Position numbers and translations under genes: made by a program. From sequence record NC_027378.1: DNA of 56,776 bases. One strand, 5' to 3'. Below, one piece after another: positions 1-56,776 of this stretch. The DNA comes from Escherichia phage Seurat. How positions within the stretch are numbered: position 1 is the first letter of the stretch; each line of letters starts with the position of its first letter. Under the pieces are notes generated by a model. That model was not told the DNA's origin, made no database searches, and was given only the letters and a program-made list of their open reading frames with translations.

Positions 1-1
1 T

Positions 2-163
2 AAATATCCTTTGGTTTATACAAGGGACATTATCCAACGTTTGCAGGATACAGAAACAGCTCTGACTGAATGTAAACTGAGGGTTAAGGAAATCATACGC
101 TATGAAGCTGAAAATGTTTCGCTTGATTTTGTAGGATCAAGCAATTATATTCAGCCTAAATAG
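2..163 (+). CDS. 5'-truncated ORF entering from the window start; candidate C-terminal part of the o-spanin if the genome is circular/permuted
   Basis: Open frame 2-160 with TAG at 161-163; frame is continuous with the ORF starting at 56634 across the junction 56776->1. Confidence 0.3.
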   Translation, partial: KYPLVYTRDIIQRLQDTETALTECKLRVKEIIRYEAENVSLDFVGSSNYIQPK

Positions 164-183
164 CAATAAGAAAGGGGGCTTCC

Positions 184-741
184 ATGAACGGGGCAAGTCA
201 AGAGCAATATGATCGTGACTGGACGAATTACATCCAGTATGCAAATAGCTTGTCCGCTGAAGAGATGGCAATACGTGACAAAGTTGTTGCTGAGTACATG
301 TTCGACTACAATTGGACTAACGCTTGCATGAGATGCGGGTTCAATGCTATGTTTGCACAGGAGCTTGGCCAACGCTTTGCCACGGACTGTTATGTTCGAT
401 GGAAGCTCAAGGAGATTGAAAGATCCCGTGTTCAACGTACTTCTGAGCAAGCTAACATTGAAGCAGACCTTGAGCGTCAGCATATCATTGAAGCATTAAA
501 ACGTGAAGCTCATTATACAGGACCGGGATCTTCTCAAGCTGCTAGAGTCGCCGCATTGGGCAAGCTTGCACAAATTTATGATTTGGATGCTCCCAAGAAG
601 GCTAAGATTGATGTTACTAACAGAGGTGGCGTAATGATAGTCCCTGCTGTAGCAAATATTGACGAATGGGAAAAAACTGCATCCGAGTCTCAACAACGAC
701 TAGTTAAAGAGACTGAAGATGGAGCTAAACCGACAACCTGA
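184..741 (+). CDS. terminase small subunit (putative)
   Basis: 185-aa ORF immediately upstream of and overlapping the large terminase; RBS AAGGGGG before the ATG; call is positional. Confidence 0.45.
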   Translation: MNGASQEQYDRDWTNYIQYANSLSAEEMAIRDKVVAEYMFDYNWTNACMRCGFNAMFAQELGQRFATDCYVRWKLKEIERSRVQRTSEQANIEADLERQHIIEALKREAHYTGPGSSQAARVAALGKLAQIYDLDAPKKAKIDVTNRGGVMIVPAVANIDEWEKTASESQQRLVKETEDGAKPTT

Positions 742-2278
742 TAACATGCCGCGAGTCGTCTGGAAACCACATCCAGGTTCACAGACACTCGCTCTATCCT
801 GCCCCGCTGATATTATCCTATACCACGGAACTCGCGGTCCTGGAAAAACGGACTGCCAGCTTATGCGTTTCCGTAAGAATGTTGGTGTAGGGTACGGTAA
901 ATTTTGGAAGGGTATTATATTCGACCGTGAATATAAAAACCTTGATGACCTTGTAACTAAATCCCAGCGTTGGTTTCCTGAATTTAAAGACGGGGCTAAA
1001 TTCCTTAGTTCTAAGTCTGATTATAAATGGGTTTGGCCTACTGGTGAAGAGCTACTGTTCCGCGTTGCTTGTAAAGAAAAGGATTACTGGTCTTATCACG
1101 GTCACGAATACCCATTTATCGGATGGAACGAATTGACAAAATATCCGGACGGGCGTTTGTTTGAAGCTATGATGTCCTGTAACCGTTCATCTTTCCTACC
1201 AGAAGATAACCCAATTATCAATCCAGATGGTACGGTTACATATTTACCGGATATCCCTCTTGAAGTGTTTGCTACCAGTAACCCGTTCGGTGCGGGGCAT
1301 AACTGGGTTAAGAAACGCTTCATTGACGCTGCACCGATGGGTAAAATACTCAGGAAGACTACGCGAGTGTTTAACCCGAGGACGCAGAAAGACGAAGATG
1401 TGGTTACGACGCAATGCCATATCTTTGGTTCGTACCGTGAAAACAAAAACCTAAGTCCAAAATATATTGCAGAACTTATGTCTATCACAGACCCGAACAA
1501 GCGTGCTGCATGGTTGGGCGGGAGCTGGGATATTACATCCGGTGGTATGTTCGATGATCTGTGGCGTAGCACTGTTCACAAAGTACGACCATTCCCGATT
1601 CCAGCGAGTTGGAAGATTACACGTTCTTTCGACTGGGGTTCTTCAAAACCGTTCTCTGTCGGTTGGTGGGCTATTAGTGATGGTTCGGATGTTGTGCGTG
1701 AAGATGGCACTACATTCTCCACGGTCCGCGGTGACCTGTTTAGGATTAACGAATGGTATGGGACCAACGGTAAAACAAACGAAGGTCTACATTTGCTGGA
1801 CTCAGAAATTGCAAGCGGTATACTGGAGCGGGAATTGGCCTGGGGTATACACGATCGTGTAGTTCCTGGTCCTGCGGATAACTCCATTTGGGATCTGGAG
1901 AACAATAACTCCACCGCTGCAACAATGGCGAAGAAAATTCGTCTTAACGGGAAGTTATACAACGGTATACATTGGAAGCGCAGTGATAAGTCTGCTGGGT
2001 CACGTAAACGAGGCTGGCAGAAAATGCGTGAGTTCCTTAAAGCTGCACTGCGGGAAGATGCGAACGGTAAACCTTTGCCCGGTCCGCGCGAGAATCCGGC
2101 AATGTACATTTTTGATAACTGCAACTATTTCTTTGAGCTGGTTCCAAGTCTACCTCGCGATGAAGTAGATCAGGACGACGTTGATACGGAATGTGAAGAC
2201 CATATGGGTGATGAAGTTCGTTATATGGTTCTGGATCAAGCTGTTTATACAGGTGTTGGCAAAACTATCGGTATTTAA
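719..2278 (+). CDS. terminase large subunit
   Basis: 519 aa; Walker A-like HGTRGPGKTD near the N-terminus; acidic nuclease-like C-terminal half; followed by the portal gene. Confidence 0.8.
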   Translation: MELNRQPDNMPRVVWKPHPGSQTLALSCPADIILYHGTRGPGKTDCQLMRFRKNVGVGYGKFWKGIIFDREYKNLDDLVTKSQRWFPEFKDGAKFLSSKSDYKWVWPTGEELLFRVACKEKDYWSYHGHEYPFIGWNELTKYPDGRLFEAMMSCNRSSFLPEDNPIINPDGTVTYLPDIPLEVFATSNPFGAGHNWVKKRFIDAAPMGKILRKTTRVFNPRTQKDEDVVTTQCHIFGSYRENKNLSPKYIAELMSITDPNKRAAWLGGSWDITSGGMFDDLWRSTVHKVRPFPIPASWKITRSFDWGSSKPFSVGWWAISDGSDVVREDGTTFSTVRGDLFRINEWYGTNGKTNEGLHLLDSEIASGILERELAWGIHDRVVPGPADNSIWDLENNNSTAATMAKKIRLNGKLYNGIHWKRSDKSAGSRKRGWQKMREFLKAALREDANGKPLPGPRENPAMYIFDNCNYFFELVPSLPRDEVDQDDVDTECEDHMGDEVRYMVLDQAVYTGVGKTIGI

Positions 2279-2289
2279 CTGGAGGGTAT

Positions 2290-3786
2290 ATGGGTATTGA
2301 TGCAACTCACCCGCTATACGACAAGTGGAAGAATGCATGGATTAAGTGCAACGACTGCTATGAGGGTGAAGATAAAATTAAGGAAGAAGGTGTTAAATAT
2401 CTACCGCCTTTAGCTTCCATGATTATTGATGGGATGAATAATCCTAATGATTTGGGCTTTCAACGTTGGCTCGCTTATCGTCTGCGTGCTAACTTCCCTG
2501 ACGATTATTCAAGTGCTGTTACAAACAATTTAGGTCTGCTGCACCAGAAGCCGCCTACAATCCAGCTTCCTCCTGAAATGGAGTACATGCGGGATCTGTG
2601 TACTGCGGACGGTGAAGACATTATTGCTCTGCTACGTCGCATCAACGAAATGCAGTTAAAAAATGGGCGTCTGGGCCTGCTACTGGACTTGCCTAAAGGT
2701 GAGGATGTAAATAACAGACCTTATATTAGCGTTTATGACGCTTTATCCATTATCAACTGGGATGATGGTAAAGATGAATTGGGCAATATCAACTTGAACA
2801 TGGTTGTTCTGGATGAAAGTGGTCCTGTACGTGTCAATCAGTTTGACTGGAAAGAAGAGAAGCGTTACCGCGTTCTACAATTAGGTCCAATGGACACAGA
2901 TGAAGTTGCAGGTGGGGCGATCTACTCCCAACATCTGTTTATTAACAATACCAATTATGATGAAGGGCAAATGATTGCTCCTTATTATAAAGGTAACACG
3001 CTGGACGAAATACCTTTCCAGTTTGTCAATACAACAGATATTACCCCAGCACCGGAAGCGCCGCCATTGTTGGGTCTTGCTAACATTTGTCTAAGCATGT
3101 ACCGAAGTGACGCGGATTACCGCCAAAGCTTGCATATGCAGGGTCAGGACACTTTAGTCGTTGTTGGTGGTACTGGGGAGAATGGGGATAAAGCCCCTCA
3201 ACGCATCGGCCCTGGCGCTGTCATTAACGTTGCTATTGGTGGTGACGCTAAATATGTAGGTGTTAGCGGTGACGGTTTGTCCGAGCAACGTCTCGCACTG
3301 GCAGCGGATAAGCAGGAAGCCCAAATTAAAGCCGGGCAAATGGTAAACAATACCAAGAGTACGCAGGAATCGGGCGAAGCCATGAAAACGCGTATTGCTG
3401 CGCGTACAGCTAGTCTGATTCGAATTGCGTATACTGGTGCGGCTGGTCTGGAAAACTTGCTGAAGGTTTGCGCTAAGTGGATGGGCGCTGATCCCGAGAA
3501 AGTTGTGGTTAAGCCTAATCTTGAATTCACCAAGAGCATGTTTAACGGTCAGGACTTTGTTCAAATTATTACTGCACGCAACCTTAAGGCTCCGATTAGC
3601 TTGCAGTCTATTCATGGTTGGCTTGTTGATCAGGGCTTAACCACACTAAGCTTTGAAGAAGAAATGGCAATTCTTGAAGAAGAGCTTAAGAAGTGGCCTT
3701 TGCCCGATGATGCTAAAGCTGATTTAAACGCAGAGCAGCAAGTAAGCAAAGATCCTAAGGAAGACGACGCTTCCGATAAAGAATAG
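2290..3786 (+). CDS. portal protein (putative)
   Basis: 498 aa directly after terminase; RBS GGAGGG; acidic C-terminus; size and position typical of portal. Confidence 0.65.
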   Translation: MGIDATHPLYDKWKNAWIKCNDCYEGEDKIKEEGVKYLPPLASMIIDGMNNPNDLGFQRWLAYRLRANFPDDYSSAVTNNLGLLHQKPPTIQLPPEMEYMRDLCTADGEDIIALLRRINEMQLKNGRLGLLLDLPKGEDVNNRPYISVYDALSIINWDDGKDELGNINLNMVVLDESGPVRVNQFDWKEEKRYRVLQLGPMDTDEVAGGAIYSQHLFINNTNYDEGQMIAPYYKGNTLDEIPFQFVNTTDITPAPEAPPLLGLANICLSMYRSDADYRQSLHMQGQDTLVVVGGTGENGDKAPQRIGPGAVINVAIGGDAKYVGVSGDGLSEQRLALAADKQEAQIKAGQMVNNTKSTQESGEAMKTRIAARTASLIRIAYTGAAGLENLLKVCAKWMGADPEKVVVKPNLEFTKSMFNGQDFVQIITARNLKAPISLQSIHGWLVDQGLTTLSFEEEMAILEEELKKWPLPDDAKADLNAEQQVSKDPKEDDASDKE

Positions 3787-3881
3787 TTGCAACTTCCAAG
3801 TTGATTGGTTTATATTAACGAACACGGGGCTGGGACGGCTCAGCCCCAAAAACGTCACACGGGTGACAACGGAGATAAGAA

Positions 3882-4754
3882 ATGAAAAAGAGTTCTGTAG
3901 CTATTAGTGTTGGTATGGCTTTAATTAATCCACGCGCTCGCGGTGAAGGTGATGTGGAACTGGAATACGAATATGCATCTGCGGAAGAGATCCCGGCAGA
4001 GTTTGCAACTCTTTACGCAGAGCAGGGCGGTAAATACGTTCTTGCAAAAGTTAAAGGTGTAGCCCCTGCTGATAGCGTTCGTCGTCTGGAAAGTGCATTG
4101 GCAAAAGAACGTAACGACCATCGTCAGGTGAAGCAACAGATTAGCGCACTTGGGCGTCCGGTTGAAGAAGTCCTTGCGGACCTTGATCGTATCCCTCAAC
4201 TAGAAGCTGCCGCTAACGGTAAAGGTACTCCAGAAGACATCGAAAAGATGGTTAAAGCCCGTCTTGCTCCGCTTGAGCGTCAATTGCAAACTGTAGCAGC
4301 TGAACGCGATTCCGTTAAGCAGGAAATTGAAGGCTACCGCACTCGCGAAACTAAAGCGAAGATTAAAGACGCAGTTATTGCTGCTGCATCCGGCGCTAAG
4401 CTGCGTCCGTCTGCTATCGAAGATGCGGTGACTTATGCACAGTTGCAAATGACCGTCGACGAGAACGGCAATGTGGTTACGAAAGATGGGGCGGGTGTAA
4501 CTCCATACCTAACCCCGGCGGATTGGCTTAACGAGATTCTCCCGAAACGTCCTCACTGGGTTGAGGGTTCTGCTGGTGGCGGTGCATCTGGTCCGGGCGC
4601 TGGCGGTCATCACGGTGAAGACCCATACAGTCACGACGGTTGGAACATCTCTAAGCAGATGAATCTCTGGAAAACTAATCAATCTTTAGCTAAACGCTTA
4701 GCTGAAAAGAATGGCGTAGATCCGCTGAAGCCTGTACGTCCTGCTAAGAAATAA
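3882..4754 (+). CDS. scaffolding protein (putative)
   Basis: 290 aa, charged helical coiled-coil-like sequence between portal and capsid genes. Confidence 0.5.
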   Translation: MKKSSVAISVGMALINPRARGEGDVELEYEYASAEEIPAEFATLYAEQGGKYVLAKVKGVAPADSVRRLESALAKERNDHRQVKQQISALGRPVEEVLADLDRIPQLEAAANGKGTPEDIEKMVKARLAPLERQLQTVAAERDSVKQEIEGYRTRETKAKIKDAVIAAASGAKLRPSAIEDAVTYAQLQMTVDENGNVVTKDGAGVTPYLTPADWLNEILPKRPHWVEGSAGGGASGPGAGGHHGEDPYSHDGWNISKQMNLWKTNQSLAKRLAEKNGVDPLKPVRPAKK

Positions 4755-4876
4755 GTTGACATCCCGACGTCCCTGATGTTAAGTTTCAACACATCAGGGA
4801 CACGGGTTCCTAAACAGCCTTCCACGGGGAAAGGCTACCAACAGTAAACAAATCAATCCTTTTCCTGGAGACAAGT

Positions 4877-5938
4877 ATGTCTAAATCTAAAATTATTCTG
4901 CCATTTGGTCGTGGTGAAACTGACCTGACTCGTTTGACGGATGTCATTGTCCCTGAGATCTTCACTGGTTATGTGCAGACGCAGACCGCTGAACTTTCTG
5001 CCCTGATCCAATCCGGTGCGGTTGTGATGGACGAGCGTTTATCAGCTAACCTTGCTGGTGCAGGTCTGACTTTTAACGAGCCGTTCTATAACGACCTGAA
5101 AGATGAAGACGAAGATATCGCGGTTGATAAAGGTAATCCGTCAAAACCGTCTAATATCACTACCGGATCTGAAGTTCAGGTTCGTATGAGTCGTTCAAAA
5201 TCCTGGGGTTCTGCGGATCTGGTATCAGCTTTGATCGGTAACGACCCAATGACCGCTATCGGTAATCGCGTGTCTGCGTGGTGGGTTCGCCGTCTGCAAG
5301 CTGCATACATCGCAACCTGGAAAGGTGTATTTGCTAATGCGAAGAAATCTCATAACGACGATTTGACTTTCGACATTTCTGGCGAGTCCTTTACGAATAA
5401 CCAGACCAACTTTACCGCGTCTAACTTCATCAACGCAACTGCAACGATGGGTGATGCTGCTCGCGGTCTGACCATGATTATGGTACACTCTACCGTTCGT
5501 AACCGTATGCGTCAGTTGAACCTGATCGACTTCATTCCGGATGCTCGCGGTGAAACTCAGTTTGAGTATTATCAGGGTCTGCGTATTATTGAAGACGACT
5601 CCATGCCGCACGATCCGTCTACTGGTGTGTTTGAAAGCTGGCTGTTCGGCCCGGGCGCGACTGCAATGGGTGCTGGATCACCGAAAGTTCCGACCGCTGT
5701 GGTGCGTGACGAAGCCGCTAACCAAGGCGCTGGTGAAGAAGTTCTTCACAACCGTGTTGAATGGATTCTGCATCCGGTTGGCCATGCTTGGGCTGCTGCT
5801 CAAACTGCTAAAGGTGGTCCGTCTAACGCTGCTACCACTAACAACCTGGCCCATGAAGATTCCTGGCGTCGTGCGTTCCCTGAGCGCAAGCAGCTTAAAG
5901 TTGCACGCCTGATTACTCGTGAGTATCAGGGTTCCTAA
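4877..5938 (+). CDS. major capsid protein (putative)
   Basis: 353 aa, position after scaffold, followed by a strong intrinsic terminator. Confidence 0.65.
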   Translation: MSKSKIILPFGRGETDLTRLTDVIVPEIFTGYVQTQTAELSALIQSGAVVMDERLSANLAGAGLTFNEPFYNDLKDEDEDIAVDKGNPSKPSNITTGSEVQVRMSRSKSWGSADLVSALIGNDPMTAIGNRVSAWWVRRLQAAYIATWKGVFANAKKSHNDDLTFDISGESFTNNQTNFTASNFINATATMGDAARGLTMIMVHSTVRNRMRQLNLIDFIPDARGETQFEYYQGLRIIEDDSMPHDPSTGVFESWLFGPGATAMGAGSPKVPTAVVRDEAANQGAGEEVLHNRVEWILHPVGHAWAAAQTAKGGPSNAATTNNLAHEDSWRRAFPERKQLKVARLITREYQGS

Positions 5939-5969
5939 GGCTTCACTCAACGCCGCGCTGTAGTATTTT

Positions 5970-5996
5970 GGGGACATCTTATGTCCCCTCTTTTTT
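5970..5996 (+). terminator. rho-independent terminator after the capsid gene
   Basis: GGGGACAT-ctt-ATGTCCCC hairpin followed by TCTTTTTT. Confidence 0.7.
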
Positions 5997-6008
5997 AGGA
6001 GAACAACC

Positions 6009-6332
6009 ATGCGTTATCAACGTTATGAGCGACATGACTTGATGGAAAAATCGTTGCAGGTGGAGCCAATTTCGATTACTCTCGATCCTGCTACGATTGA
6101 CACCACAACTTCAGAAGTAAAAACGGTTACTGTTAAAATAAACTTTGTCCCAGGCGGAACTACAAACAAAGCGTATAGCGCGTCAGTTGACGGTTCCTCT
6201 GCTACAATTAAAGACAACGGGGACGGTACAATTACTGTGACCACAACCGAAAGCAGTGGTACTTCAAACTTGACAGTAACGTCCAAGGCAAAGGATAGTG
6301 TTACTGGTACATGTGTTATTAATGTGACCTAA
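6009..6332 (+). CDS. Ig-like (Big_2-type) domain protein, candidate head decoration protein
   Basis: Thr/Ser/Val-rich beta-strand pattern (TVTVKINF...TITVTTTE...LTVTSKAKD...TCVINVT); RBS AGGAGAA. Confidence 0.55.
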   Translation: MRYQRYERHDLMEKSLQVEPISITLDPATIDTTTSEVKTVTVKINFVPGGTTNKAYSASVDGSSATIKDNGDGTITVTTTESSGTSNLTVTSKAKDSVTGTCVINVT

Positions 6333-6348
6333 AAATAAGGATTAAACA

Positions 6349-7002
6349 ATGAAGACATTAATTGAAGCATTGTTAGAACTTGATCCGGATAACCCGAATC
6401 ATTGGACTAGCGACGGTCTACCTAAAGTTGACGCTCTGCGTTTCGCTACCGCTAACCCGTCTTTAACTCGCGACGATATTACAACTGCTGCTCCGCTGTT
6501 TACCCGCGATAACCGCGTGCTGGAAGAGCCCGAGTCAGTGGAACCTGTTAAATCTGCTGACCCAGTTTTACATGAAGCAGTTAAACAGGAGAAAGCTCAT
6601 GAAGAACAAAAGAAAGTCGCGGTTGCAACGATGCAAATCGAAGTTAAGATTAGCGAAGCACTGCGTGCTCTTCTGGAGCCGGAAAAAATCGGTGACACTT
6701 CCAGCCTAAGCGATGAAGAGCTGAAAGCGAAGAGCGAAAAGCTTAGCAATGTGGTCAAAGAGATTGCTGACACTAAGCACGCGCTGGAGCTTGCTATTGC
6801 CGACGTTCAAGCGGATCTGGATAAGATTATCGTTGAGCAGGAAAGTCGTCGTCCTAAGTCCGGTCTTACTGCAACTCAGATGTATCTTGAGGCGCAGAAA
6901 AAACGTAAACCGGAAGACATGCTTTCTGACCATCGCTTCCAGAACCCTATTGACGATCCGGTCGCCCGTATGGTTGCACGTAATATGATGCGTCGAGGTT
7001 AA
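6349..7002 (+). CDS. hypothetical protein in the head/neck module
   Basis: 217 aa, charged helical; positional only. Confidence 0.4.
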   Translation: MKTLIEALLELDPDNPNHWTSDGLPKVDALRFATANPSLTRDDITTAAPLFTRDNRVLEEPESVEPVKSADPVLHEAVKQEKAHEEQKKVAVATMQIEVKISEALRALLEPEKIGDTSSLSDEELKAKSEKLSNVVKEIADTKHALELAIADVQADLDKIIVEQESRRPKSGLTATQMYLEAQKKRKPEDMLSDHRFQNPIDDPVARMVARNMMRRG

Positions 7003-7056
7003 TTATGGAAATGAGCCATAGACAATATGTGTTGTGGCTCCTCCGACGTAATAGAA

Positions 7057-7085
7057 AACGGCGTCAAGAAGACGCCGTTTCTGTT
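7057..7085 (+). terminator. hairpin, terminator-like
   Basis: AACGGCGTC-aagaa-GACGCCGTT followed by a T-containing tract. Confidence 0.35.
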
Positions 7086-7140
7086 CCTGAAGAAGAGCTC
7101 CAGCCACTTATCCCTACAACCATCGCAATGAGGAAGAAAG

Positions 7141-7647
7141 ATGGAGATTCCACTAATAGTTGAAGATGGTACTGGTGTACCGGATGCCAATAGCTATATT
7201 ACAATTGAACAAGCTCGAACGTATGCAGCAATGCGAGGTATTGTTCTTCCAAGTGATGATGAAGATTTAAAGACAAAGATCTTCGACGCTATGGATTTTG
7301 TGGAAGGATACGGTCAACGGTTTAAGGGTTACAAAATGGACCCACAGCAACCGCTAAATTGGCCACGCTACGGGGTGTTTGTGGATGGGTTCGAGCTACC
7401 CCAAAGCCCTTTGCCAAAGGCGCTTATAAACGCGGTTTGCCAGCTTACAGCGGACTCTGCATCTGGCGGTCCTCTTAACGGTAAAACTACAGCATATGCA
7501 GTCAAAAGAACTAAAGTGGAAGGGCTTGAGATTGAATATGCAACTGGTAGTACCGCGCAATCCGGACCAGCAAAGACTTACGATAAAGCAATGACGTTTT
7601 TATCACCTTTGCTGGGTTATCAAATGGGTAACAGATTAATACGGTGA
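7141..7647 (+). CDS. head-tail connector/adaptor protein (putative)
   Basis: 168 aa; position between head and tail genes. Confidence 0.4.
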   Translation: MEIPLIVEDGTGVPDANSYITIEQARTYAAMRGIVLPSDDEDLKTKIFDAMDFVEGYGQRFKGYKMDPQQPLNWPRYGVFVDGFELPQSPLPKALINAVCQLTADSASGGPLNGKTTAYAVKRTKVEGLEIEYATGSTAQSGPAKTYDKAMTFLSPLLGYQMGNRLIR

Positions 7648-7650
7648 TTT

Positions 7651-8031
7651 ATGAGCTTTCCTTATGAGCAGTTAGTTGAAGCTGCAAAGCAAATGATCAA
7701 CGACGCTGGCGTGAACTGTACCCTTGTGGTTATGGAAAAAGGAGAAGGTCAAGATGAGTGGGACGATCCTAGTGTTGAAAAACGCTACCCATTTATCGGA
7801 GCTTTTCTTTCTCCGAAGGAAAAAATGATCGGTGGGAGCCTTGTTGCTACTGGCGAATTGAAAGTCTTAACCTATCCAATGACACCTCCGTTGACTCGCG
7901 ATAAGGCAATGACTGCACGCATTGAGCGCATGTCTCCGGATGGTGAGTTGGAAGTATGGACAATTAACGAGTTCGTCGATACAAGACCTGCTAATGTTTC
8001 TGTTCTTTATACTTTCAAGGTGACGCGATAA
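7651..8031 (+). CDS. head closure/neck protein (putative)
   Basis: 126 aa; tightly packed with neighbours (stop and next start overlap). Confidence 0.4.
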   Translation: MSFPYEQLVEAAKQMINDAGVNCTLVVMEKGEGQDEWDDPSVEKRYPFIGAFLSPKEKMIGGSLVATGELKVLTYPMTPPLTRDKAMTARIERMSPDGELEVWTINEFVDTRPANVSVLYTFKVTR

Positions 8032-8438
8032 TGGGATTCGGGGCGGATATACGGCGTGCAAGTCAAAAGGTACTTGTTCAGACAAGCGAGCAGGCCAAAA
8101 AAGTCGTTGTCAAGTTCACAGAGAACGTGATACAGGATACTCCTGTTAAGACCGGACGCACAAAAGGTGGTTGGCGGTCATCCATTGGTGCGCCGTATGC
8201 AACGGAAACTATCCGCCTCGATCCTACTGGAGAGATGGCTAAAGCTGAAGCCCGAGTTGTTGCACGCCAACTACCTAATGATAAAGACTGGACTTTCTAT
8301 TTTAGCAACCTGACACCATATGCTGGCAAACTGGAGTTCTTAGGTTGGTCACAGCAAGCCCCGAACGGTATGGTTCGTATTAACGTAGCGAAGCTTCCAA
8401 TGTTGATACGTCAAGCTATAGCAGAAGGAAAACTATAA
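8031..8438 (+). CDS. neck/tail completion protein (putative)
   Basis: 135 aa; ATG overlaps the preceding stop (TAATG). Confidence 0.4.
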   Translation: MGFGADIRRASQKVLVQTSEQAKKVVVKFTENVIQDTPVKTGRTKGGWRSSIGAPYATETIRLDPTGEMAKAEARVVARQLPNDKDWTFYFSNLTPYAGKLEFLGWSQQAPNGMVRINVAKLPMLIRQAIAEGKL

Positions 8439-8887
8439 TGCTTGGATACGATTTCATTAATGATGCATTTAATAAGATGCTACGCGAAGCAGTTGGACCG
8501 GATATTGGTATAGCGTGGAAGAATAAGAAGTTTACACCTAAAGCTAACCAGATGTGGTTAAAGGCAATCAATGCTCCCGCTTCCACTTACGCTGCAACGC
8601 TAGGTGATAACGGTCTGAATGAAATCCCAGGCTTCTACCAAATCACAGTATATAGTCCTTTAAACACTGGAACGTCTAAGCAGAATCAAATCTTGGATTC
8701 TATTCGGAAAAAGTTTAAACTGGGCTTGCGTATCCCGTGCCCGGATGACCACACGTTACGGATTGTCAGTTTAGACTTTTCGCAAGGTGGACAAACTTCG
8801 CTGAACGATTTTACCAAAGGCGGGGTTGAAGATAACTGGGACGTTAACTTTATCACAATCTATTGGTCGGCTCGTGAGCCGAGGTAA
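8438..8887 (+). CDS. tail terminator/completion protein (putative)
   Basis: 149 aa; precedes the major tail protein. Confidence 0.4.
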   Translation: MLGYDFINDAFNKMLREAVGPDIGIAWKNKKFTPKANQMWLKAINAPASTYAATLGDNGLNEIPGFYQITVYSPLNTGTSKQNQILDSIRKKFKLGLRIPCPDDHTLRIVSLDFSQGGQTSLNDFTKGGVEDNWDVNFITIYWSAREPR

Positions 8888-8901
8888 GAGAGGATCTAAA
8901 T

Positions 8902-9825
8902 ATGGCTACAGGTTCACGTTATTCGTGTTACTACGTCAAAGAAGATGTAAGCAACACAACTCCAGCGAACGCAAAGTTTACCCCGTTTCGTGTAACGAGT
9001 TCCGGTCTGGATATTAACATCGCGACGCTGGAGTCTGAAGAGCTGCGCGATGACGCAGAAACCGCAGACTTCCGTCTTGGCGCTCGAAGCGTTGAAGGTA
9101 CGGTAACAGGCGAAATGTCCTTCGGTACATTTGACGACCTCATTGCGGCAGCACTGCGCGGTGAATGGCAAGACAACGTCCTTAAAGGCGGTATTGTCCG
9201 TCAGTCATTTACTTTTGTAGACTATAACGCAGATCTGCCGTCAGGTAAATATACAATCTATCGTGGTTGTGAAGTTAATAGCATGACTTTCTCATTGTCT
9301 GCTGAAAACATGACAACAGTAGAGTTCGGTATTGTTGGTCGCTCGATGGAAATTGCGGAATCGCTCCCATCTGGTGCAACTATCAACGCGCGTACAACTA
9401 CTTCTCCGATGGACGGCTTCTCTGGTCGCTTGCTGGAAAACGACGAAGAGATCAGCGTTATTACGGAAATCGGTCTTACCGTTGAAAACGATATCGCTCC
9501 GCGCTTCGTTGTTGGCTCAAAGTTCTCCATTGAACCGTCTGCTGGTCGCCGTGCTGTAACTGGTACAGCTAACGTTTACTTCCTGGATAACAAGCTGCGT
9601 ATGAAGTATCTGGATGAAGTGGAAACTTCAATCAAGTTTGATCTGATTGACCCAAGCAATCCGGAACAAAAATACACTGTGGAAATCCCTCGCGTGAAAT
9701 TCACTGAAGCTCCACGTCCTATTGACGGTGAAGGGGATATCATGCTTAATATGGGCTACCGCGGATTGCTGGACCCAACAACCGCAAGTTCCATCAAAAT
9801 TACCCGCGTTTTAGCGGCAGAATAA
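8902..9825 (+). CDS. major tail (tube) protein (putative)
   Basis: 307 aa; immediately upstream of the G/GT chaperone and tape measure genes. Confidence 0.6.
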   Translation: MATGSRYSCYYVKEDVSNTTPANAKFTPFRVTSSGLDINIATLESEELRDDAETADFRLGARSVEGTVTGEMSFGTFDDLIAAALRGEWQDNVLKGGIVRQSFTFVDYNADLPSGKYTIYRGCEVNSMTFSLSAENMTTVEFGIVGRSMEIAESLPSGATINARTTTSPMDGFSGRLLENDEEISVITEIGLTVENDIAPRFVVGSKFSIEPSAGRRAVTGTANVYFLDNKLRMKYLDEVETSIKFDLIDPSNPEQKYTVEIPRVKFTEAPRPIDGEGDIMLNMGYRGLLDPTTASSIKITRVLAAE

Positions 9826-9834
9826 GGATAAGAG

Positions 9835-10242
9835 ATGACCGACACCAAAAAAGCCAAAGTTGCAGTAGCTAAAAGCTTTCGTGATTTTAAAACTGTGAGC
9901 CGGGCAAACGACCCGGCAAACACTAAGCCTATGAATGTGGTTATTCCTGGTGTAGGCGACACTGGCGAAAAACTCTACATTCGTAGCCGCTACTGCACTG
10001 AGTACCGTGAAGCTGAACTGAAAGCACAACGTCAATTGTTGGCACTTATGCAGGGTAAAGACGGGGAAGTAACGGATGCTATGAAGGAAGACATCCTTAC
10101 CCGTTCACTGTGTAACCTTGTAGCAGGTTGGACCTTTGATGAGCCGCCGACAGTTGACAACGTGTTTGAGTTCTTAACGGAGAACCCAACTGTTCGAGAA
10201 GACCTTAACGTATTTGCCGCTAAAGATAGTAATTTTTTCTAA
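9835..10242 (+). CDS. tail assembly chaperone G
   Basis: 135 aa between major tail and tape measure; ends ...AAT TTT TTC TAA with a slippery heptamer. Confidence 0.65.
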   Translation: MTDTKKAKVAVAKSFRDFKTVSRANDPANTKPMNVVIPGVGDTGEKLYIRSRYCTEYREAELKAQRQLLALMQGKDGEVTDAMKEDILTRSLCNLVAGWTFDEPPTVDNVFEFLTENPTVREDLNVFAAKDSNFF

Positions 10243-10640
10243 AAGCGCGCAGACAGTTAATTGATAAGAAGATCCTCCAATGGGAACTAAATAGTAAAGT
10301 CCCCGGCGGGGGATCTTCTTTATTATCGCAACTGCAAAAGGTTGAGGAACAGTCTGGTAAGACGCCACCTAAGCTTAAGGAATATCGGGAAAAGGAAATA
10401 CCGCTTTGCTTCGAATATCTATCTACTTTATTTGATGATATCTACACTGGAGGGGATTTTAGTTATACAGAATTGCACAGCTATCAAGTGACAATGGGCT
10501 TACATCTTCAACCGTACGAATGCGAAATACTGCGGCAGCTATGGCTTGAAAAGCGCGTGTCAGAAGCTGAACAAAATGCTAAACTCATGGAAAGTCAAAT
10601 GCAAAATCAAAATAAAGGTAGAAGAAAAAGGAGAAGATAA
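9835..10640 (+). CDS. tail assembly chaperone GT (frameshift fusion product)
   Basis: -1 frame after 10239 encodes LKARRQLIDKK...KGRRKRRR with no stop until the TAA that overlaps the tape measure ATG. Confidence 0.55.
10233..10239 (+). other. programmed -1 ribosomal frameshift site (slippery heptamer T_TTT_TTC)
   Basis: X_XXY_YYZ heptamer in the zero frame at the end of G; the -1 frame stays open for 133 codons to the TAA at 10638-10640. Confidence 0.6.
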
Positions 10641-13600
10641 TGGCCGAAACCGCTTCGCTAGTAATCAGAGTTGACGCGAGAGGGATTAGTACCGCGGACT
10701 CTATGTTGCGGAACTTAGCGCGTACAGGTGACACAGCGGAGCGCTCTGCTCAACGTGTTACCTCCAGCTATAAAACATTGTCTAACACATCTAACGAACT
10801 TGCAACTGTCACAAGTCGTTTGGATGCTGCAATTGTAGGAATGATTAGCGTTGACACTATTAGCCGTGTTATATCGCTGTCTGACTCCTGGACCATCCTT
10901 ACCAACAAACTTGAACTAGCTCGTATGGGTAATGAAACCGTTGCGGATTCCCAGCAACGTGTATTTGATATTGCTCAGCGGTCACGTACAAGCTTGGAAG
11001 CAACTGCAACTCTATATTCCCGTCTCCAGCGTGCAATGAAGAATACTGGTATGACGGGTATGGAGCTTGGACGTATCACGGAAACAATCAACAAAGCGAT
11101 GATTGTTTCCGGTGCAACGTCACATGAAGCAAGCGCTGCCCTTATTCAGTTTTCGCAAGCAATGGCGTCCGGTGTTCTGCGCGGGGACGAATTCCGATCT
11201 GTTGCAGAACAAGCACCACGCTTAACCCAAATCATGTCCGATGCGTTAGGTGTTACCATTGGACAATTGCGTGAAATGGCTTACAGCGGCAAGTTGAGCG
11301 CCGATGTGGTTATCAAATCGTTGTCTGGTGCTGCGGATACAATTGATAAAGAATTTAGCCGCACTATGCCAACGTTTAACCAGCAATGGACGGTTGCAAC
11401 AAACAACTTGACTAAGTTCATGGGCGAATCCCAAAAGACTCAAGGTGCGGTTGCTGCATTGGGACAGACGTTTGTTGCGTTATCCGAAAACTTAGGAACG
11501 GTTGTAACAGTTGGTTCAGCTTTAGCCACAGTAATTACCGCCCGTATCATTACGGCAATGCTTGCTAAGACTAAAGCGTCTATAGCTGCTGCAAAAGCAT
11601 CACAAATGGAAGCTGCACAAACTGCGGCAACTACGGCGGTGATGCAAAGCTCTATTGGCGTTACCGCACAGAAAGCGGCTGCGGATCGTGCTGCTTCGCT
11701 TGCCGCGTTACAGGTTGCTCGCGGGTCATTAGCGGTTGCTAAGGGTACGGCAGCGGAAGCGGGCGCACGTCTTGCCCTTATTAACGCTACCCGTGCGCAT
11801 TCTGCGGCAATTATGGCGGACGTACAAGCGCGGCAAGCGCTCAATGCTGCTCTTAATGCAACTGTACCAGCCGCAAGCCGGGCGGCTACAGCAATGAGCG
11901 TGCTGCGCGGTGCTATGGGGTTAATTGGTGGTCCTGTTGGTGTAGCAATGCTGGCAGCGGGTGCAATTTACTCCTATAAAGCGTCGCTGGAAGCAGGTCG
12001 TGCGGAAAACAATCAGTTTGCGGATAGTGTTGACAGTGTACGCGATAAATTGATGCAAATGACGGAAGCTCAGCTGGCAGCTAACGCGGTCAAAGCTAGA
12101 GCAATCCTTCCGGAACTTGAAGAGCAACTGAAGCGGGAGCAGAACGCTCTAAAATCTGCAACAGAAACACAGAAGTTCTATGAAGCACAATTAAAACGCC
12201 GTGCCGCGTCCGGTCGTGATACAGCTAGTGCTGAGAAGAACTTACAAATTGCAACGGATAACGTCAAGCTTGCTGCCGAGCGTGCTGAAGAAGCTCAACG
12301 CCGTTACAACAATGTCTTAGAAATGACAAGCCCTGCTATCGAGAAGATAATTCCGTTAGCTCGTCAGCTTGCAGCTGATATGAAAGCAGTGCTTAATATC
12401 AAATCCGGTCCGCTTATTGACGAGAAAGTGCTTGATCGTTTTAAAGGTCAGTTAGGTGATGTCAACCGTGAGATTGATGTTAACACGGTTAAGGGTGCTG
12501 GCAATGCTCGCCAAGCTGCAATCCTTAGTGGACTGTATCAGACGCTGGGCAAGGATGCGGATACATACGGAAGTCTTATTCGCAAAGTAGCTATGGGTCA
12601 GGACGTTAGCTCAGAGGCAACAAGCGAATCCGCTAAAGAGCTTGTTAAATATGCTCAAGATTTAGCGCAAGCTCTTGGCAAAAACTACGATCTTGAAGAA
12701 GCAGAGAGAAACCGGACTAAAGCTACAAAAGACGGTATTAAAGCAGAACAACAGAACGCCAAAGTTATTGACGATTTACGCAACAAGCTTAACGAAGTAA
12801 CCACAGGAGTTAAGGAAAACGCCAAAGCAAAAGCTCAAGCTGTGGCTTTAAACAAGCTCAATACGTCTGCAACTGCCGCGGAAAAAGCAGAAGTTATGAG
12901 TCTTGCTGCTGCGATTTATGAAGCGGAAGAAGCTCAAAAGAAACTGGACGAGCGTAAAAAGAATCGTAAAGTTGCTCAAGGTCTGTTAGATGAAGGTATG
13001 ACGGACTATGAAAAAATCGCGTATGAGCAAAATACTAAGATTGCGGATCTTAATGCAAAACAACGGGCGGATGATCTAGCTCACTATCAGCTTTACGAAG
13101 ACGCTAAGACGCAAGTCCTGAAGAAAGCGAGCATGGAAAGGGAAAATCTGGATAAAGTTCTTATGAACCGAATGATATCCTTTTCTCAGGAATCCTTAGG
13201 TATTATAATGGATGGGCTGTCACAGGCTGTAAGCCAGCAGAACTTCTTTTATAAAGCTATGTTTGCAGCACAGAAAGCAATGCAAATCCCATCAATCCTT
13301 GCCAACACGGAAACGGCAGCATCTGCGGCGCTTGCATGGGGTACACAGCAAGGAGGTGCTACGATGGGTGCAACAATGGCAGCTATAGTGAAAACTATGG
13401 GTTATGCGTCCGCTGCTACTGTGGGTGGCTTAGCGATCGCTGGTATGGCTCACGACGGTATTGATAACGTTCCGCGTGAAGGTACATGGCTGCTGGATAA
13501 GGGTGAACGTGTACTTAATGCTCCGTCTAATGACAAGTTAAATCGCTTCCTGGATAGCCAAGCTTCACAACAAGGTGGCGTGAATATGTCCGGTGGTGTT

Positions 13601-13756
13601 AGCATTGTTCAGTATATCACGGTGCAAGGAAATGGCGATGCAGCACTCACACAAGCCATGCAAAAAGCGGCCCGTGATGGCGCTGAGCAGGGATATAATA
13701 AAGTTCTTAATGACTTTGCATCCCGAGGAACAATTCGTAGAACTGCAATGGGGTAA
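10640..13756 (+). CDS. tail tape measure protein
   Basis: 1038 aa, Ala/Gln-rich coiled-coil sequence, follows G/GT. Confidence 0.9.
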   Translation: MAETASLVIRVDARGISTADSMLRNLARTGDTAERSAQRVTSSYKTLSNTSNELATVTSRLDAAIVGMISVDTISRVISLSDSWTILTNKLELARMGNETVADSQQRVFDIAQRSRTSLEATATLYSRLQRAMKNTGMTGMELGRITETINKAMIVSGATSHEASAALIQFSQAMASGVLRGDEFRSVAEQAPRLTQIMSDALGVTIGQLREMAYSGKLSADVVIKSLSGAADTIDKEFSRTMPTFNQQWTVATNNLTKFMGESQKTQGAVAALGQTFVALSENLGTVVTVGSALATVITARIITAMLAKTKASIAAAKASQMEAAQTAATTAVMQSSIGVTAQKAAADRAASLAALQVARGSLAVAKGTAAEAGARLALINATRAHSAAIMADVQARQALNAALNATVPAASRAATAMSVLRGAMGLIGGPVGVAMLAAGAIYSYKASLEAGRAENNQFADSVDSVRDKLMQMTEAQLAANAVKARAILPELEEQLKREQNALKSATETQKFYEAQLKRRAASGRDTASAEKNLQIATDNVKLAAERAEEAQRRYNNVLEMTSPAIEKIIPLARQLAADMKAVLNIKSGPLIDEKVLDRFKGQLGDVNREIDVNTVKGAGNARQAAILSGLYQTLGKDADTYGSLIRKVAMGQDVSSEATSESAKELVKYAQDLAQALGKNYDLEEAERNRTKATKDGIKAEQQNAKVIDDLRNKLNEVTTGVKENAKAKAQAVALNKLNTSATAAEKAEVMSLAAAIYEAEEAQKKLDERKKNRKVAQGLLDEGMTDYEKIAYEQNTKIADLNAKQRADDLAHYQLYEDAKTQVLKKASMERENLDKVLMNRMISFSQESLGIIMDGLSQAVSQQNFFYKAMFAAQKAMQIPSILANTETAASAALAWGTQQGGATMGATMAAIVKTMGYASAATVGGLAIAGMAHDGIDNVPREGTWLLDKGERVLNAPSNDKLNRFLDSQASQQGGVNMSGGVSIVQYITVQGNGDAALTQAMQKAARDGAEQGYNKVLNDFASRGTIRRTAMG

Positions 13757-13759
13757 TAT

Positions 13760-14344
13760 ATGCTCACTTGGCCCGAAGAAATTAGACCGTCTGAGATGGA
13801 ATGGTATCTAGTTTCAAACTCTGTAGAATTTACAAGCCCCTTCAATGGGGCTTCCCAAACTGTGTCCTATCCTGGATCACGATGGGAAGCAACGTTGACA
13901 TTTAGTAATTTAAATGACTGGCAATCCAGAAAGCTCGAATCGACATTAGCTAAGCTTGATGGTAAAGCTGGTCGAATTATGCTTCAAGATTTTGGTCGTT
14001 GGGGACGCGCACCGATTGGATCACCTGTGGTTAACGGTGCAAACAATACAGGGACAACTTTATCAACTAAAGGTTGGACACCTAATAGAAAGGTTTTATG
14101 GGAAGGGGATTACATCGCAGTAAACAATGAATTAAAATTAATAACCGAGGATGCTTGGAGCGATTCTTCTGGCAACGTGATATTAAATATCGCCCCGATG
14201 CTAAGGACTATTCCACCGAATGGGGCTAAAATCGAAACTCAAAAGCCACAAGGGGCTTTCCGGTTAGCGGAAAATACTAACGGGGTTAAGCGTCAGCCAG
14301 CTTTTAATAATTCATTCACTCTAAAATTCTCGGAGGCGTTCTAA
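13760..14344 (+). CDS. minor tail protein (lambda gpM-like position)
   Basis: 194 aa directly after the tape measure. Confidence 0.5.
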   Translation: MLTWPEEIRPSEMEWYLVSNSVEFTSPFNGASQTVSYPGSRWEATLTFSNLNDWQSRKLESTLAKLDGKAGRIMLQDFGRWGRAPIGSPVVNGANNTGTTLSTKGWTPNRKVLWEGDYIAVNNELKLITEDAWSDSSGNVILNIAPMLRTIPPNGAKIETQKPQGAFRLAENTNGVKRQPAFNNSFTLKFSEAF

Positions 14345-14928
14345 TGCTATTCAGTCCTTTCAGCGATACGCTTCTCAACGCAATGGAGCAGCCGAACGTT
14401 AGTCTGGTGCTTGCTGCGGAAATTGACTTTCCTTCTGGTGTAACGCGTGTGCATACTGGGACAGGGGTTGTTGTTATTAATGGTCAGACTTTCCTTGGCG
14501 TTGGTACTCTTGGGGACGTTGGGTCCGTGACTGAGGAAAACAGCACTAGCTCCAGCACAATGTCCATGGCGCTTAGCGGTCTGGACATGAGTCTTGTTGG
14601 GGAGACATTAAACGAAGAAGTTATCGGGCGTAATGTTGTTTGCTATATTGCAGTGATGAACGATCAAGGTAATGTCATTGCTGCTAATATTTTATTTGAA
14701 GGTTTTATTACAGACACCGCATTACAAGCAGGTCAACAGAATGCCTTGAGTTATGTTATTTCCAACGTGTTTGAGCGTTGGTCACAAGGTTTACCGGATC
14801 GCTATACAGATGAAAGTCAACAGCGTTTATATCCAGGCGACCGTTTCTTTAGATACATTGCACAAATGGCTGAACGTTCAATCTTTTGGGGGAGTAAGAA
14901 AGATGCGCCAGGGTTTTCCTATGAGTAA
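14344..14928 (+). CDS. minor tail protein (lambda gpL-like position)
   Basis: 194 aa; start overlaps the previous stop. Confidence 0.5.
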   Translation: MLFSPFSDTLLNAMEQPNVSLVLAAEIDFPSGVTRVHTGTGVVVINGQTFLGVGTLGDVGSVTEENSTSSSTMSMALSGLDMSLVGETLNEEVIGRNVVCYIAVMNDQGNVIAANILFEGFITDTALQAGQQNALSYVISNVFERWSQGLPDRYTDESQQRLYPGDRFFRYIAQMAERSIFWGSKKDAPGFSYE

Positions 14929-15337
14929 GTTGCCGGGCTGGCAGACACGTTTATTAACCACAGTAAAGGAGTTGTCATCGACTCCTTTTTCTTGGGGTGA
15001 AAATGATTGCTGCACCTTCGCGGCTAAATGTGTTGATGCGCAATACGGCACAAATATCTACGAACAAGTTGCTGGAAAATATAGTACCGAGCTTGGAAGT
15101 AAAAAGTTCACTATTGAAAGAGTTGGAACCGCTTACCTTCCATTGTTATTGGATACTTACCTCAGCGAACGAGTTGACAAGAACTATGCGCAAAGAGGCG
15201 ATGTGGTTACATTTGAGGGAGCATTGGGCTTAACTGCTGGCATATTATGGACTGGATATGTATGGGCTATGGGTCCGAACGGTGTGGAAACATTCCCGCT
15301 TAATAAGATCAAAATTACGGATATTTGGAGGGTCTAA
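14903..15337 (+). CDS. tail assembly protein, gpK-like (possible NlpC/P60-type Cys peptidase)
   Basis: Reset to the ATG at 14903 with RBS GGGGGAG; WGENDCCTFAAKC Cys motif. Confidence 0.45.
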   Translation: MRQGFPMSKLPGWQTRLLTTVKELSSTPFSWGENDCCTFAAKCVDAQYGTNIYEQVAGKYSTELGSKKFTIERVGTAYLPLLLDTYLSERVDKNYAQRGDVVTFEGALGLTAGILWTGYVWAMGPNGVETFPLNKIKITDIWRV

Positions 15338-18300
15338 TGCCACCAGCAATAATTGGAGCAGCGATAGCTTTAGGTGCGTCAGCTGCTGCCGCGGCTAGTA
15401 TTATTTCGGCTACTACCGCTCTCGTTATCGGTATTGCTGCAACCGCGGCAGGTGCTCTTTTAACTAAGACACCAAATATGAACTTTGATGCTTACAAGGG
15501 GCAGCAAGAGCGTAAACAGGTTCTGCGTGCAGCTACAGCGTCACGTTCTGTTGTATATGGCACGACTGTAGCGTCCGGACTATTAGCATTTGCGGAGGAA
15601 GAAGCTGGAGATCAAGATGAAGGTGAATGGATGCATCTTGTTGTCGTTCTTGCCAGTCATAAATTGGAAGGTATTGAAACGATTTGGTTGGGTGATGACG
15701 GAATTGATTGGTTTGGTGAAAACGCTACTTGGGAGTTTCATAACGACCGTCAGACTGTTGACCCATTCATGTTAAAACATTGTCCTTCCTGGAAGGAGGA
15801 TATGATTGGCAAGGGTATTGCATGGCTACGTTTAAGCTTAAAGTTTGATGCTGAAAAATTCCCATCCGGTTTGCCAAACGTCAAGGTGTTGAAAAAGGGA
15901 CGTAGAATTTATGACCCACGTTCCGGTCAAACTGTCTTTAGCGATAACGCCGCTCTTGTTATTCTTGATTATTTCCGCACGTATTTAAAGCGCAAGGACG
16001 AGAATATTAACTGGGACCAATTCAAGGAAGCTGCTAACATCTGCGATGAGTTTGTTACTAACGCAGATAACACTACGGAAAGACGCTATCGCATTAACGG
16101 TGAGTTTGAAGTGGATGAAGCACCTGCCAAAATCCTTGATGCTATGCTTGAAGCTTGCGGCGGGGAGCTTACCTATATTGGCGGCAAGCATGGTCTGTTA
16201 GTTGGTGCTTATTACGGCCCAGCTACCATGACTTTGGATGAAAGCTGCATTGCTGGGGATATTAAAATAATCCCTGAGACGTCTTATAAAGAGCGTACCA
16301 ATACCATTACAGGTACATTCGTCGACCCGAAGCAAACATACGCTGAAGCAGATTTCCCTCCAGTTGTGGTTAAGGAATGGGTGGAAAAAGATGGCGGTGA
16401 AATAACGCAAGACATGGATTTCCGCTTTGTTACAAGTGAATATCAAGCTCAACGTCTTGCTAATATTATTTTACGTCGTAAGCGTGTTGGTCGAACAATT
16501 GAAGTTCCGTGTAACATGAAGGGGTATAAATTCCGCCCAGGCATGTATGTCAACGTAACCATTTCAAACATCGAAATGAAAAACGTTGAGATGCGCGTTA
16601 CTAAATGGTCATTCGATCTTAAAGGTGGGATTAATCTTGTCCTTCGTCAAGACTTCCTGGAAATGTGGGACGACGCTATTGGTAAACCAATGGAGCGCCC
16701 GGATCTGGTAGACCTTCCGTCTGGTGCTATTGCTCAACCGCAAAACCTTCAGTATCAGGTATTGCAGATTAGCGATGTTGTGCAGGGTGTTTTAACGTGG
16801 AGCAATATTGGGCAGGTAGCATATAACCGCGTAGCCGTGCGACAGGGAGGTACAACGGTTTGGACCGCACAAGTCCCTGGCCAAAACGTTCGCGTTACTG
16901 GGTTGCTGCGGGGCGCGTATACAGCGCATGTTCAAGCGGTAGCTTATAGCGGGGCAATATCGCCTGAAGCATATCTGGAATTTAATATTCAGGCTCCGCC
17001 GCCACCAACATCTATTGAAGTACAACAGGGTTACTTTGCTATAAGCCTAATCCCTAAATCTGCGGACCTTGCAAACGTTAGCACGCAGTATGATTTCTGG
17101 ACTTCCGGTGAAACAAGATTGTCATCTGTGTCTACAGACGTTGTTGAGCGTGAAGCAACTCGTAAAGGTATAGGCACAACCTGGACTTCGGAAGGTTTGA
17201 AGAATGACCACACTTATTACTGGTATGTCCGCACCATTAACGCTTTCGGATCATCTGCATTTGTAGAAGTAGCTGCATTGTGCTTTACAACAGCTACAGA
17301 TTTGATGCCACAAATTGATTCTGAATTCAAGAAGACGGAGACTTACAAAGAGCTTACTACTGAGATCACAGGTGTTAAAGACGGTGTTACTCAGCTTAGC
17401 CAAACTGTAGTGGAAACTGAACAGCGTTTAAGTCAAAGCGTTAGCAATGTTCAACAAAGCGTTATTACTTTGGACGGTGTTGTTCAGGATCAGGGCGTTA
17501 CCATTAACGAACAAGGACAGCTTATCGACGCACAGGGTAAGTTGATTGACACTCAAGGTAAGACTATTGAAACGGTTAGCGCGACCGTGCAGGAGACAAG
17601 TAAAGCAGTTGTAGATCTGGAAGGTAATGTTAACGCTCAATGGGGCGCTAAGGTACAGGTTGATAGTAAAGGACAAAAATACGTCGCTGGTATCCAGCTA
17701 GGTATGGAGGGTTCCGGTGGCGCTGTTCAGTCTTACTTTATGGTAAGTGCTAACAACTTTGCTATCTATAACCCGACAAACAGCGCCGCTGAATTAGCAT
17801 TTGCCGTTAAAAACGGTCAAGTGTTTATGAAGGCTACATTTATTGAAAATGGTACTATCGACAGTGCTAAGATAGCAAACCAAATTCAGTCAACAAACTA
17901 CGCTAACAATAGCGCGGGTTGGATGATTAACAAGAATGGTAGCGCTCAGTTTAACAACGTAACGATAAGAGGTACTGTATACGCTAACAACGGATCTTTC
18001 ACAGGCACAGTGAACGCAACAAGCGGTAAATTCAAGGGTACTGTGGAAGCTACCAGTTTTGTGGGTGATGTTGCGAATATGTGTGTCATTGCTGAGTCTG
18101 CAATACCAAACACACAAACTACAAGTTCAAGAACCTGGACAAAAACTTTCAAAGACTCATCTGGTTCAACATTATCTAAAGACTTTGTGTTGCTATTAAG
18201 TTATAGTTTAACTGCATATACATCAAAACAGGCGAGTCGTATAATTGTGACTGCTAACATAGGGGGGACATCAATTACAAGGAGGATTGAGCGAGCTGCT

Positions 18301-18459
18301 AATGGACCTGCGATGGATGTAACCATACCTTTAGCAGTGAAAGGAAAGACAGCGTCGCGCGTAACAATAAGCGTTAAGGAGGAGTATACGAACGTCTATG
18401 GGAGCTACTTGCGCCCGTCTGTAATATTAATGACTCGCGGAACTGGTAGTTGGTCGTAA
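15337..18459 (+). CDS. tail tip/host specificity protein, lambda gpJ-like
   Basis: Clear similarity to lambda J (YYWYVRTINAFGSSAFVEV vs lambda YYFYIRSVNTVGKSAFVEA; KYVAGIQLGMEG vs HYVAGIGLSMED); track start is TTG at 15325, reset to the ATG at 15337 with RBS GGAGGG. Confidence 0.85.
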   Translation: MPPAIIGAAIALGASAAAAASIISATTALVIGIAATAAGALLTKTPNMNFDAYKGQQERKQVLRAATASRSVVYGTTVASGLLAFAEEEAGDQDEGEWMHLVVVLASHKLEGIETIWLGDDGIDWFGENATWEFHNDRQTVDPFMLKHCPSWKEDMIGKGIAWLRLSLKFDAEKFPSGLPNVKVLKKGRRIYDPRSGQTVFSDNAALVILDYFRTYLKRKDENINWDQFKEAANICDEFVTNADNTTERRYRINGEFEVDEAPAKILDAMLEACGGELTYIGGKHGLLVGAYYGPATMTLDESCIAGDIKIIPETSYKERTNTITGTFVDPKQTYAEADFPPVVVKEWVEKDGGEITQDMDFRFVTSEYQAQRLANIILRRKRVGRTIEVPCNMKGYKFRPGMYVNVTISNIEMKNVEMRVTKWSFDLKGGINLVLRQDFLEMWDDAIGKPMERPDLVDLPSGAIAQPQNLQYQVLQISDVVQGVLTWSNIGQVAYNRVAVRQGGTTVWTAQVPGQNVRVTGLLRGAYTAHVQAVAYSGAISPEAYLEFNIQAPPPPTSIEVQQGYFAISLIPKSADLANVSTQYDFWTSGETRLSSVSTDVVEREATRKGIGTTWTSEGLKNDHTYYWYVRTINAFGSSAFVEVAALCFTTATDLMPQIDSEFKKTETYKELTTEITGVKDGVTQLSQTVVETEQRLSQSVSNVQQSVITLDGVVQDQGVTINEQGQLIDAQGKLIDTQGKTIETVSATVQETSKAVVDLEGNVNAQWGAKVQVDSKGQKYVAGIQLGMEGSGGAVQSYFMVSANNFAIYNPTNSAAELAFAVKNGQVFMKATFIENGTIDSAKIANQIQSTNYANNSAGWMINKNGSAQFNNVTIRGTVYANNGSFTGTVNATSGKFKGTVEATSFVGDVANMCVIAESAIPNTQTTSSRTWTKTFKDSSGSTLSKDFVLLLSYSLTAYTSKQASRIIVTANIGGTSITRRIERAANGPAMDVTIPLAVKGKTASRVTISVKEEYTNVYGSYLRPSVILMTRGTGSWS

Positions 18460-18466
18460 TAAATAA

Positions 18467-18494
18467 TTAACCCCTCAAACGAGGGGTTAATTTT
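18467..18494. terminator. bidirectional intrinsic terminator between J and the convergent lipoprotein gene
   Basis: TTAACCCCTC-aaac-GAGGGGTTAA perfect 10-bp stem with T-rich flanks on both strands. Confidence 0.6.
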
Positions 18495-18727
18495 CAATAA
18501 TCAATCACACAGTTTGAAGGTGAGCCAATTCGTCGGTATTCGTGATCAATTTCATGGCACCATTGCCCAGTCATTGGAAGCTTTTCGGTATTATAAATTA
18601 AAGAACCGTTACCATCGCGATCCAAAGGTTTTGGAATAACGCCGGAATTTGGTTTACCAGTATTTAAACCATTACCACATGCAGTGAGGGACAAACATAA
18701 TGCCAGCATAATTAGAGCGTGTTTCAT
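18494..18727 (-). CDS. small outer-membrane lipoprotein, candidate receptor-blocking superinfection exclusion protein (Cor/Llp-like)
   Basis: 77 aa; signal peptide MKHALIMLALCLSLTAC with lipobox LTAC; opposite strand between J and the side fibre; RBS AAAGGAG. Confidence 0.6.
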   Translation of the reverse strand: MKHALIMLALCLSLTACGNGLNTGKPNSGVIPKPLDRDGNGSLIYNTEKLPMTGQWCHEIDHEYRRIGSPSNCVIDY

Positions 18728-18763
18728 CGGGACTCCTTTGTGTTGTTGTCAAGGTTCAATTTT

Positions 18764-18791
18764 AATATACTTGTTGTGTTGAGTAAGTCAA
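18764..18791 (-). promoter_or_regulatory. sigma70-like promoter for the lipoprotein gene
   Basis: TTGACT-N16-TATATT on the minus strand about 40 nt upstream of the lipoprotein ATG. Confidence 0.45.
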
Positions 18792-18809
18792 ATAAATGTG
18801 GGAGATATT

Positions 18810-20618
18810 ATGGCAACTCGTTTACGTGGTACTTTAGTTGATGGTTTGAACAAGCCTATTATCAACGCTACAGTTGCGCTTTTAGCTAAAGGAAACAGTC
18901 TTACCGTATTATCCGGCAGCGAAGCTATCTTTAAAACAAGTGCAACCGGAACTTATGATATTACAGTCCAGACAGGTTATTACAAGGTTATTATCGGTCC
19001 ACAGGGCGTAGAGCCATATAAAGCTGGTGAAATTGCTATTTACGCGGATAGTAAAGAAGGTACGCTGAATAACTATTTAACTACATGGGCACCGGAAGAA
19101 TTAACTCCGGAAGTTATTGCTCAGGTAAAAGATTTGGTTGCACAAGCAGAGACGGCTAAGAATGCTTCAGCTTCGTCTGCTACTAAATCCGAGCAAGAAC
19201 GCGTTAAAGCAGAAGCTGCTGCTAGAAAGGCAGAAGACACTGCTAATGGTATGAAGGCGTCTATTGGTCTTAGCAATGTTCCAAGACATGTAGCAGATAT
19301 TAGTGGAAACCCTTCTGAGTTCTTAGGGTTTATACGCATATTAAGGACAACTACTGTCGGTTATCCTTCAATTGCTTCTGGTGAAACAGTATTAGCTGGT
19401 TTTGTGTCACCGATGGATGGAACTCCAGGATATACTGGTGTATTTGTTGGAGATGTGACTGGGACTTTATATACTTACCGTTGGACTTCAGTTACTGGCG
19501 CTATATGGTGGAAACATGTAAAATCAGAAACAATAGACAGATATACACAATTATCCGATTCCACTACTATTTATAATGCGTCAAAGAGCGCTACCCTTGT
19601 CATAAAAGATACTAAAACTTGGGGAGCTTGGGACAATCAAAGCTCCAAATACATACCTCTGGCAATAGCACAGGGTGGCACTGGAGGGGTTACTGACGCG
19701 GACGCTCGTACAAACTTAAAGCTTGGCGCTAACGATACCCCGCAATTCAGAAACCTTAATCTTGTTACCGTAGCGGACACGGCGCAAGCCCCTTCCGGTA
19801 TTGTAAGCGGTTATTTAAATAATAGCTCTGGAGTTCAAAGATGCCGCTACCGCATATATTCTGAAATACGCGGTGACAATAAAGCGTGGTTAACCTTACA
19901 CCTTCAATCAGACACAGCAACAAATAAATATGCTGGTCTAAGCGTTGATGGTAATTTTCAAATCAATGGAAGTTTTATCGGTAACGCTTTAAGTCTTAGT
20001 GATGTCCCTACTTCTAAAGTAAATCTTCAAATTAATAGATTTGTTCAGAACACTGGTGAAACTGATGTGGTTAACCATGCAGGGACAGCTCAAATTTTTA
20101 TCACTGATAATAAAAATTGGGGAGCTTACGATAAAGAATCAAAGCGCCATATTCCTTTGCCCATTTCACAAGGAGGTACTGGAGCGGTTACTATTGCTGA
20201 TGCTAAAACCAATCTTCAAATTCCATCTGTAGGTGGGGGTGATTGGTTAACTTATAACGCCCCTCCTGGCGTGGAAGCTGGAAAGTATTATCCCGTTATT
20301 ATTGATATGGCGTATAGTTCTTTATATGCTTCCGGCGCTTTTATAGATATAAAAACAAAATCCGCCTCTGGCGATGATCCAATGAACTGCTGCACTTTTA
20401 ACGGTTTTATCCGATGTGGTGGTTGGAGCGATCGTAAAGACTTCGCAGGGGATTTTATTAGTAAGTTTCTTGGTATGCAACCAGAGCAGCCTGTAGAAGC
20501 ACGCGAGCATATTAGCCCGTGGCCACCCATGATTGATCAGGAAGTGCTGCAACCAAAGACCGCTCAAACGGTCCCTCAGAAACCGGAGCAGAAGGTGAAA
20601 CCAAATGACGAAGAATGA
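18810..20618 (+). CDS. side tail fibre / receptor-binding protein
   Basis: Track start is GTG at 18798, reset to the ATG at 18810 (RBS GGGAGA); two internal repeats (KTWGAWDNQSSKYIPLAIAQGGTGGVT... and NKNWGAYDKESKRHIPLPISQGGTGAVT...). Confidence 0.7.
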   Translation: MATRLRGTLVDGLNKPIINATVALLAKGNSLTVLSGSEAIFKTSATGTYDITVQTGYYKVIIGPQGVEPYKAGEIAIYADSKEGTLNNYLTTWAPEELTPEVIAQVKDLVAQAETAKNASASSATKSEQERVKAEAAARKAEDTANGMKASIGLSNVPRHVADISGNPSEFLGFIRILRTTTVGYPSIASGETVLAGFVSPMDGTPGYTGVFVGDVTGTLYTYRWTSVTGAIWWKHVKSETIDRYTQLSDSTTIYNASKSATLVIKDTKTWGAWDNQSSKYIPLAIAQGGTGGVTDADARTNLKLGANDTPQFRNLNLVTVADTAQAPSGIVSGYLNNSSGVQRCRYRIYSEIRGDNKAWLTLHLQSDTATNKYAGLSVDGNFQINGSFIGNALSLSDVPTSKVNLQINRFVQNTGETDVVNHAGTAQIFITDNKNWGAYDKESKRHIPLPISQGGTGAVTIADAKTNLQIPSVGGGDWLTYNAPPGVEAGKYYPVIIDMAYSSLYASGAFIDIKTKSASGDDPMNCCTFNGFIRCGGWSDRKDFAGDFISKFLGMQPEQPVEAREHISPWPPMIDQEVLQPKTAQTVPQKPEQKVKPNDEE

Positions 20619-20889
20619 AGGTATTGATAAAGTCGTTGAAGGGCTTTCTATTCGTGCTCATGTTATAGCAGACGAAGGTCATGATCAACTCACAATTATG
20701 AAATCTGCATTTAGTGATTTTAAGTCTCTTGGAAACTTAAGCGGGTTAATGACTGTGGTGTCGACCGGAAAATTAACCCAGCAGCAAATCAGTCTGGCTC
20801 AGCGTATTGCTGTTAAAGTTATTGCGGTACTTGGGATGATTGAAGCTGAAAAGCCCAGTTCCAAGCAGGATAACGAAAGCGACCTTTAA
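20605..20889 (+). CDS. hypothetical protein (possible fibre assembly factor)
   Basis: 94 aa; overlaps the fibre gene end. Confidence 0.35.
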   Translation: MTKNEGIDKVVEGLSIRAHVIADEGHDQLTIMKSAFSDFKSLGNLSGLMTVVSTGKLTQQQISLAQRIAVKVIAVLGMIEAEKPSSKQDNESDL

Positions 20890-20900
20890 GGAGGTCTACT

Positions 20901-21104
20901 ATGTGTGGTAATACTAACCGTTGCTGTCTAGGCAGTCCTGCAACACAAGCAGGTATACTTCAGGGGCAATTAGCTCAAGCGGCGTGTAATTGCAAAACTT
21001 TTCAACCAGTAGCTCCAACTCCTGTGTTTGTGAATGCTTTTGCACCGCCTGTTTTCAATACTTTTGGCGTATACCCATACGGTGCTTTCTTTCGTATATT
21101 CTAA
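20901..21104 (+). CDS. small Cys-rich protein of unknown function
   Basis: 67 aa; strong RBS AAGGAGG; MCGNTNRCCLGSP...CNCK then hydrophobic C-terminus; followed by a terminator. Confidence 0.45.
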   Translation: MCGNTNRCCLGSPATQAGILQGQLAQAACNCKTFQPVAPTPVFVNAFAPPVFNTFGVYPYGAFFRIF

Positions 21105-21111
21105 GAAGAGA

Positions 21112-21136
21112 AAAGGGGCAAACGCCCCTTTCTTTA
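21112..21136. terminator. bidirectional intrinsic terminator between convergent blocks
   Basis: AAAGGGGC-aaac-GCCCCTTT hairpin with T-rich flanks on both strands. Confidence 0.65.
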
Positions 21137-21415
21137 ACGCTTATGAAAAGCTGACAGGATTGCAAGTGTTACAGCACCCAATCCGACGACGGTAGCATAA
21201 GTGAGTTGGTGTTGAACTTTAACAAAGCCATAATAGGTGCTAGGGATGTCTACAATCCCAAACGCCATAGCAAAGCTGGTCCCAAGCAGTGCTACAGCAA
21301 GGGCGCGTAATAACGCCCTGCTCATTGCTGTAAAGCCCTTCTCATTACTATCTCCGGTCATTATAACAACAATGATTAGAAATAGCGAAACGACAACTAA
21401 TAGATATTCCATCAT
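21134..21415 (-). CDS. small membrane protein
   Basis: 93 aa with about three hydrophobic segments. Confidence 0.45.
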   Translation of the reverse strand: MMEYLLVVVSLFLIIVVIMTGDSNEKGFTAMSRALLRALAVALLGTSFAMAFGIVDIPSTYYGFVKVQHQLTYATVVGLGAVTLAILSAFHKR

Positions 21416-21618
21416 TTGCGTCTCCTGTACATGTATTGATCATACGCAGTCGCAATAATAGTGACTGGCCAGCAAACAAGTATACATAGAAGACTCACAA
21501 TCTTCTCCCAACGTTTCTTATGAGCTAATGCATAATCATAATTATTCCAACAAAAGAAATAAGTCATTGCCGCAATGATTGCACCAATTACAAAATACAT
21601 AACCACATATTCATTCAT
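21412..21618 (-). CDS. small membrane protein (2 TM)
   Basis: 68 aa, two hydrophobic helices, basic C-terminus RRRK. Confidence 0.45.
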   Translation of the reverse strand: MNEYVVMYFVIGAIIAAMTYFFCWNNYDYALAHKKRWEKIVSLLCILVCWPVTIIATAYDQYMYRRRK

Positions 21619-21806
21619 TTAGCAAACTCCCAAATTAGATTATAATTATTGCCCGCGGGTACATAGCGCCCTGGACGTGAGTTGAAGCTTTTCACTGAAA
21701 ATTCCAGCGTTCCAGCGCTATATAGTTGTACTTTTTGCCCGTCCCACGGTCCACCAATTAGCTTAAAAGTCTGTCTGTAACCTTTTGCTGCTCTAGCCAT
21801 ATTCAC
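21615..21806 (-). CDS. hypothetical protein
   Basis: 63 aa; overlapping start/stop with neighbours. Confidence 0.4.
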   Translation of the reverse strand: MNMARAAKGYRQTFKLIGGPWDGQKVQLYSAGTLEFSVKSFNSRPGRYVPAGNNYNLIWEFAK

Positions 21807-21842
21807 TCCTTAAAATACCCGCGCGAACGCGGGTATTATTTA

Positions 21843-22049
21843 TTACGCTTCCGGTGATTCCGGAGTTGGCTCATCTGGAACAACAATAACGTCAGCTAAA
21901 ACCTTCAACGCTTCTTGCTGCTCAGCGGTCATATTATTCCAGTAATAGACGTGAATGTAAACTACTGGTTTGTCACCATGTTGCCACGGTTCGCGACTTA
22001 CTGCATCCACACCTAAATCGCTTGCTACGCTCTTTTCTTTACCAGCCAT
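21843..22049 (-). CDS. hypothetical protein
   Basis: 68 aa, acidic C-terminus. Confidence 0.4.
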   Translation of the reverse strand: MAGKEKSVASDLGVDAVSREPWQHGDKPVVYIHVYYWNNMTAEQQEALKVLADVIVVPDEPTPESPEA

Positions 22050-22081
22050 GCTAATATACCCCTTTAAGGTTTTACACGCGG

Positions 22082-22375
22082 CTAGCCCCCAAAAGTACCC
22101 CTATGATCAAGGGTTCTAATGCGCTGCTCCAGCCAACGTGCGTTCTTTTCAAAATGTTTATTGGTACGCGCTGCTTTGCACGCATCAATAATACCTAACT
22201 CACATCCAAGCTGCGTTTGTCCCATCACGTAAGAATGAGTTAACATGCTGGATACAAGGTCTTCACATTGTAACTTAATAGGATGGTCTTGGCATAGTTT
22301 CTTTGCTGCATCTTTTAAATCCACAGCTTGGACACCAGGCGCTATCAGCAAAGTTACGAGTAATAAACGTTTCAT
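22082..22375 (-). CDS. secreted (periplasmic) Cys-containing protein
   Basis: 97 aa; signal peptide MKRLLLVTLLIAPGVQA with AxA cleavage motif; four Cys in the mature part. Confidence 0.5.
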   Translation of the reverse strand: MKRLLLVTLLIAPGVQAVDLKDAAKKLCQDHPIKLQCEDLVSSMLTHSYVMGQTQLGCELGIIDACKAARTNKHFEKNARWLEQRIRTLDHRGTFGG

Positions 22376-22659
22376 TATGCTTTCCCTTTACGACATAAGG
22401 CTTGAAGTTCAAGAAGCGCATCAATGTCTTCCTGTGGAGTTACACCAACGTGAATTGGATATTTAGCGCGACATTCGTAGCCAACTTCAACAGTGTGGTT
22501 AATGTAGCCGTAAACACATCCACCAATAACAGTGAAGATAAGCGCAACAATCATTGCAAGGTACTTACCTTGTTTGCGTTCTTCATTTTGTTTATTAAGC
22601 TGACGGTTAAGTTCCACCGCGTCGATTTTACCTTTATTGTAATCGTCTACTAAGCTCAT
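22375..22659 (-). CDS. single-pass membrane protein
   Basis: Reset to the ATG at 22659 (RBS GAGGAG); central TM helix YLAMIVALIFTVIGGCVYGYI. Confidence 0.45.
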   Translation of the reverse strand: MSLVDDYNKGKIDAVELNRQLNKQNEERKQGKYLAMIVALIFTVIGGCVYGYINHTVEVGYECRAKYPIHVGVTPQEDIDALLELQALCRKGKA

Positions 22660-22684
22660 TTTGTATCTCCTCTTGTTGTATGCA

Positions 22685-22713
22685 TATATTAAAACAGACC
22701 CGCGAAGGGTCTG
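22685..22713 (-). terminator. intrinsic terminator after the DNA polymerase gene
   Basis: CAGACCC-ttcgc-GGGTCTG followed by TTTTAATAT on the minus strand. Confidence 0.55.
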
Positions 22714-22723
22714 CAAGTAGAAT

Positions 22724-24709
22724 TTAGGCGTATCCCATGTCTTCGAGATACTTCTCTGCTTTAGCTATATAAGCATCATAATCTATGTCGTCCGGCACTT
22801 TATCCGGTAGCGTCATGATCGGAACACCTCCCGCGCTACCAGCTACACGGTTGCCCGTGTTAGCATAGATTATTTCAGGTGTTTCTTCATTAGTGCTTAA
22901 GTACCAGCGTACAACCTTACCCAAAAATTCGCCATTCCATACCGCGCCGCCTTTTACCGCACGTAGGATAATGAATTTTCTAATATCGTTGCAATTGCGT
23001 ATAGTACGAGAAACAGGCGTACCGTGGGCCAAACATTCACATACAGCTTCCATAATGATCTCACCAGTACAGTTCTTTTGAAGACCTGTCTTTGCGAACC
23101 ACCCTTTACGTTTAATTTCAACATTTCCTTCCTCGTCAGGTTCTTTTACTGCAACATAGTTATTGACGTTAGCGCTGTACAGCTTGTCATAGTAGTTGGA
23201 CTCCATTTCAAAGCCTGTCACGGATTCCCACCACTTGATCATATTATCAACGAAGTCCTGCATATGGTCCGGATACTTAACCACAATACCATCCGTGTTC
23301 GCTGAAATTACTTTAACACCATTTAACTCAAATGCTTCAATAAGCATCAACAGTGATAGCTGCCCTGTTAATGTAACTTGTATCAATAATTGCGGCGCGT
23401 AAAGGACAGACCACATAGACCCCAGCTTACCAAACGATCCGTTAATAACGATCTTCAGCGTGTTGGCTGTGTTCTTGTCTCCGCTGTGCTTAGCTGCAAT
23501 ACGGCGGTCTACAATACTTTTATAAACACGAAGGAACGCTGGTCCCAACTGTTCTGGATATAAGCCCTGATTAAGAATGATTGAAGGATAATAAGACGTT
23601 ACGTCAATGTCCCGCTTTTTGATACCAGGCTCTTTACCGTGGCCAGCACACTCTTCGGAGCTATGTAAACCACCAATACCCATACGGTAGACACCGTCTG
23701 CAATCTTGATCTCAAGACCTGTTAATGCTGGAGGTAAGCTGACACCACCGTTATCGCTAACAATAAAGCGACAGTCCCGAACAATATCAAGAACACTATT
23801 CATCAAAGGTGTTTGAAAACGAATAAAGTCCGGTATGTTGTATGCATACTTTGTTCCAGGATAAACTTGCGGACGCTGTGGGCGCACGCCCGTTAACGCT
23901 TGGATTTCGTGCTTAATTACGTCTTCTGCAATCTGTGCATCGGAGCGTGAACGTAGATCCACACCGTATTCTTGCGACATAATTTCACGCAAGTGAATAG
24001 GCTCTTGCAATGCAATAAAACATTCTTCTGTTTGTACAAGGTCGTTAATACAGTACCAGCGTACAATTAACATCTGGTCCTGCGTTAACATGGTATTGGG
24101 TTTGAACGGTAAATCCTGCATACGTCGAGTATGTACACGTCCGCCGTATTGTTTCAAACCGCCGGACCCAGGCAGCACTTCCATGATATCAATGTGGTTA
24201 ACGTTCTGCATACGCTTGAGACGGTAACTTTTCAATACATCCGAAGGACGCCAGTCTTCAACGATTATCTTATCGGTCGCGTCTTTAAGCTGCGCATTAG
24301 AACAGCCGTTAAGCGCAAGCGTAGCAATGGGCATATCGTACCCGTTACCGTTAAAGCTTACGATAAGGAAGTTTGTCATTACCCAGTTAAGTAATAAGCA
24401 ATTCAAACTACAACCGTGATACATCTCGAAGTAGACAACTTTCTTAGTTCGCACTCCGCGAAATGCAATTAAAAAATAATTTGGATAACATTCTATATCA
24501 TATACAAGCGGTTCGCGGTTAATCCATGCTTGAATAAGTTCGTCCTGTGTGTACAGGTTGTATTGGAAGTTCCGCGCTTCCTCAAGATTAGGCAAATAAT
24601 CCGGGCGCTCCCAAGTGCGCTCCGGCGGTAAACGTTTAACCTTTTCTTTTTTTGCTTTTGGCTCAGGCGGTAAGTCCTGCCAAAAGAAACCAATAGCATC
24701 TGTCCGCAT
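22724..24709 (-). CDS. family B DNA polymerase with 3'-5' exonuclease domain
   Basis: Exo motifs YDIECYPNYF, FNGNGYDMP, WYCINDL; polymerase motifs DVTSYYPSII, KIVINGSFGKLG, SANTDGIV; track start is TTG at 24763, reset to the ATG at 24709. Confidence 0.8.
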   Translation of the reverse strand: MRTDAIGFFWQDLPPEPKAKKEKVKRLPPERTWERPDYLPNLEEARNFQYNLYTQDELIQAWINREPLVYDIECYPNYFLIAFRGVRTKKVVYFEMYHGCSLNCLLLNWVMTNFLIVSFNGNGYDMPIATLALNGCSNAQLKDATDKIIVEDWRPSDVLKSYRLKRMQNVNHIDIMEVLPGSGGLKQYGGRVHTRRMQDLPFKPNTMLTQDQMLIVRWYCINDLVQTEECFIALQEPIHLREIMSQEYGVDLRSRSDAQIAEDVIKHEIQALTGVRPQRPQVYPGTKYAYNIPDFIRFQTPLMNSVLDIVRDCRFIVSDNGGVSLPPALTGLEIKIADGVYRMGIGGLHSSEECAGHGKEPGIKKRDIDVTSYYPSIILNQGLYPEQLGPAFLRVYKSIVDRRIAAKHSGDKNTANTLKIVINGSFGKLGSMWSVLYAPQLLIQVTLTGQLSLLMLIEAFELNGVKVISANTDGIVVKYPDHMQDFVDNMIKWWESVTGFEMESNYYDKLYSANVNNYVAVKEPDEEGNVEIKRKGWFAKTGLQKNCTGEIIMEAVCECLAHGTPVSRTIRNCNDIRKFIILRAVKGGAVWNGEFLGKVVRWYLSTNEETPEIIYANTGNRVAGSAGGVPIMTLPDKVPDDIDYDAYIAKAEKYLEDMGYA

Positions 24710-25449
24710 TAGACACGTTCTCCAATTAATACACCGCGAAGATTTTCCCCAAAGAATGCGCAAGGTTGCGGATATAAACTAAAGTCCGCAGTCTTAACCA
24801 CATTTTCGAGTAATAACAGGATGTCGATATTGTAAACTCCCGTTATTGATCTGTCCTGCAATACGAAGCTTGCACCTTCTGCATCATCATAATGAGTACG
24901 CGCTAGACCGTTTTCAATATATACGCGAGGACGATCTTCCGCAAAAGGTTTGATTTTATGCAAGCCCTCAAAAAGACCTGGATCAACAGGATGTGCATTG
25001 CATTGAACATTTAAAATACGACGTATATCAGGCCACTCCGCATCAATAAGCTGTGTTCGCAACCAGCGACCTTCCGGATAATGAAACGTCACATTGTTCT
25101 TGCTGACCTGAATATGTGTCGGGTTAGCTTTAATGCGCAGTATTTCTTTAATAGCAACAGACGGTATTATGCAGTCAATAGGGAATTGATTACCGAACCA
25201 ATATTCCGCAATGGTGACGTTATTTGTAGCAAACAGGCTACCGTTATTGATCAGAATACCGCAAGCCCACGGGCGGGATGCATCTGAGCCTACGAACGGA
25301 GCAACGGACTTCACACCGTGTACGAAGCGAGCACCGTCTATTTCGTATAAATTGCCTTCAGGGAATACGTGAGGTGTTTCCTTGTCAATACAGCGTATAG
25401 CAACACGAAACGGTCCGGACTTGATATTAAGTTTACCGTTAGCCATCAT
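24709..25449 (-). CDS. hypothetical protein between DpdA and the DNA polymerase
   Basis: About 247 aa; start set at ATGATG preceded by AAGGAAAA; stop overlaps the polymerase ATG (TAATG). Confidence 0.45.
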   Translation of the reverse strand: MMANGKLNIKSGPFRVAIRCIDKETPHVFPEGNLYEIDGARFVHGVKSVAPFVGSDASRPWACGILINNGSLFATNNVTIAEYWFGNQFPIDCIIPSVAIKEILRIKANPTHIQVSKNNVTFHYPEGRWLRTQLIDAEWPDIRRILNVQCNAHPVDPGLFEGLHKIKPFAEDRPRVYIENGLARTHYDDAEGASFVLQDRSITGVYNIDILLLLENVVKTADFSLYPQPCAFFGENLRGVLIGERV

Positions 25450-25609
25450 TGTTTTGTTTTCCTTGTGCATTAAACCATGTACCTGACGGATCCTGCCATT
25501 GCTTAGGTGTCTTGTGGAGAAATACTACTCTGTTTTCACCGTAATAATTAATTCTTACGCCTGTGTGAGTATATTTACGTTTACCTTTTGGTCTTCTTAA
25601 GTTAGCCAT
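25439..25609 (-). CDS. small basic protein (56 aa), not in the ORF track
   Basis: ATG overlaps the DpdA stop (TGATG); MANLRRPKGKRKYTHTG...; no internal stops. Confidence 0.3.
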   Translation of the reverse strand: MANLRRPKGKRKYTHTGVRINYYGENRVVFLHKTPKQWQDPSGTWFNAQGKQNNDG

Positions 25610-26529
25610 CAGAACAACTCCATTACACGATCACGGAATGTGCCGTCATGGGTGGCGTTAATGTTTGCAGCAATTACACCATACGCCCATAAGTTGAAGG
25701 CAGCACGTGATTCATAGATTGTTGATAAACGTTCGTAAGTGAAACCGTTTTGCTCAAGGTATTTAAGGACAGCGTCTTGTTCAATTTCAGTTAATGTTGA
25801 AACATGCTTACCAAAATGATGGCGGTCCGGTGACTTATCTGAAACGCGCATTGGTCCCCACGGAGGGGTAACCACACTTCCAAACGCTGCCGCTTGTATC
25901 CAGGAGGATGAGTCGCAGCTATACCACGGGTAACGTTCCATAATGGTTGTGGACGTAATACCAAACGCATGAAGTTTAATCTTAGCACGTCCGCTACCGT
26001 CGCAAATGTATTTGTCCCACATGCGGTCAAGCCAAGTCTTAAGCGTGTCCGTGGAACGCCCTACCATGCCCCCGATGGTGATATATTCGTAGTTCTTCAT
26101 GTAGTATTCAAGATAGCGGAAGTCCTCCCCAAAGTGAAAGCAAGGTAACGGTTTAGCACCGCGTGCTTCCATTTCAAGCTGGTTACGGTAGGTTTGTAGC
26201 GGATCACCGATACCATCGAGCACCGATGCCATCACCGCACCATCTTCTACGCGAAGGATGTCTTTGTTACGCTTAATGTATTCGCAGTATTCAACAATAT
26301 CAATGTGAGCACCCAAAGAGTGCGCGGAGAATGCACCGGAGTCGAGAAACACTTTAGCCCCGTCCGCACGCATCTGATCAACATACTTTTGACGTCCAAC
26401 GTAGTGGTATGATTCCAAAATATGGGGCAGATTGCGCGTGATATTTTTCTCATGCTCCGACAGCTTTTCATAACGCTGCTGCCCGGGCATATATCCGTTT
26501 GTGTAAACTGCTGCCATAAAAACGTTCAT
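25609..26529 (-). CDS. dpdA: DpdA-like DNA-guanine transglycosylase (TGT family)
   Basis: FLDSGAFS motif matching the catalytic DSGGFQ region of tRNA-guanine transglycosylases; sits in the preQ0 gene cluster. Confidence 0.7.
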   Translation of the reverse strand: MNVFMAAVYTNGYMPGQQRYEKLSEHEKNITRNLPHILESYHYVGRQKYVDQMRADGAKVFLDSGAFSAHSLGAHIDIVEYCEYIKRNKDILRVEDGAVMASVLDGIGDPLQTYRNQLEMEARGAKPLPCFHFGEDFRYLEYYMKNYEYITIGGMVGRSTDTLKTWLDRMWDKYICDGSGRAKIKLHAFGITSTTIMERYPWYSCDSSSWIQAAAFGSVVTPPWGPMRVSDKSPDRHHFGKHVSTLTEIEQDAVLKYLEQNGFTYERLSTIYESRAAFNLWAYGVIAANINATHDGTFRDRVMELF

Positions 26530-26732
26530 TTTTGGAATGGTCCTCCAAACTGATCAATTAGTTCTAAGGTACGCCATGCATTATTAAATGCTTCGTCCGC
26601 TTGATGTTTAGCGTCAATAAGCTGCTGCTTTAAGACATTTGTAGGAGCATCATTCTGTATTGCAGAGCAAGCATCCGCAGTACCTGCTTTAAGCTTGTAG
26701 AATGCAGCTTCTAAAATTAATTGTCTTGACAT
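26526..26732 (-). CDS. hypothetical protein
   Basis: Start reset to MSRQLILEAAF... with RBS GGGGGA. Confidence 0.35.
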   Translation of the reverse strand: MSRQLILEAAFYKLKAGTADACSAIQNDAPTNVLKQQLIDAKHQADEAFNNAWRTLELIDQFGGPFQK

Positions 26733-26803
26733 ATTTCCCCCAATGACTAAAAAGCCCATACCAGTATTATGACCGATATGGGCTTGATCTGTAAAGCTAT
26801 CTA

Positions 26804-27412
26804 TTATTTACAAGCTTCAAGGAACTCCCGGCGCCATTCTTTACCAATATCGCTACCATGCTCCAGTTCTGTAGCGCCCCGGAACGCTTTGGTAATAGTA
26901 GAGCTTCCGCATACCTGCTTGACGCCACGACTTTCCATGCACATATGCTTGGCGTCAATATAAACACATACCGCTTTCGGATTCAGGTGTTCCTGGATAG
27001 CGTCAGCAATCTGGTTAGTTAGTCTTTCCTGAACTTGTAAGCGGCGTGCAAAAGCGTCAACCACACGAGACAGTTTGCTAAGCCCCACAATGCGACCGTT
27101 CGGGACATACCCCACAACAGCACGACCAATAATGGGAGCCATATGGTGCTCGCAATGACTGTAAACAGGAATATCCCGTACAATAACCATTTCATTAGTA
27201 TTTTCCGCCCCATCCTCAAAGGTCTTAAACAGCCCAGCAATATCTACATCGTAACCGCTAAACCATGTAGCATAGGCTTTAGCGACACGATCTGGAGTCT
27301 CTGCTAATCCTGGACGTAACTTAATGCAATCTTCAATCTGAGTTAGTAAAGTATGCACCGCGCGAGCAATACGGAATTGAGTACCTTCGTTATCAATAGT
27401 AAATTTTGGCAT
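26804..27412 (-). CDS. folE: GTP cyclohydrolase I
   Basis: 202 aa with the FolE signature YSHCEHHMAPIIG. Confidence 0.9.
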   Translation of the reverse strand: MPKFTIDNEGTQFRIARAVHTLLTQIEDCIKLRPGLAETPDRVAKAYATWFSGYDVDIAGLFKTFEDGAENTNEMVIVRDIPVYSHCEHHMAPIIGRAVVGYVPNGRIVGLSKLSRVVDAFARRLQVQERLTNQIADAIQEHLNPKAVCVYIDAKHMCMESRGVKQVCGSSTITKAFRGATELEHGSDIGKEWRREFLEACK

Positions 27413-27448
27413 GGTTTGCAGTTTCCTTGTTTGTTAATGTGGTCATAC

Positions 27449-27982
27449 TTACAGACTATAGTTTACGTGACATTTCGAAGTTTCTTCGATGGTGCATTCT
27501 ACAAGTTGAACACCATGTTCGTCAAGCAGTTGCGACCCAATTACTTCAACCATGTACGCAGCCAGGTTTTCTGCGGTCGGGTTGAAAGGCAGCGCTACCA
27601 GCGAGTCAAAGAAATGGTATCCGTCCTCTTGCTCTACCACGTCATACCCTATAGCAGCGTCGTGACGTAAAAGAGCATCGAGCCCTTTAATGAGAGGATC
27701 ATTTTCCCAATGCAGGAATTTATGATCCCAGTTATCTTCCAGCCATTGGCAGAGCGTAGTTTTGACCACACTAAAATCAATAACGCGCCCAACATCGTCC
27801 AGTTTACCTTCAACGGAGAAACCTTTCGCACCCGGGATGTAGTTTTCGCTTTCTACGCGCTTCGGCGCAACCTTAAAATGAAACTTATAGTTATGACCGT
27901 GAAGGTGGCGACACTTGCTTTCATGTCCTACAACACGATGTCCAGCACAAATTTCATGTGAACGAATTACTGTATAGCTCAT
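27449..27982 (-). CDS. queD: 6-carboxy-5,6,7,8-tetrahydropterin synthase
   Basis: CAGHRVVGHESKCRHLHGHNYKF zinc/catalytic motif. Confidence 0.85.
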   Translation of the reverse strand: MSYTVIRSHEICAGHRVVGHESKCRHLHGHNYKFHFKVAPKRVESENYIPGAKGFSVEGKLDDVGRVIDFSVVKTTLCQWLEDNWDHKFLHWENDPLIKGLDALLRHDAAIGYDVVEQEDGYHFFDSLVALPFNPTAENLAAYMVEVIGSQLLDEHGVQLVECTIEETSKCHVNYSL

Positions 27983-28524
27983 TTTAATACCTCTTTAGAT
28001 TGTTCGATTTCTAACGCACGCTGTGCAGACGCAATAATGTCTTTCAAATCTTCTACCAGACCTTTATGACCGCGTTCGCCCGGCTGTAATGCCTTTTTAA
28101 TTAAATGCTGTAAAGCTGGGTTAGTTGTTTTCCAAGCTTCCAAGACATCATACACGTCCACGATGCATTTTACAACATTGCCGTTTTGATCTTTACCATA
28201 AATAACTTTCTGATATTTATTCATGGGAATTTTAGACGGTTCGTATTTCGTAAAAATTGCGGTTTTATCAGTTCTCCAATAGGGTAGATTTGCTTCAATA
28301 GATTGTTTGACGTAATCCTCCGCAACGATATACCGCCAGGCTACTACATCCGACATCTTGAGTGGTAATGGTTTGGGATTGTCTGTATACCAATCCCAAC
28401 CAGTTCTATAATTCTTAACAATATTACCGCTAGCTAATTGAACTTCAAACTGCTCGTTTTGTAGAAAGATAGGCATCCCTTTGCCATCATGCTTGTGCCA
28501 AATTTTATTCAAATTATCTTTCAT
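27979..28524 (-). CDS. hypothetical protein embedded in the 7-deazaguanine cluster
   Basis: About 181 aa from MKDNLNKIWHKH...; no recognisable motif. Confidence 0.45.
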   Translation of the reverse strand: MKDNLNKIWHKHDGKGMPIFLQNEQFEVQLASGNIVKNYRTGWDWYTDNPKPLPLKMSDVVAWRYIVAEDYVKQSIEANLPYWRTDKTAIFTKYEPSKIPMNKYQKVIYGKDQNGNVVKCIVDVYDVLEAWKTTNPALQHLIKKALQPGERGHKGLVEDLKDIIASAQRALEIEQSKEVLK

Positions 28525-28526
28525 TT

Positions 28527-29006
28527 TTACGCTCTCGCTGTACGTGAATGAACTTCGTAAACAACCCAAAGGATAGCGGATGCTGTGAACTTACTTAAGC
28601 TCATTGCTACCATTGATCCCGGATTAACAATACCTATAATACTTAAGAACACAATGGAGTCAATTGGTACAGCTACCAAAGAGCTGATAAATACGCGTTG
28701 ATGGAAAGGCTTCTTCGTAATCGTGTATACCGCATAGTCCGCGAACTCACTGAGGGCAAAAGACGCAACTGATGCAACTACAACAGCAGGATCCCCAAAT
28801 ACCCAGCTAAGGATGCAACCGACAATCATTGCAGGGATAACACCTTTGCCTGCGTTACGCTGTGCATAGTCGCGCAACACAAAGATAATACCTACAAAGA
28901 AAGCCATCATCGGGACTACGCCAAGCGGCGTGTTAAGCATTGGAAGGTAGGAAAAGCCCAGGTTTACGAATGTAATTGCAGCCAAATAAGCGACGATAAA
29001 TTTCAT
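28527..29006 (-). CDS. integral membrane protein, candidate queuosine-precursor transporter (YhhQ/DUF165-like)
   Basis: About 159 aa, several TM helices; loose resemblance to YhhQ (SEFADYAVY, FGD); RBS TGGAGAA. Confidence 0.45.
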   Translation of the reverse strand: MKFIVAYLAAITFVNLGFSYLPMLNTPLGVVPMMAFFVGIIFVLRDYAQRNAGKGVIPAMIVGCILSWVFGDPAVVVASVASFALSEFADYAVYTITKKPFHQRVFISSLVAVPIDSIVFLSIIGIVNPGSMVAMSLSKFTASAILWVVYEVHSRTARA

Positions 29007-29126
29007 ACTTTTGTTCTCCAGTTTTAACAGCGGTATTCGCTGGTTGTTGGGTTTAAAAGCTTTAGTAGTATAGTTGGGTTCCCGCACCCTAAACAATGCG
29101 CTAGCGGTGCGGTTTTCGCGGTAAGA

Positions 29127-29834
29127 TCAAGCTTTGCTAATAAATTCGCTGTACCCTTTAGCACGAAGTTTGCACGCAGGACATTCACCGCAGCCATATC
29201 CCCAGTCATGCAGAGTGCGACGGACGCCGTTATAACACGTATGGGACTGCTCAATTACTGTGGTTAAGAAGCCAACCTTATCCGCCAGCTCAAACGTTTC
29301 TGCTTTATTTAAACGCATAAGCGGGGTAACGAAATGAATATCTGTTTCATATCCAACGTTTAACGTAGCTTCAAGCAAATCTACAAACTGCTGACGGCAA
29401 TCCGGATAACCGCTATAGTCCGTTTCGCAAACGCCCGTAACCACATATCGGGCGCCAACTTTCTGCGCGTAGGCGTGCGCGGTAGTCAGAAAAAGAGCAT
29501 TACGGTTTGGCACAAAGCTAGCCGGAAGGTTGTTGTGCTGTTCGTGATGTTCGTTAACATCACCTTCGTTCCCGATTAAAGCGCTATTGCCAATCTGTTT
29601 CAAAGCAGGTAATTCAAAGACAACAAATTGGACATCGTGCTCTTTACAAATCTGATTAGCACAAGCCAGCTCAATGTTATGACGTTGACCGTATGCAAAA
29701 CCAATAGCGTAAACCTTATCATAGTTATTAAGTGCAAGACCTAAACAGGTCACGCTGTCCTGGCCGCCAGACAGGACGACAACGGCGGAGTTATGATTTT
29801 TTACAGGGAATACCAGTTTATCTAATTTATTCAT
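29127..29834 (-). CDS. queC: 7-cyano-7-deazaguanine synthase
   Basis: PP-loop VVLSGGQDSVTC; C-terminal Cys cluster CYNG...GYGCGECPACKLR; stand-alone, no amidotransferase domain. Confidence 0.85.
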   Translation of the reverse strand: MNKLDKLVFPVKNHNSAVVVLSGGQDSVTCLGLALNNYDKVYAIGFAYGQRHNIELACANQICKEHDVQFVVFELPALKQIGNSALIGNEGDVNEHHEQHNNLPASFVPNRNALFLTTAHAYAQKVGARYVVTGVCETDYSGYPDCRQQFVDLLEATLNVGYETDIHFVTPLMRLNKAETFELADKVGFLTTVIEQSHTCYNGVRRTLHDWGYGCGECPACKLRAKGYSEFISKA

Positions 29835-29835
29835 C

Positions 29836-30024
29836 TTAGAACCCTTTAAGGCTAATATTAAGATTAACGACCACTTGTTCAACTACATCATCAGATGTCA
29901 TCTGACGCTTATGAATTTCAAGCTCCGAATGTATGTTCTTGGATGCAGCACGACAGATAGCGTCATTCAGCTCGTCTTGTAAACGTTGCATCTTCTGCAT
30001 AAGAATCACAGTCTCTTCATTCAT
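29836..30024 (-). CDS. hypothetical small protein
   Basis: 62 aa, helical, charged. Confidence 0.4.
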   Translation of the reverse strand: MNEETVILMQKMQRLQDELNDAICRAASKNIHSELEIHKRQMTSDDVVEQVVVNLNISLKGF

Positions 30025-30229
30025 CTTCTACACCTTTAATATCACAAGGATTGATTGTTACATTTGACATCACAATTGGATGATTGCGTGCTCCGATTGT
30101 ACTAACGTGATTAATATCTAATTCTACATGCACGCCCTGCATAGTAGCGTGAGCAATTGAAGAATTAAGTTTTTCTACCAGCTCAGTGATCATTTCCTGA
30201 TGCTGTTTCGCTTCTTCCAAAGTGATCAT
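30017..30229 (-). CDS. hypothetical small protein
   Basis: 70 aa. Confidence 0.4.
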   Translation of the reverse strand: MITLEEAKQHQEMITELVEKLNSSIAHATMQGVHVELDINHVSTIGARNHPIVMSNVTINPCDIKGVEDE

Positions 30230-30484
30230 TTAAACCTCCGTTAATGTTTGAGTCCAGTCTAAGCCTTCAAGGTCTACATCAGCTATTTCATCGTACTCGT
30301 AAGCTCCCGGATCTGCTGGCAGCCATCTATCAAATCGATGGCTGAGTTCTGGAGGAATTGCTTCATACCCCCAAACCTTCCCATCCTTGTCGGCTGCCAG
30401 ATAATCAACTCGACTTGGAACGGTTAAAGCGACACCACAAAAATTAACATCTTTAGTATGCACAACCTGACTTAATACACGCAT
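30230..30484 (-). CDS. small acidic protein, member of a three-copy paralogous family
   Basis: VPSRVDYLAADKDGKVWGYEAIPP...GLDWTQTLTEV shares motifs with the 51099 and 51682 proteins. Confidence 0.5.
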   Translation of the reverse strand: MRVLSQVVHTKDVNFCGVALTVPSRVDYLAADKDGKVWGYEAIPPELSHRFDRWLPADPGAYEYDEIADVDLEGLDWTQTLTEV

Positions 30485-31191
30485 TATTCCACCCCGATAT
30501 ATTTGTGGACCTGAAGCTGCAACGTGTACCCGTGTTTCATACAGCTTTGGACAACCGCTTGGATATTACTGTGGTTAAGGTCTTCATCCTGCTCGTCCAT
30601 TGGCTGTAAATATATCTTACCCTTGAAACCCTTCGGAGGTCTAGCGATAAATGGCGTAGCTTGATGATCTAATGCCTGAAGCGGCAAACCATCTTCCACG
30701 TTTACACAGCACGCTTTAAGTACATATTTAAATGCATTAGCGCGGCGCAGCACAGAAGGATGAATCTTTGAGGTCTTGGGACTACATACAATTACAGGTA
30801 ACTGGGAAAAGTTCTTAGGTAAAGGCATAGACCCATTAGTTTCAATTTGCACCAAATAGCCGCGCGATAACAGTTGTTCAATAAACGGGTTAATTTGCTG
30901 ACGGAACGGTTCACCCCCAGTGATAACCACAAGTGAGGTGCTATTACCTGATTCCAGCTTACGGCTTTCGATTAAACGCATAATATCAACAATATGATAA
31001 AGACTACGACCAACAGTATAATCGGTATCACAGCCAGGGCATTGCAGATTACACCCAGCAAGACGCACAAATACAGCAGGTTGGCCGCAGAATGGACCTT
31101 CACCCTGAATGGTAGAGAATACCGAATGCACGTCTAAATACATATCGTTTTCTTTAGAACGGGACTCGGGAGCTTGTTGATTAATATTCAT
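30484..31191 (-). CDS. queE: 7-carboxy-7-deazaguanine synthase (radical SAM)
   Basis: CNLQCPGCDTDY cluster-binding motif near the N-terminus; 235 aa. Confidence 0.85.
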   Translation of the reverse strand: MNINQQAPESRSKENDMYLDVHSVFSTIQGEGPFCGQPAVFVRLAGCNLQCPGCDTDYTVGRSLYHIVDIMRLIESRKLESGNSTSLVVITGGEPFRQQINPFIEQLLSRGYLVQIETNGSMPLPKNFSQLPVIVCSPKTSKIHPSVLRRANAFKYVLKACCVNVEDGLPLQALDHQATPFIARPPKGFKGKIYLQPMDEQDEDLNHSNIQAVVQSCMKHGYTLQLQVHKYIGVE

Positions 31192-31202
31192 CTTAAATCC
31201 TC

Positions 31203-31235
31203 TAGTGAAAAAGAAAGCGCCTCATTGGGCGCTTT
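31203..31235 (-). terminator. intrinsic terminator
   Basis: AAAGCGCC-caatga-GGCGCTTT followed by CTTTTTC on the minus strand. Confidence 0.55.
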
Positions 31236-31260
31236 CATTATAACGTGATATGTTTTGATA

Positions 31261-32073
31261 TTACAAGCCGTTCAGGGCTTCCGGTACTGGCATAGGTACG
31301 CGACCAGTTACACCATTAAACTTCTTCCAACGTGCATACTGAGTTTTAACGGTATCTTCGTTCAGACCGTGGCGACCTGCCAGATTCAGAACATAAGAGA
31401 TCGGAGCAGGCTGACCCAGCGTAGCGCTAATCTGATCCATCAGAGCCCAGGCACGACCGCAGGAAGTTTCAGGTTGCGGACGACGAACACCATTCTGTTC
31501 GGGCATACGGTTCGCTTCTTTCGCTTTTTCACGTTCAGCTTTTTCGCGGGCTTTTTCAGCAGCCTTTTCAGCCTGTTTAGCAGCGCGGATCTTGTCTTTG
31601 AAGCCTTTGATAGACGAATCCAGTTCGTCAACCATGCTCTGAGCAGCAGTTACTGCACCGGACAGATCTTCACCTTTGGATTTTTTAACAACTGCTTTCA
31701 GATCTTTCAGAGCATTCTTTAAATGCTTCAGCTGTTCGGAACCCTTAGATTCTGCTTCCGTAATCTGTTCAACAGTGCTTTCATCGGTAATACCGGATAA
31801 AGCAAGCTTCACGGTTTCAACTGCCTGGGAAAGAGTGGTAAATTTATTTTCCGCTTCAGTACGAATTTCAGCTTGTTTCTTTTCAGCGGCAGCTTTTTTC
31901 TCTGCTTCTTTTTTCTCTTTTGCTACGCGTGCAGCTTCAGCAGCAGCGGCTTTTTTAGCTTCTGCGTCGTTAGCAGTAGCTTCTTTCTTTGCAGGCTTAG
32001 CAGATTTTGCAGCGGCAGCAGCGGCTGCGGCAGCAGCGGCTTTCTTATCTTCAATATTACTCATTTTCTTCAC
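31261..32073 (-). CDS. Lys/Ala-rich histone H1-like protein with a C-terminal globular, possibly DNA-binding, domain
   Basis: N-terminal KKAAAAAAAAAAAKSAKPAKKE... low-complexity tract; C-terminal WALMDQISATLGQPAPISYVLNLAGRHGL. Confidence 0.5.
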   Translation of the reverse strand: MKKMSNIEDKKAAAAAAAAAAAKSAKPAKKEATANDAEAKKAAAAEAARVAKEKKEAEKKAAAEKKQAEIRTEAENKFTTLSQAVETVKLALSGITDESTVEQITEAESKGSEQLKHLKNALKDLKAVVKKSKGEDLSGAVTAAQSMVDELDSSIKGFKDKIRAAKQAEKAAEKAREKAEREKAKEANRMPEQNGVRRPQPETSCGRAWALMDQISATLGQPAPISYVLNLAGRHGLNEDTVKTQYARWKKFNGVTGRVPMPVPEALNGL

Positions 32074-32192
32074 TCCGAATTATTATGGGTTCGTTTGTTA
32101 CCAACGGGGTTAAATGTACCAAAGGATTTTGTGACACGCAACCCCTTACATAAACATTTTTTAAAAATATTTTTGATCAGGGTTAGAACTTA

Positions 32193-32687
32193 TTAGCTCT
32201 TCGCACCTCTGCCCGGTGTCCATGCGGCTTGCAATGCGGGTCGCTCACAAATGACCCTGGCACCGGAAATAATACCACCCTCCCGTTCAGCATCGTATTT
32301 GACACGGGCAGGTTTCCAAAGTCCTTCATCCATTGACGGTACGTATTGTCCAAGTTGAGGCGAGCAAAAGCCCTGGATATCATATTCCACACAGAATTCG
32401 GCTTGTGCGCTAATTTGGGCGTGATCCAGGATTGTTTCTGGAAGTTGCGTAAAGTAATCAGACAAAATGCGCTCAACGATTTCCCGTTCATATGGTGCAG
32501 CTCCTAAGTTTTCTGTCAGGTTAATATAAAGCATTTGAAGATCAACATCTTCAAGATCTTTTAAATCGTTTACCGGTGTTACCAGTGTTGACTCTGGACA
32601 ACAGATAATTCCAAGTTGGTGTAGTGTCAACCAATTGGGATGTTTTGCCAAGAGTTCAAATTTATCTGTATCAATTAGGACGTACAT
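32193..32687 (-). CDS. hypothetical protein
   Basis: 164 aa. Confidence 0.4.
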   Translation of the reverse strand: MYVLIDTDKFELLAKHPNWLTLHQLGIICCPESTLVTPVNDLKDLEDVDLQMLYINLTENLGAAPYEREIVERILSDYFTQLPETILDHAQISAQAEFCVEYDIQGFCSPQLGQYVPSMDEGLWKPARVKYDAEREGGIISGARVICERPALQAAWTPGRGAKS

Positions 32688-32696
32688 TGCAATCCC

Positions 32697-32731
32697 CTAT
32701 AAATAAGTAATGCCCCAATAGTAGGGGCATT
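32697..32731 (-). terminator. hairpin, terminator-like, after the helicase gene
   Basis: AATGCCCC-tactatt-GGGGCATT followed by ACTTATTTATA on the minus strand. Confidence 0.4.
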
Positions 32732-32746
32732 AGATGTTGAAGTCAA

Positions 32747-34723
32747 TTAGAACGGAACGTAATCCGGATCATCTGCTTGCACAGGATTAACCACATTGTT
32801 CACTGTTATACCTTGCGTATTCTGCGAAACAATATCGTCCCAGCTTACATCATCGTTATAGCTCGGACCTTCGGTTGTTCCATCCTGCCCGTATACTTTA
32901 ACCTGAATAGCTTGGTCGTCCTGCGGAGCTTCAAACTTACCGAAACACGTACCATCATAATCATAGTTCAATATCTCAGGCCATTTCTTATTGGTATGAA
33001 CTTTGATGTATTTTGGTGTTTTAAGCATTGCAGCAACATCAAGAGCTTCTTCAATAGTTTGTGGTAAAGGTAAATGTGTCCTTTTCTTCCACCATGCGAC
33101 AGCTTTACGACCTGCCCAGTCCCCATGAAGCAGAGCTACCCATTCACTGAATATTTTACTACCGCAATAATAAGTCACCTTCATTGTTGGAGGTTTAGAG
33201 CTGTCATTGCGTTTAGTATGCTTTGCATAAGTAACATGCGTAACTTTGAAGTCTTCAACTACTGGAATATCCTGCTTGATCAGGGCTTCCGTACTTGCAG
33301 CTTTCTTGAGTTTGGTCTGGAACTTAAACTCATGACCGCAAAAGCCTTCTTTAACGTAATCCGTCCCGCGTAGCCTAAATCCTTTCAGATATAATTGTTG
33401 AACTTGTTCCTGTGTGACGCTGTCCATTGGGATTGGTGCGAAGCCACCGCAATAGCGAGCAGATGCATGATTATACGACCCACATACATCGCATTCTTTA
33501 ACCGGAGCAGTACCAGCACCTTTTTCGCCAGGTCGCTTGGGTTTAACAGGGTCGTTAATAGGGCCCAAACGGCGCGTATTACCGCTGAAATCCAGTACAA
33601 GGCAGTTCTGCTTGGGGCTTGCTGCAATAGCTTGTAAGCGCCCCTCCTGCGTGGAAAGATCAAACCCCTCCGCGTACACCGGACGCGTACCGCGACCCAG
33701 CATCTGGACCCATAGCACCGCCGATGCAGTGGGGCGGAGCATGATAATTAAGTCCAGCATTGGATGATCAAAACCTGTGGTTAAGACGTTATTGTTAGTT
33801 AATGCTCGAAATTCACCGCGCTTAAACTTCTCAATAATCTCGTCACGTTCTTTTGCATCAAGCTTAGAGTGAATACATCCACAGCTAATACCCATATCGT
33901 TCAGCATATCACACGCGTCTTTAGCGTGTTCAATACCAGAACAAAATATAAGCCAGCTTTGACGGTCTTCACCACATTCAATCGCTTCCTCAAGTGCGCG
34001 GAGTGTTGCGTCATCGCGGTTTACCGCACTTTGCAGCTCACTCTGGATAAACTCACCGCCGCGTTTACCTACCCCGTTGAGGTCCAGCTCCATCTTAGTA
34101 CGCTTTGGCACAACCGGAAGAAGATAACCTTGCTCCAGGAACCAGTTGAAGGCTTCCGGAGTAGTTGCATCAAACGTCACCTTATCAAATAACGCATCAT
34201 CGTCTTCGTTTTCCTTAACAATTGAACCATACCCCAGTCGATAAGGTGTAGCAGTAAGGCCGATGATTTTTAAGTAAGGGTTAACTTCACGCAAAGCTGC
34301 AAAGAACTTCTTATACATTGTTGCATCACGTGGACTAATAAGATGCGCTTCGTCCACAAAAATAAGATCAACTTTGCCGAACTTTTTCGGATGCTTAGCA
34401 ACGGACGCAACTCCTGCAAAGGTAATAAGATTGTAGACTTCTTTACGCTTCAAACCCGCGCTGTAAATACCTGCTGGCGCTTCGGGCCAGACTTTCATTA
34501 ATTTATCATAGTTTTGTGCAATTAACTCTTTGACGTGAGTTAACATCATTACGCGCTGGTTTGGATACCATTTGTAAAGCAGATCGAGGAACCCCGCGAT
34601 AACGAGCGATTTTCCTGTCCCTGTTGGTAACAGGATCAAAGGGTTCCCCGCGTTACCCTTTTCAGCATCAAAATAGCGGAATACGCTATAAACTGCTTCC
34701 TGTTGATAATCGCGGAGTTGCAT
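32747..34723 (-). CDS. SF2 DEAD/DEAH-box DNA helicase with C-terminal zinc-ribbon region
   Basis: LRDYQ; Walker A LLPTGTGKSLV; DEAH box IFVDEAHLIS; motif VI GRGTRP; CDVCGSYNHASARYCGG. Confidence 0.8.
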   Translation of the reverse strand: MQLRDYQQEAVYSVFRYFDAEKGNAGNPLILLPTGTGKSLVIAGFLDLLYKWYPNQRVMMLTHVKELIAQNYDKLMKVWPEAPAGIYSAGLKRKEVYNLITFAGVASVAKHPKKFGKVDLIFVDEAHLISPRDATMYKKFFAALREVNPYLKIIGLTATPYRLGYGSIVKENEDDDALFDKVTFDATTPEAFNWFLEQGYLLPVVPKRTKMELDLNGVGKRGGEFIQSELQSAVNRDDATLRALEEAIECGEDRQSWLIFCSGIEHAKDACDMLNDMGISCGCIHSKLDAKERDEIIEKFKRGEFRALTNNNVLTTGFDHPMLDLIIMLRPTASAVLWVQMLGRGTRPVYAEGFDLSTQEGRLQAIAASPKQNCLVLDFSGNTRRLGPINDPVKPKRPGEKGAGTAPVKECDVCGSYNHASARYCGGFAPIPMDSVTQEQVQQLYLKGFRLRGTDYVKEGFCGHEFKFQTKLKKAASTEALIKQDIPVVEDFKVTHVTYAKHTKRNDSSKPPTMKVTYYCGSKIFSEWVALLHGDWAGRKAVAWWKKRTHLPLPQTIEEALDVAAMLKTPKYIKVHTNKKWPEILNYDYDGTCFGKFEAPQDDQAIQVKVYGQDGTTEGPSYNDDVSWDDIVSQNTQGITVNNVVNPVQADDPDYVPF

Positions 34724-34724
34724 A

Positions 34725-35633
34725 TCAATCTTTCCCGTAATAATTAGCTACTTGATAGTTTTGACAACCAACTTTCTGTCCTTGCGTATCCACTGAGGCG
34801 GAATGGAAATTGCAATACCATGTTCCATCTTCTTTTGGCTCAAGGAATTGACATGTGCGGCAGTTTACTTCCGGCATAGTTTTACGCCAGCATAGTGAGG
34901 AGTGATCGCACCATTTACATTCGAAGAAAGTGGAATCTTTAAATGCGCGGTCCGGAATATCTGTAGCAATAGCAATCTGCACACCACGATCAATATACAT
35001 GTCCGCGGTAACAGGATCAAACGGAATAATTTCTGCGTAAACTTCATCGTCATTCTTGTTTACTGCAAGATATAACGCTGCGCCAAGACCTAGTTTTCGC
35101 ATGTACACGTTCATCTGTACATAGTGCTCAGGTTTAGCTTCTTTGACACCTTTAGCTTTCAGCTTTTTAAAAGACTTATCGTTATGCGTCTTCATTTCGG
35201 TAAGCACAGGCATCCCAGGCTGCACGTCCGGACAACCTATAACCACACCATCACAGGAACCGCCAAAGTGTCCGCCAGCTTCGCTGATACGGAACTGGTG
35301 TCCATTTTCGTCCTGCTGATAGACCTGCATACCTGCCGCAAGAAGCATAGCAATGAAACGCGCTTCTTCCAGATGTCCACGGTTAAACAGTCGAAGCTGG
35401 CGTCCGTCAAACTCTTTGCGTGTAGCCCAGCGATATCCATAGAAAAGCTTGCGTGCGCACTGTTGCCCAATAAGGGAAGCGCCTAAGTGACTGCGGTTAC
35501 CGCTTTCAGGGCGATAAGCGTCTTCAATTGTGGGAATGACTACGCCAAGATACTTACGGTAAGTCCCACCCTGATCTTTTTGCACACCGTCATTGATCGC
35601 TTGAAGTGTTTTTTCTGCAATATAAATAGCCAT
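34725..35633 (-). CDS. PD-(D/E)xK nuclease (Cas4/RecB-like exonuclease) with C-terminal Cys cluster
   Basis: D...EMK signature (SCDGVVIG...LTEMKTH); C-terminal CKWCDHSSLCW...CRTC...C. Confidence 0.55.
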   Translation of the reverse strand: MAIYIAEKTLQAINDGVQKDQGGTYRKYLGVVIPTIEDAYRPESGNRSHLGASLIGQQCARKLFYGYRWATRKEFDGRQLRLFNRGHLEEARFIAMLLAAGMQVYQQDENGHQFRISEAGGHFGGSCDGVVIGCPDVQPGMPVLTEMKTHNDKSFKKLKAKGVKEAKPEHYVQMNVYMRKLGLGAALYLAVNKNDDEVYAEIIPFDPVTADMYIDRGVQIAIATDIPDRAFKDSTFFECKWCDHSSLCWRKTMPEVNCRTCQFLEPKEDGTWYCNFHSASVDTQGQKVGCQNYQVANYYGKD

Positions 35634-35641
35634 TGGAATAC

Positions 35642-35672
35642 CTTAGAAAAATAAGCCGTCTTTCGACGGCTT
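35642..35672 (-). terminator. intrinsic terminator
   Basis: AAGCCGTC-gaaa-GACGGCTT followed by ATTTTTCT on the minus strand. Confidence 0.55.
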
Positions 35673-35698
35673 ATGGACACTACAGAGGGAGGGTTATC

Positions 35699-36580
35699 TT
35701 ACTGCTGCCACGGCGGGACTGCTGCTTGTGCTGGATGCGGTTCAGCTTGCTGCTGCGGCTGAGCTTGCTGCTGAGGCGCTGCTGCCTGACCCGGCTGTGC
35801 TACCTGCTGCGCCCACGGCTGCTGAGCTGCTTCCGGTGCTACTGGCTGTTGTACCGGAGCTTGCTGCACTGGCTGCTGTGGTGCTGCGTTTTGAGCAGGA
35901 TTATCCCACGGCTGCGGTGCTGCGTTCTGCCACGGTTGAGCTGCTGCGCCCTGCTGCGGTGCTGGTTGCTGCACAGGTTGCTGAACAGGCTGCTGTTGCT
36001 GTACCGGAGCTTGCTGCTGTACAGGTGCTTGCTGTTGCTGAGCAAACGGGTTAGCTGCTGGCTGCTGTGGCGCTGCGCCCGGGAAAGTTGGCTGCTGTGC
36101 TGGCGCACCTGCACCAAACGGGTTAGCTACTGCTGGAGCACCCATTGATGGAGCCTCTGCTGCTTTTTCTGCATATTTAACCGGATCGTTGATGTTAGCG
36201 TAACCGTTAGGCTCGTTGCTGTCTTCATAACCTTCCTGAGAACGAACTTTCAGACGCAGGTTCAGCGGAATGTTATGCAGCTGAGCAGGGGTATCCCAGC
36301 GAATTACACCAACCGCATGGGACAGAGCACCCAGTTGCTCGTAAGCGATGCGTACAGTATCTTCGTTGTCGTTAATGACGTTATAACGAGCAAAGATTTT
36401 ACGCCCTTTAGCAAAACCGTCAATGATGCTAAACGTTACCTGGATCGCCATACCGCCATTTTTGGTCGGTTTAAATTCAGATGCTTCAATTACTGCTTTA
36501 TACCAACCTTTCGGCAATGCGCCGTAAGAAGGTGCTTGATAGCTGCTCGCGTCAAAGTGGAAATTAGTTGGCATAGTCAT
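35699..36580 (-). CDS. putative ssDNA-binding protein with a Gln/Pro/Ala-rich disordered C-terminal tail
   Basis: Globular N-terminal about 150 aa, then about 140 aa of QQPVQQ/APQQ repeats; adjacent to the Sak4-like ATPase. Confidence 0.45.
   Translation of the reverse strand: MTMPTNFHFDASSYQAPSYGALPKGWYKAVIEASEFKPTKNGGMAIQVTFSIIDGFAKGRKIFARYNVINDNEDTVRIAYEQLGALSHAVGVIRWDTPAQLHNIPLNLRLKVRSQEGYEDSNEPNGYANINDPVKYAEKAAEAPSMGAPAVANPFGAGAPAQQPTFPGAAPQQPAANPFAQQQQAPVQQQAPVQQQQPVQQPVQQPAPQQGAAAQPWQNAAPQPWDNPAQNAAPQQPVQQAPVQQPVAPEAAQQPWAQQVAQPGQAAAPQQQAQPQQQAEPHPAQAAVPPWQQ
35700..36130. repeat. CAG/CTG-rich low-complexity coding repeat tract
   Basis: Repeated GCTGCTG/CTGCTGC units encoding the Q/P/A-rich tail; generates spurious ORFs in several frames. 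Confidence 0.7.
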
Positions 36581-37308
36581 TAGTTGATACCTTTCATTTT
36601 GTTGATAACAGAACCTAAGTGTGGGACTTCAACCGCATCTAAACGTCCCGAACGATCCTTAGCGATTGTATTAAAGTCCGGTTGAGTTTGCAAGTAACGA
36701 TATGAGTTACCTTGCTGATCTTTATTTACATTCAGACGAAATACCTCGTCGAAGAAATAAGGGAGCATTTGTCCCAATTTGGACCCAGGCATAGATGGAG
36801 CATACGCGGTAACACCGGAGACTTCATCTTTGTCTTTGCCCATTTTAGCAGACATATAAACATGTTTGCCAGGAATATCGCGAAATTTACGGATCAGATC
36901 TTGCATCTTTTCAAGCAAAGTACCATAAGCTTGACGAGGATCTTTTGTTCCTTTTTTCGCATTGTTTAAACATTGTTCAGCAATTTCGCTCAAGCTGTCA
37001 AGCGCAATAGAATCGAAATACTGCTGGTTAGCTGGAGTTACACACCACTGATAAGCAGCTTCAACGTCCTCCAGACATTTAACTTCGATAACAGGAATGT
37101 CATAAACGATCGGCAATCCCATGTTACCATAAACACGATTAAGGTTTTCCGCTGCAATAGATAACAGACCGGACTCTGCGCTGATCAAAATTGGTTTAGG
37201 TAGTGTGGCTACAAGGCTGGTTTTACCCATACCCGCTTCACCGTAAACCAGAATTTTAACGCCTGTGTCTTGCACTACTTGTGAAGACATTTTAATTTCA
37301 ATGGCCAT
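36580..37308 (-). CDS. RecA-like core ATPase (Sak4-like recombination protein)
   Basis: Walker A VYGEAGMGKTSL; about 240 aa; adjacent to SSB-like and nuclease genes. Confidence 0.6.
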   Translation of the reverse strand: MAIEIKMSSQVVQDTGVKILVYGEAGMGKTSLVATLPKPILISAESGLLSIAAENLNRVYGNMGLPIVYDIPVIEVKCLEDVEAAYQWCVTPANQQYFDSIALDSLSEIAEQCLNNAKKGTKDPRQAYGTLLEKMQDLIRKFRDIPGKHVYMSAKMGKDKDEVSGVTAYAPSMPGSKLGQMLPYFFDEVFRLNVNKDQQGNSYRYLQTQPDFNTIAKDRSGRLDAVEVPHLGSVINKMKGIN

Positions 37309-37373
37309 TTAACGCCTCTCTTTTAAGTTCGTGCTCATTGTAACGTAATATACTTTGAACCCTCAATTACTTT

Positions 37374-38294
37374 TTAATCTAAAGCCTGATCAGTTTCATC
37401 GCGGAAATGCATAAAGTTAGCAAAACGCGGTTTATCTTTAACGCCATGAGGAAAGTGTTTATATGAAATAGTCCGACCTTTAATCTTGTCAGGGTTATTC
37501 CAATAATAAATCTTATCCTCTTGCGTTAATTTACCAGGACTAACGTTGATTGTATTGCCCGTCTTAACGTCTTTACAAACAAGCGTCCCGATCATACCGT
37601 TAGGAACTTTATTTTCCTGATGTGAAGATCGTGTAGTCCTTCCCAGCTCGTTAACAGTAGCTTCATTAAGATTAGTTTCACCCTCAATAATATCGAGGAC
37701 AATAGCGTCTTCCTGAATAAAGCGTTTAATACGAAGATATCCACCTTCTCGAACTGTACCGCGCCCATGCTTGTAAGGCTTGTTTGGATCACGGATAATA
37801 ATACCTTCATAACCCATATCAAGCCAGATGTTTTCCCAGTAGAGCAACTCTTCTAAAGACTTAACCACATACATCGGCACAACTTGCAGGTCGAGCAGTT
37901 CGCCTTTCGCGTGCTGTGTGGTTATAAAATCTTTCATCATGTTGTAGCGTGCTTCATAGCCCAGCTCTGCAACACTTTCCGCGCACAGATCAAAGATGTG
38001 CCATTTCAGGAACGGTTCGCCTTCAATTGTGTTTACCGCACTGGTTGTTTTACGGCACAGATCCGGGTCCGTTTCAACTCCTGCCGCAAGCTCACCATCA
38101 TAGCCCATGTACTGGGGACCGCTGAAAATTGCGCTTGTATGGCGGTTTTTAAACAGCTTTAAGCTGCGCCCTACTATTTGCCCATCCGGATTTAAACCGC
38201 GTACACCGTCGATTTTAGGCAGTATGCAGCACGGAAACTTAATCTTTTCTTCAACCGCGTCAGTTGCTAAATGTGGTTTAAATGCCATTTGCAC
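37374..38294 (-). CDS. ATP-dependent DNA ligase (minimal type)
   Basis: Nucleotidyltransferase motif I LPKIDGVRG, motif IV EGIIIR; 306 aa. Confidence 0.75.
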   Translation of the reverse strand: MQMAFKPHLATDAVEEKIKFPCCILPKIDGVRGLNPDGQIVGRSLKLFKNRHTSAIFSGPQYMGYDGELAAGVETDPDLCRKTTSAVNTIEGEPFLKWHIFDLCAESVAELGYEARYNMMKDFITTQHAKGELLDLQVVPMYVVKSLEELLYWENIWLDMGYEGIIIRDPNKPYKHGRGTVREGGYLRIKRFIQEDAIVLDIIEGETNLNEATVNELGRTTRSSHQENKVPNGMIGTLVCKDVKTGNTINVSPGKLTQEDKIYYWNNPDKIKGRTISYKHFPHGVKDKPRFANFMHFRDETDQALD

Positions 38295-38940
38295 CTCTAT
38301 TCATAAAAGAATGTACGAATTTTAATTTACGAATACGCTCATCGCGTTCTGCAACAGCTTTATCGTCTTCTGAACGAGCAGCCGAACAAACTTTCTCTTT
38401 CATACGAATATTACGACGTAAATGTCCGCTACCCTTTTTAGGTCTGTTTTCCTTTTTCTTTGCTTCGGAAATAAGCTCTTTGCATTCCTGCAAACGGATC
38501 TTGCTTCTTTCCAATCGCATAGCAGAACGCGCACGTTCATCACAAAATCTTTGAGCTTTGCTACGCTGGTCCTGATTACTTGTATGACCTTTAACGTGGC
38601 GAAACTCAATAGTAAGGTTATATTTACGAAGTTGATCGTTCAACCATTTGAAAGCTGTACCTTCCTGTTCGCTTTTCCAGCTTGCCTCTTTATAAACTTT
38701 AATAGCAGTTGAACAATCTGTTTGGACGATTAGATGATCACCCGATTGAATTAAATTAGCTTTTAACCCTTCCCAAATAACATTACAAATCGCCATTGTT
38801 TCGGCGGCATTGTTATCCGGAGCACCGCGTAATGGACCACCGTTAGCATTATTTCCACGGTTACAAACTACCCATCCGCCATAGCCTGCGGCTTTTGTAT
38901 TTGGGCAAAAACTTGCATCAGAAATAATTGTTACTCTCAT
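38278..38940 (-). CDS. rnhA: ribonuclease H (RNase HI-like) with a basic C-terminal extension
   Basis: VTIISDASF...GYGGWVV; NNAAETMAI; LIVQTDCS; RHVKGHTSNQDQRSKAQRFCDERARSA; colinear with E. coli RNase HI motifs. Confidence 0.8.
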   Translation of the reverse strand: MRVTIISDASFCPNTKAAGYGGWVVCNRGNNANGGPLRGAPDNNAAETMAICNVIWEGLKANLIQSGDHLIVQTDCSTAIKVYKEASWKSEQEGTAFKWLNDQLRKYNLTIEFRHVKGHTSNQDQRSKAQRFCDERARSAMRLERSKIRLQECKELISEAKKKENRPKKGSGHLRRNIRMKEKVCSAARSEDDKAVAERDERIRKLKFVHSFMNRGANGI

Positions 38941-38945
38941 TGTTT

Positions 38946-38978
38946 TTCCTTAATAAAAAGGGGTCGAAAGACCCCCTT
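38946..38978 (-). terminator. intrinsic terminator
   Basis: GGGGGTC-tttc-GACCCC followed by TTTTTATTAAGG on the minus strand. Confidence 0.5.
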
Positions 38979-38983
38979 GTAAG

Positions 38984-39214
38984 TTATGCAGGAATAGATT
39001 CTTCCGGTTCTTCAGGGATCACGATTTCAATCTCTTCTTCATTTTGGAAGGTTAGACGGAAACCATCTCCCGGGCGCCCAAAAGCAAAGGTAAGGGCTAT
39101 CGTATTATCCTGCTCGTAATGACAGATACTTTCTACTTTCATTTCGTTACCGTAAAAGTCACGGTAAATCATTCCAGGAAGCGCATCGGTCGCTTTGATC
39201 TTTCTTACAGCCAT
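38984..39214 (-). CDS. hypothetical small acidic protein
   Basis: 76 aa. Confidence 0.4.
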   Translation of the reverse strand: MAVRKIKATDALPGMIYRDFYGNEMKVESICHYEQDNTIALTFAFGRPGDGFRLTFQNEEEIEIVIPEEPEESIPA

Positions 39215-39225
39215 TATTCCCCCGT

Positions 39226-40017
39226 TTACAGTTTGTCTTTGAACTCTTCGATATATTGCTCGATCGGATACTGCTTACGCTTGAAACGATCAAACAAGAT
39301 TTTAGCAGATTCTACGTCTTCGTCGCTCTCTTTACTTGCGCCCGGTGCCATAAAATCACGCCATGTAAAACCGTTCAGATTATGCATCTTAGCGATGTGC
39401 TTGTTGTAACGGCTTTCCCAGTCCACACGCGGACCTTCCATCGTGCGTAAACCGCGCCCAAGCACCTGTACATATAGATCTTTCTGACGTTGTACAGCTT
39501 CACCATTATAAGGTCCGGTTTTAAACTCAACAACACTACCGTTAAGATCTGCACCATCCGCAAAGTTGTGTAGCATAGTTTCAATAACGTCATTCAATGT
39601 TGGAACCGTCACTTTTCCCTGGGCAATACCTGCCAAATAACCGACGTTTTCTTCACCGTACAACTCGATCAGTTCTTTCTTGGTCGCTTCTGCTTCTTTG
39701 TTTGCGGACAAAGCCAACATCTGTTGTTCGAACATGTGTTCCTGTTCCAGGAAGTGAGCATAGCGCTCTTCGTCTACTTTGCACACAATCCATTTATATT
39801 CAACATCCTTGCTGAAGTCCGGATACTGATCTACTTCTACTACTTCCGTAGTAAAGAACTTGCCGTTATATTGAATAACAACTGTATCGCCCGGCTGCAA
39901 TTCGTCACTTTCCAGAGCACGGTATGTATAAAGACGACCACCCGCTTCAAACTTAACTTTGACAGTTACAACGCCTTTTAACAGAGCATGATAAGCTTTC
40001 TGAAATTCTTTACGCAT
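39226..40017 (-). CDS. hypothetical protein
   Basis: 263 aa. Confidence 0.45.
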   Translation of the reverse strand: MRKEFQKAYHALLKGVVTVKVKFEAGGRLYTYRALESDELQPGDTVVIQYNGKFFTTEVVEVDQYPDFSKDVEYKWIVCKVDEERYAHFLEQEHMFEQQMLALSANKEAEATKKELIELYGEENVGYLAGIAQGKVTVPTLNDVIETMLHNFADGADLNGSVVEFKTGPYNGEAVQRQKDLYVQVLGRGLRTMEGPRVDWESRYNKHIAKMHNLNGFTWRDFMAPGASKESDEDVESAKILFDRFKRKQYPIEQYIEEFKDKL

Positions 40018-40058
40018 TTTAGTTTCCTCTTGGGCGGATTGACCGCCCGTTAATGTGG

Positions 40059-40469
40059 TTAGGCTTTATTCGGCACAATTTCCAGAGACGCGGAACCAAC
40101 TTTCGATTCAACGCACTGGTTAAAGACTGCGGCTTGCTCCGCTGTAAGTTTACGCCAAGCCGCAACTTTCAACACAGGTTTATTTTCCACAAGCTGATCA
40201 ACGTTAACACCAACTTTAATCAGATCGCCCAGGATTCCGTTAAGGCTTGGAAGATCAATCTTGCGATCAATCTTGTGTGTCATTTTCATAACCCCGCCAG
40301 TAATTTCAACTTTATTAGTCCCTTCTGATGGAGCAGGGAAATAGGACTTAATAATCTTTTCGCGTAGTGCTCGCTCGCGAGCTTGAAGCTTTTGTAATTC
40401 TGCTTTGGTTTTATACCACTCAATGACATCTGCTTCGGTTGCTTGTACTGCTTTATCTGCGTCGAACAT
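40059..40469 (-). CDS. hypothetical protein
   Basis: Start reset to MFDADKAV... with RBS AGAGGA; about 136 aa. Confidence 0.45.
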   Translation of the reverse strand: MFDADKAVQATEADVIEWYKTKAELQKLQARERALREKIIKSYFPAPSEGTNKVEITGGVMKMTHKIDRKIDLPSLNGILGDLIKVGVNVDQLVENKPVLKVAAWRKLTAEQAAVFNQCVESKVGSASLEIVPNKA

Positions 40470-40493
40470 TTTTCTATCCTCTGTTGTGTTTCG

Positions 40494-40530
40494 ATGTATG
40501 TATAATAGCACATCCATGTGACAGGGCAAG
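40494..40530 (-). promoter_or_regulatory. sigma70-like promoter
   Basis: TTGCCC-N16-TATTAT on the minus strand about 30 nt upstream of the 40469 start. Confidence 0.35.
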
Positions 40531-40710
40531 ACTCAATCTGTATCAATTAATCTTTTTAAACGGATTAGTAATCTAGCAACCTTCCTCCATTCAGCATCCT
40601 CCATTAATGGTGAAGGCTTATATGCTTCAGGTATCGGACAAGGTATATATGGCTCCATGTCAGATATTACTTGCTTTGATAACTTTTTCTTCCGTTTACC
40701 CATAAATAGC

Positions 40711-41298
40711 CTATTTCAAATAGCGGGAAGTCATAATTGGCTGCAAAGACACTTCTTCCTCAGATGTAACCACATTAGCAGACGATCCAGTGGACCCGAA
40801 GCCGTTAGCACCGCGCTCAGTGGTCTTAAGCTCGTCCACTTCTACCAGTTGCACGCTGGGCAGCTTAATAAGCATAGCTTGCGCAATGCGATCACCATGA
40901 TTGACAGTAAAACTACCATCGTTATCAATAGTAATCTTAACCTTAACTTCTCCAGTGTAGTCGCTATCAATGACGCCCACGCAGTTTGCTAGACGCACGT
41001 CGTTTTTGAATCCGTGTCCGCTACGGGAATAGACCATAAGCGCGTAACCTTCAGGAATATCAAACGCTAACCCTGTGCGGAATATGTGCTCGTAAGAGAA
41101 AATAATTTGTTCACATCCATCTTCACTCTTAAGGTCCGCGTGCAGGTCAAAGCAAGCTGCCCCAGCACTGGCAAACGATGGCAGGATTGCGGTGTCTGTT
41201 AAGCGTTTTACCCCGAGAAGAGTTGGCGCAAAGGATGCAGCAGTTACGCTAGAATTAGTTATAGAAATAGTGTGCATATTATTTAATACGTCCGTCAT
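40711..41298 (-). CDS. dut: dUTP diphosphatase
   Basis: Motifs AGAACFDLHA, YSRSGHG, GVIDSDYTGE, GDRIAQ, RGANGFGSTG. Confidence 0.85.
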   Translation of the reverse strand: MTDVLNNMHTISITNSSVTAASFAPTLLGVKRLTDTAILPSFASAGAACFDLHADLKSEDGCEQIIFSYEHIFRTGLAFDIPEGYALMVYSRSGHGFKNDVRLANCVGVIDSDYTGEVKVKITIDNDGSFTVNHGDRIAQAMLIKLPSVQLVEVDELKTTERGANGFGSTGSSANVVTSEEEVSLQPIMTSRYLK

Positions 41299-41307
41299 AA
41301 TTTCACC

Positions 41308-41805
41308 TTATTGGATTGAACCGCGATCAATTAGCCATTGTTTCGCGTGCGCTTTAAAAATAATGCGGTAGTCATCAAGACTAATTTCCGCGCGGATGGA
41401 ATCTTTAACTTCATACCACTGCCATTCACCATTACTGAAGACAACCGGATTAAGTGGTAGAACAACCTTCCATCCTTTACGTTCTATTTTATACATCAGA
41501 ACTGGATATCTGCCAAGCTCTTTAGCAGATTGAACAGTCTGCTTCCACCATGTGTTTACTTGTGGTGTAGCATGGTTTTTTACTTCAACTGCATGGTGAC
41601 ATGTATTGCTAATGTCGCAACCACCGACCGCACTTTGATTCTGGTTACGCTGAGCAATAGGTTTTTCCGGTAACTGCATCCCCAGCTCTGCGTAGATTTC
41701 GGCATAAATTGCATTAAAGAAATCACATACTTCCCGCTCACCGCGTTGACCTTTAGCGCGAATATTTACTGCCATGTTTGTCTCCATAACTTTAATGTAA
41801 AACAC
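41308..41805 (-). CDS. PD-(D/E)xK endonuclease, Hjc-like Holliday junction resolvase (putative)
   Basis: KGQRGEREV...GGCDISN...HAVEVKN pattern. Confidence 0.5.
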   Translation of the reverse strand: MFYIKVMETNMAVNIRAKGQRGEREVCDFFNAIYAEIYAELGMQLPEKPIAQRNQNQSAVGGCDISNTCHHAVEVKNHATPQVNTWWKQTVQSAKELGRYPVLMYKIERKGWKVVLPLNPVVFSNGEWQWYEVKDSIRAEISLDDYRIIFKAHAKQWLIDRGSIQ

Positions 41806-41847
41806 TTCATAAAGAATTTTATATTGAAGTTATGTTGATCGCAAGGA

Positions 41848-41880
41848 ACAAAAAAGCCCAGGCATAAGGATTCCTGGGCT
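41848..41880 (-). terminator. intrinsic terminator
   Basis: AGCCCAGG-aatccttatg-CCTGGGCT followed by TTTTTT on the minus strand. Confidence 0.6.
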
Positions 41881-42192
41881 CTCTTGATTGTCGGATAGCT
41901 TACTTTGACTGCCGTCTTCGTCTACCCTGGCCTACTTGTACAGCCTCGCCAAAGGCTGGTGACGGTTTGGTACATCTGGCGCCGTCTCGTTAAACATCGT
42001 TTACATCGTTCAGTAAGTTGCGGGTTTACCCTGTCCGCTCCAGGAAGCCCAGCGAAAGTAGTTGCTGTAAGGAGGTACAGCTACCGCTTTCAAGGGCTTG
42101 AGTTAAGCATCGTTCACTAAGTTAATGTTGTTAAATTGTTAAACCTCGTTAACTGTGGTTATCTTAAAGGATGCAGTCTTGAATGGCAAGCT

Positions 42193-42510
42193 TCAATTTT
42201 GCGCGGTTCCCTTTGCCGCTTTTGGTGCTAAAGTACCGTCGTCTAACATCAACTCAAAACCTGTTACTTGATCGGTTGGAACAATAGGGTAATTCATAAT
42301 AGCCATGTGGATACGATTCCCTCCGTCACATTCATCGATGTATTCATTACCCCAATAGTATAAATGCCCATCTCTTCGAATATCCATTGCTGTTGGGAAA
42401 TCTACAAGAATTCTTTTGATTTCTTTTCGTCCTTCTTTATGTAGATTAGTTTCAATACGGATAAGCTCCGCATAAATTGCTTCACAGATAGTGTTTACAA
42501 TACTCATCAT
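42193..42510 (-). CDS. hypothetical protein
   Basis: 105 aa. Confidence 0.4.
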   Translation of the reverse strand: MMSIVNTICEAIYAELIRIETNLHKEGRKEIKRILVDFPTAMDIRRDGHLYYWGNEYIDECDGGNRIHMAIMNYPIVPTDQVTGFELMLDDGTLAPKAAKGTAQN

Positions 42511-42704
42511 TTACCCCTTAAGTTTTGAATCATTCTATCACAGGCAGCTTTTACAGAAGAGTTTTGCCAGTCTTCCTCAATTTGTGAAGGTTCTTCAGGT
42601 GAATAAGCAGCACTAATCAAGCACTGATTATAACCTTCAATATAAGCCTGTTTTGCGGTATCTACTATTGATTGTAAAGCGATATTGAATAATTGTTCAG
42701 ACAT
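42507..42704 (-). CDS. hypothetical small protein
   Basis: Start reset to MSEQLFNIALQ... with RBS GAGGTG; the upstream extension in the track is unlikely. Confidence 0.4.
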   Translation of the reverse strand: MSEQLFNIALQSIVDTAKQAYIEGYNQCLISAAYSPEEPSQIEEDWQNSSVKAACDRMIQNLRGK

Positions 42705-42712
42705 TTTACACC

Positions 42713-42787
42713 TCACAAAATATACATAAACCAGAAATAACCAGCTACGAAAATAGCACCCGCAAATAATTTTAAAATCTCGAACAT
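42713..42787 (-). CDS. hydrophobic micro-protein (24 aa), not in the ORF track
   Basis: MFEILKLFAGAIFVAGYFWFMYIL preceded by RBS GGAGGG at 6 nt spacing. Confidence 0.4.
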   Translation of the reverse strand: MFEILKLFAGAIFVAGYFWFMYIL

Positions 42788-42945
42788 TGTTCCCTCCGTT
42801 AACTTTATGCTGTAAGTATAGCAGGACTTGCGATGTATACAACAACTTTAGACTTGAAATACATCTATAAAATAGCACGATTTGCCTTTACCTCTGATCC
42901 GTCTAGCTGTACTATTAACCCATAAACAGAGCGGAGGATTACAAA

Positions 42946-43170
42946 ATGGTCATGCTGAATAAAGTATATAGCACAATGAGCGCGGATTATAAAGTTGTAC
43001 GTCACCCGCGTACTGGTAAATTTGAAGCATATATCCGTCCAATGGGTGAAGGTTGGATGTATTACGGTACTTATGACGACGCTGAGCAAGCTTATGAAGA
43101 AGCGGAAAGTGCGGCGGAAGCATCCGAAATTATGGCAAGGTACGACATCGATGATTACTATCTTAACTAA
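42946..43170 (+). CDS. small acidic protein on the opposite strand within the leftward block
   Basis: 74 aa; RBS GGAGG; own terminator downstream. Confidence 0.5.
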   Translation: MVMLNKVYSTMSADYKVVRHPRTGKFEAYIRPMGEGWMYYGTYDDAEQAYEEAESAAEASEIMARYDIDDYYLN

Positions 43171-43174
43171 TAAT

Positions 43175-43199
43175 AAAGGGCCGAAAGGCCCTTTATTTA
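43175..43199. terminator. bidirectional intrinsic terminator
   Basis: AAAGGGCC-gaaa-GGCCCTTT followed by TTTATTTAT on plus, T-rich on minus. Confidence 0.6.
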
Positions 43200-45539
43200 T
43201 TCCTCTTCACCTAAGTTTGCCATAATTCCTTCAACATCTTGCGTAATGCGCCAAGCTGCCCCAGTAAATCCCAGTTTAATAGTCTCCTCCCGTGTTACCG
43301 GAACAAGTGCACCCATAGCAACCATTTCCTTGATTGTAGACTCGATTGCAGCGGACAATCCGTGATGATAGTTTTTAAACGCGGACTTACTTGCAAGACG
43401 CGTAGTAATATCACCCCGCGTGATAATACCTTCTTTGCGCAAATCTACACGTTTAACTTTGACCCAGTCTTTAGTTAGATAATTCACACAGACCTGACAC
43501 ATAGTACGGATACGAGCTTCATCGTTAGTCCCGATACCGCCGCTATGCCATTCCTTCATAATAATGTCCTGTCCATGTCGCACAAAGTCCAAAGCCCATT
43601 GCACATGATATGTCTGTACCACCGGATTGATCCAGTTTTCCCCAACTGCTAACAGGGCGGATAGACGTAACACCTTCAGGTGAGCACGGTTCCAGGGCTG
43701 ACGGATTGCTTCGTCTTTGGTTGCGTTAATATTACGGTCACATTCGTCGTTAAACTGATCACATAATGCTTCCGCTTCTGGACTAAACTGCACTTCAATA
43801 CTTTGATGCTTTGCCATTGCGACTAAGGTGTGGTTAACAAGATGGCACACCATATCACGCAAATGCTGATCCATTGTAGTCTGCTGGTTCTTGTTTAAAG
43901 GTGGTCGATCACCTTCATAGCGGACAACATGGAAACGGGATAAGAATCCATCCTCCATCATTTCACGGGTTAACGCTTCAAAAAACGTGTCCGGTGTTGT
44001 TTCGCCCATGATGCTATAGGCCACACCTTGTTGAGCTTCCGTATTATTAGCCTTATCAGAATAAGACATACCACCAACAATAGACATCTGACCGGACTTT
44101 TGATAAACATCGGTAAGATCATTCTTGAAGCTTTGCATCGGTGAACCTGCTGGCGCCGTAGCCATTGCTTTAATAATCTTACCAAACTCACCGTTCAAGT
44201 TGATAAAAGATTGTTTGTCTGCAAAAGATTTACGCAGTGCGGAGCCGGAAGCGCATCGGTCAAATGATACAAAGCTATGAATCTGCGGAAACGGTTCCTG
44301 AAGCTGGCTAACTATATTAGATAGACCACTGTTCAACGTTTCTTTACCAACACCAGAACGAGCAATAAGGACAAAATATCCATTAAGACCGGATTGAGGA
44401 ATCTGCCAAACCTTCCCGCATACGCCAGCCATAAATCCTAGTGCTGTCACAATAGAAATTTCTTTCACTGGTCGGACGGATGCCTTGTAGATGTACTTCG
44501 CAAGCTCCCCAGCAAGTCCCGGCGGCCAGTCAATGGCGGTTGCATCAATAGACGTACTTTCTGCAACTACGGTCTGCCCCTGTGTTGTTTCAACAGTTAC
44601 GGGCATTTCCGCTACCTGTTGCATTGCACTGTGTGCCGCTTGCATACGGGCAGCATAATCCCGCGCCAGCGCCGCTACGTTTTCCTGGGCAATGCGCTCA
44701 CGCTCCATGCGACCGCGACACATACGCAAGCAACGGTCAATATGAACATTGTTCTTATTAGCCTTCTCACGTTTGCCCAGTGCGCTATAACGGAACAGAC
44801 GACGACATTGCTCATTACTTTCCGTGTAAAATGCATACATAGAAATAAGGGCAAGGTCTGCTTCAGACTGGGAAGGGAATCCCATTTCAACCCATTCACC
44901 ATTGAATAGGCGTGCATACTTATCTCCGTTGTCCGCTTCAAGTGCACGCTGGTGAATAGTTGCATCGTCTTCTACCGGATCTTTTTCTACCAGTTCAATT
45001 TCATATGTCTTGCGCTGAAGATCAATTTCATTCACAAGCATAGTAAGATAATGATCGCGTTCGGCAACTGGTTTGTTATAGACAGGATTACCCGTGCAGA
45101 TAATAAAACGCTCCTGACTATAAACTTCGACACCATCACGTCGGCGACCTTTACCGATGTTTCCTCTTAACCACAGGTGAACGCCCAAGCCTGAGCGACT
45201 TACTTCGGTGTAAGTGTCGAACGCAGTCATGATCTGTTCGAAGCGACGCAATTGCTCCGGCGTAGTGTGCTTCTTGGGGTCCGGTTCATTGGTTGCGTTC
45301 TTCACATCCAGGTCGATGCAGGTGAACGGGTCTTGTGCAGTAAGCACGAAGCCAATATAAGGTTTATTGAAATGAGCGGCGCAACCTTTGGCAGCTTCAA
45401 ACGTCATAAGCATATCCGGATCGGTAACGTCCGCCGCCATCAAACGTCCAATATCGTTATCCCATACGAGCGGCTTTTTGTCCGTATCGGCGACAGCCCA
45501 TTGTGGGAAAGCTTTAATTTCAGCGGGAAACAGTTCCAT
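43197..45539 (-). CDS. DNA primase-polymerase (AEP-type) fused to a C-terminal helicase/NTPase
   Basis: N-terminal FTCIDLDV and SGLGVHLW primase motifs; PriCT-like SEADLALISMYAFYTE; Walker A LIARSGVGKET. Confidence 0.75.
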   Translation of the reverse strand: MELFPAEIKAFPQWAVADTDKKPLVWDNDIGRLMAADVTDPDMLMTFEAAKGCAAHFNKPYIGFVLTAQDPFTCIDLDVKNATNEPDPKKHTTPEQLRRFEQIMTAFDTYTEVSRSGLGVHLWLRGNIGKGRRRDGVEVYSQERFIICTGNPVYNKPVAERDHYLTMLVNEIDLQRKTYEIELVEKDPVEDDATIHQRALEADNGDKYARLFNGEWVEMGFPSQSEADLALISMYAFYTESNEQCRRLFRYSALGKREKANKNNVHIDRCLRMCRGRMERERIAQENVAALARDYAARMQAAHSAMQQVAEMPVTVETTQGQTVVAESTSIDATAIDWPPGLAGELAKYIYKASVRPVKEISIVTALGFMAGVCGKVWQIPQSGLNGYFVLIARSGVGKETLNSGLSNIVSQLQEPFPQIHSFVSFDRCASGSALRKSFADKQSFINLNGEFGKIIKAMATAPAGSPMQSFKNDLTDVYQKSGQMSIVGGMSYSDKANNTEAQQGVAYSIMGETTPDTFFEALTREMMEDGFLSRFHVVRYEGDRPPLNKNQQTTMDQHLRDMVCHLVNHTLVAMAKHQSIEVQFSPEAEALCDQFNDECDRNINATKDEAIRQPWNRAHLKVLRLSALLAVGENWINPVVQTYHVQWALDFVRHGQDIIMKEWHSGGIGTNDEARIRTMCQVCVNYLTKDWVKVKRVDLRKEGIITRGDITTRLASKSAFKNYHHGLSAAIESTIKEMVAMGALVPVTREETIKLGFTGAAWRITQDVEGIMANLGEEE

Positions 45540-45545
45540 ATTAAA

Positions 45546-45749
45546 TTAAGACCTCCGACGCTTATCGCCTTGCATTGCTATAAGTGCTGGCTCAGCAATT
45601 TCGCGCACGTATACAAATACGTTAGCGATACGAACAGCTCCAGGAAGTATATCTCGATTGCGGCACAACTTATAACGACTAACCCCGAAACGGGCTTCAA
45701 TCTCTGATGTGGTTATATATTTAGCATCAAACTCGTCTTGTGCAGTCAT
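45546..45749 (-). CDS. small helix-turn-helix DNA-binding protein (excisionase/AlpA-like)
   Basis: YITTSEIEARFGVSRYKLCRNRD HTH pattern; RBS AGGAGGAG. Confidence 0.55.
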   Translation of the reverse strand: MTAQDEFDAKYITTSEIEARFGVSRYKLCRNRDILPGAVRIANVFVYVREIAEPALIAMQGDKRRRS

Positions 45750-45810
45750 AGCTCCTCCTTTGTCCGCACACTATACACAGATAAGAGGAGCCATTGCAAC
45801 CAAATTTGCA

Positions 45811-46593
45811 TTATTGGGCAGCAAAGTTTGCGTACTCCATAACGCATTCATATACCTCTTCAGGAGTGCGACCTTCCCGTAGATTTATCATCCATTCGTC
45901 CAATTGTCCAAGGCGTTGCTGAGCCTTCGTGATGTCATGAAATGCTTGCCATGGAAAAAAGTTTCCCCCAGCTAGTGCAACCTCTATGCCCGTAGCGGCG
46001 TTGCCATATGCCTTGAGCTTGCAAACAGGCCAACGTCCACGATTATCCCAAATTGCTGGTTCCACATTTTTATCCGGCCGCGAATACCATCTATTTTTAA
46101 GAGATGTGATTTCTTTTTCCGTTAACTGCTCACCCTTCGCACGCTCATTCTTGGCAAGCCAAACTTTAAACGCAGACTCATTATTTTTATCCTTTGTTTG
46201 GCAAACCTTAAAAGCATTCTCATATGGTGCTTCCGGTCCAAACCGTTTGTAGTAGTCAAACTTGCCGCGGAACTTTGCAACTTCTTTAGTTGTAAGTTCA
46301 CGGTTTTCTTTTTCCTTTATTTGTTCGCGCACCCATACCATAAACTTATCACGCTCAGGGTTTTCTTTTTTTGCAGCAGCTTTTCCGTGTTTAACTTTAG
46401 ACTTCACATCTTGTGCGCTATCAAAATAATCCTCAACCATCTTAAGAGCCTGCTCTTTAGTTACCTTTCCGCGGATACGGGAACACGCTTGCACGACCCA
46501 GGCTGCGAAGCACAAATCCTTAACCACATTGGGGTGAGTGCTGGTCGGCTGTTCCTCCACCACCGCGTTATTGTTAGTCAGCTCTGTATTCAT
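45811..46593 (-). CDS. hypothetical protein adjacent to the iteron region
   Basis: Track start is TTG at 46653; reset to the ATG at 46593 (RBS GGAGG); Lys-rich middle region. Confidence 0.5.
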   Translation of the reverse strand: MNTELTNNNAVVEEQPTSTHPNVVKDLCFAAWVVQACSRIRGKVTKEQALKMVEDYFDSAQDVKSKVKHGKAAAKKENPERDKFMVWVREQIKEKENRELTTKEVAKFRGKFDYYKRFGPEAPYENAFKVCQTKDKNNESAFKVWLAKNERAKGEQLTEKEITSLKNRWYSRPDKNVEPAIWDNRGRWPVCKLKAYGNAATGIEVALAGGNFFPWQAFHDITKAQQRLGQLDEWMINLREGRTPEEVYECVMEYANFAAQ

Positions 46594-46603
46594 ATAGCCT
46601 CCG

Positions 46604-46885
46604 ATAGGGTATTGCCTTAACCCTATGGTAAGACCCTCCCTATTAAATTGCAAGAGTTATTGTAAAACAATAGGTATAGGGTGCAATACAGGGTTCATAT
46701 AGGGTAACCCTATAAACACCCTATAAAATACCCTCCCTATGCAGCTTTCTAAATTTATAGTTTTAGTTTACCCCTTGCGCCCCCGCAGAAAAACTAAAGA
46801 TAGGGGTACTAGGGTAAACATTGGCAAATACCCTATACCCTACTCCCTATACTATGATTCTAAAAAATTTGGAGTATACCCCTAT
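46604..46885. repeat. iteron-like array of CCCTAT/ATAGGG hexamers (at least 12 copies, both orientations)
   Basis: Includes the palindrome TATAGGGTAACCCTATA near 46698-46714; about 0.14 copies expected by chance in 280 bp. Confidence 0.7.
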
Positions 46886-47060
46886 AAACTTATAAACTTT
46901 CAGTCAACTAACTAAAATAAAACTAATTAAACTAATATTAATAATAACTATAAATATATATAAAATAAGGATTTATTATTAATGTATATAGTACCTATTG
47001 GTATTATTTGACGAGTTTATGGTCATTATATAAACTCTATAAATTTTCATAAACCTGAAC
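46886..47060. other. AT-rich tract (candidate DNA unwinding element)
   Basis: About 175 bp almost devoid of G/C immediately after the iteron array; no ORF. Confidence 0.55.
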
Positions 47061-47224
47061 GGATGCAGATCAAAAACGAGAAGTCAAGTGCTTTTGAGAG
47101 AAATTTATTGAACTATTGTGATCGGAAGGTATATCAAGCTATAATGCGCTTAATCGCGGGATATTGGAGGAGGACTTTATTGCGCGGTTAACCGGACCAG
47201 TAGGAGGGCTGGCCCGGAAGTAGT

Positions 47225-47551
47225 TTAGAGCTGTACAGGTGTGAAGTGGGCTAGCGTATCGTCGGACATAATACCCGACAGTTTTTCGTTTACCCAGTCG
47301 GACCAAATGCTATCCGGTTCCTGGCGGTGTACGAACCAGATCTCGGATGTGCCTTCTTTGCGCATTGGTTGCACTTCTGCAAGGAACTTGTCCTGCATAA
47401 GGCGGGTGAAGCATACGCTGGTCATTGGAACCGGCTTTTCGTCTTTATTGTAATAAGGGACCAATATTTTATTTCCGAAGTCGGCAACTTCATAAACTGT
47501 TCCTTTGCGTAGACCCCGGATGTCAGTGTAAGAGCGAATGAACGTTTTCAT
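47225..47551 (-). CDS. hypothetical protein
   Basis: 108 aa. Confidence 0.45.
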   Translation of the reverse strand: MKTFIRSYTDIRGLRKGTVYEVADFGNKILVPYYNKDEKPVPMTSVCFTRLMQDKFLAEVQPMRKEGTSEIWFVHRQEPDSIWSDWVNEKLSGIMSDDTLAHFTPVQL

Positions 47552-47553
47552 AT

Positions 47554-47730
47554 TTATTTCCTTACGAACACAGAGCCGACGAATAATGTTGATTGAGTAG
47601 CAGCTTGCTCGATTAATTCGCCAACAAGCTGGGACTGCGTCAGAGGCTTAAGGCCTACTTTGGCGCGAGCTTCATTTACACGACGTTGAAGGTCTTTTAG
47701 GTATTGAGTTGCGAAACTATCTAATTGCAT
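47554..47730 (-). CDS. small protein (58 aa), not in the ORF track
   Basis: MQLDSFATQYLKDLQRRVNEARAKVGL...; stop abuts the next start. Confidence 0.4.
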   Translation of the reverse strand: MQLDSFATQYLKDLQRRVNEARAKVGLKPLTQSQLVGELIEQAATQSTLFVGSVFVRK

Positions 47731-47785
47731 CTTCTTATCCTTAGGGCTCCCGCAGAAGCCCGTCAGTGAACAGTGTGGTTATAGA

Positions 47786-47899
47786 TTATGCCAGTGAGTA
47801 CCTTGCTTTTAATTTTTGGTTTGCTGCGATAATTTTACATACAGGTATAACAACCAGAAGATCATTATAGTCCAGCCAGAATTGAATGAGCGCCTGCAT
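47786..47899 (-). CDS. micro-protein (37 aa), not in the ORF track
   Basis: ATG preceded by GGAGGG; start overlaps the stop of the 47904 gene. Confidence 0.3.
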   Translation of the reverse strand: MQALIQFWLDYNDLLVVIPVCKIIAANQKLKARYSLA

Positions 47900-47903
47900 T
47901 TAA

Positions 47904-48518
47904 TTAACCCTCCAAGCCGTTATATTTGCGCCAGGCGTAGAACTGAATGGCTACCGTCGTCCCGTTGTAAGAAGGCATTGCAGCTTTCATTTCTTTCAGC
48001 TCCGGCGTGCGGCCCAGTTCCTTCAGAAGCTTGTCGCCCATTGCCCACACTTCGGCAGTTTTTCCTTTCAGGGGCTTGCGAGCGCCATTTTTGAAATCAC
48101 AGCGAGCAGCTTTTACATCCTGTTTTGGCGCGGCAGCTTTTGGCTCTTCAATTTTGATTTCAGAAACCTGCGTGGCAGCTTTTGCGTGTTTCATATCTTT
48201 CTCTTCCTCCTGCTCCAGAGCTTCGAGGCAGCTTTTGACGATTTCCGGATTTACCATCGGGCGCAGTACCGAGACGCTGGCAGCTGGCGCGGCGGTCGGT
48301 GCCGGGACTTTCTGCTCCGGCTGTTGCGCTTTTTCGTGATCGCGAAGCACCTGAAGCACTTCCTTTTCGACAATGTAAAAACCGATGTCGTCCTGATGAA
48401 TTAACTGTTCGTGTGCGTCGCGTGCAACCTGACCCCAACGGTTCTTCAGGGCGCGGCGTGCATTCGTTTTCATGGTGTAACGCATTTTGTCCTGTTCGCG
48501 GTGAGTTACTTTAGACAT
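47904..48518 (-). CDS. hypothetical early protein
   Basis: 204 aa. Confidence 0.45.
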   Translation of the reverse strand: MSKVTHREQDKMRYTMKTNARRALKNRWGQVARDAHEQLIHQDDIGFYIVEKEVLQVLRDHEKAQQPEQKVPAPTAAPAASVSVLRPMVNPEIVKSCLEALEQEEEKDMKHAKAATQVSEIKIEEPKAAAPKQDVKAARCDFKNGARKPLKGKTAEVWAMGDKLLKELGRTPELKEMKAAMPSYNGTTVAIQFYAWRKYNGLEG

Positions 48519-48604
48519 GGTATATTCCTTCTGTTAGATTGTTTAGTAGTCTTGCTAAGTTGTACTTATTATTGCCCACTAAGTTGAAGTAGGCAAGATA
48601 TAAA

Positions 48605-49108
48605 TCAGCTATTTCTGATATTCTTTAGAGCTTGTGTACAAAAGAAAACATCCAGCAAAACAAGTTTTCCGTCTTTTACCGCCACATTGCGGGGACTGAT
48701 TTCAAACCACATTTGCGGACCAATATTAGCGCAAGCATCCAAAGCTTCCAGGAGCACATCTTTAATGTCTTGAGCCAGGTCGCTATTACTGAAAGCATCA
48801 TATAGATAGCTATAGTTGTCATATGTGTTACGCGGCATCTCTAACCCTGCGCACAAGCTGCGGAGTTGTTTATAGAGTGCGTATTGCTCAGGTTGTAAAG
48901 AGCTTTTTAAGCTGCGGACACGAGGGTAATAATCCATTTCGTAGACACCTGTGTCTATCATTGTGACATGGGGAAATAATTCATGCTCAGGAAACCATCC
49001 CCACGCCATGCATTCTTTAATAGGGTCGCAAGATTTTAGAAGTACGCGACCTGAGTCTAGAAGGTATGCCTTGGTGAAAGCGCCCTTGCCAATTAGTTTA
49101 GTAGCCAT
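48605..49108 (-). CDS. small protein kinase-like protein (atypical)
   Basis: Start reset to MATKL... with RBS AAGGAG; Gly-rich loop IGKGAFTKAY, VLLK, EISPRNV catalytic-loop-like, LLDVF DFG-like. Confidence 0.4.
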   Translation of the reverse strand: MATKLIGKGAFTKAYLLDSGRVLLKSCDPIKECMAWGWFPEHELFPHVTMIDTGVYEMDYYPRVRSLKSSLQPEQYALYKQLRSLCAGLEMPRNTYDNYSYLYDAFSNSDLAQDIKDVLLEALDACANIGPQMWFEISPRNVAVKDGKLVLLDVFFCTQALKNIRNS

Positions 49109-49441
49109 GTTGTGCTCCTTAATGTGGTTAAGTAGTATTGCTTTGTTGAAGTAATAATAGCCTTGCATCGTGATATTGAATAGGCCAAAAGTGCTATTTT
49201 AGATCACTATTACATCTACAGCTTTGCAGTAACGCTACGCTAAAAATGCAAAGTCTTACGTTTGCTAAACATGTAGATTTTGTGCACATCACTCTTAGTA
49301 CGTATAACGTCTATTATGTTAAATAGCTAACCTATTGATTTATGGTATGCCCTACGTGCGGTTGGATGAATGTCGTGTCTAAGTCTTTGTTTTAAAAGGT
49401 GCTAAAAATTTGATGGTGGAAAACTGTAAAAGTACATGTCA

Positions 49442-49471
49442 TTAACTGACATAAAATGTTGTCAGTATAAA
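49442..49471 (+). promoter_or_regulatory. candidate rightward promoter with a palindromic operator in the spacer
   Basis: TTAACT-N18-TATAAA; spacer holds CTGACAT-aaa-ATGTTGTCAG. Confidence 0.3.
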
Positions 49472-49556
49472 TGCCACGTTTGGCCTAGACATAGATCAAG
49501 TCATGTCGTACTATATAGTCAAAGGAAAGATAAAGCCGAAAGGCGGAGGAAATAAA

Positions 49557-49706
49557 ATGAGAAAGTTTAAAGTCATGTGCTATGGTAACTACATTGGAGA
49601 CGTTAAAGCGCCGAACCGTGCGGATGCAGAAGGTTTCGTCCGCGCAGAGATGCAACTTGGAATTGCTGATTTTGCAGCTATTATTGAACTGGTAGAGGTA
49701 TTTTAA
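49557..49706 (+). CDS. hypothetical small protein
   Basis: Start reset to the ATG at 49557 with RBS GGAGG. Confidence 0.4.
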   Translation: MRKFKVMCYGNYIGDVKAPNRADAEGFVRAEMQLGIADFAAIIELVEVF

Positions 49707-49707
49707 T

Positions 49708-49851
49708 ATGACACGCAAATACAGGCTTACACGTGCACAGCACGCGTTATTATTGCAGGTTATGCGCATGGAGTACGAAGAGACTACATGGGCGCAAGCT
49801 ATGCAGACAGGGCGCGAGTTCTACGCGCAACTAATAGCACAAAATGCCTAG
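49708..49851 (+). CDS. small protein (47 aa), not in the ORF track
   Basis: TAATATG arrangement with the previous gene; RBS GAGG. Confidence 0.35.
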   Translation: MTRKYRLTRAQHALLLQVMRMEYEETTWAQAMQTGREFYAQLIAQNA

Positions 49852-49908
49852 ACAACATGATCGGTCTGGTGGATACTACACACATCAACCAAATAGTGGA
49901 GGTACAAA

Positions 49909-50094
49909 ATGTTAATCTTAATCATGATGGTCGTTGCGGTAGTGGGCCCACTGGTGGCACTGATTGTAACCGAAGTATGTGATGCTAAATGGGATCGCAA
50001 ATACAACGAAGTAATGGAACAGCGGTATGCAGAGCGCCGCGTAAGGAAATGGGAACAGCGCTATAACGCACACAGCGACACGCTAGCGAGCTAA
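49909..50094 (+). CDS. small membrane protein
   Basis: 61 aa; N-terminal TM helix; RBS GGAGG. Confidence 0.45.
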   Translation: MLILIMMVVAVVGPLVALIVTEVCDAKWDRKYNEVMEQRYAERRVRKWEQRYNAHSDTLAS

Positions 50095-50135
50095 TGTACA
50101 TAGGTAATGGTAATGCATTAGCTTGGGCGAAACAG

Positions 50136-50175
50136 GCGCACAGCGTCGCGCACAGCTCGCACAGCGCACACAGAC
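50136..50175. repeat. short tandem GC-rich repeat (GCGCACAGC units)
   Basis: GCGCACAGCGTC / GCGCACAGCTC / GCACAGCGCACACAG in a roughly 400-bp non-coding stretch. Confidence 0.55.
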
Positions 50176-50492
50176 CCACGCAGGCCCAGCCGCGCAACCC
50201 GACCCATCCTTTTCCAGGTACTTGGAGCGCTGGGGCGTGCCCTGTCCATCCTGATAGTAAGTCCACGCCTAAATCTCACCAATCACTTTACTATCCACCT
50301 ACATCCATGACCCCACCTACCTTCTTTTTGAATATATTGCGCTCATCCTTTCTAAATATATGGATTTTGGTAGTAAATTCTGAGTCGTCAACGTATAATT
50401 CGTCTTGTAGCTGCTCCATAGCTACCATCTTTAAGCGGATGCAACCAATTTCTATCAATTCTTACCAGTTTTAGAGCATCAAGGAGGTATTT

Positions 50493-50750
50493 ATGTGCGA
50501 CTCCAGTGCAAGCGCTACACCCAGCACCTCCAGCAATGTGGTTACAGAGGTAAATGCAATGCGATTAGGTCCATATCGCGGCTATTATGGTCGGGCAGCA
50601 TGGAATGACGCTACTCAACGTTTTGAAGGCTGGATTATCTGCCCGGAACGTGTTAAATTTCACTCCGTAAAAGAGAAAAATATCGTTCTTAATTTTCAAA
50701 AATGTGTCACTAAATATGTAGAGGAGCAAGAAGAATGTCTTATCAATTAG
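50493..50750 (+). CDS. hypothetical protein
   Basis: 85 aa; RBS AAGGAGG. Confidence 0.5.
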   Translation: MCDSSASATPSTSSNVVTEVNAMRLGPYRGYYGRAAWNDATQRFEGWIICPERVKFHSVKEKNIVLNFQKCVTKYVEEQEECLIN

Positions 50751-51097
50751 CTTTAGAAGCTGCCGGATGCGAAGTATTAGATTATGTTGAATACGGCTGC
50801 TATCAAGGTGAGTGGCTTGCATTGATCCGCAAGGACGGCGCTTTGGGAGTTTGCGAAGGGTCTTATGGTTCCTGCTCAGTTTGCGATGCATTTGAGGCTG
50901 AATTTGGTTATTTAGATGATGAGGAAGCGGATTACCAGAAACGTCTTGCAGATTTTGGAGAAGGTTACTTACCCGCAAATACTTTTGAAGAGATGATTGC
51001 TAAGCTTCAGAAGGATGTTGAAAACTATTCATACGATGACGATTATAAGTCAATGTTGAATACAGTTATTAACTGGCAAAAGCAATACGGGGTTTAA
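50735..51097 (+). CDS. highly acidic protein
   Basis: 120 aa rich in D/E/Y; RBS GAGGAG. Confidence 0.5.
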   Translation: MSYQLALEAAGCEVLDYVEYGCYQGEWLALIRKDGALGVCEGSYGSCSVCDAFEAEFGYLDDEEADYQKRLADFGEGYLPANTFEEMIAKLQKDVENYSYDDDYKSMLNTVINWQKQYGV

Positions 51098-51098
51098 G

Positions 51099-51338
51099 AT
51101 GCGTTTAAAGTATAAGCAAAAGATTGTAGAATACTTCGGGATGCAACTTGTTGTCCCTGAATGGGTTAAATGGCTTGCTGTCGATGGTGATGGGGAGCTG
51201 TACGGTTACGAATGCGAGCCTGATAACTTAGTTGATGAACCGTGGGACGAATGGTACACAGAAGAAGGTAAATGTTACCGCATTACAGAAGTAGTTCTTG
51301 AAGAACATTGGTCTGAAACCTTAGTGGAGCTTTTCTAA
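51099..51338 (+). CDS. small acidic protein, paralogous family member
   Basis: VPEWVKWLAVDGDGELYGYECEPD...EEHWSETLVEL. Confidence 0.5.
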   Translation: MRLKYKQKIVEYFGMQLVVPEWVKWLAVDGDGELYGYECEPDNLVDEPWDEWYTEEGKCYRITEVVLEEHWSETLVELF

Positions 51339-51339
51339 A

Positions 51340-51630
51340 ATGCACATAGAAGAACTTGTTGAAGGCAAAGAGTATCGTTTACTGACCGATATTGGTGGTG
51401 TTGGGTATACTCCGGATGATGCGGCTTGTTTTAACGTCCTTCCGCAAGGTGCTATCGTGACAGTTAACAAGGTCGTTACCGATTTATACAGTGTTCATGA
51501 CGGCAGATGGCCATATGCAGTTATTGTCACCTTCGGTAAAGATGGTTATGTGGACCTTGATGGCGAAGACGATACTTACGAAGTTGCGTATACAGGTCTG
51601 GTAAGTCCCAATTTCCTGGAAGAAGTATAA
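51340..51630 (+). CDS. hypothetical acidic protein
   Basis: 96 aa. Confidence 0.45.
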   Translation: MHIEELVEGKEYRLLTDIGGVGYTPDDAACFNVLPQGAIVTVNKVVTDLYSVHDGRWPYAVIVTFGKDGYVDLDGEDDTYEVAYTGLVSPNFLEEV

Positions 51631-51681
51631 TTATCAATCTATAATGGGCTCTACGGAGCCCTTAATTATCTGGAGGTTGTT

Positions 51682-51978
51682 ATGCTGTATTTAGGAATGG
51701 ACGAAACTGGACACGCGATTCCTTCCGTTAACAAGGAGACGCAAGTATTTACCGACTATTACGGGTCTGCTGTCCCTGTTGAGCCCTGGGCTAACTTTAT
51801 CGCTGTAGACGCAGACGGTAAAGTACATTGTTATGACGCCAAACCTTCTTGCTATGAATCTGGTAAGCAATGGATGCTTGGCGTATACGGTTTGCATGTT
51901 CGCTACTGCGGCGAAGTTGACATTGAAGGTGTGGACTGGCGCGATACGTTGAAGGAGATTAAAGATGTCCGCGGCTGA
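51682..51978 (+). CDS. small acidic protein, paralogous family member
   Basis: VEPWANFIAVDADGKVHCYDAKPS...GVDWRDTLKEI; RBS GGAGG. Confidence 0.5.
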   Translation: MLYLGMDETGHAIPSVNKETQVFTDYYGSAVPVEPWANFIAVDADGKVHCYDAKPSCYESGKQWMLGVYGLHVRYCGEVDIEGVDWRDTLKEIKDVRG

Positions 51979-52051
51979 AGTTACGACATTTATAATAGCT
52001 TTTGCTGTTGCTTTATTCCTTATAGCTAAGTTAGATTTAATGATGGGATAG
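51965..52051 (+). CDS. hydrophobic micro-protein (28 aa), not in the ORF track
   Basis: MSAAEVTTFIIAFAVALFLIAKLDLMMG; RBS AGGAG; overlaps the stop of the previous gene. Confidence 0.4.
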   Translation: MSAAEVTTFIIAFAVALFLIAKLDLMMG

Positions 52052-52054
52052 TTT

Positions 52055-52279
52055 ATGCGCTTACTCATGGTGTTAGGCGTTATACTTGCCGCTTTCGTTG
52101 TATTTGCAATTGTAGACTCTAAAGAAATGGAGCGGCAAAACTGCCAACGTACTGGTAACAGCCGGGATGATATTATTTGGCAATATATTTACGATGCAAA
52201 AGGTAATGTTATGTCAATGTATCCTCAGGTTATTACTGAGTATGAATATAAATGCAATGACCGTAACAGGTGGAGATAA
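52055..52279 (+). CDS. small membrane protein
   Basis: 74 aa; N-terminal TM helix. Confidence 0.45.
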   Translation: MRLLMVLGVILAAFVVFAIVDSKEMERQNCQRTGNSRDDIIWQYIYDAKGNVMSMYPQVITEYEYKCNDRNRWR

Positions 52280-52281
52280 TA

Positions 52282-52821
52282 ATGAGCTGTCAAAAATGTA
52301 ACGGAACGGGAATGGTTGATAGTGGTGGAGTTCAACCGTGGGGTGATCCTATTCTGGTGGAGTGCGATTGTTTATATCGTGAGCGCGATGCTTGGGAGCT
52401 GGATCAAGCTGGAGGTTATTACTCCCGCCATGTTATGGCAATGACATCCGAAGGTTTGCACAGCAAAGGTGATATTGCTGCGGAGCTGGGCTATCGTGAC
52501 ATGCGCATTGACCAGATAGAAGCTGAATGGCGTGCTCAGGAAGAACGTGCAGAAAATGCTGAGACGGATCTTGTCGACATGCGTGCTGCTGAGCACGCTC
52601 TATCCGATTCTTATATTCGTTTGCGTCAAATTGTTGGTGCAATGAATCCGCCTGGTGTGAGCAGCGAAGAGGTGTGGGCGCATACCGAGAAGAAGGCTCA
52701 AGAGTTGCGTGATCGCTGCGAAGCTCTGGAAGCTGTAGCAAAGGACTTCCTGCGTCGTAACGCTAACGGTCCTTTGTTCTATCGTGATTTGTATAACCGT
52801 TTTAAGGAGATTGTGAAATGA
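52282..52821 (+). CDS. zinc-finger protein (DnaJ-like CxxCxGxG motif)
   Basis: Track start is GTG at 52270; reset to the ATG at 52282; CQKCNGTG...ECDC. Confidence 0.5.
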   Translation: MSCQKCNGTGMVDSGGVQPWGDPILVECDCLYRERDAWELDQAGGYYSRHVMAMTSEGLHSKGDIAAELGYRDMRIDQIEAEWRAQEERAENAETDLVDMRAAEHALSDSYIRLRQIVGAMNPPGVSSEEVWAHTEKKAQELRDRCEALEAVAKDFLRRNANGPLFYRDLYNRFKEIVK

Positions 52822-53087
52822 TTACTGCTCAAGAAGCTCGTGAATTAAGCGATAAGCTGGATATTAGCGAAGATATTGAATTTATCAGTGACAGCATTCG
52901 TGTAGCTGCTACAAAGGGATACAATAAAGTATCACTGGTGACCAAATACGGCGCTGTTGGCAATCCTGACACTCAAGACCCAACCACTATGAAGATCGCT
53001 AAATGGTTAGCCGATTCTGGTTTTACGGTGCTATATTATCCTTCCATGGACCAACGTGATAACGAGCGTACTGAGGTAGCATGGTGA
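52818..53087 (+). CDS. hypothetical protein
   Basis: 89 aa. Confidence 0.45.
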   Translation: MITAQEARELSDKLDISEDIEFISDSIRVAATKGYNKVSLVTKYGAVGNPDTQDPTTMKIAKWLADSGFTVLYYPSMDQRDNERTEVAW

Positions 53088-53155
53088 TTGAAGAAAATAT
53101 CAAATATTGGAAAGGCTTTATTGACGAAATGTTGAAACCATTGGAGAAGAAATAA
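53081..53155 (+). CDS. translationally coupled micro-ORF (24 aa), not in the ORF track
   Basis: ATG overlaps the upstream stop (ATGGTGA) and its TAA overlaps the downstream ATG (TAATG). Confidence 0.35.
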   Translation: MVIEENIKYWKGFIDEMLKPLEKK

Positions 53156-53547
53156 TGCTATTAGTCGTCACCGGAGGTCGAGATTTTAAGCATGTGGAGT
53201 ATATTTACGCTCAATTGGATAAGCTGCATATGCAAAGAAGGATAACCACACTTCGCCACGGTGACGCTGACGGTGTTGACCGGATTTGCGCACATTGGGC
53301 GGAGCGCAACGGTATTAAAACAGAAGCATTCCCTGCCCCGTGGGACAATCTTTCCTTACCAAATACCAAGATACGGTATAATGCCAAAGGTGCTTATAAT
53401 GCACAAGCAGGCGCTTACCGCAACCAATTAATGCTGGATACTGATCCTAAACCAGATCACGCTATTGTGTTTCCTGGCGGAGCTGGTACTATGGATATGT
53501 ACAGACGGATTAAAGCATCCGGTATTCCTTACACTTTAGCGGAGTAA
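53155..53547 (+). CDS. SLOG/LOG-like Rossmann-fold protein (DUF2493-like)
   Basis: VVTGGRDF, GDADGVDR and VFPGGAGTMDM glycine-rich motifs. Confidence 0.45.
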   Translation: MLLVVTGGRDFKHVEYIYAQLDKLHMQRRITTLRHGDADGVDRICAHWAERNGIKTEAFPAPWDNLSLPNTKIRYNAKGAYNAQAGAYRNQLMLDTDPKPDHAIVFPGGAGTMDMYRRIKASGIPYTLAE

Positions 53548-53550
53548 ATA

Positions 53551-54021
53551 ATGGCTGACGTTAAAACTATTGTTGATGCAATGGACGAGTCCAAAGACTG
53601 CCAACTGAAGAAGTCGTTTGAAGTAAAACAGGTTACAGAGACTCAGTTAGTCTGTAATTTTGCGCGTTATTGTGGACTGGGCCGTGGGAAAGACTGGAAC
53701 GGGCTTATTGTTATGCCCACATCACAGATCCTCGTTTACGTCCGCAATATTGTAGAAGATCTTTTGCGTCTTCAAATAGATATTGGTGACGTAGAAATTA
53801 ACATGACCGCGAGCTCTACCATTGTGGTTAAATGGCAGTCGGGCGAGACACTGCGTTTGGAAGCGTGCCATTGTGCTAAGAGCCTACACCACCTGCGCGG
53901 TTGTCATTACCAGTTCGTTGGGTTTGTACATCCGCAAGGGTTAAGCGAGCGTACGGCGCTGGTAGCGCGTTTGCTGCTGCGTCCTTATAATAACGAGCCG
54001 GAAGTTATATACGAGGCATAA
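53551..54021 (+). CDS. hypothetical Cys/His-containing protein
   Basis: 156 aa. Confidence 0.45.
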   Translation: MADVKTIVDAMDESKDCQLKKSFEVKQVTETQLVCNFARYCGLGRGKDWNGLIVMPTSQILVYVRNIVEDLLRLQIDIGDVEINMTASSTIVVKWQSGETLRLEACHCAKSLHHLRGCHYQFVGFVHPQGLSERTALVARLLLRPYNNEPEVIYEA

Positions 54022-54022
54022 A

Positions 54023-54448
54023 ATGTCAGTAAATTTTGTCAAACAGCCAACTTTAAATACATGCGTTTCTGCGTGTTTGGCAATGATCCTTAATAAACCT
54101 GTTGAGGATGTTATTGAGGAATTTCACAATCGATATTATAACAATTGGGAAATTACTATTAGTGAATATTTGACCAAGAATGGAGTTAAACATCACTGTT
54201 GTGAAGGTGGTGGGCGTGAAACTTTGCATATGGGAGGTTTGTTCCTGTGCACGGTGCCAAGTCTTAATATTCCTGGCGCATTGCACCAGATTGTGATTGA
54301 TATGACGGATCACAAGTTTATTGTGCATGATCCAATTAAAGGATGGGAAGGTAAAAAGTTCTATGTTGGTCCGGATCAAGATCCTGAAGAGCTTGGAGCT
54401 TTTATCATTCATACTTGGGTCAAAGACGTTGAAATCCTGCCTTATTAA
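54023..54448 (+). CDS. papain-like cysteine peptidase, C39-like
   Basis: QPTLNTCVSACLAMIL matches the Gln/Cys active-site region of C39 peptidases; downstream His and Asp (HQIVI, IVHDP). Confidence 0.55.
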   Translation: MSVNFVKQPTLNTCVSACLAMILNKPVEDVIEEFHNRYYNNWEITISEYLTKNGVKHHCCEGGGRETLHMGGLFLCTVPSLNIPGALHQIVIDMTDHKFIVHDPIKGWEGKKFYVGPDQDPEELGAFIIHTWVKDVEILPY

Positions 54449-54510
54449 TTTTCTTGCTATCACATAACCCTTCATTGTATTGTGTACCCATCGAATAAGA
54501 GGGGTACACA

Positions 54511-54696
54511 ATGACCAAACTATACGCCGGATTGTTTTTATTTGCGACGTTAATGTTCGCTGGGCTTTATACCTATACAGTAGTCGAACAACCTTCCACG
54601 GTTATCCGAATCTTTGCAAGTACAGGGCTTTGCATCTGTCTTATTCTATTTGTTTTATGCATTGTTATTATCCAAGACCAAAGGAAAGTTAAATGA
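54511..54696 (+). CDS. holin-like small membrane protein (2 TM)
   Basis: 61 aa, two TM helices, basic C-terminus QDQRKVK; RBS AAGAGGGG. Confidence 0.5.
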   Translation: MTKLYAGLFLFATLMFAGLYTYTVVEQPSTVIRIFASTGLCICLILFVLCIVIIQDQRKVK

Positions 54697-55157
54697 CCAC
54701 AATTGCGTTTGATGGAAAAGTATTAGCTGCGGACCGTGGCGTTATGCGCGGGGAAGCTGTGACTGCTTATAAGAAAGTTCATAGCGTGAATGGACATCGT
54801 GGACGGTTTTTACTGGGCTTGTGCGGTTTGACGGCATTTACCGATCAGGTGTTGCGTTATTTTAATAGCGCGGAACCTGTTAAGTTCCCTGATATTAAAC
54901 TTTACAGCAAAGATGATGATTACGGGCAAACTTGCGGTCTTGCTGTCACTCCGGAAGGTACTTGCCATTTTATTTATAATGATGGTACTTTGAGCGAGCC
55001 CATGCTGGATGGATGGGGATCTGAGGGTAGCGGTTGTGTGTTTGCTGCTGGCGCATTAGCTGCTGGTGCAAGTGCAAGCGAAGCTATTGAGCTGGCAATT
55101 AAACACACCACATGCGCATTCCTGGGAGTTGATACAATATCATTTGAGGGTTTTTAA
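54693..55157 (+). CDS. HslV/proteasome-like Ntn-hydrolase (putative Thr peptidase)
   Basis: N-terminal MTTIAFDGKVLAADRG (Thr after Met), YKKV, GSEGSGCVFAAGALAAG...SASEAIELAIK colinear with HslV. Confidence 0.55.
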   Translation: MTTIAFDGKVLAADRGVMRGEAVTAYKKVHSVNGHRGRFLLGLCGLTAFTDQVLRYFNSAEPVKFPDIKLYSKDDDYGQTCGLAVTPEGTCHFIYNDGTLSEPMLDGWGSEGSGCVFAAGALAAGASASEAIELAIKHTTCAFLGVDTISFEGF

Positions 55158-55418
55158 ATGACTACATTCAGTCACCTGATCCCACCTGCTTATCATAGTA
55201 AGGTAGTTGACCACGGGACGCATGTTGTAATTGGTGGCGAAATCTTTATCACAGATAACGAGGAAATCGCCATTGCAATTATTGACAGCACTCAGCATGA
55301 CTTTATGGTTATCCTGCAACACGAACCAGATAACTTCACTTTTTACTCCAGCTACGGGGTCGATAAAGGTGGAAAAAGCCTTGTTAGCTGGTACATTAGC
55401 GAGTGGTTTGACGGGTAA
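55158..55418 (+). CDS. hypothetical protein
   Basis: 86 aa; RBS GAGGG. Confidence 0.45.
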   Translation: MTTFSHLIPPAYHSKVVDHGTHVVIGGEIFITDNEEIAIAIIDSTQHDFMVILQHEPDNFTFYSSYGVDKGGKSLVSWYISEWFDG

Positions 55419-55500
55419 TCTCCTTAGATCAATTCTCCTTGCGCCGTATCAAGTTTCTCTGTTACCCTTGAGTGGTTCATGTCAAGCGGAGGAACTCGAT

Positions 55501-55938
55501 ATGGCACTTCAACCTCGTGGTATTCGTAATAACAATCCAGGCAATATTCGCTGGGGTGATAATTGGCAGGGCTTAGTTCCTGCTGATAAGCGAACCGATA
55601 AATCTTTTGCTCAATTCACGCAACCGATTTACGGCATTCGTGCGCTAGCGAAAATCCTGACAAACTACACCAAACGTGAAGGCTTACCCAATGTGGGTAA
55701 GAAAAACATCGACACTGTACGTGAAATTATCGCTCGCTGGGCACCGCCTAACGAAAACGATACGGAAGCGTATATTCGCTCTGTTGCCAAAGCAATTGGT
55801 GTTCAACCTAACGATCCAATTAATGTCTTCGACAAGGCAATTATGTCAGGATTGGTGAAAGCAATCATTCGTCATGAAAATGGCATGATGCCCTATACCG
55901 ACGACGTAATTAACCGCGCTATTGCAATGGTACTTTAA
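55501..55938 (+). CDS. hypothetical protein, positional candidate endolysin
   Basis: Start reset to the ATG at 55501 (RBS GGAGG); lies between holin-like and spanin genes; no catalytic motif recognised. Confidence 0.35.
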   Translation: MALQPRGIRNNNPGNIRWGDNWQGLVPADKRTDKSFAQFTQPIYGIRALAKILTNYTKREGLPNVGKKNIDTVREIIARWAPPNENDTEAYIRSVAKAIGVQPNDPINVFDKAIMSGLVKAIIRHENGMMPYTDDVINRAIAMVL

Positions 55939-55974
55939 CTGACGGGGCGTTAGCCCCTTTTATTTGGAGGGAAC

Positions 55975-56319
55975 ATGTTCAATTCACCCAACGAACATTG
56001 GGCAGTTCTAGCGGGGTTTGCGTTTATCTCCCTCATTGGGGGAGCTCTCGGTTATGTCATGCGTACAATAGACGCTGGTAAGAAAGTACGGGCAAGCATT
56101 GCATTTCTTGAAGGCTTATCCGCCGCTTTCTTTGGCGTTATAATGTATGCGATCTACAGGGAGTTTAACATCAGCCTTTGGTTCGCTTTTGGCCTTGCTG
56201 GCCTATTTGCTTGGGCAGGTTCACGTGCTACGCTAAAAGCCCTAACGTCGCTTATAGCTTCACGGACAGGGATCAAACTCGATTCAGGGGACTGCAAACA
56301 TGAAAACGATTCTAAATAA
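55975..56319 (+). CDS. membrane protein (3 TM), holin-like
   Basis: 114 aa; three hydrophobic helices; RBS GGAGGG; just upstream of the spanins. Confidence 0.45.
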   Translation: MFNSPNEHWAVLAGFAFISLIGGALGYVMRTIDAGKKVRASIAFLEGLSAAFFGVIMYAIYREFNISLWFAFGLAGLFAWAGSRATLKALTSLIASRTGIKLDSGDCKHENDSK

Positions 56320-56776
56320 CTTCTTCGGTTTTATAAAAACTAAACCGCGTCTGTTTATCGAGTATTTGATGATCGGCGCGGTTGTGTTTTTATGCGGGGT
56401 GGCTGCATACTTGTGGTCACAGAACGAGCTTAGCAAAACTAATTTAAATCATGCTGAGCAAAGACTAACTGTTGTAGAACAGGACAATGCAAAGCTGGGC
56501 GAAGCTGTTGTATTTCTTGCATCCCAACGGGAGAAGGATACTGAATCCTATCGAAAATTGGCTTCAGCAATTGAAAGTGAGCAACATAACCACAGGTTGC
56601 TTCAGGACAAATTAAAAGCACTGGAGAAAAGCAATGCCGACGTCAAAGCTTATCTTAATGAGCGTGTTCCTGATGATTTGCGCAGGCTGCTCGACGGAGA
56701 TACAACCTCCACCACCGCCGCAGATAGTGAAGATAAAACTTCCGGCTCATCTGTTGGTAGAATGTCGGGAAGTTGA
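56300..56776 (+). CDS. i-spanin (Rz-like)
   Basis: N-terminal TM helix then charged coiled-coil periplasmic domain; embedded +1 frame lipoprotein ORF. Confidence 0.65.
   Translation: MKTILNNFFGFIKTKPRLFIEYLMIGAVVFLCGVAAYLWSQNELSKTNLNHAEQRLTVVEQDNAKLGEAVVFLASQREKDTESYRKLASAIESEQHNHRLLQDKLKALEKSNADVKAYLNERVPDDLRRLLDGDTTSTTAADSEDKTSGSSVGRMSGS
56634..56776 (+). CDS. o-spanin (Rz1-like lipoprotein), 3'-truncated at the window end
   Basis: +1 frame inside the i-spanin gene; MPTSKLILMSVFLMICAGCST signal/lipobox-like start then PPPPPQ; no stop before the window end. Confidence 0.55.
   Translation, partial: MPTSKLILMSVFLMICAGCSTEIQPPPPPQIVKIKLPAHLLVECREV

Follow-up and report, generated by a model that had tools for sequence, protein, structure and literature searches.

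A putative sigma70-type promoter nested in a predicted ribosome-binding-site hairpin ahead of a small winged-helix gene of Escherichia phage Seurat

Control of a ribosome-binding site (RBS) by a hairpin that also houses a promoter is described for the T4 genes e (lysozyme), soc, 49, I-TevI, I-TevII, I-TevIII and segB and for mobE of Aeh1; two reports on these T4-type cases describe a hairpin that sequesters the RBS and a promoter inside or beside its 5′ arm (PMC3014915, PMC2988022). The locus considered here, in Escherichia phage Seurat, resembles the T4 e/I-TevI group in that the Shine-Dalgarno sequence (SD) and start codon would lie in a stable helix on transcripts from an upstream promoter, in that a promoter is predicted just upstream of the RBS whose transcripts would lack the 5′ strand of this helix, and in that the DNA of the 5′ strand overlaps the promoter. 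It differs from T4 in its promoter, which has −35 and −10 hexamers of the host sigma70 type, whereas the T4 late promoter is a gp55 promoter with the sequence TATAAATA. It also differs in that Seurat is an unrelated siphovirus (Seuratvirus, Queuovirinae), in that the locked gene encodes a small winged-helix protein ahead of a primase rather than a lysis or homing endonuclease function, and in that the Seurat arrangement is a prediction from sequence. De Smit and van Duin are said to have related hairpin stability to translation initiation. With RBS-occluding hairpins of that general kind the Seurat hairpin shares a local SD-containing stem, for which the expected drop in initiation scales with stem stability, but it contains a promoter, so that the lock depends on the transcript. 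A further point of comparison is the promoters of the MerR family, which carry their operators in an over-long spacer between the −35 and −10 hexamers. The putative Seurat promoter is like them in that the protein encoded downstream has, in a structural model, a winged-helix fold resembling that of MerR, and in its spacer, which is 18 nt (about 20 nt in RCIP0359-type phages) and invariant in the CAjan-type block; unlike them, it has no dyad inside the spacer, the repeat spanning the −10 and the leader instead. The principle is already known from phage T4, and the Seurat case is a tidy, testable example of it that opens no new question.

The window, by which we mean the whole 56,776-nt stretch of DNA that was analysed (NC_027378.1), is 97–98% identical to slur01 and CAjan. 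On its minus strand a 260-aa gene of unknown function (45811–46593; phrog_27223) lies upstream of, and co-directional with, the 67-aa gene (45546–45749; phrog_11967), which is followed by the 780-aa primase/helicase gene (43197–45539), the last gene of the unit. The primase start is 6 nt past the stop of the 67-aa gene and has a GGAGG 12 nt upstream. A terminator scan of that strand found no terminator-like site among the three genes, and a palindromic hairpin flanked by A and T runs, terminator-like in appearance, lies at the primase gene end (43172–43197). The 260-aa gene is presumed to be the source of read-through transcripts that carry both arms of the hairpin. The gap between it and the 67-aa gene is 61 nt and reads, in gene sense, TAA-TGCAAATTTGG-TTGCAA-TGGCTCCTCTTATCTGTG-TATAGT-GTGCGGACAAAGGAGGAGCT-ATG, the stop codon of the 260-aa gene being 16 nt ahead of the hairpin 5′ arm. 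Directly after this stop codon, at 45795–45810 on the minus strand, there is a perfect 5-6-5 palindrome, TGCAA-ATTTGG-TTGCA, whose right half is the −35 hexamer and which is present also in L027 and in KS_A3-type phages; it might fold into a small hairpin in RNA or serve as the binding site of a dimer, with its centre near −40. A 42-aa open reading frame with a TTG start on the plus strand (45794–45922), which begins 3 nt past the GAGGAG of the plus-strand arm, is probably not a gene, being antisense to the conserved 260-aa gene in a region that is unconserved in Greed-type phages. The intergenic region upstream of the 260-aa gene (46594–47224) contains an iteron-like cluster, with five of the six exact copies of ACCCTATA/TATAGGGT in the window falling within 46675–46837, one-mismatch copies at 46603, 46620, 46687, 46844 and 46879, both orientations represented, and a very AT-rich stretch (46890–47060) adjoining. 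This cluster may represent a replication origin, or else a multi-site operator, in the neighbourhood of the primase module.

The first-pass annotation of this DNA had pointed to an inverted repeat at about 45751–45791, and the repeat is real: on the plus strand it consists of GCTCCTCCTT (45751–45760) and AAGAGGAGC (45783–45791), and a repeat search returned 10-nt arms at 45748–45757 and 45785–45794 that are 90% complementary and spaced by 27 nt. The complement of the RBS, which had been assigned to the right plus-strand arm, is actually the left arm (45751–45760), the right arm instead complementing the anti-SD segment in the mRNA. In the minus-strand RNA, AUGGCUCCUCUU (45794–45783) pairs with AGGAGGAGCUAU (45759–45748) in a 12-bp stem of ten Watson-Crick and two G.U pairs, and the hairpin has a predicted energy of −21.8 kcal/mol. 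The 5′ arm (45783–45794, minus strand), which contains the anti-SD, also comprises the last base of the −35 hexamer and the first 11 nt of the promoter spacer, and the 3′ arm (45748–45759, minus strand) comprises the SD and the AU of the AUG start codon. The SD of the 67-aa gene, as read from the sequence, is AAGGAGGAG (45752–45760, minus strand). A weak inner helix around the −10 (45763–45781, minus strand; UCUGU at 45781–45777 with GCGGA at 45767–45763) is not beyond chance (p 0.48).

The stability of the stem is unusual by several measures. The minimum free energy (MFE) of a 78-nt segment is −25.5 kcal/mol as compared with −17.1 ± 2.8 in dinucleotide shuffles (z −3.0; 1 of 200), and the segment from the −35 to the AUG has a z of −3.66, with none of 400 shuffles reaching it. 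When the 15 free bases of the promoter spacer were shuffled, the observed cost of opening the RBS was equalled in 0.3% of the trials (p 0.003). This cost, which is 14–19 kcal/mol across estimates, ranks 4th among 98 crude gene starts in the window at 14.1 kcal/mol, the median being 4.5, and it is the second highest among starts with a good SD, the first being that of the endolysin gene. In the read-through context (45900–45700) the SD and AUG have a pairing probability of 0.92, so that, by folding, both are held in a stable helix on the longer transcript, as in control of the T4 e/I-TevI type. The earlier proposal of an mRNA hairpin that sequesters the RBS is supported: the stem is stable, statistically unusual and strand-asymmetric, and three lineages either keep it or extend it. 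Alternative identities of the element were considered and set aside. An intrinsic terminator does not fit, as the stem is followed by GACUGCAC with no U tract and a scan of the strand found no such site; neither does a LexA box, a sigma54 promoter, a MotA box or an extended −10, by eye or by scan. The Rfam 15 covariance models gave no match at E ≤ 1 over 45300–47300.

The 61-nt gap also reads as a sigma70-type promoter on the minus strand, TTGCAA-N18-TATAGT at 45799–45770, which lies 20 nt before the AUG. Its −35-like hexamer (45794–45799) recurs at the equivalent place in other lineages, and its −10-like hexamer (45770–45775), past the 18-nt spacer, is inside the conserved TGTGTATAGTG in the hairpin loop. 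From promoter geometry, 6–9 nt past the −10, the transcription start is predicted at 45762–45765 (about 45763) on the minus strand, between the two arms and just ahead of the 3′ arm. The 5′ arm would then be the spacer between −35 and −10, the −10 would lie in the loop, and the 3′ arm would be the SD and the AU of the AUG. RNAs beginning at the predicted start have a pairing probability of only 0.33 over the SD and AUG and cannot form the stem, and the predicted leader of the nested promoter is 14 nt long with a free SD. Since the promoter lies inside the hairpin, the lock is possible only on transcripts started further upstream. The promoter matches the consensus at 9 of 12 positions with an 18-nt spacer and scores 11.4 bits in a simple weight matrix, which ranks it about 52nd among the consensus-like sites of the window, and such matches are as frequent in shuffled sequence. 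The match alone is therefore insignificant, and the promoter call rests on position and conservation; on these grounds a nested sigma70-type promoter is probable. A search of the literature on Seuratvirus promoters and transcriptomes returned no usable report. In control of the T4 e/I-TevI type the two kinds of transcript would also fall into different temporal classes, with translation of the gene confined to one stage.

Our results suggest an explanation for this overlap, to which we would give a probability of roughly 0.55: the promoter sits inside an RBS-locking hairpin in such a way that read-through mRNA would be locked and promoter-initiated mRNA would be open. The inverted repeat would be the DNA image of a minus-strand RNA stem-loop, with a sigma70-type promoter in the same 52 nt. 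Transcripts begun upstream and crossing the 260-aa gene would contain both arms and fold at −21.8 kcal/mol, and the small gene would be poorly translated from them. Terminating ribosomes should leave the stem closed, as translation of the 260-aa gene ends 16 nt ahead of the 5′ arm. Transcripts from the nested promoter would lack the 5′ arm and would present the strong SD free in their 14-nt leader for translation, so that probably only messages from the nested promoter are translated. We infer both transcript classes, their starts and their differing translation from the sequence. An effect on the primase gene 6 nt downstream is also conceivable, should its translation be coupled to that of the small gene; the distance from the stop to its start, together with the GGAGG 12 nt upstream of that start, would allow partial coupling. 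The winged-helix/primase module would in this way owe its expression to its own promoter and not to read-through.

A plainer alternative is that all mRNA comes from upstream, that TTGCAA and TATAGT form no working promoter, and that the hairpin acts as a translational damper keeping the winged-helix protein, and perhaps the primase, at a low level; in a variant of this explanation cleavage by RNase III, or some other factor, might release the hairpin. The hairpin statistics and the strand asymmetry described below fit it equally well, as does a promoter match that is not above chance when taken by itself. We consider it unlikely, however, because both hexamers recur at a spacing of 17–18 nt before the homologous gene, including in lineages free of the hairpin, and because a lock of −22 to −30 kcal/mol on a very strong SD would nearly silence a conserved gene adjoining the primase if there were no unlocked mRNA.

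The recurrence of the promoter emerged from a comparison of the region upstream of the homologous small gene in 21 phage records and some 20 contigs from metagenomes or assemblies. The −35 and −10 hexamers occupy the equivalent place in about nine lineages, in intergenic sequence that is otherwise unalignable. TTGCAA and TATAGT are separated by 18 nt in CAjan- and Greed-type phages and in L027, L038 and L039, and by 17 nt in L026. The KS_A3-type phages have TTGCAA and TATTGT with a 17-nt spacer, and with an 18-nt spacer yong3 has TTGCAT and TATAGT, Pantoea phage Vid5 has TTGCAA and TAAGCT, and Providencia phage PSTCR7 has TTGCTT and TATAAT. L033 and L034 share TTGTGA with a 17-nt spacer, followed by TATAAT in the former and TAATAA in the latter. 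RCIP0359-type phages keep TGTGTATAGTG and have a poor −35 (TTGTGG, at 20 nt). Four phages of this last type (L005, L006, L016 and L032) are near-identical except for a single 7-nt patch of the spacer, 18–20 nt before TATAGT, which reads CTCCGGT, GCCTACT, CATTACT or CCCTGCT; this spacer patch is hypervariable, as against the invariant spacer of the CAjan-type block. In Vid5 and L034 unrelated inverted repeats bracket the equivalent −10 and leave the SD untouched, with arms TGCGGTAGGGGTGC and GCACTCTACCGCA in Vid5 and GGGGGT and ACCCCC, with an outer pair GTTGTGA/TCGCAAC, in L034. An inverted repeat bracketing the −10 is seen in Vid5, L033 and L034, of which only that of L034 is significant against shuffles (z −3.1).

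A second alternative is that the pairing is unselected, the pyrimidine-rich spacer with its CTCCTC complementing the long purine-rich SD by chance, and the identity among relatives reflecting recent ancestry and recombination at the edges. The pattern of conservation in the closest relatives is compatible with this explanation. A 57-nt block shows no differences among CAjan, SLUR76, Dru_SM1, Greed, SA80RD, CSP1C, L025, L029 and L035–L037, and SA126VB and SD04 each have one loop substitution in it. Among the carriers of the block the primase gene is 95–100% identical, and the small-gene body and the terminal part of the upstream gene belong to swapped cassettes with 50–68% identity. We dropped the invariance of the block as proof of constraint and count it as weak evidence, since its carriers are closely related, their primase gene shows as much conservation, and the flanks that do diverge are swapped cassettes. 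In the body of the 67-aa gene (45575–45745, compared with L012, L003 and L011) the DNA of CAjan-type and Greed-type phages is 50–68% identical, as against 95–100% for the final 25 nt, where MQGDKRRRS and the primase SD are encoded, and likewise for the promoter/hairpin block and the primase gene. These conserved blocks look like recombination junctions. The short stretch that separates the small gene from the primase gene is an insertion hotspot in relatives, and it holds HNH homing endonuclease genes in Dru_SM1, SA80RD and yong3 and a 70-aa open reading frame in SLUR76, KS_A3 and KS_A8 (insertions at L002 1652–1864, L004 1642–2166, L009 1404–1616, L010 1383–2006 and L013 1411–1935).

More distant relatives are informative about the hairpin itself, which is kept in three lineages, two of which (L038 and L039) extend it with leader sequences of their own. 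The small proteins of L038 and L039 share 79% and 73% identity with the Greed type, and both lineages retain a 10-bp outer helix, in which one G.U pair has become G-C in L039. Their leaders are longer and different, and extra inner helices form with the conserved left side: GUUC/GGAC and UGUGU/GCGCA in L038, and UGUGUAU/GUAUACA in L039, where the loop is narrowed to 4 nt. The MFE is −24.2 kcal/mol for L038 and −30.0 kcal/mol for L039, with z of −3.8 and −5.6 for the whole region. When the variable leader alone was shuffled, these energies were reached in 4.7% (p 0.047) and 0.6% (p 0.006) of the trials, respectively. L023 (G to C) and L026 (one G lost) are changed only at the outer G.U position, and the 9-bp core is intact in both. 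A pattern scan of IMG/VR returned slur01 only, a protein scan of IMG/VR returned five loci, and a metagenome pattern scan returned three true copies, among which the one substitution and the one 1-nt deletion are both at the outer G.U.

Other lineages do without the structure. L027 and L028, whose protein is 85% identical, have the CTCCTC and an extra A in the 3′ arm, and the hairpin there is no better than random (z 0.1), so that a strong hairpin has been lost in a sister lineage. The KS_A3-type, RCIP0359-type and yong3 phages have no lock; in the KS_A3 type the upstream gene and promoter are present and the lock is absent, and in the RCIP0359 type the spacer varies freely. Judging from these leaders, the lock is dispensable. 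In an 8-sequence alignment of the outer helix 90.5% of the cells are paired and there are zero two-sided changes, which makes it uninformative on covariation, the 3′ arm being constrained in any case as it is the SD. As a general rule, complementarity of the spacer to the SD was rejected, since among 12 lineages with shuffled spacers it appeared only in the window type (p 0.003) and marginally in the RCIP0359 type (p 0.05).

The swapped flanks, the lost hairpin of L027, the lineages that manage without one and the lack of two-sided covariation in the outer helix are all in favor of an unselected pairing. We nonetheless regard it as rather improbable. The result of the spacer shuffles in the window (p 0.003) speaks against it, as does the independent gain of inner helices by L038 and L039 from different leaders. 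The CTCCTC core is retained in L027, L038 and L039, and in the spacer of L027 all six of its positions are kept whereas 7 of the 8 other free positions differ. Finally, every G.U pair in the three hairpin structures, four in each and twelve in total, favors the sense strand, where the opposite strand would have A.C mismatches.

This asymmetry also bears on whether the element acts as RNA or as DNA. In all three hairpin lineages the fold of the sense strand is the more stable one, by 7.6–12 kcal/mol over that of the antisense strand (−21.8 versus −14.2 kcal/mol in the window, −24.2 versus −12.1 in L038 and −30.0 versus −21.5 in L039), which argues for selection on the gene-strand RNA rather than for binding of a protein to a double-stranded DNA dyad. 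The first-pass annotation had offered a palindromic operator for the HTH protein as the other possibility. Its label for the protein holds up, in that the 67-aa product models as a winged helix of the MerR/excisionase type. The AF2 model (pLDDT 83) has a beta-alpha-alpha-beta-beta-alpha layout containing the beta-alpha-alpha-beta-beta fold of MerR N-domains and Xis proteins, and Foldseek matched it to the N-domains of SoxR and NmlR, to RdfS, to the Xis proteins of Tn916 and Pukovnik, and to RacA, BldC and PICI Rpp (probability 0.8–0.93, TM about 0.6, E at least 0.16). Searches with the protein gave nothing at E ≤ 0.1 in Pfam (including MerR and HTH_17), nothing relevant in NCBIfam, and only sigma region 4 (E 0.15) in a PDB profile search; unlike MerR, it has neither a long coiled coil nor an effector domain, and it lacks a Pfam MerR or HTH_17 match. 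The modelled 67-aa protein does look DNA-binding.

An operator in double-stranded DNA would have the arms as half-sites flanking the −10, bound by the 67-aa protein or another regulator that represses or activates the nested promoter. The fold of the protein, the position of the arms on either side of the −10 hexamer, the unrelated repeats that bracket the −10 in Vid5 and L034 with the SD untouched, and a promoter spacer above the optimal length, as is usual at MerR-type promoters, would all suit this explanation. The dyad is present in the double-stranded DNA (9 of 10 positions), but the centres of its half-sites are 34 bp apart and its complementarity is strand-asymmetric, all imperfections being G.U pairs on the sense strand, with the antisense fold correspondingly weaker. 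In L039 the complementarity is near-continuous to a 4-nt loop, as would fit a hairpin in a nucleic acid but not a pair of half-sites for a protein. Nor does the repeat come and go with the recognition helix, as one and the same repeat accompanies VSRYKLCRNR in the CAjan type and ISKFKLSRMR in the Greed type, and it is absent from KS_A3-type phages even though their helix, ISKFKMSRIR, resembles that of the Greed type. No further copy of the half-site was found in the window, and small winged helices of the Xis/BldC type mostly bind direct repeats. The operator claim is accordingly disfavoured, and we hold it to be very unlikely. It is scarcely probable that the stem-loop is instead an element of RNA processing or stability, such as an RNase III site parting the 260-aa message from the winged-helix/primase message, for although it is intergenic within an operon, its stacked helices total 17–22 bp, and intergenic RNase III sites are known from phages, it has no Rfam match, the helix in the window is interrupted and short for RNase III, and its exact overlap with the SD and AUG would be left unexplained.

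The reading that we prefer, a promoter within an RBS-locking hairpin, concerns a single locus, and another hairpin over an RBS is found elsewhere in the same genome. The endolysin-like gene at 55501–55938 on the plus strand (phrog_873) carries a hairpin of roughly 20 bp (55440–55505) that encloses its SD and AUG, and no other RBS in the window is as costly to open (22 kcal/mol). RBS locks with different arm sequences are found in slur01 (15.2 kcal/mol), OddieOddie (27.5 kcal/mol) and Nonagvirus 9g (15.4 kcal/mol), and in 9g a U run follows the endolysin stem. This endolysin lock closely parallels that of T4 gene e, and no sigma70-like promoter was seen inside the endolysin hairpin. RBS locking seems to have more than one use in this phage group. 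A much wider generalization, which we regard as quite improbable, is that RBS-locking hairpins are a timing device throughout the Queuovirinae, for the winged-helix/primase genes as well as the endolysin, and that the MerR-like 67-aa protein acts in addition on the lock promoter with its 18-nt spacer, which would couple the transcriptional and translational control of replication genes within 52 nt.

If the nested-promoter reading is true, the replication module of Seuratvirus, that is the winged-helix protein and the primase/helicase, would be expressed only from its own promoter despite being part of a longer unit, and the T4 arrangement of a promoter in a hairpin would extend to an unrelated siphovirus with an ordinary host-type promoter. 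It would also help in the annotation and engineering of these phages, a group represented in the BASEL collection, since deleting or moving the 260-aa gene would alter the mRNA that feeds the primase module.

Follow-up and report, generated by a model that had tools for sequence, protein, structure and literature searches.

The gap and its gene neighbourhood

Phages of the Queuovirinae (CAjan, Seurat, 9g and the BASEL phages Bas19-25) are coliphages in wide use as models and therapy candidates, and 7-deazaguanine DNA is their known hallmark. In the literature that we searched, no description of a replication origin or an initiation mechanism was found for them. A non-coding gap in Seurat, which holds an array of short repeats beside a very AT-rich tract, raises the question whether replication starts there or whether the gap is a site of transcriptional control. 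The window analysed here is the whole stretch of 56,776 nucleotides (56.8 kb) of Escherichia phage Seurat (NC_027378.1), a Seuratvirus with about 98% identity to phage CAjan across the gap region. We propose, with a probability of roughly 0.55, that the gap is a two-tier replication origin region of this phage. The original prediction had offered either iterons with a DNA unwinding element at an origin, or an operator array. The gene context that it described was found as stated:

46594-47224, non-coding gap (630 bases), the 5' flank of the minus-strand gene 45811-46593
45811-46593, minus strand, 260-aa ORFan protein (phrog_27223), candidate CCCTATA binder from comparative evidence
45546-45749, minus strand, 67-aa protein (phrog_11967), helix-turn-helix-like by eye, not tracking the repeat type
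43197-45539, minus strand, primase-helicase and candidate self-loading initiator, with a prim-pol domain, an NrS-1-type HBD, a putative SF3 helicase and a C-terminal region

Counted from the gap, the minus-strand operon runs from the 260-aa gene via the 67-aa gene to the primase-helicase gene, and the gap stands at the head of this replication operon. A helix-turn-helix gene had also been expected nearby. The 67-aa protein does have this appearance by eye, but it gives no significant match in Pfam, NCBIfam or PDB. Among relatives the neighbourhood of the gap is mosaic, with HNH endonuclease genes inserted at several points. In SA126VB, the counterpart of the gap carries a promoter and a terminator according to its authors' annotation. 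DnaA boxes are absent from the gap region and no tRNA genes were found. The Rfam covariance models gave 0 matches at the gathering threshold in the window and 0 at E <= 1 in 46400-47600.

An AT-rich core flanked by short words

The right part of the gap is built around an extremely AT-rich segment:

46883-46897, plus strand, left core words, two direct copies of YATAAAC (46883-46889 and 46891-46897)
46898-47014, AT-rich core of 117 bp, candidate DNA unwinding element from duplex stability, alignment and skew
47015-47054, right core words, YATAAAC at 47015-47021 (minus), 47029-47035 (plus) and 47048-47054 (plus)

At scan sizes of 50, 100 and 175 bp, no duplex in the 56.8 kb is less stable than the segment 46882-47057. 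Its instability reaches z = 5.1-5.4 at these sizes, compared with 2.7-3.1 for the next-best segment. The G+C content is 18% over 46882-47057, 12% over 46909-47009 and 6% over 46933-46983. The tract had been described as about 175 bp almost free of G and C; it is real and extreme, but such a description fits its central 50-100 bp only. The central 60 bp or so of the core (46950-47011) are near-invariant in 9 phages.

A cumulative GC-skew plot had been suggested as a check of the origin. The global minimum of the cumulative G-C curve is found at 46948, within the AT tract and not at the gene-strand switch near 49.3 kb, and the C-rich array and a G-rich segment to the right make this local minimum sharper. 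The coding-strand skew is -0.034 for the four minus-strand genes right of 46948 and on average +0.095 for the 29 minus-strand genes left of it (Mann-Whitney p = 0.0013), in a per-gene test with n = 4 on the right side and with GC skew largely confounded with gene orientation.

On the left of the core, YATAAAC is present as two direct copies; on the right there are three copies, one inverted and two direct. These words are located at fixed offsets of -71, -63, +61, +75 and +94 from an invariant anchor. The words change together with the primase. Allele P1 is accompanied by YATAAAC in five phages (the window, CAjan, KurtStettler, KS_A8 and L011) and allele P2 by C(N)AAAAC at the same offsets in six (WildeMaa, SA126VB, Dru_SM1, GottfriedDienst, Skure and VogelGryff), while a further allele occurs with YATAAAAT in two metagenomic contigs (L012 and L047). 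The Hafnia phage yong3 is uninformative for this pairing. Residues 1-300 of the primase are 100% identical between P1 and P2, and the core words follow the allele of the C-terminal part. Linkage could explain part of this association, as the words are located within a generally diverged haplotype block.

A primase-helicase related to SaPI5 PriRep5

The best solved match of the primase is PriRep5 of SaPI5 (PDB 7OLA, profile E = 7e-17, residues 4-263). The prim-pol domain and the HBD are homologous to those of PriRep5 and NrS-1. By sequence, the PriRep5 match is limited to this part, and the helicase and C-terminal domains are without a match. DUF3987 is detected in the primases of 4 of 5 relatives and not in the window's own copy (E <= 0.01). 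As a self-loading initiator-helicase, PriRep5 uses its C-terminal domain to bind iterons of 5-6 nt on both sides of an AT-rich region and in opposite orientations (PMC9371898).

The two systems have much in common. Both have a protein of about 780-800 aa in which a prim-pol is fused to a hexameric helicase, the latter putative in the present phage, and both flank a central AT-rich region with words of 5-7 nt, including at least one oppositely oriented pair. In both, a different C-terminal helicase part goes with a different word (PMC9371898 for SaPI; by comparison of relatives here). However, the SaPI origin is located immediately downstream of rep, whereas about 1.3 kb with two genes separate the gap from the primase start, which is downstream of it. 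The array of 14 sites, the ORFan protein that goes with it and the conserved outward promoter are additional to the SaPI design. Furthermore, SaPI is a satellite island while the present phage is a lytic siphovirus.

The CCCTATA array

Between the core and the first operon gene, the gap is occupied by a second repeat family:

46604-46740, array cluster 1 with 8 CCCTAT sites, at 46604 (minus), 46621 (plus), 46638 (plus), 46676 (minus), 46699 (minus), 46708 (plus), 46719 (plus) and 46735 (plus)
46698-46714, inverted site pair TATAGGGTAACCCTATA, composed of TATAGGGT-A-ACCCTATA
46741-46799, inter-cluster spacer, conserved in part (TTTACCCCTT...CCCCG)
46800-46885, array cluster 2, at 46800 (minus), 46810 (minus, variant CCCTAG), 46831 (plus), 46838 (plus, variant CCCTAC), 46845 (plus) and 46880 (plus)
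46625-46653, minus strand, promoter-like element of the 260-aa gene, TTGCAA (46653-46648), 17-nt spacer, TACCAT (46630-46625)

Of the 23 copies of CCCTAT/ATAGGG in the window, 12 are inside 46604-46885, 8 on the plus strand and 4 on the minus strand. Shuffled sequences contain 19.4 copies in 56.8 kb, so that about 0.1 would be expected in 282 bp. The claim of at least 12 copies in both orientations within about 280 bp thus holds, with 12 counted in 282 bp. In the rest of the window, the word is at chance level or below. Two CCCTA(C/G) variants bring the array to 14 sites. The extended consensus is (T/A)ACCCTATA, and five of the six copies of ACCCTATA in the window are within the array. The words are 8-9 bp long, occur in both orientations and are irregularly spaced by 7-66 bp. 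The pair TATAGGGTAACCCTATA, originally taken as a perfect palindrome, has two perfect 8-nt arms but one unpaired central A, so it is a near-palindrome only.

The array reaches into the expression signals of the neighbouring gene. The element TTGCAA-N17-TACCAT was read from the sequence and scores 8/12, under the scanner threshold. Its TTGCAA is found in the same alignment column in 5 relatives, and the -10 hexamer of KurtStettler is TATAGT. We infer that this element is the likely promoter of the 260-aa gene. The TACCAT hexamer abuts the CCCTAT site 46621-46626, and the site 46638-46643 sits inside the promoter spacer. The array spans this likely promoter and extends to the ribosome-binding site; 10 nt lie between the site at 46604 (minus) and the downstream start codon of gene 45811-46593.

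The 260-aa protein is conserved in its N-terminal 60 aa or so, and its middle and C-terminal parts vary by allele. Homologues were found in Seuratvirus relatives only by sequence and profile searches of Pfam, PHROGs, NCBIfam and PDB. Beyond Seuratvirus, neither the word-indexed 5.8 G proteins nor a full HMMER scan of 1.84 G representatives gave a homologue. No fold match was detected for it; it has no similarity to winged-helix Rep or lambda O and is not recognisable as a DnaD-like or similar initiator.

Co-variation of array words and the 260-aa protein

CCCTATA is found with an A-clade 260-aa protein and CCACTATA with a B-clade protein (43-47% identity), and this pairing is seen in two separate backgrounds. 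In the first, the window and CAjan are compared with KurtStettler. The primases are 100% identical and the right flank is conserved, while the 260-aa proteins share 43% identity and the array changes from CCCTA x14 to CACTA x13. In the second, the contigs L012 and L047 have primases of 99-100% identity, 260-aa proteins of 47% identity and CCCTA x12 versus CACTA x16. Their AT core and right flank are mostly 90-100% identical, except for one patch of about 50 bp. Cluster 2 is alignable between A-type and B-type phages, and its repeat cores are altered in concert (GGG to GTA/GTG, CCCTA to CACTA). Cluster 1 has the same layout in the B-type relatives with the other word, CACTATA, and the two-cluster layout is conserved across relatives.

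Thus, on comparative evidence, the array words and the 260-aa protein appear to form cognate pairs, with two exceptions. The 260-aa gene is absent from phage yong3, yet its homologous gap holds four ACCCCTATA(A) words, so that CCCCTATA words persist there without the gene, and the chimeric protein P0002 has a C-terminal domain nearest to B-type proteins, yet its words are TACCCCTA. The gene is also missing from the GottfriedDienst-type phages. With yong3, these phages indicate that the replicon type can do without the 260-aa protein and that other readers of such words are possible. Further relatives have TGGAATAA arrays with different small genes.

Two other candidate readers were rejected. 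The 67-aa protein has a recognition helix that does not change in step with the words, since L012 has A-type words with a B-like helix. The array type does not track the primase allele either, and identical primases occur with different arrays. The CCCTAT words are probably not the helicase-loading sites. We propose instead that the 260-aa protein binds the CCCTATA array and regulates its own gene there.

The right flank

Further features are found to the right of the core:

47116-47145, plus strand, sigma-70-like promoter TTGTGA-N18-TATAAT, score 10/12, directed away from the AT core
47150-47191 and 47192-47217, two adjacent hairpins just past the stop codon of the upstream minus-strand gene

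The promoter is part of a 110-bp block near-invariant in 9 phages and is also present in the diverged loci L011, L012, L047 and yong3. Downstream of it, the segment is rich in G clusters. The hairpin region has folding z scores of -2.9 (plus strand) and -3.4 (minus strand), in agreement with the GC-normal stretch with hairpins noticed originally. The stem of the distal hairpin has changed pairs in L012 and yong3 and is kept nevertheless (4 sequences compared). The 42-aa plus-strand ORF 47063-47191, annotated in KS_A8, is not taken as a gene, because GottfriedDienst and Skure conserve neither its start nor its N-terminal half.

A proposed two-tier origin model and its alternatives

In the proposed model, the first tier would be the 117-bp unwinding element 46898-47014 with the YATAAAC words on both sides. 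These words would be read by the C-terminal part of the primase-helicase. The enzyme could load itself to the left and to the right of the AT tract and prime there, like the fused primase-Rep of SaPI5. The second tier would be the 14 (T/A)ACCCTATA words, which separate the core from the first operon gene (46604-46885) and would be bound by the 260-aa protein. Since the array covers the likely promoter and 5' leader of the 260-aa gene, such binding would repress transcription of the operon. The protein on its array may also build a nucleoprotein complex beside the core, which would help or license initiation. In addition, the outward promoter 47116-47145 could assist melting by negative supercoiling behind RNA polymerase or by a G-rich R-loop. 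Both the start of replication in the gap and the assignment of proteins to words are what we infer from the patterns described above. The origin half of the original prediction is the best-supported reading, indirectly, through the unique instability of the AT tract, the skew minimum at 46948, the position at the operon head and the co-variation of repeats and alleles. Its anatomy needs a correction: the helicase-loading words are probably YATAAAC, tracking the C-terminal allele of the primase, rather than CCCTAT.

The operator-array half stays a live reading for the CCCTAT words, because the array tracks the 260-aa gene and covers its likely promoter, and relatives have unrelated arrays and genes in their place. 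Carried through the whole gap, it would make the region a purely transcriptional control hub, with CCCTATA as operators of an autoregulator (the 260-aa protein or another factor) and replication starting elsewhere. The AT tract would then be promoter-associated curved or UP-element DNA or an H-NS-type binding region, and the plus-strand promoter would produce an antisense or small RNA. We consider this unlikely. In its favour, the array runs through the promoter-like element up to the ribosome-binding site of the 260-aa gene; a strongly conserved sigma-70-like promoter and hairpins adjoin; a promoter and a terminator are annotated in SA126VB; and a regulator could be missing from some relatives, as the 260-aa gene is, more readily than an initiator. 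However, pure transcriptional control leaves unexplained why no other duplex in the genome is as unstable as the AT tract, whose centre is invariant in sequence, why the inverted flanking words switch with the C-terminal allele of the primase-helicase, and why the skew minimum is in the tract rather than at the point of divergent transcription. Fourteen sites in both orientations would also be unusual for a simple operator.

It is quite improbable that the array words are recognition or priming sites of the prim-pol domain, the array being a dense priming zone. Prim-pols of the AEP type that carry a helix-bundle domain are specific for short words in the template, e.g. GTG(A/G) (PMC8718748). 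The B-type words read ATAGTG(G/A), and the invariant AT core contains ATTGGTAT (46997-47004), similar to the NrS-1 site TTTGGTTA. However, the A-type words have no GTG. Furthermore, residues 1-300, comprising prim-pol and HBD, are 100% identical in phages with CCCTATA, CACTATA and TGGAATAA arrays, and therefore this part cannot set the word specificity.

A functionless array, as a recombination by-product near homing-endonuclease genes, a decayed mobile element or low-complexity drift, is very improbable. The mosaic region and the HNH genes in relatives would suit it. However, diverged relatives such as L012 keep 10-16 copies of one word in place despite the drift around them, homologous repeats shift together to a new word and the two-cluster layout is conserved, which is not expected without selection on the words as a family.

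A packaging (pac/cos) or centromere-like partition site is hardly credible. Two-cluster arrays of short repeats resemble parC-type centromeres and the database records of some relatives start near the region, but terminase-size ORFs are at the window start, the genome ends are the window ends, the mapped pac of the related phage 9g consists of unrelated G+C-rich 21-bp repeats SRYCRCGGGRCG (PMC5567051), no ParA/ParM-type gene is nearby and the phage is lytic. The resemblance of CACTATA and TATAGGGAG to a T7 promoter was dismissed, since the sites are dense and in both orientations and no single-subunit RNA polymerase gene is among the nearby genes examined.

Comparison with other replicons and implications

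Iteron replicons (P1 oriR/RepA, pSC101, R6K and lambda ori/O) similarly have an AT-rich unwinding element beside a repeat array, and the array adjoins and overlaps the promoter of a neighbouring gene. Word and protein alleles are swapped as a unit, as in the lambdoid O/ori types. In contrast to their phased direct repeats of 17-22 bp, the present words are 8-9 bp, spaced irregularly (7-66 bp) and in both orientations; DnaA boxes are absent and the adjacent gene is missing from some related phages. The alpha protein of satellite phage P4 and RepA of N15 are single multifunctional primase-helicases that bind short (8-bp) origin repeats in both orientations. P4 ori/crr is like the putative arrangement here in having one such enzyme and short repeats in both orientations, but it has a second, distant repeat region, crr, while no second cluster is found in this window.

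If the two-tier origin is correct, SaPI-type self-loading primase-helicases with short flanking iterons would be extended from staphylococcal satellites to lytic enterobacterial siphoviruses. The two allele-specific word sets provide protein-DNA pairs open to direct test, with natural variants one base apart (CCCTATA/CACTATA; ATAAAC/AAAAAC/ATAAAAT), and the ORFan family of the 260-aa protein gains its first candidate function. A further step, which we regard as rather doubtful, is a modular two-key origin: the primase-helicase would read the core words, and an exchangeable specificity cassette would decide whether and when the origin fires. This cassette may consist of 10-16 words and a cognate protein of a fold class new among initiators, the 260-aa ORFan, whose role small AP2-like proteins may take in other lineages. 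Such cassettes could be determinants of replicon identity or incompatibility between co-infecting relatives, which would explain at least three mutually exclusive word/protein types on otherwise near-identical genomes. A swappable cassette would also be a handle for engineering the replication compatibility of phage cocktails.

A scan of IMG/VR by the conserved promoter word gave 3 true relatives among 25 matches.

Genomic setting

The gap at 46594–47224 is flanked on both sides by minus-strand genes. The 3 kb around it are ~96% identical to Escherichia phages CAjan (Seuratvirus, subfamily Queuovirinae) and slur01, and the gap itself is 98% identical to both. No origin, iterons or transcription map is described for the Seuratvirus group in the literature searched. 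The gap region contains no DnaA boxes, Rfam gave zero matches both in the window scan and in the gap region, and no tRNA gene was found.

Genes and promoter elements around the gap
43197–45539, minus: 780-aa primase-helicase gene, next after the 67-aa gene
45546–45749, minus: 67-aa gene, next after the 260-aa gene
45811–46593, minus: 260-aa gene, downstream neighbour of the gap
46653–46648 and 46630–46625, minus: weak promoter-like element TTGCAA-N17-TACCAT
47116–47145, plus: sigma-70-like promoter TTGTGA-N18-TATAAT (10/12)
47225–47551, minus: 108-aa gene, upstream neighbour of the gap

A 42-aa ORF at 47063–47191 (plus strand), annotated as a gene in KS_A8, was considered and rejected. GottfriedDienst and Skure preserve neither its start codon nor its first half, and its 3' half falls within an invariant block of non-coding sequence; a true gene here is improbable.

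Repeat array, AT-rich tract and skew

The original prediction described a dense repeat cluster beside an AT-rich tract, and this is confirmed after small corrections. The window has 23 copies of CCCTAT/ATAGGG (19.4 expected from shuffles), and the predicted cluster of at least 12 copies in ~280 bp corresponds to 12 of these inside 46604–46885, where shuffles give ~0.1. Counting two CCCTA(C/G) variants raises the array to 14 sites with the consensus (T/A)ACCCTATA, arranged in two clusters (46604–46740 and 46800–46885) ~60 bp apart. Elsewhere in the window the array 8-mer, with one mismatch at most, is about as frequent as expected by chance. The supposed perfect palindrome at 46698–46714 has perfect 8-nt arms, but a single central base separates them. 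At each scale tried, no duplex in the window is less stable than the AT-rich tract (z 5.1–5.4, runner-up 2.7–3.1), which has 6% G+C at 46933–46983. Two hairpins fold in the right-hand part of the gap as anticipated (47150–47191 and 47192–47217).

The proposed check by cumulative G-C skew places the global minimum at 46948, inside the AT core, and the maximum at 20992; the minimum is sharpened by the C-rich array and the G-rich right segment. Skew mostly follows gene orientation, yet the strand switch lies at ~49.3 kb, not 46.9 kb. Mean coding-strand skew is -0.034 for the four minus-strand genes at 47225–49168 versus +0.095 (sd 0.058) for the 29 others on that strand farther left (Mann-Whitney p = 0.0013), and skew at third codon positions shows a parallel difference (p = 0.03). 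Such a contrast, which has only four genes on one side, would be expected from a replication-linked asymmetry boundary at the gap. Alternatively, the null or reversed skew of these four could reflect a different gene origin or expression class.

Core words follow the primase-helicase allele

Alignment of the relatives reveals stepwise conservation along the gap. The right 120 bp (47102–47224) are near-invariant in all Escherichia Seuratviruses, as is the AT core (~46950–47011); the array portion can be aligned with the closest relatives only. Around an invariant anchor, ATATATATAAAATAAGG (46954–46970), short words flank the AT core at constant offsets, -71(+) and -63(+) on the left and +61(-), +75(+) and +94(+) on the right. 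Those of the window read YATAAAC and lie at 46883, 46891, 47015(-), 47029 and 47048. The word differs with the primase-helicase allele, of which P1 and P2 differ in the C-terminal part.

Core words and primase-helicase alleles
P1: YATAAAC; window, CAjan, KurtStettler, KS_A8 and the diverged locus L011
P2: C(N)AAAAC; WildeMaa, SA126VB, Dru_SM1, GottfriedDienst, Skure and VogelGryff
Further allele: YATAAAAT (right-hand words); metagenomic contigs L012 and L047

Residues 1–300 of P1 and P2, comprising the prim-pol and helix-bundle domains, are 100% identical; beyond residue 300 they diverge, with the last 130 residues down to 27–52% identity. The association may in part arise from linkage within a diverged haplotype block, and Hafnia phage yong3 is uninformative for it. 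Although the array is located between the core and the primase gene, its type assorts independently of the association, as CACTATA occurs with P1, P2 and the further allele.

Compared with L042–L046, the primase gene (43197–45539) is sharply mosaic: residues 301–780 are at 27–82% identity per 50-aa block, and the breakpoint is the end of the helix-bundle domain. HNH homing-endonuclease genes are found at varying sites around the replication module of relatives (L001:5102–5584, L009:641–1165, L011:1724–2188, L011:4064–4597 and L039:2689–3312) and are absent from the window's own. They may drive mosaic exchange of the replication region.

Array words follow the 260-aa protein

In other phages the place of the array is taken by another over-represented word.

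Array words among relatives
CCCTATA: window and CAjan; 12–14 copies
CCACTATA: KurtStettler, KS_A8, SeppeHuegi, SA126VB and WildeMaa; 10–15 copies
TGGAATAA: GottfriedDienst, Skure and VogelGryff; 8–10 copies
CCACTATA and TGGAATAA together: Dru_SM1

The CCCTATA and CCACTATA groups share the two-cluster layout, and their 260-aa alleles are 42–48% identical. This family (phrog_27223) is limited to Seuratviruses, with 22 phage records and three representatives among 1.84 billion proteins. Its N-terminal ~60 residues are conserved (57–74%); the middle and C-terminal parts are divergent (34–48%). The TGGAATAA phages lack the gene and have three small genes in its stead; one of these loci encodes a 93-aa protein (L007:1608–1889 in GottfriedDienst; also L008 and L010) with a weak AP2-domain match (E = 2e-4) that fails the Pfam cut-off.

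Two natural swap experiments can be read from the sequences. In the P1 background, window/CAjan can be compared with KurtStettler: primase identity is 100% and the right flank is conserved, with a different array word and a different 260-aa allele (43% identity). L012 and L047 share a 99–100% identical primase of the further allele and, bar one ~50-bp patch, agree mostly at 90–100% identity through the AT core and right flank. L012 combines an A-clade 260-aa protein with 12 CCCTA words, L047 a B-clade protein with 16 CACTA words, and the two proteins are 47% identical. Cluster 2 is alignable within both pairs, and every repeat core is altered alike (TAGGGGTACTAGGGTAAAC to TAGTAGTAGTAGTGAAAAC; ACCCTAT to CCACTAT), as expected under selection on one protein's family of sites. 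Word type is tracked neither by the primase nor by the 67-aa protein, which in L012 has a B-like recognition helix beside A-type words. There are two caveats on the pairing: the homologous gap of yong3, a phage lacking the 260-aa gene, contains four ACCCCTATA(A) words, and the 260-aa-type protein P0002 is chimeric between the A and B clades.

Phage yong3 is a Seuratvirus whose gap (L039:3507–4541) spans 1035 bp and retains the conserved plus-strand promoter, an AT-rich stretch and seven copies of YATAAAC; the names given at deposition are 'MCM7-like licensing factor' for the primase and 'cox' for the 65-aa protein. In GottfriedDienst, L008 and L010 the TGGAATAA words flank the AT core on both sides. 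The 1340-bp gap of Dru_SM1 (L009:2181–3520) holds CACTATA and TGGAATAA arrays together, resembling a fusion of two accessory cassettes.

A candidate two-tier origin

The N-terminal 260 residues of the primase match prim-pol structures, the best being PDB 7OLA, PriRep5 of Staphylococcus aureus SaPI5 (single-sequence E = 8.7e-11, profile E = 7e-17), followed by NrS-1 polymerase N300. By Pfam, all relatives have the NrS-1-type HBD and 4/5 have DUF3987; by sequence, neither the helicase nor the C-terminal domain could be matched. SaPI Reps load themselves as helicases and double as initiators, and iterons of five or six nucleotides are bound by their C-terminal winged-helix domain (PMC9371898). 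Their origins have 6–12 iterons around a central AT-rich region, at least two per side and in opposite directions, and the PriRep5 ATPase domain is SF3, with the NrS-1 helicase domain as nearest structural relative (PMC9371898). The Seurat gap fits this design in its core anatomy and in the co-variation of the core with the helicase C-terminal part.

Short repeats with an AT-rich element are a known kind of origin, and we give a probability of roughly 0.55 to the gap being an origin region with two tiers. In the core tier, an AT-rich unwinding element between primase-helicase-specific words would work in a SaPI PriRep-like manner. In the accessory tier, the neighbouring 260-aa protein would read the CCCTATA array, which probably autoregulates the replication operon and also modulates the origin. 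The first proposal, of iterons with an unwinding element or an operator array, thus receives partial support: an origin is likely, but the conspicuous repeats probably form the accessory or operator tier instead of helicase-loading iterons. If true, Queuovirinae would have their first candidate origin. New are the two-tier specificity design, with tiers assorting independently, and the candidate repeat-reader role for an ORFan family without a recognisable DNA-binding fold.

Regulation and other readings

The minus-strand promoter-like element lies within cluster 1; its -35 is conserved, and the KurtStettler -10 is TATAGT. Array occupancy should repress the operon because one site is 10 nt from the ATG. 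The main rival takes the gap as a purely transcriptional operator hub; we regard it as possible, though distinctly less probable than a two-tier origin.

The invariant AT core contains ATTGGTAT (46997–47004), similar to the NrS-1 prim-pol recognition site TTTGGTTA, and B-type words ATAGTG(G/A) (L002–L006, L047) include GTG(A/G), which AEP helix-bundle domains recognise (PMC8718748). Either could mark priming start sites, and both may be coincidence. That the repeats are prim-pol recognition sites is improbable. Non-functional mosaic debris is slightly less credible still, the repeat cores having changed in concert, and a packaging or partition site is the least probable reading.

The plus-strand promoter, in the invariant block and directed away from the AT core, is kept in the diverged L011, L012, L047 and yong3 with a conserved spacer GGTATATCAAG; downstream of it, a G-cluster-rich segment holds both hairpins. 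Transcription away from oriC (gidA) and G-rich R-loop primers are known, and by analogy this promoter could help with melting or priming. Within the minus-strand gene 47225–47551, a plus-strand hairpin followed by T residues (47417–47435) resembles a terminator; together with the promoter it would delimit a ~290-nt antisense RNA.

In JenP2, of the sister genus Nonagvirus, a 1034-bp repeat-rich gap (L041:5703–6736) lies upstream of the replication operon. It contains three GCAATATACGA, three ATTTATAAAG and many TTTGCAAAA-like words, also with an AT-rich patch and a G-rich part, and may be the counterpart of the Seuratvirus gap, built from unrelated words.

Follow-up and report, generated by a model that had tools for sequence, protein, structure and literature searches.

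Where does transcription of the two gene arms of this phage begin? The window, by which we mean the whole stretch of DNA analyzed here (56,776 nucleotides; Escherichia phage Seurat, NC_027378.1), is a complete-looking Seuratvirus genome (Queuovirinae) whose closest phage is VogelGryff, and its leftward and rightward arms part exactly at a gap of 448 bp (49109-49556), which runs from a leftward ATG at 49108 to a rightward ATG at 49557. These two starts are preceded by the Shine-Dalgarno sequences AGGAG (49115-49119) and GGAGG (49545-49549), respectively. According to the annotation of VogelGryff, the leftward arm (~21-49.1 kb) carries small genes followed by the primase, DNA metabolism, 7-deazaguanine and polymerase genes, and the rightward arm begins with ~7 kb of small genes, followed by the terminase and structural genes. 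An earlier sequence-only reading had placed the main early promoter region in this gap, which it described as roughly 450 bp of AT-rich intergenic DNA. That description holds: the gap is non-coding, containing tiny, unsupported open reading frames and no credible one, and its GC content is 35.5% versus 44.6% for the window, although this is only a moderate AT-richness. A far more extreme AT stretch (17-22% GC) lies elsewhere in the window, at 46.9-47.06 kb. The searchable literature contained no transcript or transcription start data for any Queuovirinae phage, and no promoter work on Seuratvirus. We consider it likely that the gap holds two back-to-back host sigma70 promoters, P_L and P_R1, each with a 16-bp box, which would start both phage gene arms.

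How widely is this arrangement shared? The region 48600-50100 is 92% identical to that of Escherichia phage VogelGryff (Bas25), and ~30 other Seuratviruses match it in part. A search with the gap alone returned 34 matching records, all of them from Seuratvirus, and the whole gap is common to five relatives only, namely VogelGryff, SLUR76/26, SHIN8, WildeMaa and SLUR75; together with the window phage, these are referred to below as the six phages with this layout. The promoters were compared across 18 related loci and the window (19 genomes). Across the Seuratviruses, the gap is a mosaic of a window-type layout and the majority layout, which we call CAjan-type. Scanning IMG/VR with the P_R1 and P_L strings yielded no further relatives, the matches being slur01 itself and a chance match in coding DNA. 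An Rfam scan of 47-51 kb gave no match at E <= 1, the same search on three loci of relatives brought up nothing beyond two snoRNA-model matches at chance level (E 0.22) on the conserved P_L block, and no tRNAs were found.

The first leftward gene (48605-49108, minus strand; 167 aa, phrog_11084), an open reading frame with a Shine-Dalgarno sequence, had been called kinase-like. At the level of the fold we agree: the AF2 model of the protein has a pLDDT of 95.5, its top Foldseek matches in the PDB are aminoglycoside phosphotransferases including APH(2'') (E 2e-4, prob 1.0, TMq ~0.42), and its invariant residues comprise GxGxF, K31, E136-x4-N141 and D153, all of which is consistent with a protein-kinase-like or aminoglycoside phosphotransferase fold. 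At the level of sequence the name found no backing, in that Pfam and PDB sequence searches gave no kinase match. Different Seuratviruses carry different genes in this slot, and several GenBank records place the start of the gene upstream of the transcription start that we predict for P_L. On the plus strand, the first rightward gene (49557-49706; 49 aa) is followed by a 47-aa gene (49708-49851). The 47-aa protein was considered as a ribbon-helix-helix regulator but found no support, its AF2 model being a disordered N-terminus and a two-helix hairpin with no Pfam match and no significant fold match. More broadly, a Pfam scan of 20 neighboring proteins found no DNA-binding domain of the HTH or RHH type.

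Which sequence in the gap is the rightward promoter? The sequence-only reading had named TTAACT-N18-TATAAA (49442-49471, plus strand; TTAACT at 49442-49447 and TATAAA at 49466-49471), with a repressor or activator possibly acting on a palindrome in its spacer. The two hexamers are indeed present, they match the consensus at 9 of 12 positions, and no other site in the gap pairs a -35 matching at 4 or more of 6 positions with a -10 matching at 5 or more; the half-sites of the palindrome are also kept in the five relatives. However, one such site is what chance alone provides (1.7 are expected in the gap in composition-matched simulations, and the window has 108), the spacer is 18 nt long, and TATAAA is without the T at the last position of the -10, which is why it is missing from the output of the promoter scanner. 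Moreover, among the five whole-gap relatives compared, the TTAACT of this phage recurs in none, and TATAAA is lost in three (TATAGA in VogelGryff, CCGAAA in WildeMaa and SLUR75), whereas TAGACA-17-TACTAT, further downstream, stays invariant. In the conserved architecture described below, TATAAA falls at -55 to -50 of P_R1, and a start there would add only ~43 nt to the P_R1 leader. From these comparisons, the named promoter is most probably wrong, and we regard the model built on it, that is, a main rightward early promoter at 49442-49471 governed through its spacer palindrome, as improbable. What survives of the earlier proposal is the divergent control region itself, which is supported by its position and by strong comparative evidence, with conserved outward-facing sigma70-type promoters predicted on both sides.

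On the leftward side, P_L (minus strand) comprises the -35 hexamer TATTCA (49177-49182; 3/6), which 17 of the 19 genomes share unchanged (STP-SP5 has TAATCA and KS_A3 has TATTTA), and the -10 hexamer TATTAT (49154-49159), invariant in all 19. Taking +1 as the 7th nucleotide after the -10, we predict a start at the A at 49147 and a 5'UTR of 39 nt (49109-49147), which contains the invariant TTAACCACA together with the Shine-Dalgarno sequence and is kept across the relatives and in a duplicated cassette of yong3. Box, core promoter and 5'UTR together form a conserved block of 87 bp (49117-49203), with 80-99% identity in 34 Seuratvirus records though the adjoining genes differ. An in-frame ATG at 49168 was considered as the start of a leader peptide or of a longer N-terminus; this ATG lies upstream of the predicted transcription start and, because the relatives have 5-nt and 2-nt indels inside the 87-bp block, it has no coding role. 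On the rightward side, P_R1 (plus strand) comprises the -35 hexamer TAGACA (49486-49491; 5/6) and the -10 hexamer TACTAT (49509-49514; 4/6, including the A at position 2 and the final T), both identical in the 18 genomes of 18 where P_R1 was found, followed by a predicted +1 at the A at 49521 and a 5'UTR of 36 nt (49521-49556). The family has a third predicted member, P_R2 (49835-49877, plus strand), which lies outside the gap, ahead of the open reading frame at 49909, with the box TAGCAC-AAAA-TGCCTA (49835-49850), the -35 hexamer TAGACA (49849-49854), the -10 hexamer GATACT (49872-49877), a predicted +1 at 49884 and a predicted leader of 25 nt. The P_R2 box overlaps coding sequence: together with the -35, it covers the 3' codons and the stop of the 47-aa gene.

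What argues that these are working promoters? The matches to the sigma70 consensus are moderate (8/12 for P_L, 9/12 for P_R1 and 9/12 for P_R2), although the -10 hexamers of P_L and P_R1 both retain A2 and T6 and P_R1 was listed by the promoter scanner. Because sites of such quality are common, the case rests on conservation. First, the spacer is 17 nt in every copy found (P_L in 17 genomes, P_R1 in 18, P_R2 in 9), with no indel in the P_L spacer across the alignment of 19 genomes. Second, in both P_L and P_R1 the hexamers are more conserved than the spacers and flanks; the P_R1 spacer occurs in at least 11 different sequences, all of constant length. Fixed hexamers and fixed spacing combined with a drifting spacer sequence are the signature expected of working promoters. 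Third, P_L and P_R1 share one architecture, consisting of the 16-bp box, the -35, the 17-nt spacer, the -10 and an A seven bases further on, with the same distance of 21 nt from the box to the -10, and all three predicted leaders end in strong SD-ATG starts. The right end of the P_L block is in fact an inverted copy of the P_R1 side, the two forming a 19-nt inverted pair (49181-49199 and 49469-49487) that had gone unnoticed in the earlier reading. Between the two sides, in 49204-49435, neither manual reading nor the promoter scanner revealed an internal promoter with acceptable hexamers. Recent recombination between highly similar phages could account for some of this conservation.

The element that joins the three promoters is the box, whose consensus is T(A/G)(G/C)CAC-N4-(G/T)GCCTA and which stands beside the -35 of each, its last two bases being the first two bases of the -35. 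The P_L box is TAGCAC-TTTT-GGCCTA (49181-49196, minus strand; centre 49188.5) and the P_R1 box is TGCCAC-GTTT-GGCCTA (49472-49487, plus strand; centre 49479.5); with the P_R2 box (centre 49842.5), all three are centred at -41.5, a figure that depends on the predicted starts at 49147, 49521 and 49884. The window contains three boxes versus 0.29 expected, all within 670 bp and all at predicted promoters, and the other 47.8 kb of VogelGryff contain none. Forty distinct copies could be gathered, and they fall into at least four promoter classes, namely P_L, the window-type P_R1, P_R2, a class of the CAjan-type phages that we call R', and extra copies in STP-SP5 and yong3. Over these 40 copies, the information content peaks in two 6-mers in a 6-4-6 layout around a variable, A/T-rich central N4. 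The -10 position always lies 21 nt after the box, with a canonical hexamer in every class except R'; the R' copies lack one, so some boxes stand without a promoter that looks functional. The predicted +1 is an A in 33 of the 40 copies, and the purine found at the 7th position in 39 of them is suggestive only. What could the box be? It was considered as a sigma54 promoter (TGGCAC-N5-TTGC; GG-N10-GC) and rejected, in that most copies have TAGCAC instead of TGGCAC and the downstream GGCC is at the wrong spacing. Comparison by eye with the consensus sequences of Fis, Lrp, CRP, FNR and LexA produced no convincing match for the box. Its half-sites are symmetric at only 4 of 6 positions. Taken together, these features lead us to infer that the box is a putative site for a regulatory protein at the upstream edge of the -35, which it overlaps, and that it would place the three early promoters under common control.

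Could the boxed promoters be delayed-early or middle promoters that depend on an activator, rather than immediate-early ones? In that case, the box would be an activator site that offsets a weak -35. Like a class II site, the box is centred at about -41.5 and abuts the -35, has two half-sites one helical turn apart, and is restricted to promoters; this is the classical class II position, and the -35 of P_L is only 3/6. The box is also modular. In the CAjan-type phages, P_R1 has an identical core promoter in which the box is replaced by an A/T-rich UP-like tract, suggesting that the box supplies upstream activation. However, the -35 of P_R1 is 5/6 and is identical with or without the box, and the 20 neighboring proteins covered by the Pfam scan include no activator gene. 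Furthermore, because the box is on all three promoters that head both arms, at least one boxed promoter must fire with host factors alone. We regard activator-dependence of this kind as unlikely.

A further alternative is that the box-plus-promoter units are mainly recombination cassettes, which would act as homologous boundaries for gene swapping, with the box kept by recent copying in the service of no regulator. Near-identical blocks do stand beside non-homologous genes, yong3 and STP-SP5 have extra copies of box, core and leader ahead of other genes, P_R1 and P_R2 are alike in both spacer and leader, and the mosaic of window-type and CAjan-type layouts would also be expected of such cassettes. 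On the other hand, the two 6-mers are near 2 bits across classes with diverged flanks and the box is in exact register with the -35 and the -10, whereas the N4 and the spacers drift. The constancy of the 6-mers amid this drift points to selection on specific bases and not just to recent copying. Cassette behavior would be compatible with back-to-back boxed promoters, not exclusive of them; as the main account of the units, we find it rather unlikely, a little more so than dependence on an activator.

If not in a promoter spacer, what is the palindrome that had been proposed as an operator? The sequence CTGACAT-aaa-ATGTTGTCAG is present at 49446-49465, between TTAACT and TATAAA, and has a perfect core, CTGACA-N8-TGTCAG. 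As written it is imperfect, and the number of perfect inverted repeats with 6-bp arms in the gap is within chance (3 versus 1.3 expected, p ~0.17). A perfect dyad, ATGTCA-ttaac-TGACAT (49436-49452), which the sequence-only reading had missed, is far less expected by chance (0.01 occurrences of ATGTCA-N5-TGACAT per genome). It shares its right arm with the palindrome, which thus consists of the second and third of three half-sites, the third being TGTCA at 49461-49465 (~-58 of P_R1). In the five whole-gap relatives, TGACA-N7/8-TGTCA is conserved, and the arms of the dyad are identical in all six phages with this layout, in all of which its centre is fixed at -76/-77 of P_R1 (-77 here), while the loop varies across three lineages (TTAAC, TAAAA and TTTAC). 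Conserved arms, variable loops and a fixed position favor a protein-binding site tied to P_R1. The symmetry of the dyad, with its arms kept and its spacer free to vary, is of the operator type; its position is not, since -76/-77 is outside the core promoter and off the -41.5, -61.5 and -72 face. The dyad is absent from the majority, CAjan-type gap, and it too gave no convincing match when compared by eye with the Fis, Lrp, CRP, FNR and LexA consensus sequences. We therefore regard it as a candidate protein-binding site upstream of P_R1, and the box at -41.5, which had likewise been overlooked, as a stronger operator candidate than the palindrome.

The segment between the two promoters (49204-49435) is AT-rich, 232 bp long and common to the five relatives only, the CAjan-type phages carrying other sequence there. 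It contains an invariant sub-block of ~50 bp (~49300-49347) and a weak inverted repeat, ATCTACA...TGTAGAT, at 49214-49278. For 49196-49300 there was no sign of a structured RNA in the folding z-scores (-0.2 and -0.4 versus shuffled controls), and of 20 predicted pairs there, 3 covary, in two lineages only. The invariant sub-block includes a match, AATCAATAGGTTA (49328-49340, minus strand), to the core consensus of IHF (WATCAANNNNTTR), a consensus matched just twice in the window. Centred on 49334, the match lies exactly halfway between the predicted P_L and P_R1 starts. Each of the six phages with this layout has it, at a distance of 187-188 bp from the predicted P_L start; in WildeMaa and SLUR75 it is likewise at the exact midpoint, and in the others within 5 bp of it. 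As a post-hoc motif match, this candidate IHF site is a suggestion of a bent, symmetric promoter region.

How might these elements work together? In the arrangement of back-to-back boxed promoters that we favor, P_L (minus strand) would drive the kinase-fold gene followed by the replication arm, and P_R1 (plus strand) would drive the small rightward genes. The box would bind a phage- or host-encoded regulator that contacts RNA polymerase at the -35 or blocks it there, and such a regulator could either shut off or activate. If the box does bind a regulator, then all three early promoters would be switched together. The cluster of half-sites ATGTCA/TGACAT/TGTCA (-85 to -58) would be a second, lineage-restricted site of P_R1, and the DNA may be bent at the midpoint, where the IHF-consensus site lies.

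A more elaborate form of regulation can be imagined, in which the box, at -41.5 on every early promoter, is the operator of an undescribed regulator, either Seuratvirus-specific or from the host, and forms part of a looped or modification-sensitive switch. In the looped form, the two inverted boxes, 291 bp apart, would be joined by an IHF-induced bend at the midpoint, and one complex would switch both gene arms at once. As for modification, the DpdA of CAjan replaces G with dPreQ0 in sequence contexts that include GGCC and GA (PMC10484667). Both GGCC and GA occur in the stretch formed by the right half of the box and the -35, so that modified DNA and newly made DNA might be recognized differently, which would amount to a modification-dependent timing switch. 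We offer this elaboration as a speculation and hold it to be quite unlikely.

Might the gap be primarily a replication origin, or a packaging or terminus site, and not a place of transcription control? The minimum of the cumulative GC skew is at ~47 kb, ~2 kb to the left of the gap. In phage 9g, a Nonagvirus, a physical genome end with a terminal repeat was placed in the equivalent gap (PMC4276943), and in the record of ECP2304 an exact terminal duplication of 3,695 bp includes the whole promoter region. However, the gap has no DnaA boxes (TTWTNCACA) and no iterons, only short chance repeats; the ACCAGG repeats of the 9g and CAjan-type gaps are absent here; and 46.6-47.06 kb offers a much better origin-like structure, with iterons and a stretch of 17% GC. 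The ECP2304 duplication has both its boundaries outside the gap, at 2.4 kb on the left and 1.2 kb on the right, and is compatible with a direct terminal repeat that carries the earliest genes. An origin or terminus as the primary role of the gap thus seems highly improbable to us, and we return to divergent promoters as its likely function.

This assignment corrects the most probable transcription start of this phage group, which matters for annotation, and it provides three precise predicted starts and two short DNA elements that are directly testable. Compact, conserved early promoters of this sort should be usable for the engineering of BASEL-type Seuratviruses. The feature overall is of an ordinary kind, to which the box adds a modest new detail. 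If the box is a real operator, it offers a handle for finding the regulator of early timing in a phage group that has been studied mainly for its 7-deazaguanine DNA; if it is not, the locus is a standard divergent promoter region.

How does this locus compare with known systems? In 9g, divergent promoters, Pl and Pr, were proposed from sequence in the equivalent gap (Kulikov et al. 2014, PMC4276943). The two phages belong to the same subfamily and share the layout, with an intergenic gap of ~0.45-0.6 kb from which the arms diverge and with promoters predicted by sequence in both. Nevertheless, the 9g gap has no detectable sequence similarity to that of the window, its promoters, predicted by BPROM, cross over one another, and it has ATACCAGGTA repeats and a palindrome with 9-bp arms where the window has the box and the dyad. 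A 126-aa open reading frame of the window was considered as the counterpart of gp40, the 'potential sigma factor' of 9g, and rejected, as there was no similarity.

Symmetric operators at back-to-back promoters could switch both directions, as in systems of the Cro/cI or phi29 p4 type, and a bend of the p6 or IHF type is plausible. In contrast to those systems, there is no adjacent repressor gene here, and the candidate operators are 291 bp apart instead of clustered; the window phage gives no evidence of lysogeny functions. A different parallel is offered by the promoter-early stem-loop (PeSL) elements of T4-type phages, mobile regulatory cassettes reportedly described by Arbiol and colleagues in 2010. 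In both cases, small variable genes are flanked by short early-promoter units that recur and have apparently been duplicated and shuffled, but no stem-loop was found with the units described here, which number 3-4 per genome at one locus, not dozens.

The position of the box also has precedents. Class II activator sites, such as those of CRP and FNR at -41.5, and the Mor- and C-dependent promoters of phage Mu have an element of two half-sites that overlaps the upstream edge of the -35, with its centre between about -41.5 and -43.5. The box resembles both in consisting of two half-sites about one helical turn apart that overlap the upstream edge of the -35. It differs in that its sequence is unrelated to CRP, FNR, Mor or C sites and in that the promoters of the window head both arms, so that at least one promoter must work without a phage activator. 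Finally, the core promoters recall T7 A1 and lambda PL in their predicted dependence on host sigma70, in their 17-nt spacing and in the GATACT of P_R2, which is the -10 of both of those promoters, and the A/T-rich UP-like tract of the CAjan-type P_R1 extends the likeness; the -35 hexamers of the window, however, are weaker, and a GC-containing box stands in place of the UP element.

Additional copies of the cassette made up of the 16-bp box abutting the -35, the core promoter and the leader were found before other early genes in two relatives, namely yong3 (locus L008, 1020-1120, minus strand), in which the -10 of the additional cassette is a perfect TATAAT, and STP-SP5 (L011, 1098-1760), which carries four boxes. 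These additional copies suggest that the cassette as a unit is duplicated and moved. The third predicted promoter of this family in the window, P_R2, lies at the end of a conserved 47-aa gene (phrog_37795; 49708-49851, plus strand), and because its box and -35 constitute the final codons and stop codon of that gene, promoter and coding constraints overlap there. We also observed a GATC within the 17-nt spacer of every copy of P_R2 and of P_R1, the predicted rightward promoter of the divergent gap, 2-5 nt past the -35; in the window these sites are at 49493-49496 (P_R1) and 49859-49862 (P_R2), and they are likewise present in relatives. GATC is not enriched across the gap overall. The spacer GATC is a candidate for a link to Dam/SeqA, or to the dPreQ0 modification at GA.

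The divergent gaps of the CAjan-type Seuratviruses, whose gap sequence is other than that of the window, and of the Nonagvirus 9g contain three to four copies of an (A/T)ACCAGG(T/G)... repeat (L002 3190-3300; L013 1190-1340; L022 3440-3520), none of which occurs in the window. In the Seuratviruses, short GC-rich hairpins often lie 3′ of the copies, and the folding energy of the repeat/hairpin region is not unusual (z -0.62). The CAjan-type phages also carry a rightward-facing box copy, R′ (TAGCAC-TAAT-GGCCTA, with ACTAAC...; L002 3130-3175 and equivalents), only about 50 bp from the box of P_L, the predicted leftward promoter. No canonical -10 follows R′, the sequence there being GTATTC or CTACGC, and despite this the box is kept in at least 11 distinct sequences. 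In WildeMaa and SLUR75, approximately 270 nt of GC-rich, non-coding leader sequence (L006 1905-2172, and L005) separate the conserved P_R1 from the first rightward gene; this leader gave no Rfam match and a z-score of -0.66. Farther along the early arm of the window, a 130-aa protein (53155-53547, plus strand) contains a YAcAr (YspA/cpYpsA-related SLOG) domain (E 5e-18).

The first leftward gene (48605-49108, minus strand) encodes a very small protein-kinase-like fold of 167 aa, in which the motif FEISPRN has Glu instead of Asp at the presumed catalytic-loop position, as assigned by eye. Its homologues, about 370 in number, come from a diverse set of phage contigs and are all unannotated, and unrelated small genes occupy the same slot in other Seuratviruses. 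Some GenBank records open the first leftward gene at an ATG equivalent to window position 49168 (L002 3052 in CAjan; L010 1052 in SD04). Because this ATG is upstream of the predicted P_L start and inside a stretch with non-triplet indels, the resulting N-terminal extensions are probably mis-annotations.

To the left of the gap, positions 46600-46890 contain no fewer than twelve repeats of the ACCCTATA / TATAGGGT type, with both orientations represented, and an extremely AT-rich stretch with a GC content of 17-22% comes next (46890-47060). In ECP2304 (OR880647.1), the first 3,695 bp are identical to the last 3,695 bp (L007 1-3695 = L020 1897-5591), an identity that could come from a direct terminal repeat or else from overlap in the assembly. 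The left end of the duplicated piece (approximately window 46835) precedes the counterpart of the AT-rich stretch by about 60 bp. The piece spans the small leftward genes and all of the divergent promoter region, and reaches about 1.2 kb into the rightward genes. In the window, the repeats and the AT-rich stretch together (46600-47060) adjoin the primase region and coincide with the cumulative GC-skew minimum, and their layout, judged from the sequence, is the textbook iteron-plus-unwinding-element arrangement.

Follow-up and report, generated by a model that had tools for sequence, protein, structure and literature searches.

The stretch at 50095–50492 of the Escherichia phage Seurat genome probably contains the fixed right physical end of the virion DNA, an edge of a direct terminal repeat at ~50243 at which concatemers are cut. 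The window used throughout is the whole 56,776-bp record of this phage, with terS at 184–741; its length and composition match the genome announcement (56,776 bp, 44.6% G+C, record opened at the small terminase gene; PMC4342423). The Seurat authors inferred pac-headful packaging from TerL similarity, grouping the phage with headful packagers (PMC4342423), and the OddieOddie authors likewise suggested headful packaging; the literature on Seuratvirus termini yielded nothing beyond such TerL-based guesses. An element of this kind is already known elsewhere; what would be new is its assignment to Seuratvirus and, with it, a correction of the published packaging mode.

We propose that Seurat-like phages would package fixed-end DNA with a direct terminal repeat (DTR) of ~3.4–3.7 kb that would cover the end of the leftward early gene block, the region of divergent early promoters and a further three or four tiny genes read rightward. 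TerS and TerL (184–2278) would cut concatemers at ~50243/50244, and the repeat would then be duplicated as in other DTR phages, where duplication proceeds by synthesis from staggered nicks (PMC5557969). Beyond the end, on the right, the DNA would form an untranslated spacer rich in C and poor in G, which may act as a Rho entry site; next would come a promoter-like −10 element and the leader of the first unique gene. The features on which this proposal draws are collected in the table.

Table. Features of the Seurat window that bear on the predicted DNA end (window positions; hyphens in sequences separate motif parts)
Feature	Position	Strand	Description
Small terminase subunit gene (terS)	184–741	+	Part of the presumed cutting enzyme
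Large terminase subunit gene (terL)	719–2278	+	Part of the presumed cutting enzyme
Left-edge zone of predicted terminal repeat	46770–46890	none	Approximate; ECP2304 projection ~46.83 kb
Conserved untranslated island	50060–50492	none	433 nt, divided by the predicted end into 184 nt within the terminal repeat and 249 nt beyond it
Hairpin A	50089–50123	+	Arms AGCTAATG (50089–50096) and CATTAGCT (50116–50123); loop with GTAATGGTAATG (50104–50115)
Cassette B	50122–50243	none	122 bp closing the predicted terminal repeat; 68% G+C (genome 44.6%); exchangeable
GC-rich tandem repeats	50136–50173	+	GCGCACAGCGTC (50136–50147), GCGCACAGCTC (50148–50158) and GCACAGC-GCACACAG (GCACAGCGCACACAG, 50159–50173); 70–107 nt inside the predicted end
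Conserved motif	50197–50223	+	ACCCGACCCATCC-TTTT-CCAGGTACTT
GC-rich interrupted palindrome	50233–50242	none	GGGCGTGCCC, immediately before the predicted end
Predicted right physical end of virion DNA	50243–50244	none	Cut between these positions, ± a few nt; from ECP2304 alignment
C-rich/G-poor tract	50245–50340	+	CCATCCTGATAGTA (50246–50259), AAATCTCAC (50271–50279), CCACCTAC (50295–50302 and 50313–50320); just outside the repeat
Module D	50341–50492	+	AT-rich upstream stretch; TATAAT (50394–50399); hairpin GTAGCT-N7-AGCTAC (50407–50425); Shine-Dalgarno AAGGAGGT (50481–50488)
First unique-region gene	50493–50750	+	85 aa; phrog_24875 (family of unknown function); linked to the island in every case

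A conserved island of non-coding DNA

About 34 Seuratvirus records hold a homologue of 50095–50492, mostly at ~95% identity. Alignment of the relatives places the start of homology at 50060–50063 regardless of which gene lies upstream, and its end at the ATG at 50493. The island so delimited, together with the 85-aa gene that follows it, aligns in 12–18 of 18 relatives, against 3–6 of 18 for the flanking genes. A sequence-only reading of this DNA had described 50095–50492 as non-coding; the relatives bear this out in that they share no conserved ORF, and move the true start of the region to ~50060, within the last 30 nt of the upstream gene.

The island is conserved non-coding DNA. That the stretch instead encodes a product, be it a 126-aa ORF on the + strand (50094–50474), a 42-aa ORF on the minus strand (50419 to 50291) or a structured small RNA, is scarcely credible. 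Annotators disagree about it, marking nothing, a + strand ORF of 58–171 aa or the 42-aa minus-strand ORF, and a CDS is annotated here in CAjan (gp75), VogelGryff (bas25_0072), Greed and OddieOddie. The 126-aa ORF is present in Seurat; read from the homologous ATG, which is missing in ECP2304, its equivalents range from 52 to 171 aa among the relatives because of frameshifting indels, and it finds no family match in Pfam or PHROG, which together rule it out as a gene. Eleven of 15 genomes keep the 42-aa ORF whole, but the differences within it are nearly all non-synonymous, three genomes (CAjan, SLUR75 and SD04) interrupt its frame and STP-SP5 lacks it altogether, a pattern that disqualifies the minus strand as well. 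An Rfam search of the island returned zero matches at E up to 1, and RNA folding of the two strands gave z-scores of 0.01 and +1.17, no better than shuffled sequence, which disposes of a known or structured RNA.

Terminal repeats in Seuratvirus and Nonagvirus records

The Seurat window is a collapsed 56,776-bp record, and its terminal repeat was judged from the records of relatives. Within the genus, ECP2304 (OR880647.1; 63,590 bp, ends as deposited) is the only record with a terminal repeat, an exact direct repeat of 3,695 bp at 100% identity; a literature search found no paper behind this record. The right edge of the repeat (…CACCCGAGGGCCCTT/ATCCATCCTGATAGTA) falls between ECP2304 positions 3695 and 3696, and, since position 3697 aligns to window 50245, this edge corresponds to window 50243/50244. 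One suggestion of the sequence-only reading, that of a packaging-related site, is supported by this edge lying within the stretch and by the same architecture having been mapped experimentally in the sister genus. The left edge (…GGAAGTG/GAATAATTTATTCC) projects to ~46834, in a zone where at least three unrelated sequence types occur among the Seuratviruses and the edge is not conserved. Because of these several types, and because homology resumes only at 46886–46890, the left edge is given here as a zone, not as an exact base. A + strand C/G peak of 13 lies in this zone, at 46875. For Seurat itself, a repeat of ~3.4–3.5 kb is predicted.

Several features make the ECP2304 repeat appear credible rather than an accident of assembly. 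Both of its edges lie in non-coding DNA beside palindromes, GGAATAATTTATTCC on the left (a 15-bp palindrome) and AGGGCCCT on the right; the layout is syntenic with Nonagvirus; and the right edge matches, within 5 nt, the breakpoint at which cassette B is exchanged for an unrelated cassette, B′ (described below). Contigs L070, L072 and L074 join an ECP2304-type left edge to the GC-repeat cassette, revealing that the two edge types assort freely, and the architecture is therefore not limited to phages with B′. In IMG/VR there were no contig breaks at the site, and IMG/VR and Logan contig ends were uninformative on physical ends.

Experimental evidence comes from the sister genus Nonagvirus. Kulikov et al. 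mapped a physical end of 9g DNA at 28,243, where 91 reads start, all in one orientation, 23 end and 85 cross (PMC4276943). This position falls in an untranslated region of 603 bp that separates the early block from the late one; the 9g authors deduced the presence of a direct terminal repeat of undefined size, and reported one pile-up, not two (PMC4276943). The records of HdSG1 and HdK1 carry exact terminal repeats of 3,363 and 3,367 bp, whose right edge (…GCCGCGGGGCGGCTC/TTAGATC) is the very nucleotide of the 9g pile-up, so that two independent data sets agree. In iggy, from a third Queuovirinae lineage, DTRs of 1,091 bp have been mapped by Nanopore sequencing (PMC10484667). What a DTR would lead one to expect is thus seen in the relatives, with identical record ends in ECP2304, HdSG1 and HdK1 and, by homology, a repeat edge inside the Seurat stretch.

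The Nonagvirus terminus is the closest relative of the Seurat site, with the same architecture and no sequence homology. The two belong to one subfamily; the Nonagvirus repeat measures ~3.36 kb, has its right edge in a large untranslated region before the first rightward gene, shows a short GC-rich palindrome just before the end and direct repeats (ATACCAGGTAAC, three times) inside the repeat near the end, and contains the divergent early promoters and gp37 homologue. In the Seurat window the homologue of 9g gp37 (47904–48518) likewise falls inside the predicted repeat. They differ in the distance to the first rightward gene (132 nt from 28,243 in 9g, 249 nt from the edge in Seurat), in the extra small rightward genes that Seuratviruses hold inside the repeat, and in the swapping of edge cassettes, seen only in Seuratvirus. 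Direct homology between the untranslated regions of 9g and Seurat was discarded, the best match being 13 nt (E = 0.41).

A different account of the same end is a pac site, at which terminase would make one precise cut at ~50243 and then package leftward by the headful; only this end would be fixed, the genome would be partly permuted and its terminal redundancy would be imprecise, at ~3–7 kb. We consider this unlikely. It accords with the placement of Seurat TerL among headful packagers by its authors and with the Pfam match of TerL, which is to the T4-type Terminase_6N family only; this match and that to phrog_2 are generic. The single hot spot of 9g, with starts in one orientation and crossing reads, is moreover the PhageTerm signature of pac, and total record lengths are near equal (ECP2304 63,590, HdSG1 63,595). 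However, PhageTerm expects a tau of 0.5 for a DTR and 1/(1+C) for pac (PMC5557969). The 9g counts (91+23 terminating, 85 crossing; one end) give a tau of ~0.57, which under a pac model implies less than one genome per concatemer, whereas a pac phage should show one precise end, one distributed end and a tau below 0.5. Two Nonagvirus genomes also share both edges: the unique lengths of HdSG1 (60,232) and HdK1 (60,692) are 460 bp apart, yet their repeats differ by 4 bp, their edges are homologous and their left edges agree within 3–4 nt, which argues, for the sister genus only, against an end measured by the headful. The depositors of HdSG1 and HdK1 saw distinct start and end points, and the left edge of ECP2304 at its palindrome in non-coding DNA likewise speaks against pac. 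A cos end conflicts with the 3.4–3.7 kb of redundancy in the relatives' records and with the 9g reads that cross the end. Whether read as a terminal-repeat edge or as pac, the stretch is a packaging site.

Cassettes, repeats and candidate signals around the predicted cut

The GC-rich tandem units described by the sequence-only reading are real (GCGCACAGC-type units at 50136–50173; the 40 nt at 50136–50175 hold only two T). GCACAG starts at 50138, 50150 and 50159, with spacings of 12 and then 9, and no other place in the 56.8-kb window, on either strand, has three GCACAG within 60 nt; Tandem Repeats Finder scored the array weakly (31–41; periods 12, 9 and 7). The proposed comparison of repeat number across relatives gave a split result. 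The number is constant among phages with cassette B, and two to three copies persist in STP-SP5 and yong3, relatives of only ~70% identity, for which reason the repeats are more than chance. They are absent in eight relatives (SHIN8, ECP2304, SA126VB, Dru_SM1, Skure, SLUR25/63 and GottfriedDienst), in which an unrelated cassette of ~257 nt without repeats, B′, replaces B, homology resuming at the right junction at window 50239–50245.

Between B-type and B′-type phages TerS identity is 98.9–100%, and for six of the eight B′ records it reaches 100%. Because these eight relatives keep the same TerS without the repeats, the GC-rich repeats are not the terminase recognition signal, and the idea that they form the functional core of the site finds no support, given the replacement of their cassette. 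The comparison suggests that they are an exchangeable accessory, at most an accessory protein-binding array, a role compatible with their persistence in diverged lineages and with the 12-nt spacing of the first two units. The 122-bp terminal cassette would be exchanged as a unit, probably through end-initiated recombination. A counterpart of cassette B was sought in 5,426 E. coli genomes and none was found, and a host origin was dropped on this ground.

The repeats might also be taken for iterons of a replication origin, beside an AT-rich unwinding element at 50328–50380. Such an origin would offer direct repeats, here three or four in number, and an AT-rich stretch, here ~150 nt away, at a conserved and non-coding site, but the repeats are missing from eight relatives with near-identical replication genes, Pfam and PHROG searches show no adjacent initiator gene, and a better combination of iterons and AT-rich DNA lies at 46700–46990. 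The DnaA box TTATCCACA, sought with up to 1 mismatch across 49132–53822, has no match there (the best, CTATCCACC at 50291–50299, has 2 mismatches), so that DnaA boxes as in T5 were rejected for this site. We regard an origin here as very improbable.

At the left junction of the cassette, hairpin A has an equivalent at the same place in STP-SP5 (AGCTAGCCC/GGGCTAGCT), a promising compensating change. In B′-type phages, however, the cassette junction falls within the 3′ arm and leaves the stem truncated or broken; the stem is therefore not universally conserved, and hairpin A was set aside as a conserved structure. The loop sequence GTAATGGTAATG has a single occurrence in the genome; the E. coli Seuratviruses retain it, a few of them with single changes.

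Elements common to all relatives appear to be better candidates for the cleavage signal than the GC-rich repeats. Counted from the cut, recognition would involve GGTACT (−27), the GC palindrome (−11 to −2), CCATCCTGATAGTA (+3 to +16) and two copies of CCACCTAC (+52 and +70). GGTACT is found in cassette B′ too, at an equal distance from the end, and ACCCGACCC and CCAGGTA have one + strand occurrence each in the window. The palindrome has counterparts in AGGGCCCT of ECP2304, GGCGCC of the other B′ phages and GCCGC-GGG-GCGGC of 9g, HdSG1 and HdK1, all of which end 1–3 nt before the mapped end. The conserved motifs flanking the cut occur nowhere else in the genome. A cleavage signal common to the left and right ends was discarded, the local similarity between them being not significant against shuffles (80 of 300 and 52 of 300 reach the score, and 7 of 300 in the window). 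Short motifs in the same orientation at the ends, CYTGATAGWA in ECP2304 and TCGYCASTAGAC in HdSG1, are the remaining lead in this direction.

Outside the predicted end, the C-rich tract reaches a + strand C/G ratio of 5.3–7.0 over 78 nt at a time; just three places in the window do so, and the presumed left edge is another of them. Its motifs are unique to the site and are kept in all relatives, including those of 70% identity and those with HNH or other insertions. Similar C-rich tracts follow the right edge of ECP2304 and the left end of HdSG1, where the ratio climbs to as much as 20; the one after the right end of 9g is weak. One idea is that it possibly serves as a Rho entry site on untranslated rightward RNA. 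These strand-asymmetric, G-depleted tracts lie to the right of the ends in a phage that replaces G with 7-deazaguanine.

Module D follows, with 93–98% identity per 20-nt bin (one bin, 50460–50479, at 86%), at least equal to that of the gene behind it. The consensus TATAAT that had been noted about 100 nt before the next gene is found 94 nt ahead of its ATG. As a sigma-70 promoter, the −10 element matches at 6/6 positions and the best −35, TAGTAA at a 17-nt spacer, at 3/6; the site is absent from the calls of a consensus promoter scan. Dispersed copies of the conserved motifs and of the TATAAT context were sought in the genome and none was found outside this site, and a dispersed phage promoter motif was discarded. 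From these features we infer that module D may supply the promoter and leader for the first rightward gene of the unique region; the promoter proposed by the sequence-only reading may apply to this 3′ module alone.

Extended to the whole stretch, these features would describe a transcriptional boundary, at which early rightward transcripts end (at Rho entry or hairpins), the promoter at 50394–50399 restarts the next block and the GC-rich repeats act as operator or activator sites, with the DNA end elsewhere or not fixed. The perfect TATAAT with its AT-rich upstream stretch, the hairpin at the predicted transcript start, the strong Shine-Dalgarno and the near invariance of module D all suit this account, as do the C/G ratio of up to 7 across ~100 untranslated nt, the distance of 12 nt from the first repeat unit to the second (close to one turn of the helix, which a protein-binding array would lead one to expect) and the prediction by the SA126VB annotators of a terminator and a promoter within cassette B′. 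We nevertheless find it distinctly unlikely: the −35 is poor and the scan does not call the site, the motif does not recur in the genome, the repeats are dispensable in eight relatives, and the ECP2304 repeat edge and the cassette breakpoints that coincide with it are left unexplained. Transcriptional functions are compatible with a DNA terminus at this position and do not exclude it.

Analogues of the site and consequences for Seuratviruses

Given a fixed end at ~50243, the closest well-studied analogue is T5. Its Repeat Region 3 is untranslated, straddles the inner edge of the left repeat and runs 270 bp into unique DNA; its conservation exceeds that of the ORFs around it, repeats and palindromes crowd it, and HNH genes are inserted nearby (10.1101/866236). 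Seurat resembles it in a long, here predicted, terminal repeat with the earliest genes, an untranslated region with many repeats and palindromes over the inner edge (249 nt into unique DNA), stronger conservation than in neighbouring ORFs, and HNH genes inserted adjacent to it (in SA80RD, Dru_SM1 and Skure, immediately to the right of CCCCACCTACC). It differs in that T5 has a ~10-kb repeat and a 1.2-kb region with eight paired DnaA boxes, whereas Seurat has no DnaA box at ≤1 mismatch, and in that two-step injection is not known for Seuratviruses. The conserved, repeat-rich untranslated region straddling the (here predicted) inner edge, as in a T5-type injection stop, is found here; the paired DnaA boxes, which define the T5 region in Davison's model, are absent, and the likeness is therefore one of analogy and not of membership.

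With T7, Seurat would share fixed ends produced from concatemers at specific positions and a repeat that is duplicated. Dunn and Studier reportedly described, in 1983, short-repeat arrays (SRL/SRR) that flank the T7 terminal repeat. The T7 repeat is only 160 bp and its packaging needs the phage's own RNA polymerase, whereas Seurat is a siphovirus that uses the host polymerase, with a predicted repeat of ~3.4 kb. The pac sites of P22 and P1 would share with the Seurat site a sequence-specific first cut by terminase, often beside short repeats, and theirs is the mechanism published for Seurat on TerL grounds; headful ends, however, are imprecise, with a redundancy that scales with genome length, and the Nonagvirus data show the opposite.

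More speculatively, and with little weight attached, the island may be a modular, telomere-like end element, in which the last 120–260 bp (B or B′) are swapped at the terminus and which binds a host or phage factor controlling the entering end, through protection from RecBCD or through a T5-like pause; the G-depleted tracts may be part of it. Such a pause, if true, would fall between delivery of the early genes encoded in the repeat and that of the rest of the genome.

The genus takes its name from Seurat, and the family is used in the BASEL collection and in studies of 7-deazaguanine, phage–host interaction and DNA modification. Its genome has been published as headful-packaged and opened arbitrarily at terS, which a fixed right end would contradict. 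If fixed ends and a ~3.4-kb repeat hold true, deposited Seuratvirus genomes would be short of ~6% of the virion DNA, and the earliest genes would be present in two copies, at the entering end. Anyone engineering the genome, rebooting it from synthetic DNA or assessing transduction risk would then have to work from the true ends. The site would also provide exact coordinates for tests of how a small siphovirus cuts a long terminal repeat, which even in T5 is poorly understood.

Repeats near the terminal repeat's presumed left edge

Close to where the terminal repeat presumably has its left edge, the window contains a second repeat-rich region of non-coding DNA, whose plus-strand C/G ratio climbs to a peak of 13 at 46875. 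Besides repeated ACCCTATAAAC-type units, this region contains the GC palindrome TGCGCCCCCGCA, after which the sequence becomes very AT-rich; it could accommodate the left end or an origin, or the two together. We also observed a direct repeat, CTTTCTAAAT(T/A)TAT(A/G)G(-/A)TTT, whose two copies are 85% identical and 3,603 nt apart, placing similar AT-rich sequence near both predicted edges; 7 of 300 shuffles reached its score, so that significance is only marginal. The third place in the genome where the plus-strand C/G ratio is at least 4 in 78-nt windows falls at ~21500, between a plus-strand ORF ending at 20618 and a minus-strand ORF (22724-24763).

Repeats and other elements of the window, with hot-spot loci of relatives
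Feature	Position	Strand	Remark
TTAACCACA sites	21 from 3504 to 53831, e.g. 3504-3512, 24794-24802, 49123-49131	both	exact match
Second non-coding, repeat-rich region	46700-46990
ACCCTATAAAC-type units	within 46700-46990		~7 copies
GC palindrome TGCGCCCCCGCA	46775-46786		very AT-rich stretch follows
Direct repeat	46745-46764 and 50348-50367
Inverted repeat, 19 nt	49181-49199 / 49469-49487
CTGCGTGGCAGCTTTTG-like 17-mers	48126-48237		3 copies, spacing 42 and 53 nt
Insertion hot spot	~50322
Hot-spot loci in relatives	L006 1830-2312; L015 1996-2469; L016 1968-2441; L007 about 1200-1680

Elements within the predicted terminal repeat and an insertion hot spot

Inside the predicted terminal repeat, an inverted repeat with arms 84% complementary flanks a 334-bp divergent intergenic region, which separates leftward early genes from rightward small genes. 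The CTGCGTGGCAGCTTTTG-like copies sit within a minus-strand gene (47904-48518) homologous to 9g gp37. Directly to the right of CCCCACCTACC, a conserved motif in the C-rich, G-poor tract beyond the predicted right end, is an insertion hot spot, the equivalent of which is occupied by HNH homing-endonuclease genes in SA80RD, Dru_SM1 and Skure, and by an insertion of ~380 nt in SD04. HdK1 and JenP1, of the sister genus, also carry an HNH gene at the equivalent spot.

An over-represented 9-mer

The most over-represented 9-mer of the Seurat genome is TTAACCACA (TGTGGTTAA), with 21 exact copies on the two strands against 0.69 expected; other frequent words include ATAACCACA (n=12) and GTAACCACA (n=8). 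All 21 sites are within genes, and the sequence flanking them shows no conservation. Among relatives, CAjan has 24 copies in 50 kb and yong3 has 4 in 5.2 kb; in the sister genus, 12.5 kb of 9g/HdSG1 holds none.

Completeness of the Seurat record

The sequence analysed is phage Seurat's own GenBank record (KM236243; 56,776 bp), and Seurat itself was not among the matches in the phage BLAST collection. If the terminal repeat is real, this record would fall short of the virion DNA by ~3.4 kb.

Follow-up and report, generated by a model that had tools for sequence, protein, structure and literature searches.

Three small acidic proteins encoded by Escherichia phage Seurat were identified as true paralogues belonging to one large, phage-restricted and uncharacterised domain family. 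Among related phages, two of the three loci (those of copies A and C) were exchange hot spots and the third (that of copy B) was stably conserved, and this behaviour of the loci among relatives was the most informative result of the analysis. Escherichia phage Seurat is a virulent siphovirus whose DNA is modified with 7-deazaguanine, and the records closest to it were those of Seuratvirus genomes (Queuovirinae). The stretch of DNA analysed, referred to here as the window, comprised 56,776 nucleotides (NC_027378.1). At present, this is a well-delimited family whose population pattern is unusual and for which testable hypotheses exist; it falls short of demonstrating a new system or mechanism.

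Three diverged paralogues in the Seurat genome

All three reading frames that an earlier note on this DNA had grouped into a family of small acidic proteins were present in the ORF calls, and each began with an ATG preceded by a plausible Shine-Dalgarno sequence (Table 1). Copy A was identical to the NCBI protein CPT_Seurat73. The acidity attributed to the proteins was borne out by their calculated isoelectric points, and their placement on the two strands was as described, with copies A and B in the rightward direction and copy C beside queE, the ATG of copy C overlapping the queE stop codon (TAATG).

Table 1. Coordinates of the three family genes of phage Seurat and of the features adjoining them
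Feature	Position	Strand	Description
Copy A (CPT_Seurat73)	51099..51338	+	79 aa, pI 4.22; lone family domain
Copy B	51682..51978	+	98 aa, pI 4.71; family domain with N-terminal extension
Copy C	30230..30484	-	84 aa, pI 4.32; family domain, predicted to be coupled to queE
queE (7-carboxy-7-deazaguanine synthase)	30484..31191	-	ORF, QueE annotation in relatives; upstream of copy C
orf96 (phrog_27099, no function assigned)	51340..51630	+	Between copies A and B
Variable cassette slot, orf120 (50735-51097) and copy A	50738..51334	+	Edges of blastn blocks

Pairwise BLASTP comparison of the three proteins returned E values of 3e-8 (A/B), 6e-12 (A/C) and 9e-10 (B/C). The earlier note had conceded that the proposed kinship would fall if shuffled controls scored equally well. 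In Smith-Waterman comparisons against 2000 shuffles per pair, however, the real score was never reached (z of 10.3 for A/B, 16.1 for A/C and 13.9 for B/C), and the objection does not therefore apply. Alignment of the three copies, which was full-length, contained 16 invariant columns, which included A-x-D-x-D-G, a tyrosine, a proline, a tryptophan and the C-terminal W-x-x-T-L-x-E, the last of these common to all three proteins as had been claimed. The core motif quoted in the note was recovered in part: its A-x-D-x-D-G...Y...P portion was invariant, but the V-P-x-W-V portion fitted copy B only loosely. When a hidden Markov model (HMM) built from the three copies was searched against the six-frame translation of the whole window, no fourth copy was found, the next best match having an E value of 0.58; it was therefore determined that Seurat carries exactly three copies, in agreement with the proposed three-member family. 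The intervening orf96 had no match to this model and is not a member.

Copies A and B lie amid small ORFs downstream of a divergent region at about 49.3 kb, packed tightly against their neighbours, in a plus-strand block that extends into the holin gene (55975-56319) and then into structural genes. The early character ascribed to this block in the earlier note is accordingly an assumption. Both are distant from the deazaguanine pathway genes of Seurat. Copy C is located between queE and queC, where stop and start codons overlap or abut, the next ORF beginning directly after its TAA, and from this arrangement it is predicted to be translationally coupled to queE.

The earlier note had also called the genes duplicated. 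This held in so far as they are paralogues, but not in the sense of a recent duplication in Seurat. Identity among the three copies was just 30-39%, each had orthologues of its own in other Queuovirinae, and a gene resembling copy C was found in the slot of copy A in a relative (see below). Taken together, these observations point to an ancient paralogy that has been shuffled between slots.

Family membership, predicted fold and conserved scaffold

The HMM of phrog_1972 matched all three copies nearly end to end (E values of 1.2e-21 for A, 8.9e-28 for B and 8.4e-23 for C), and the family is thus one that has already been catalogued as a phage protein cluster. The phrog_1972 entry itself is without function, structure or domain description, and holds nothing on the arrays, fusions, scaffold and hypervariable architecture or cassette behaviour described here. 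None of the copies reached threshold for a Pfam family, and nothing was found for them in NCBIfam. A DUF5111 label carried by copy A in UniRef was traced to a local match with an E value of 0.017 and a score of 15.4 bits; as the gathering threshold lies much higher, at 31.9 bits, and as copies B and C had no DUF5111 match at E<=1, the label was considered untrustworthy. The copies are best classed as members of phrog_1972 and not of DUF5111, AcrIC9 or any curated family.

The extent of the family was established with an exhaustive HMMER profile search of 1.84 billion cluster representatives, which returned 1,362 clusters at E<=1e-3, of which 176 remained at E<=1e-10; most were phage proteins of about 80 aa. 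Two very long proteins among the top matches, P0030 (4,529 aa, with PKD domains) and P0037 (1,897 aa, with MBG_2 domains), were discarded as false positives, the score of each being the sum of 20-40 matched stretches, none of which exceeded 7 bits. In word-indexed searches of 5.8 billion proteins, the only names obtained were 'hypothetical protein' and, for copy A, DUF5111, and none of the matches carried a Pfam domain. Relatives in GenBank, all annotated as hypothetical, came from Seuratvirus, Nonagvirus, Klebsiella siphoviruses of about 48 kb, Carvajevirus, Wifcevirus, the T4-like Bragavirus and jumbo phages of the GAP32/CBB type. The labels 'Hfq', 'HicB' and 'DNA directed RNA polymerase subunit' occurred in records whose product names were plainly unreliable and were set aside, and a DUF4314 label on a two-domain Bragavirus homologue was not reproduced by Pfam. 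No family member was present at E<=1 in the first 50 kb of phage T4. A literature search for 'phrog_1972' retrieved no paper, and neither the comparative-genomics paper on Seuratvirus nor the deazaguanine paper of Hutinet (2019) mentions the genes of copies A-C.

An AlphaFold2 model of copy C, calculated from an alignment of 25 sequences, had a mean pLDDT of 87.4 and a pTM of 0.74 and consisted of seven beta strands and one short helical turn. The same strand pattern was seen twice in the model of a two-domain relative, which was obtained from an independent alignment of 16 sequences. The linker between its domains was of low confidence and the pTM was 0.55, suggesting that the domains are independent beads and not parts of one closed structure. 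The domain, acidic and of about 75 residues, is thus all-beta in the models and is predicted to fold autonomously. Foldseek searches of BFVD with the predicted fold returned only uncharacterised phage proteins at E<=1e-3, 23 in number; several of these were multi-domain proteins, and several came from the same phage. Against the PDB, nothing better than an E value of 1.4 was obtained, and the predicted fold is accordingly without a PDB relative.

Column entropies computed over 113 single-domain members separated a conserved scaffold from a segment of almost unrestricted variation. The scaffold comprised V13, Y/F15, F16, G17, V22, P23, A30, D32, D/N34, G35, V37, Y40, P45, W54, V70-D-L-E-G74, D76, W77, T80 and L81, with the consensus [VI]-x-[YF]-[FY]-G ... 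V-P ... [YFW]-[LI]-A-x-D-x-[DN]-G-x-[VL]-x-x-[YF] ... P ... W ... V-D-L-E-G-x-D-W-x-x-T-L-x-E. Entropy was below 1 bit at its 15 best positions (13, 15, 17, 22, 30, 32, 35, 45, 54, 72-74, 77, 80 and 81) and at most about 2 bits at the others. Positions 46-66 other than W54, by comparison, had near-maximal entropies of 3.4-4.0 bits and frequent indels. This hypervariable segment of about 20 residues, located between the invariant proline and VDLEG, differs between members in both sequence and length, and the segments of the three Seurat copies were mutually unrelated. The family as a whole was acidic (median pI of 4.64, with 88% of members below 5.5). A hydrophobic run of nine or more residues was found in no member, giving no hint of export; on this sequence evidence, the family proteins are predicted to be cytoplasmic. 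No recognisable catalytic motif was seen, the conserved residues being glycines, the DxDG hairpin, and aromatic and acidic side chains.

Exchange at two loci and conservation at the third

Copy B was the stable member of the set. It is distinguished by a conserved N-terminal extension of 20 residues (MLYLGMD...), and its ATG is preceded by GGAGG 6 nt upstream. Across Seuratviruses, its identity was 78-100%, and its dN/dS values between these phages (0.03-0.17) were like those of neighbouring genes. Copy B is therefore under purifying selection.

The locus of copy A presented a different picture. Blastn blocks between Seurat and the relatives CSP1C and CAjan ended at 50737 and restarted at 51335-51339, so delimiting a slot that was filled in several ways. 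In slur01, orf120 and copy A were both intact and the region was collinear at 98.8%. The slot of CSP1C held an allele of A with only 46% identity and lacked orf120, and in CAjan the copy A cassette was absent; orf96 was kept in both. Alleles of copy A in relatives ranged from 99% down to 44% identity. Furthermore, in relative L032, which is about 70% identical to Seurat and otherwise collinear with it, the DNA of the gene in the A slot best matched copy C of Seurat, a gene that in Seurat lies on the opposite strand and 20 kb away. It was concluded that family members move between the two slots.

A similar replacement was observed at the slot directly after queE, which holds a family gene in both Seuratvirus and Nonagvirus. 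Between Seurat and phage Greed, copy C was only 53% identical, whereas the products of the flanking genes were nearly unchanged (plectin-like protein, 98.1%; QueE, 99.6%; orf70, 94.3%; QueC, 99.1%). At the DNA level, identity dropped from about 97% to 30-50% at about 30450, 34 nt inside copy C, and was back at 100% at about 30225, just beyond its stop codon. At least four allele classes of the gene in this slot were present in GenBank phages, with more in metagenomes, and frameshifted variants of copy C occurred in metagenome assemblies. The copy C slot is thus a hypervariable cassette slot and a hot spot of exchange.

The swapping of copy C as a cassette, the absence of copy A from CAjan and its replacement in CSP1C support the view that the copies behave as accessory genes. 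Cassette replacement would by itself mark the slots as recombination hot spots, and taken alone it is not proof of selection by the host.

Arrays, neighbourhoods and candidate functions

Outside Seurat, tandem arrays of 2-9 diverged domains were common in the family, as were tandem gene copies. Examples included P0033 with five repeats, P0029 with eight matched stretches and P0034 with nine, in addition to a class of two-domain proteins of 160-180 aa. A SUKH-1 match in P0029 was weak and below threshold. Confident Pfam partners in the 57 multi-domain members were limited to dCMP_cyt_deam_1 and dGTP_diPhyd_N. Two such proteins, both encoded on phage contigs, were P0076, in which seven repeats are followed by a canonical HAE...PCxxC dCMP deaminase, and P0032, in which five repeats precede a MazG-like C-terminus that was assigned to dGTP_diPhyd_N by reading of the sequence and not by a per-protein scan. 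In Bragavirus, three consecutive family genes were located between a HAD phosphatase gene and a dCTPase/dUTPase gene. Other members adjoined genes for PolA, 5'-3' exonuclease, primase-helicase, Thy1, ribonucleotide reductase (RNR), DHFR, a YfbR-like nucleotidase, methylases and radical-SAM proteins, and many were found amid anonymous small ORFs near structural or lysis genes with no enzyme nearby. Several of 14 IMG/VR loci contained two or three adjacent family genes. A general tie to deazaguanine genes was not found outside Queuovirinae, since QueE and QueC were nearby in only one of these 14 loci, which was that of slur01 or a similar phage. Co-occurrence with the set FolE, QueD, QueE, QueC, DpdA and YhhQ failed likewise, members being common without QueE or QueC nearby.

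The explanation preferred here, to which a probability of roughly 40% is assigned, is that the family domain is a non-enzymatic binding module whose specificity varies and whose targets are proteins of the host or of nucleotide metabolism. Each Seurat copy would be one stand-alone domain acting stoichiometrically, with the fold provided by the conserved part and target specificity by the variable hairpin of the beta5-beta6 region. As the variable segments of copies A, B and C are unrelated, the three copies may bind three different partners. The A and C slots are swapped, lost or exchanged between near-identical phages, a pattern resembling an arms race, whereas copy B is conserved, and this suggests that the partners of at least A and C are strain-variable host proteins, for example defence proteins or proteins controlling nucleotide pools. 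In this view, the arrays found elsewhere would be multivalent forms of such a module. An anti-defence role, which the earlier note had offered for its effector-like genes, is plausible for copies A-C but is a guess, and no characterised anti-defence, DNA-mimic or inhibitor protein resembled the family in PDB sequence and fold searches. It could also be that the hypervariable segment is merely a loosely constrained loop. Moreover, the coupling to queE in two genera, the fusions to dNTP enzymes and the dCTPase neighbours in Bragavirus would fit a nucleotide role internal to the phage at least as well, an association that the earlier note had overlooked.

Two groups of known proteins provide analogies for such a module, although neither is a demonstrated relationship. 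Small phage inhibitors (AcrIC9, Ocr, ArdA and T7 Gp1.2, Gp2 and Gp5.9) are alike in size (70-100 aa), in acidity, in their setting among accessory genes, in their variable presence between related phages and in being non-enzymatic. None of these inhibitors matched the family significantly in sequence or fold in the PDB, a result that for Ocr, ArdA and the three T7 proteins comes from the fold searches. Polyvalent proteins from phages or conjugative elements and tandem arrays of immunity domains in conflict systems (SUKH, for example) likewise occur as single proteins, as adjacent paralogues or as arrays; as in polyvalent proteins, some of the family arrays end in an enzyme domain and their domains are predicted to be independent beads. 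The family is a member of none of the polyvalent or immunity-domain families described, and the analogy is therefore one of architecture.

The main alternative, possible if somewhat doubtful, is that the domain is an adaptor for nucleotide or DNA-precursor metabolism, which would tether or regulate deazaguanine, dCMP deaminase, dCTPase or MazG-type enzymes. Its partners would be pool enzymes of the phage or the host, which it might link to the replication machinery. The position of copy C between queE and queC, in a slot kept in Seuratvirus and Nonagvirus, is as expected of such an adaptor, as are the Bragavirus gene trio beside dCTPase/dUTPase and the members next to PolA, 5'-3' exonuclease, Thy1, RNR, YfbR-like nucleotidase and DHFR. 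Support also comes from the fusions, the only confident partners of which act on dNTP pools, although one of them, dGTP_diPhyd_N in P0032, is the assignment made from sequence reading. Replication modules are, however, rich in nucleotide enzymes in any case. A partner inside the phage should, moreover, co-evolve with the adaptor, and copy C is swapped while its neighbours stay at 94-99.6% identity. Copy A can be lost altogether, as in CAjan, the link to QueE and QueC does not extend beyond Queuovirinae, and the many members surrounded by anonymous small ORFs have no enzyme near them. If an adaptor it were, the family would be an accessory part of the phage pathways for dNTPs and deazaguanine that has so far escaped recognition.

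In size the family is similar to the known sponges of phages, which are small proteins, and it was considered whether the domain might bind a small molecule instead. The best-conserved side chains, which are aromatic or acidic (Y15, F16, Y40, W54, W77, D32, D34, D71, E73 and D76), could form a pocket for a ligand that is either uncharged or cationic, for which a nucleoside, a nucleobase, an intermediate of deazapurine type, SAM and a polyamine are candidates; the arrays would raise capacity, and the association of the family with nucleotide and base-modifying enzymes would be accounted for. This is nevertheless thought unlikely. There are no conserved basic residues for phosphates, most of the conserved residues look structural (turn glycines, the DxDG hairpin and core tryptophans), no fold match to a known sponge or ligand-binding domain was obtained, and a pocket would leave both the hypervariable segment and the swapping of alleles unexplained. 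Scarcely credible is an identity with AcrIC9-type anti-CRISPRs, acting as DNA mimics that bind Cascade. Entries 8hjj and 8g9t of AcrIC9 were the best PDB sequence matches of the family profile, and AcrIC9, like the family, is acidic and of about 80 aa, but the match had an insignificant E value of 0.22 over 44 residues of the core motif, and copy C on its own had no AcrIC9 match in the PDB sequence search. The crystal fold of AcrIC9 is of the alpha/beta type (beta1-beta2-alpha1-beta3-alpha2-alpha3), with three strands ringed by three helices (PMC10478522), whereas the family model is all-beta with seven strands. Furthermore, AcrIC9 was absent from the top 50 Foldseek matches in the PDB, although both entries are included in that database. 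This lead was therefore rejected on the grounds of the fold mismatch and the lack of a fold-search match. Acidity, as a trait of DNA mimics, was indeed present (pI of 4.2-4.7 in Seurat, around the family median) but is unspecific taken alone, and no structural resemblance to DNA mimics of the Ocr or ArdA type emerged from the fold searches. It is also very improbable that the genes are functionless remnants or chance ORFs, their similarity being the debris of duplication. The dispensability of copy A in CAjan and the frameshifted variants of copy C would be in keeping with decay. The low dN/dS of copy B and the size of the family, however, identify the copies as real genes: their frames are intact, the structure predictions are confident, the coupling to neighbouring genes is tight, and the scaffold has been retained across phage groups that are unrelated, in more than 1,000 clusters.

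Explanations beyond those listed were allowed a small but appreciable chance. A more ambitious and rather improbable proposal is that the domains are modular binders of a class not yet described, which extends throughout phages and is built on a new small beta fold, and that with them phages fight over nucleotide pools. Host enzymes or defence proteins by which nucleotides are depleted or sensed would be neutralised by the stand-alone copies, and arrays with a fused dCMP deaminase or MazG-type enzyme would bring a pool-restoring activity to the same targets. A variable hairpin that tracked host diversity would then explain the exchange of cassettes beside queE. Should the preferred explanation of a binding module with swappable specificity be true, a new fold family would be added to the host-manipulating proteins of phages, one that spans more than 1,000 sequence clusters from siphoviruses, T4-like, N4-like and jumbo phages. 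A natural experiment is available in the Seuratviruses and BASEL phages Bas19-24, which differ almost only in the allele adjacent to queE. The two cassette slots, as sites of natural gene exchange, are of interest to phage engineering.

The copy A slot and its exchange with the copy C slot

Copy A and orf120, the gene just before it, form one cassette that is gained or lost jointly, orf120 being present in Seurat and its relative slur01 and missing in the relatives CSP1C and CAjan. In the relative L032, a 62-kb metagenome contig that is otherwise collinear with the Seurat genome, the gene occupying the copy A slot has its best DNA match in copy C (70% identity to window 30493-30242). As a copy C-like gene fills the copy A slot there, sequence comparison indicates that these two distant and oppositely oriented slots have exchanged genes.

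Features in the surroundings of the family genes
Feature	Location	Strand	Description
orf120	window 50735-51097	+	phrog_28969; acidic, five cysteines, a C-x6-C-x2-C cluster among them
Copy A slot	L032 5992-6246		copy C-like gene
GC-rich hairpin	window 51646-51661	+	GGGCTC-TACG-GAGCCC, then TTAATTATCT; within the 51 nt separating orf96 from copy B
SLOG-family gene	window 53155-53547	+	YspA/cpYpsA-related; PF10686, E 4.9e-18
270-aa protein gene	window 31261-32073	-	immediately upstream of queE
Small ORF of a pair (70 and 62 aa)	window 30017-30229	-	between copy C and queC
Small ORF, second of the pair	window 29836-30024	-	between copy C and queC
Three consecutive family genes	L026 1936-3273		Proteus phage phiP4-3; also in L028 (Shigella phage vB_SdyM_006)

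Copy C and the genes around queE

Two 66-aa versions of copy C (P0026 and P0027) were found in metagenome assemblies of Seurat-like phages, both following the normal protein for about 38 residues before continuing into an unrelated tail, a pattern that fits either frameshifted or pseudogenised alleles or errors in assembly. Copy C and queC are separated by the pair of small ORFs, whose products (phrog_26258 and phrog_24420) matched each other by BLASTP (E 2e-4 across 26 residues) and have in common the motif L-x-x-x-L-N-x-x-I-x-x-A ... H-x-E-L-x-I, so that they look like weak paralogues of one another. Unlike in Seurat, the copy C-to-queC stretch is arranged otherwise in the Nonagvirus ChristophMerian. 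The protein encoded upstream of queE contains an 11-alanine run and a long Lys/Glu/Ala-rich low-complexity region, gave no Pfam match and shares 98% identity with its counterpart in Greed, but just 44% with that in Nonagvirus.

Copy B surroundings and product names

The hairpin ahead of copy B and the sequence following it resemble a terminator; the count of terminator-like sites in the surrounding region was not above that of shuffled sequence. Downstream of copy B, at a distance of 1.2 kb, is the SLOG-family gene. Nucleotide binding by SLOG domains makes its product a candidate for a role in nucleotide signalling or in the nucleotide pool. Across relatives it is named 'GTP-binding domain', 'DNA binding protein' or 'threonine-tRNA ligase', and the protein upstream of queE is labelled 'plectin 1' or 'FtrA domain'. 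Implausible GenBank names are carried by family members and their neighbours in PQ202980.1 (CSP1C) and OM687892.1 (vB_KpnS-MUC-5), for example 'antitoxin HicB', 'RNA-binding protein Hfq', 'DNA directed RNA polymerase subunit' and 'hemoglobin I'; Pfam and PHROG scans of the Seurat orthologues backed none of the names.

Family genes in T4-like Bragaviruses

The Bragavirus trio is located in the primase-to-dda early region, flanked by a HAD_SAK_2 phosphatase gene and a dCTPase/dUTPase gene, and two of its three members have an additional N-terminal region of about 110 aa.
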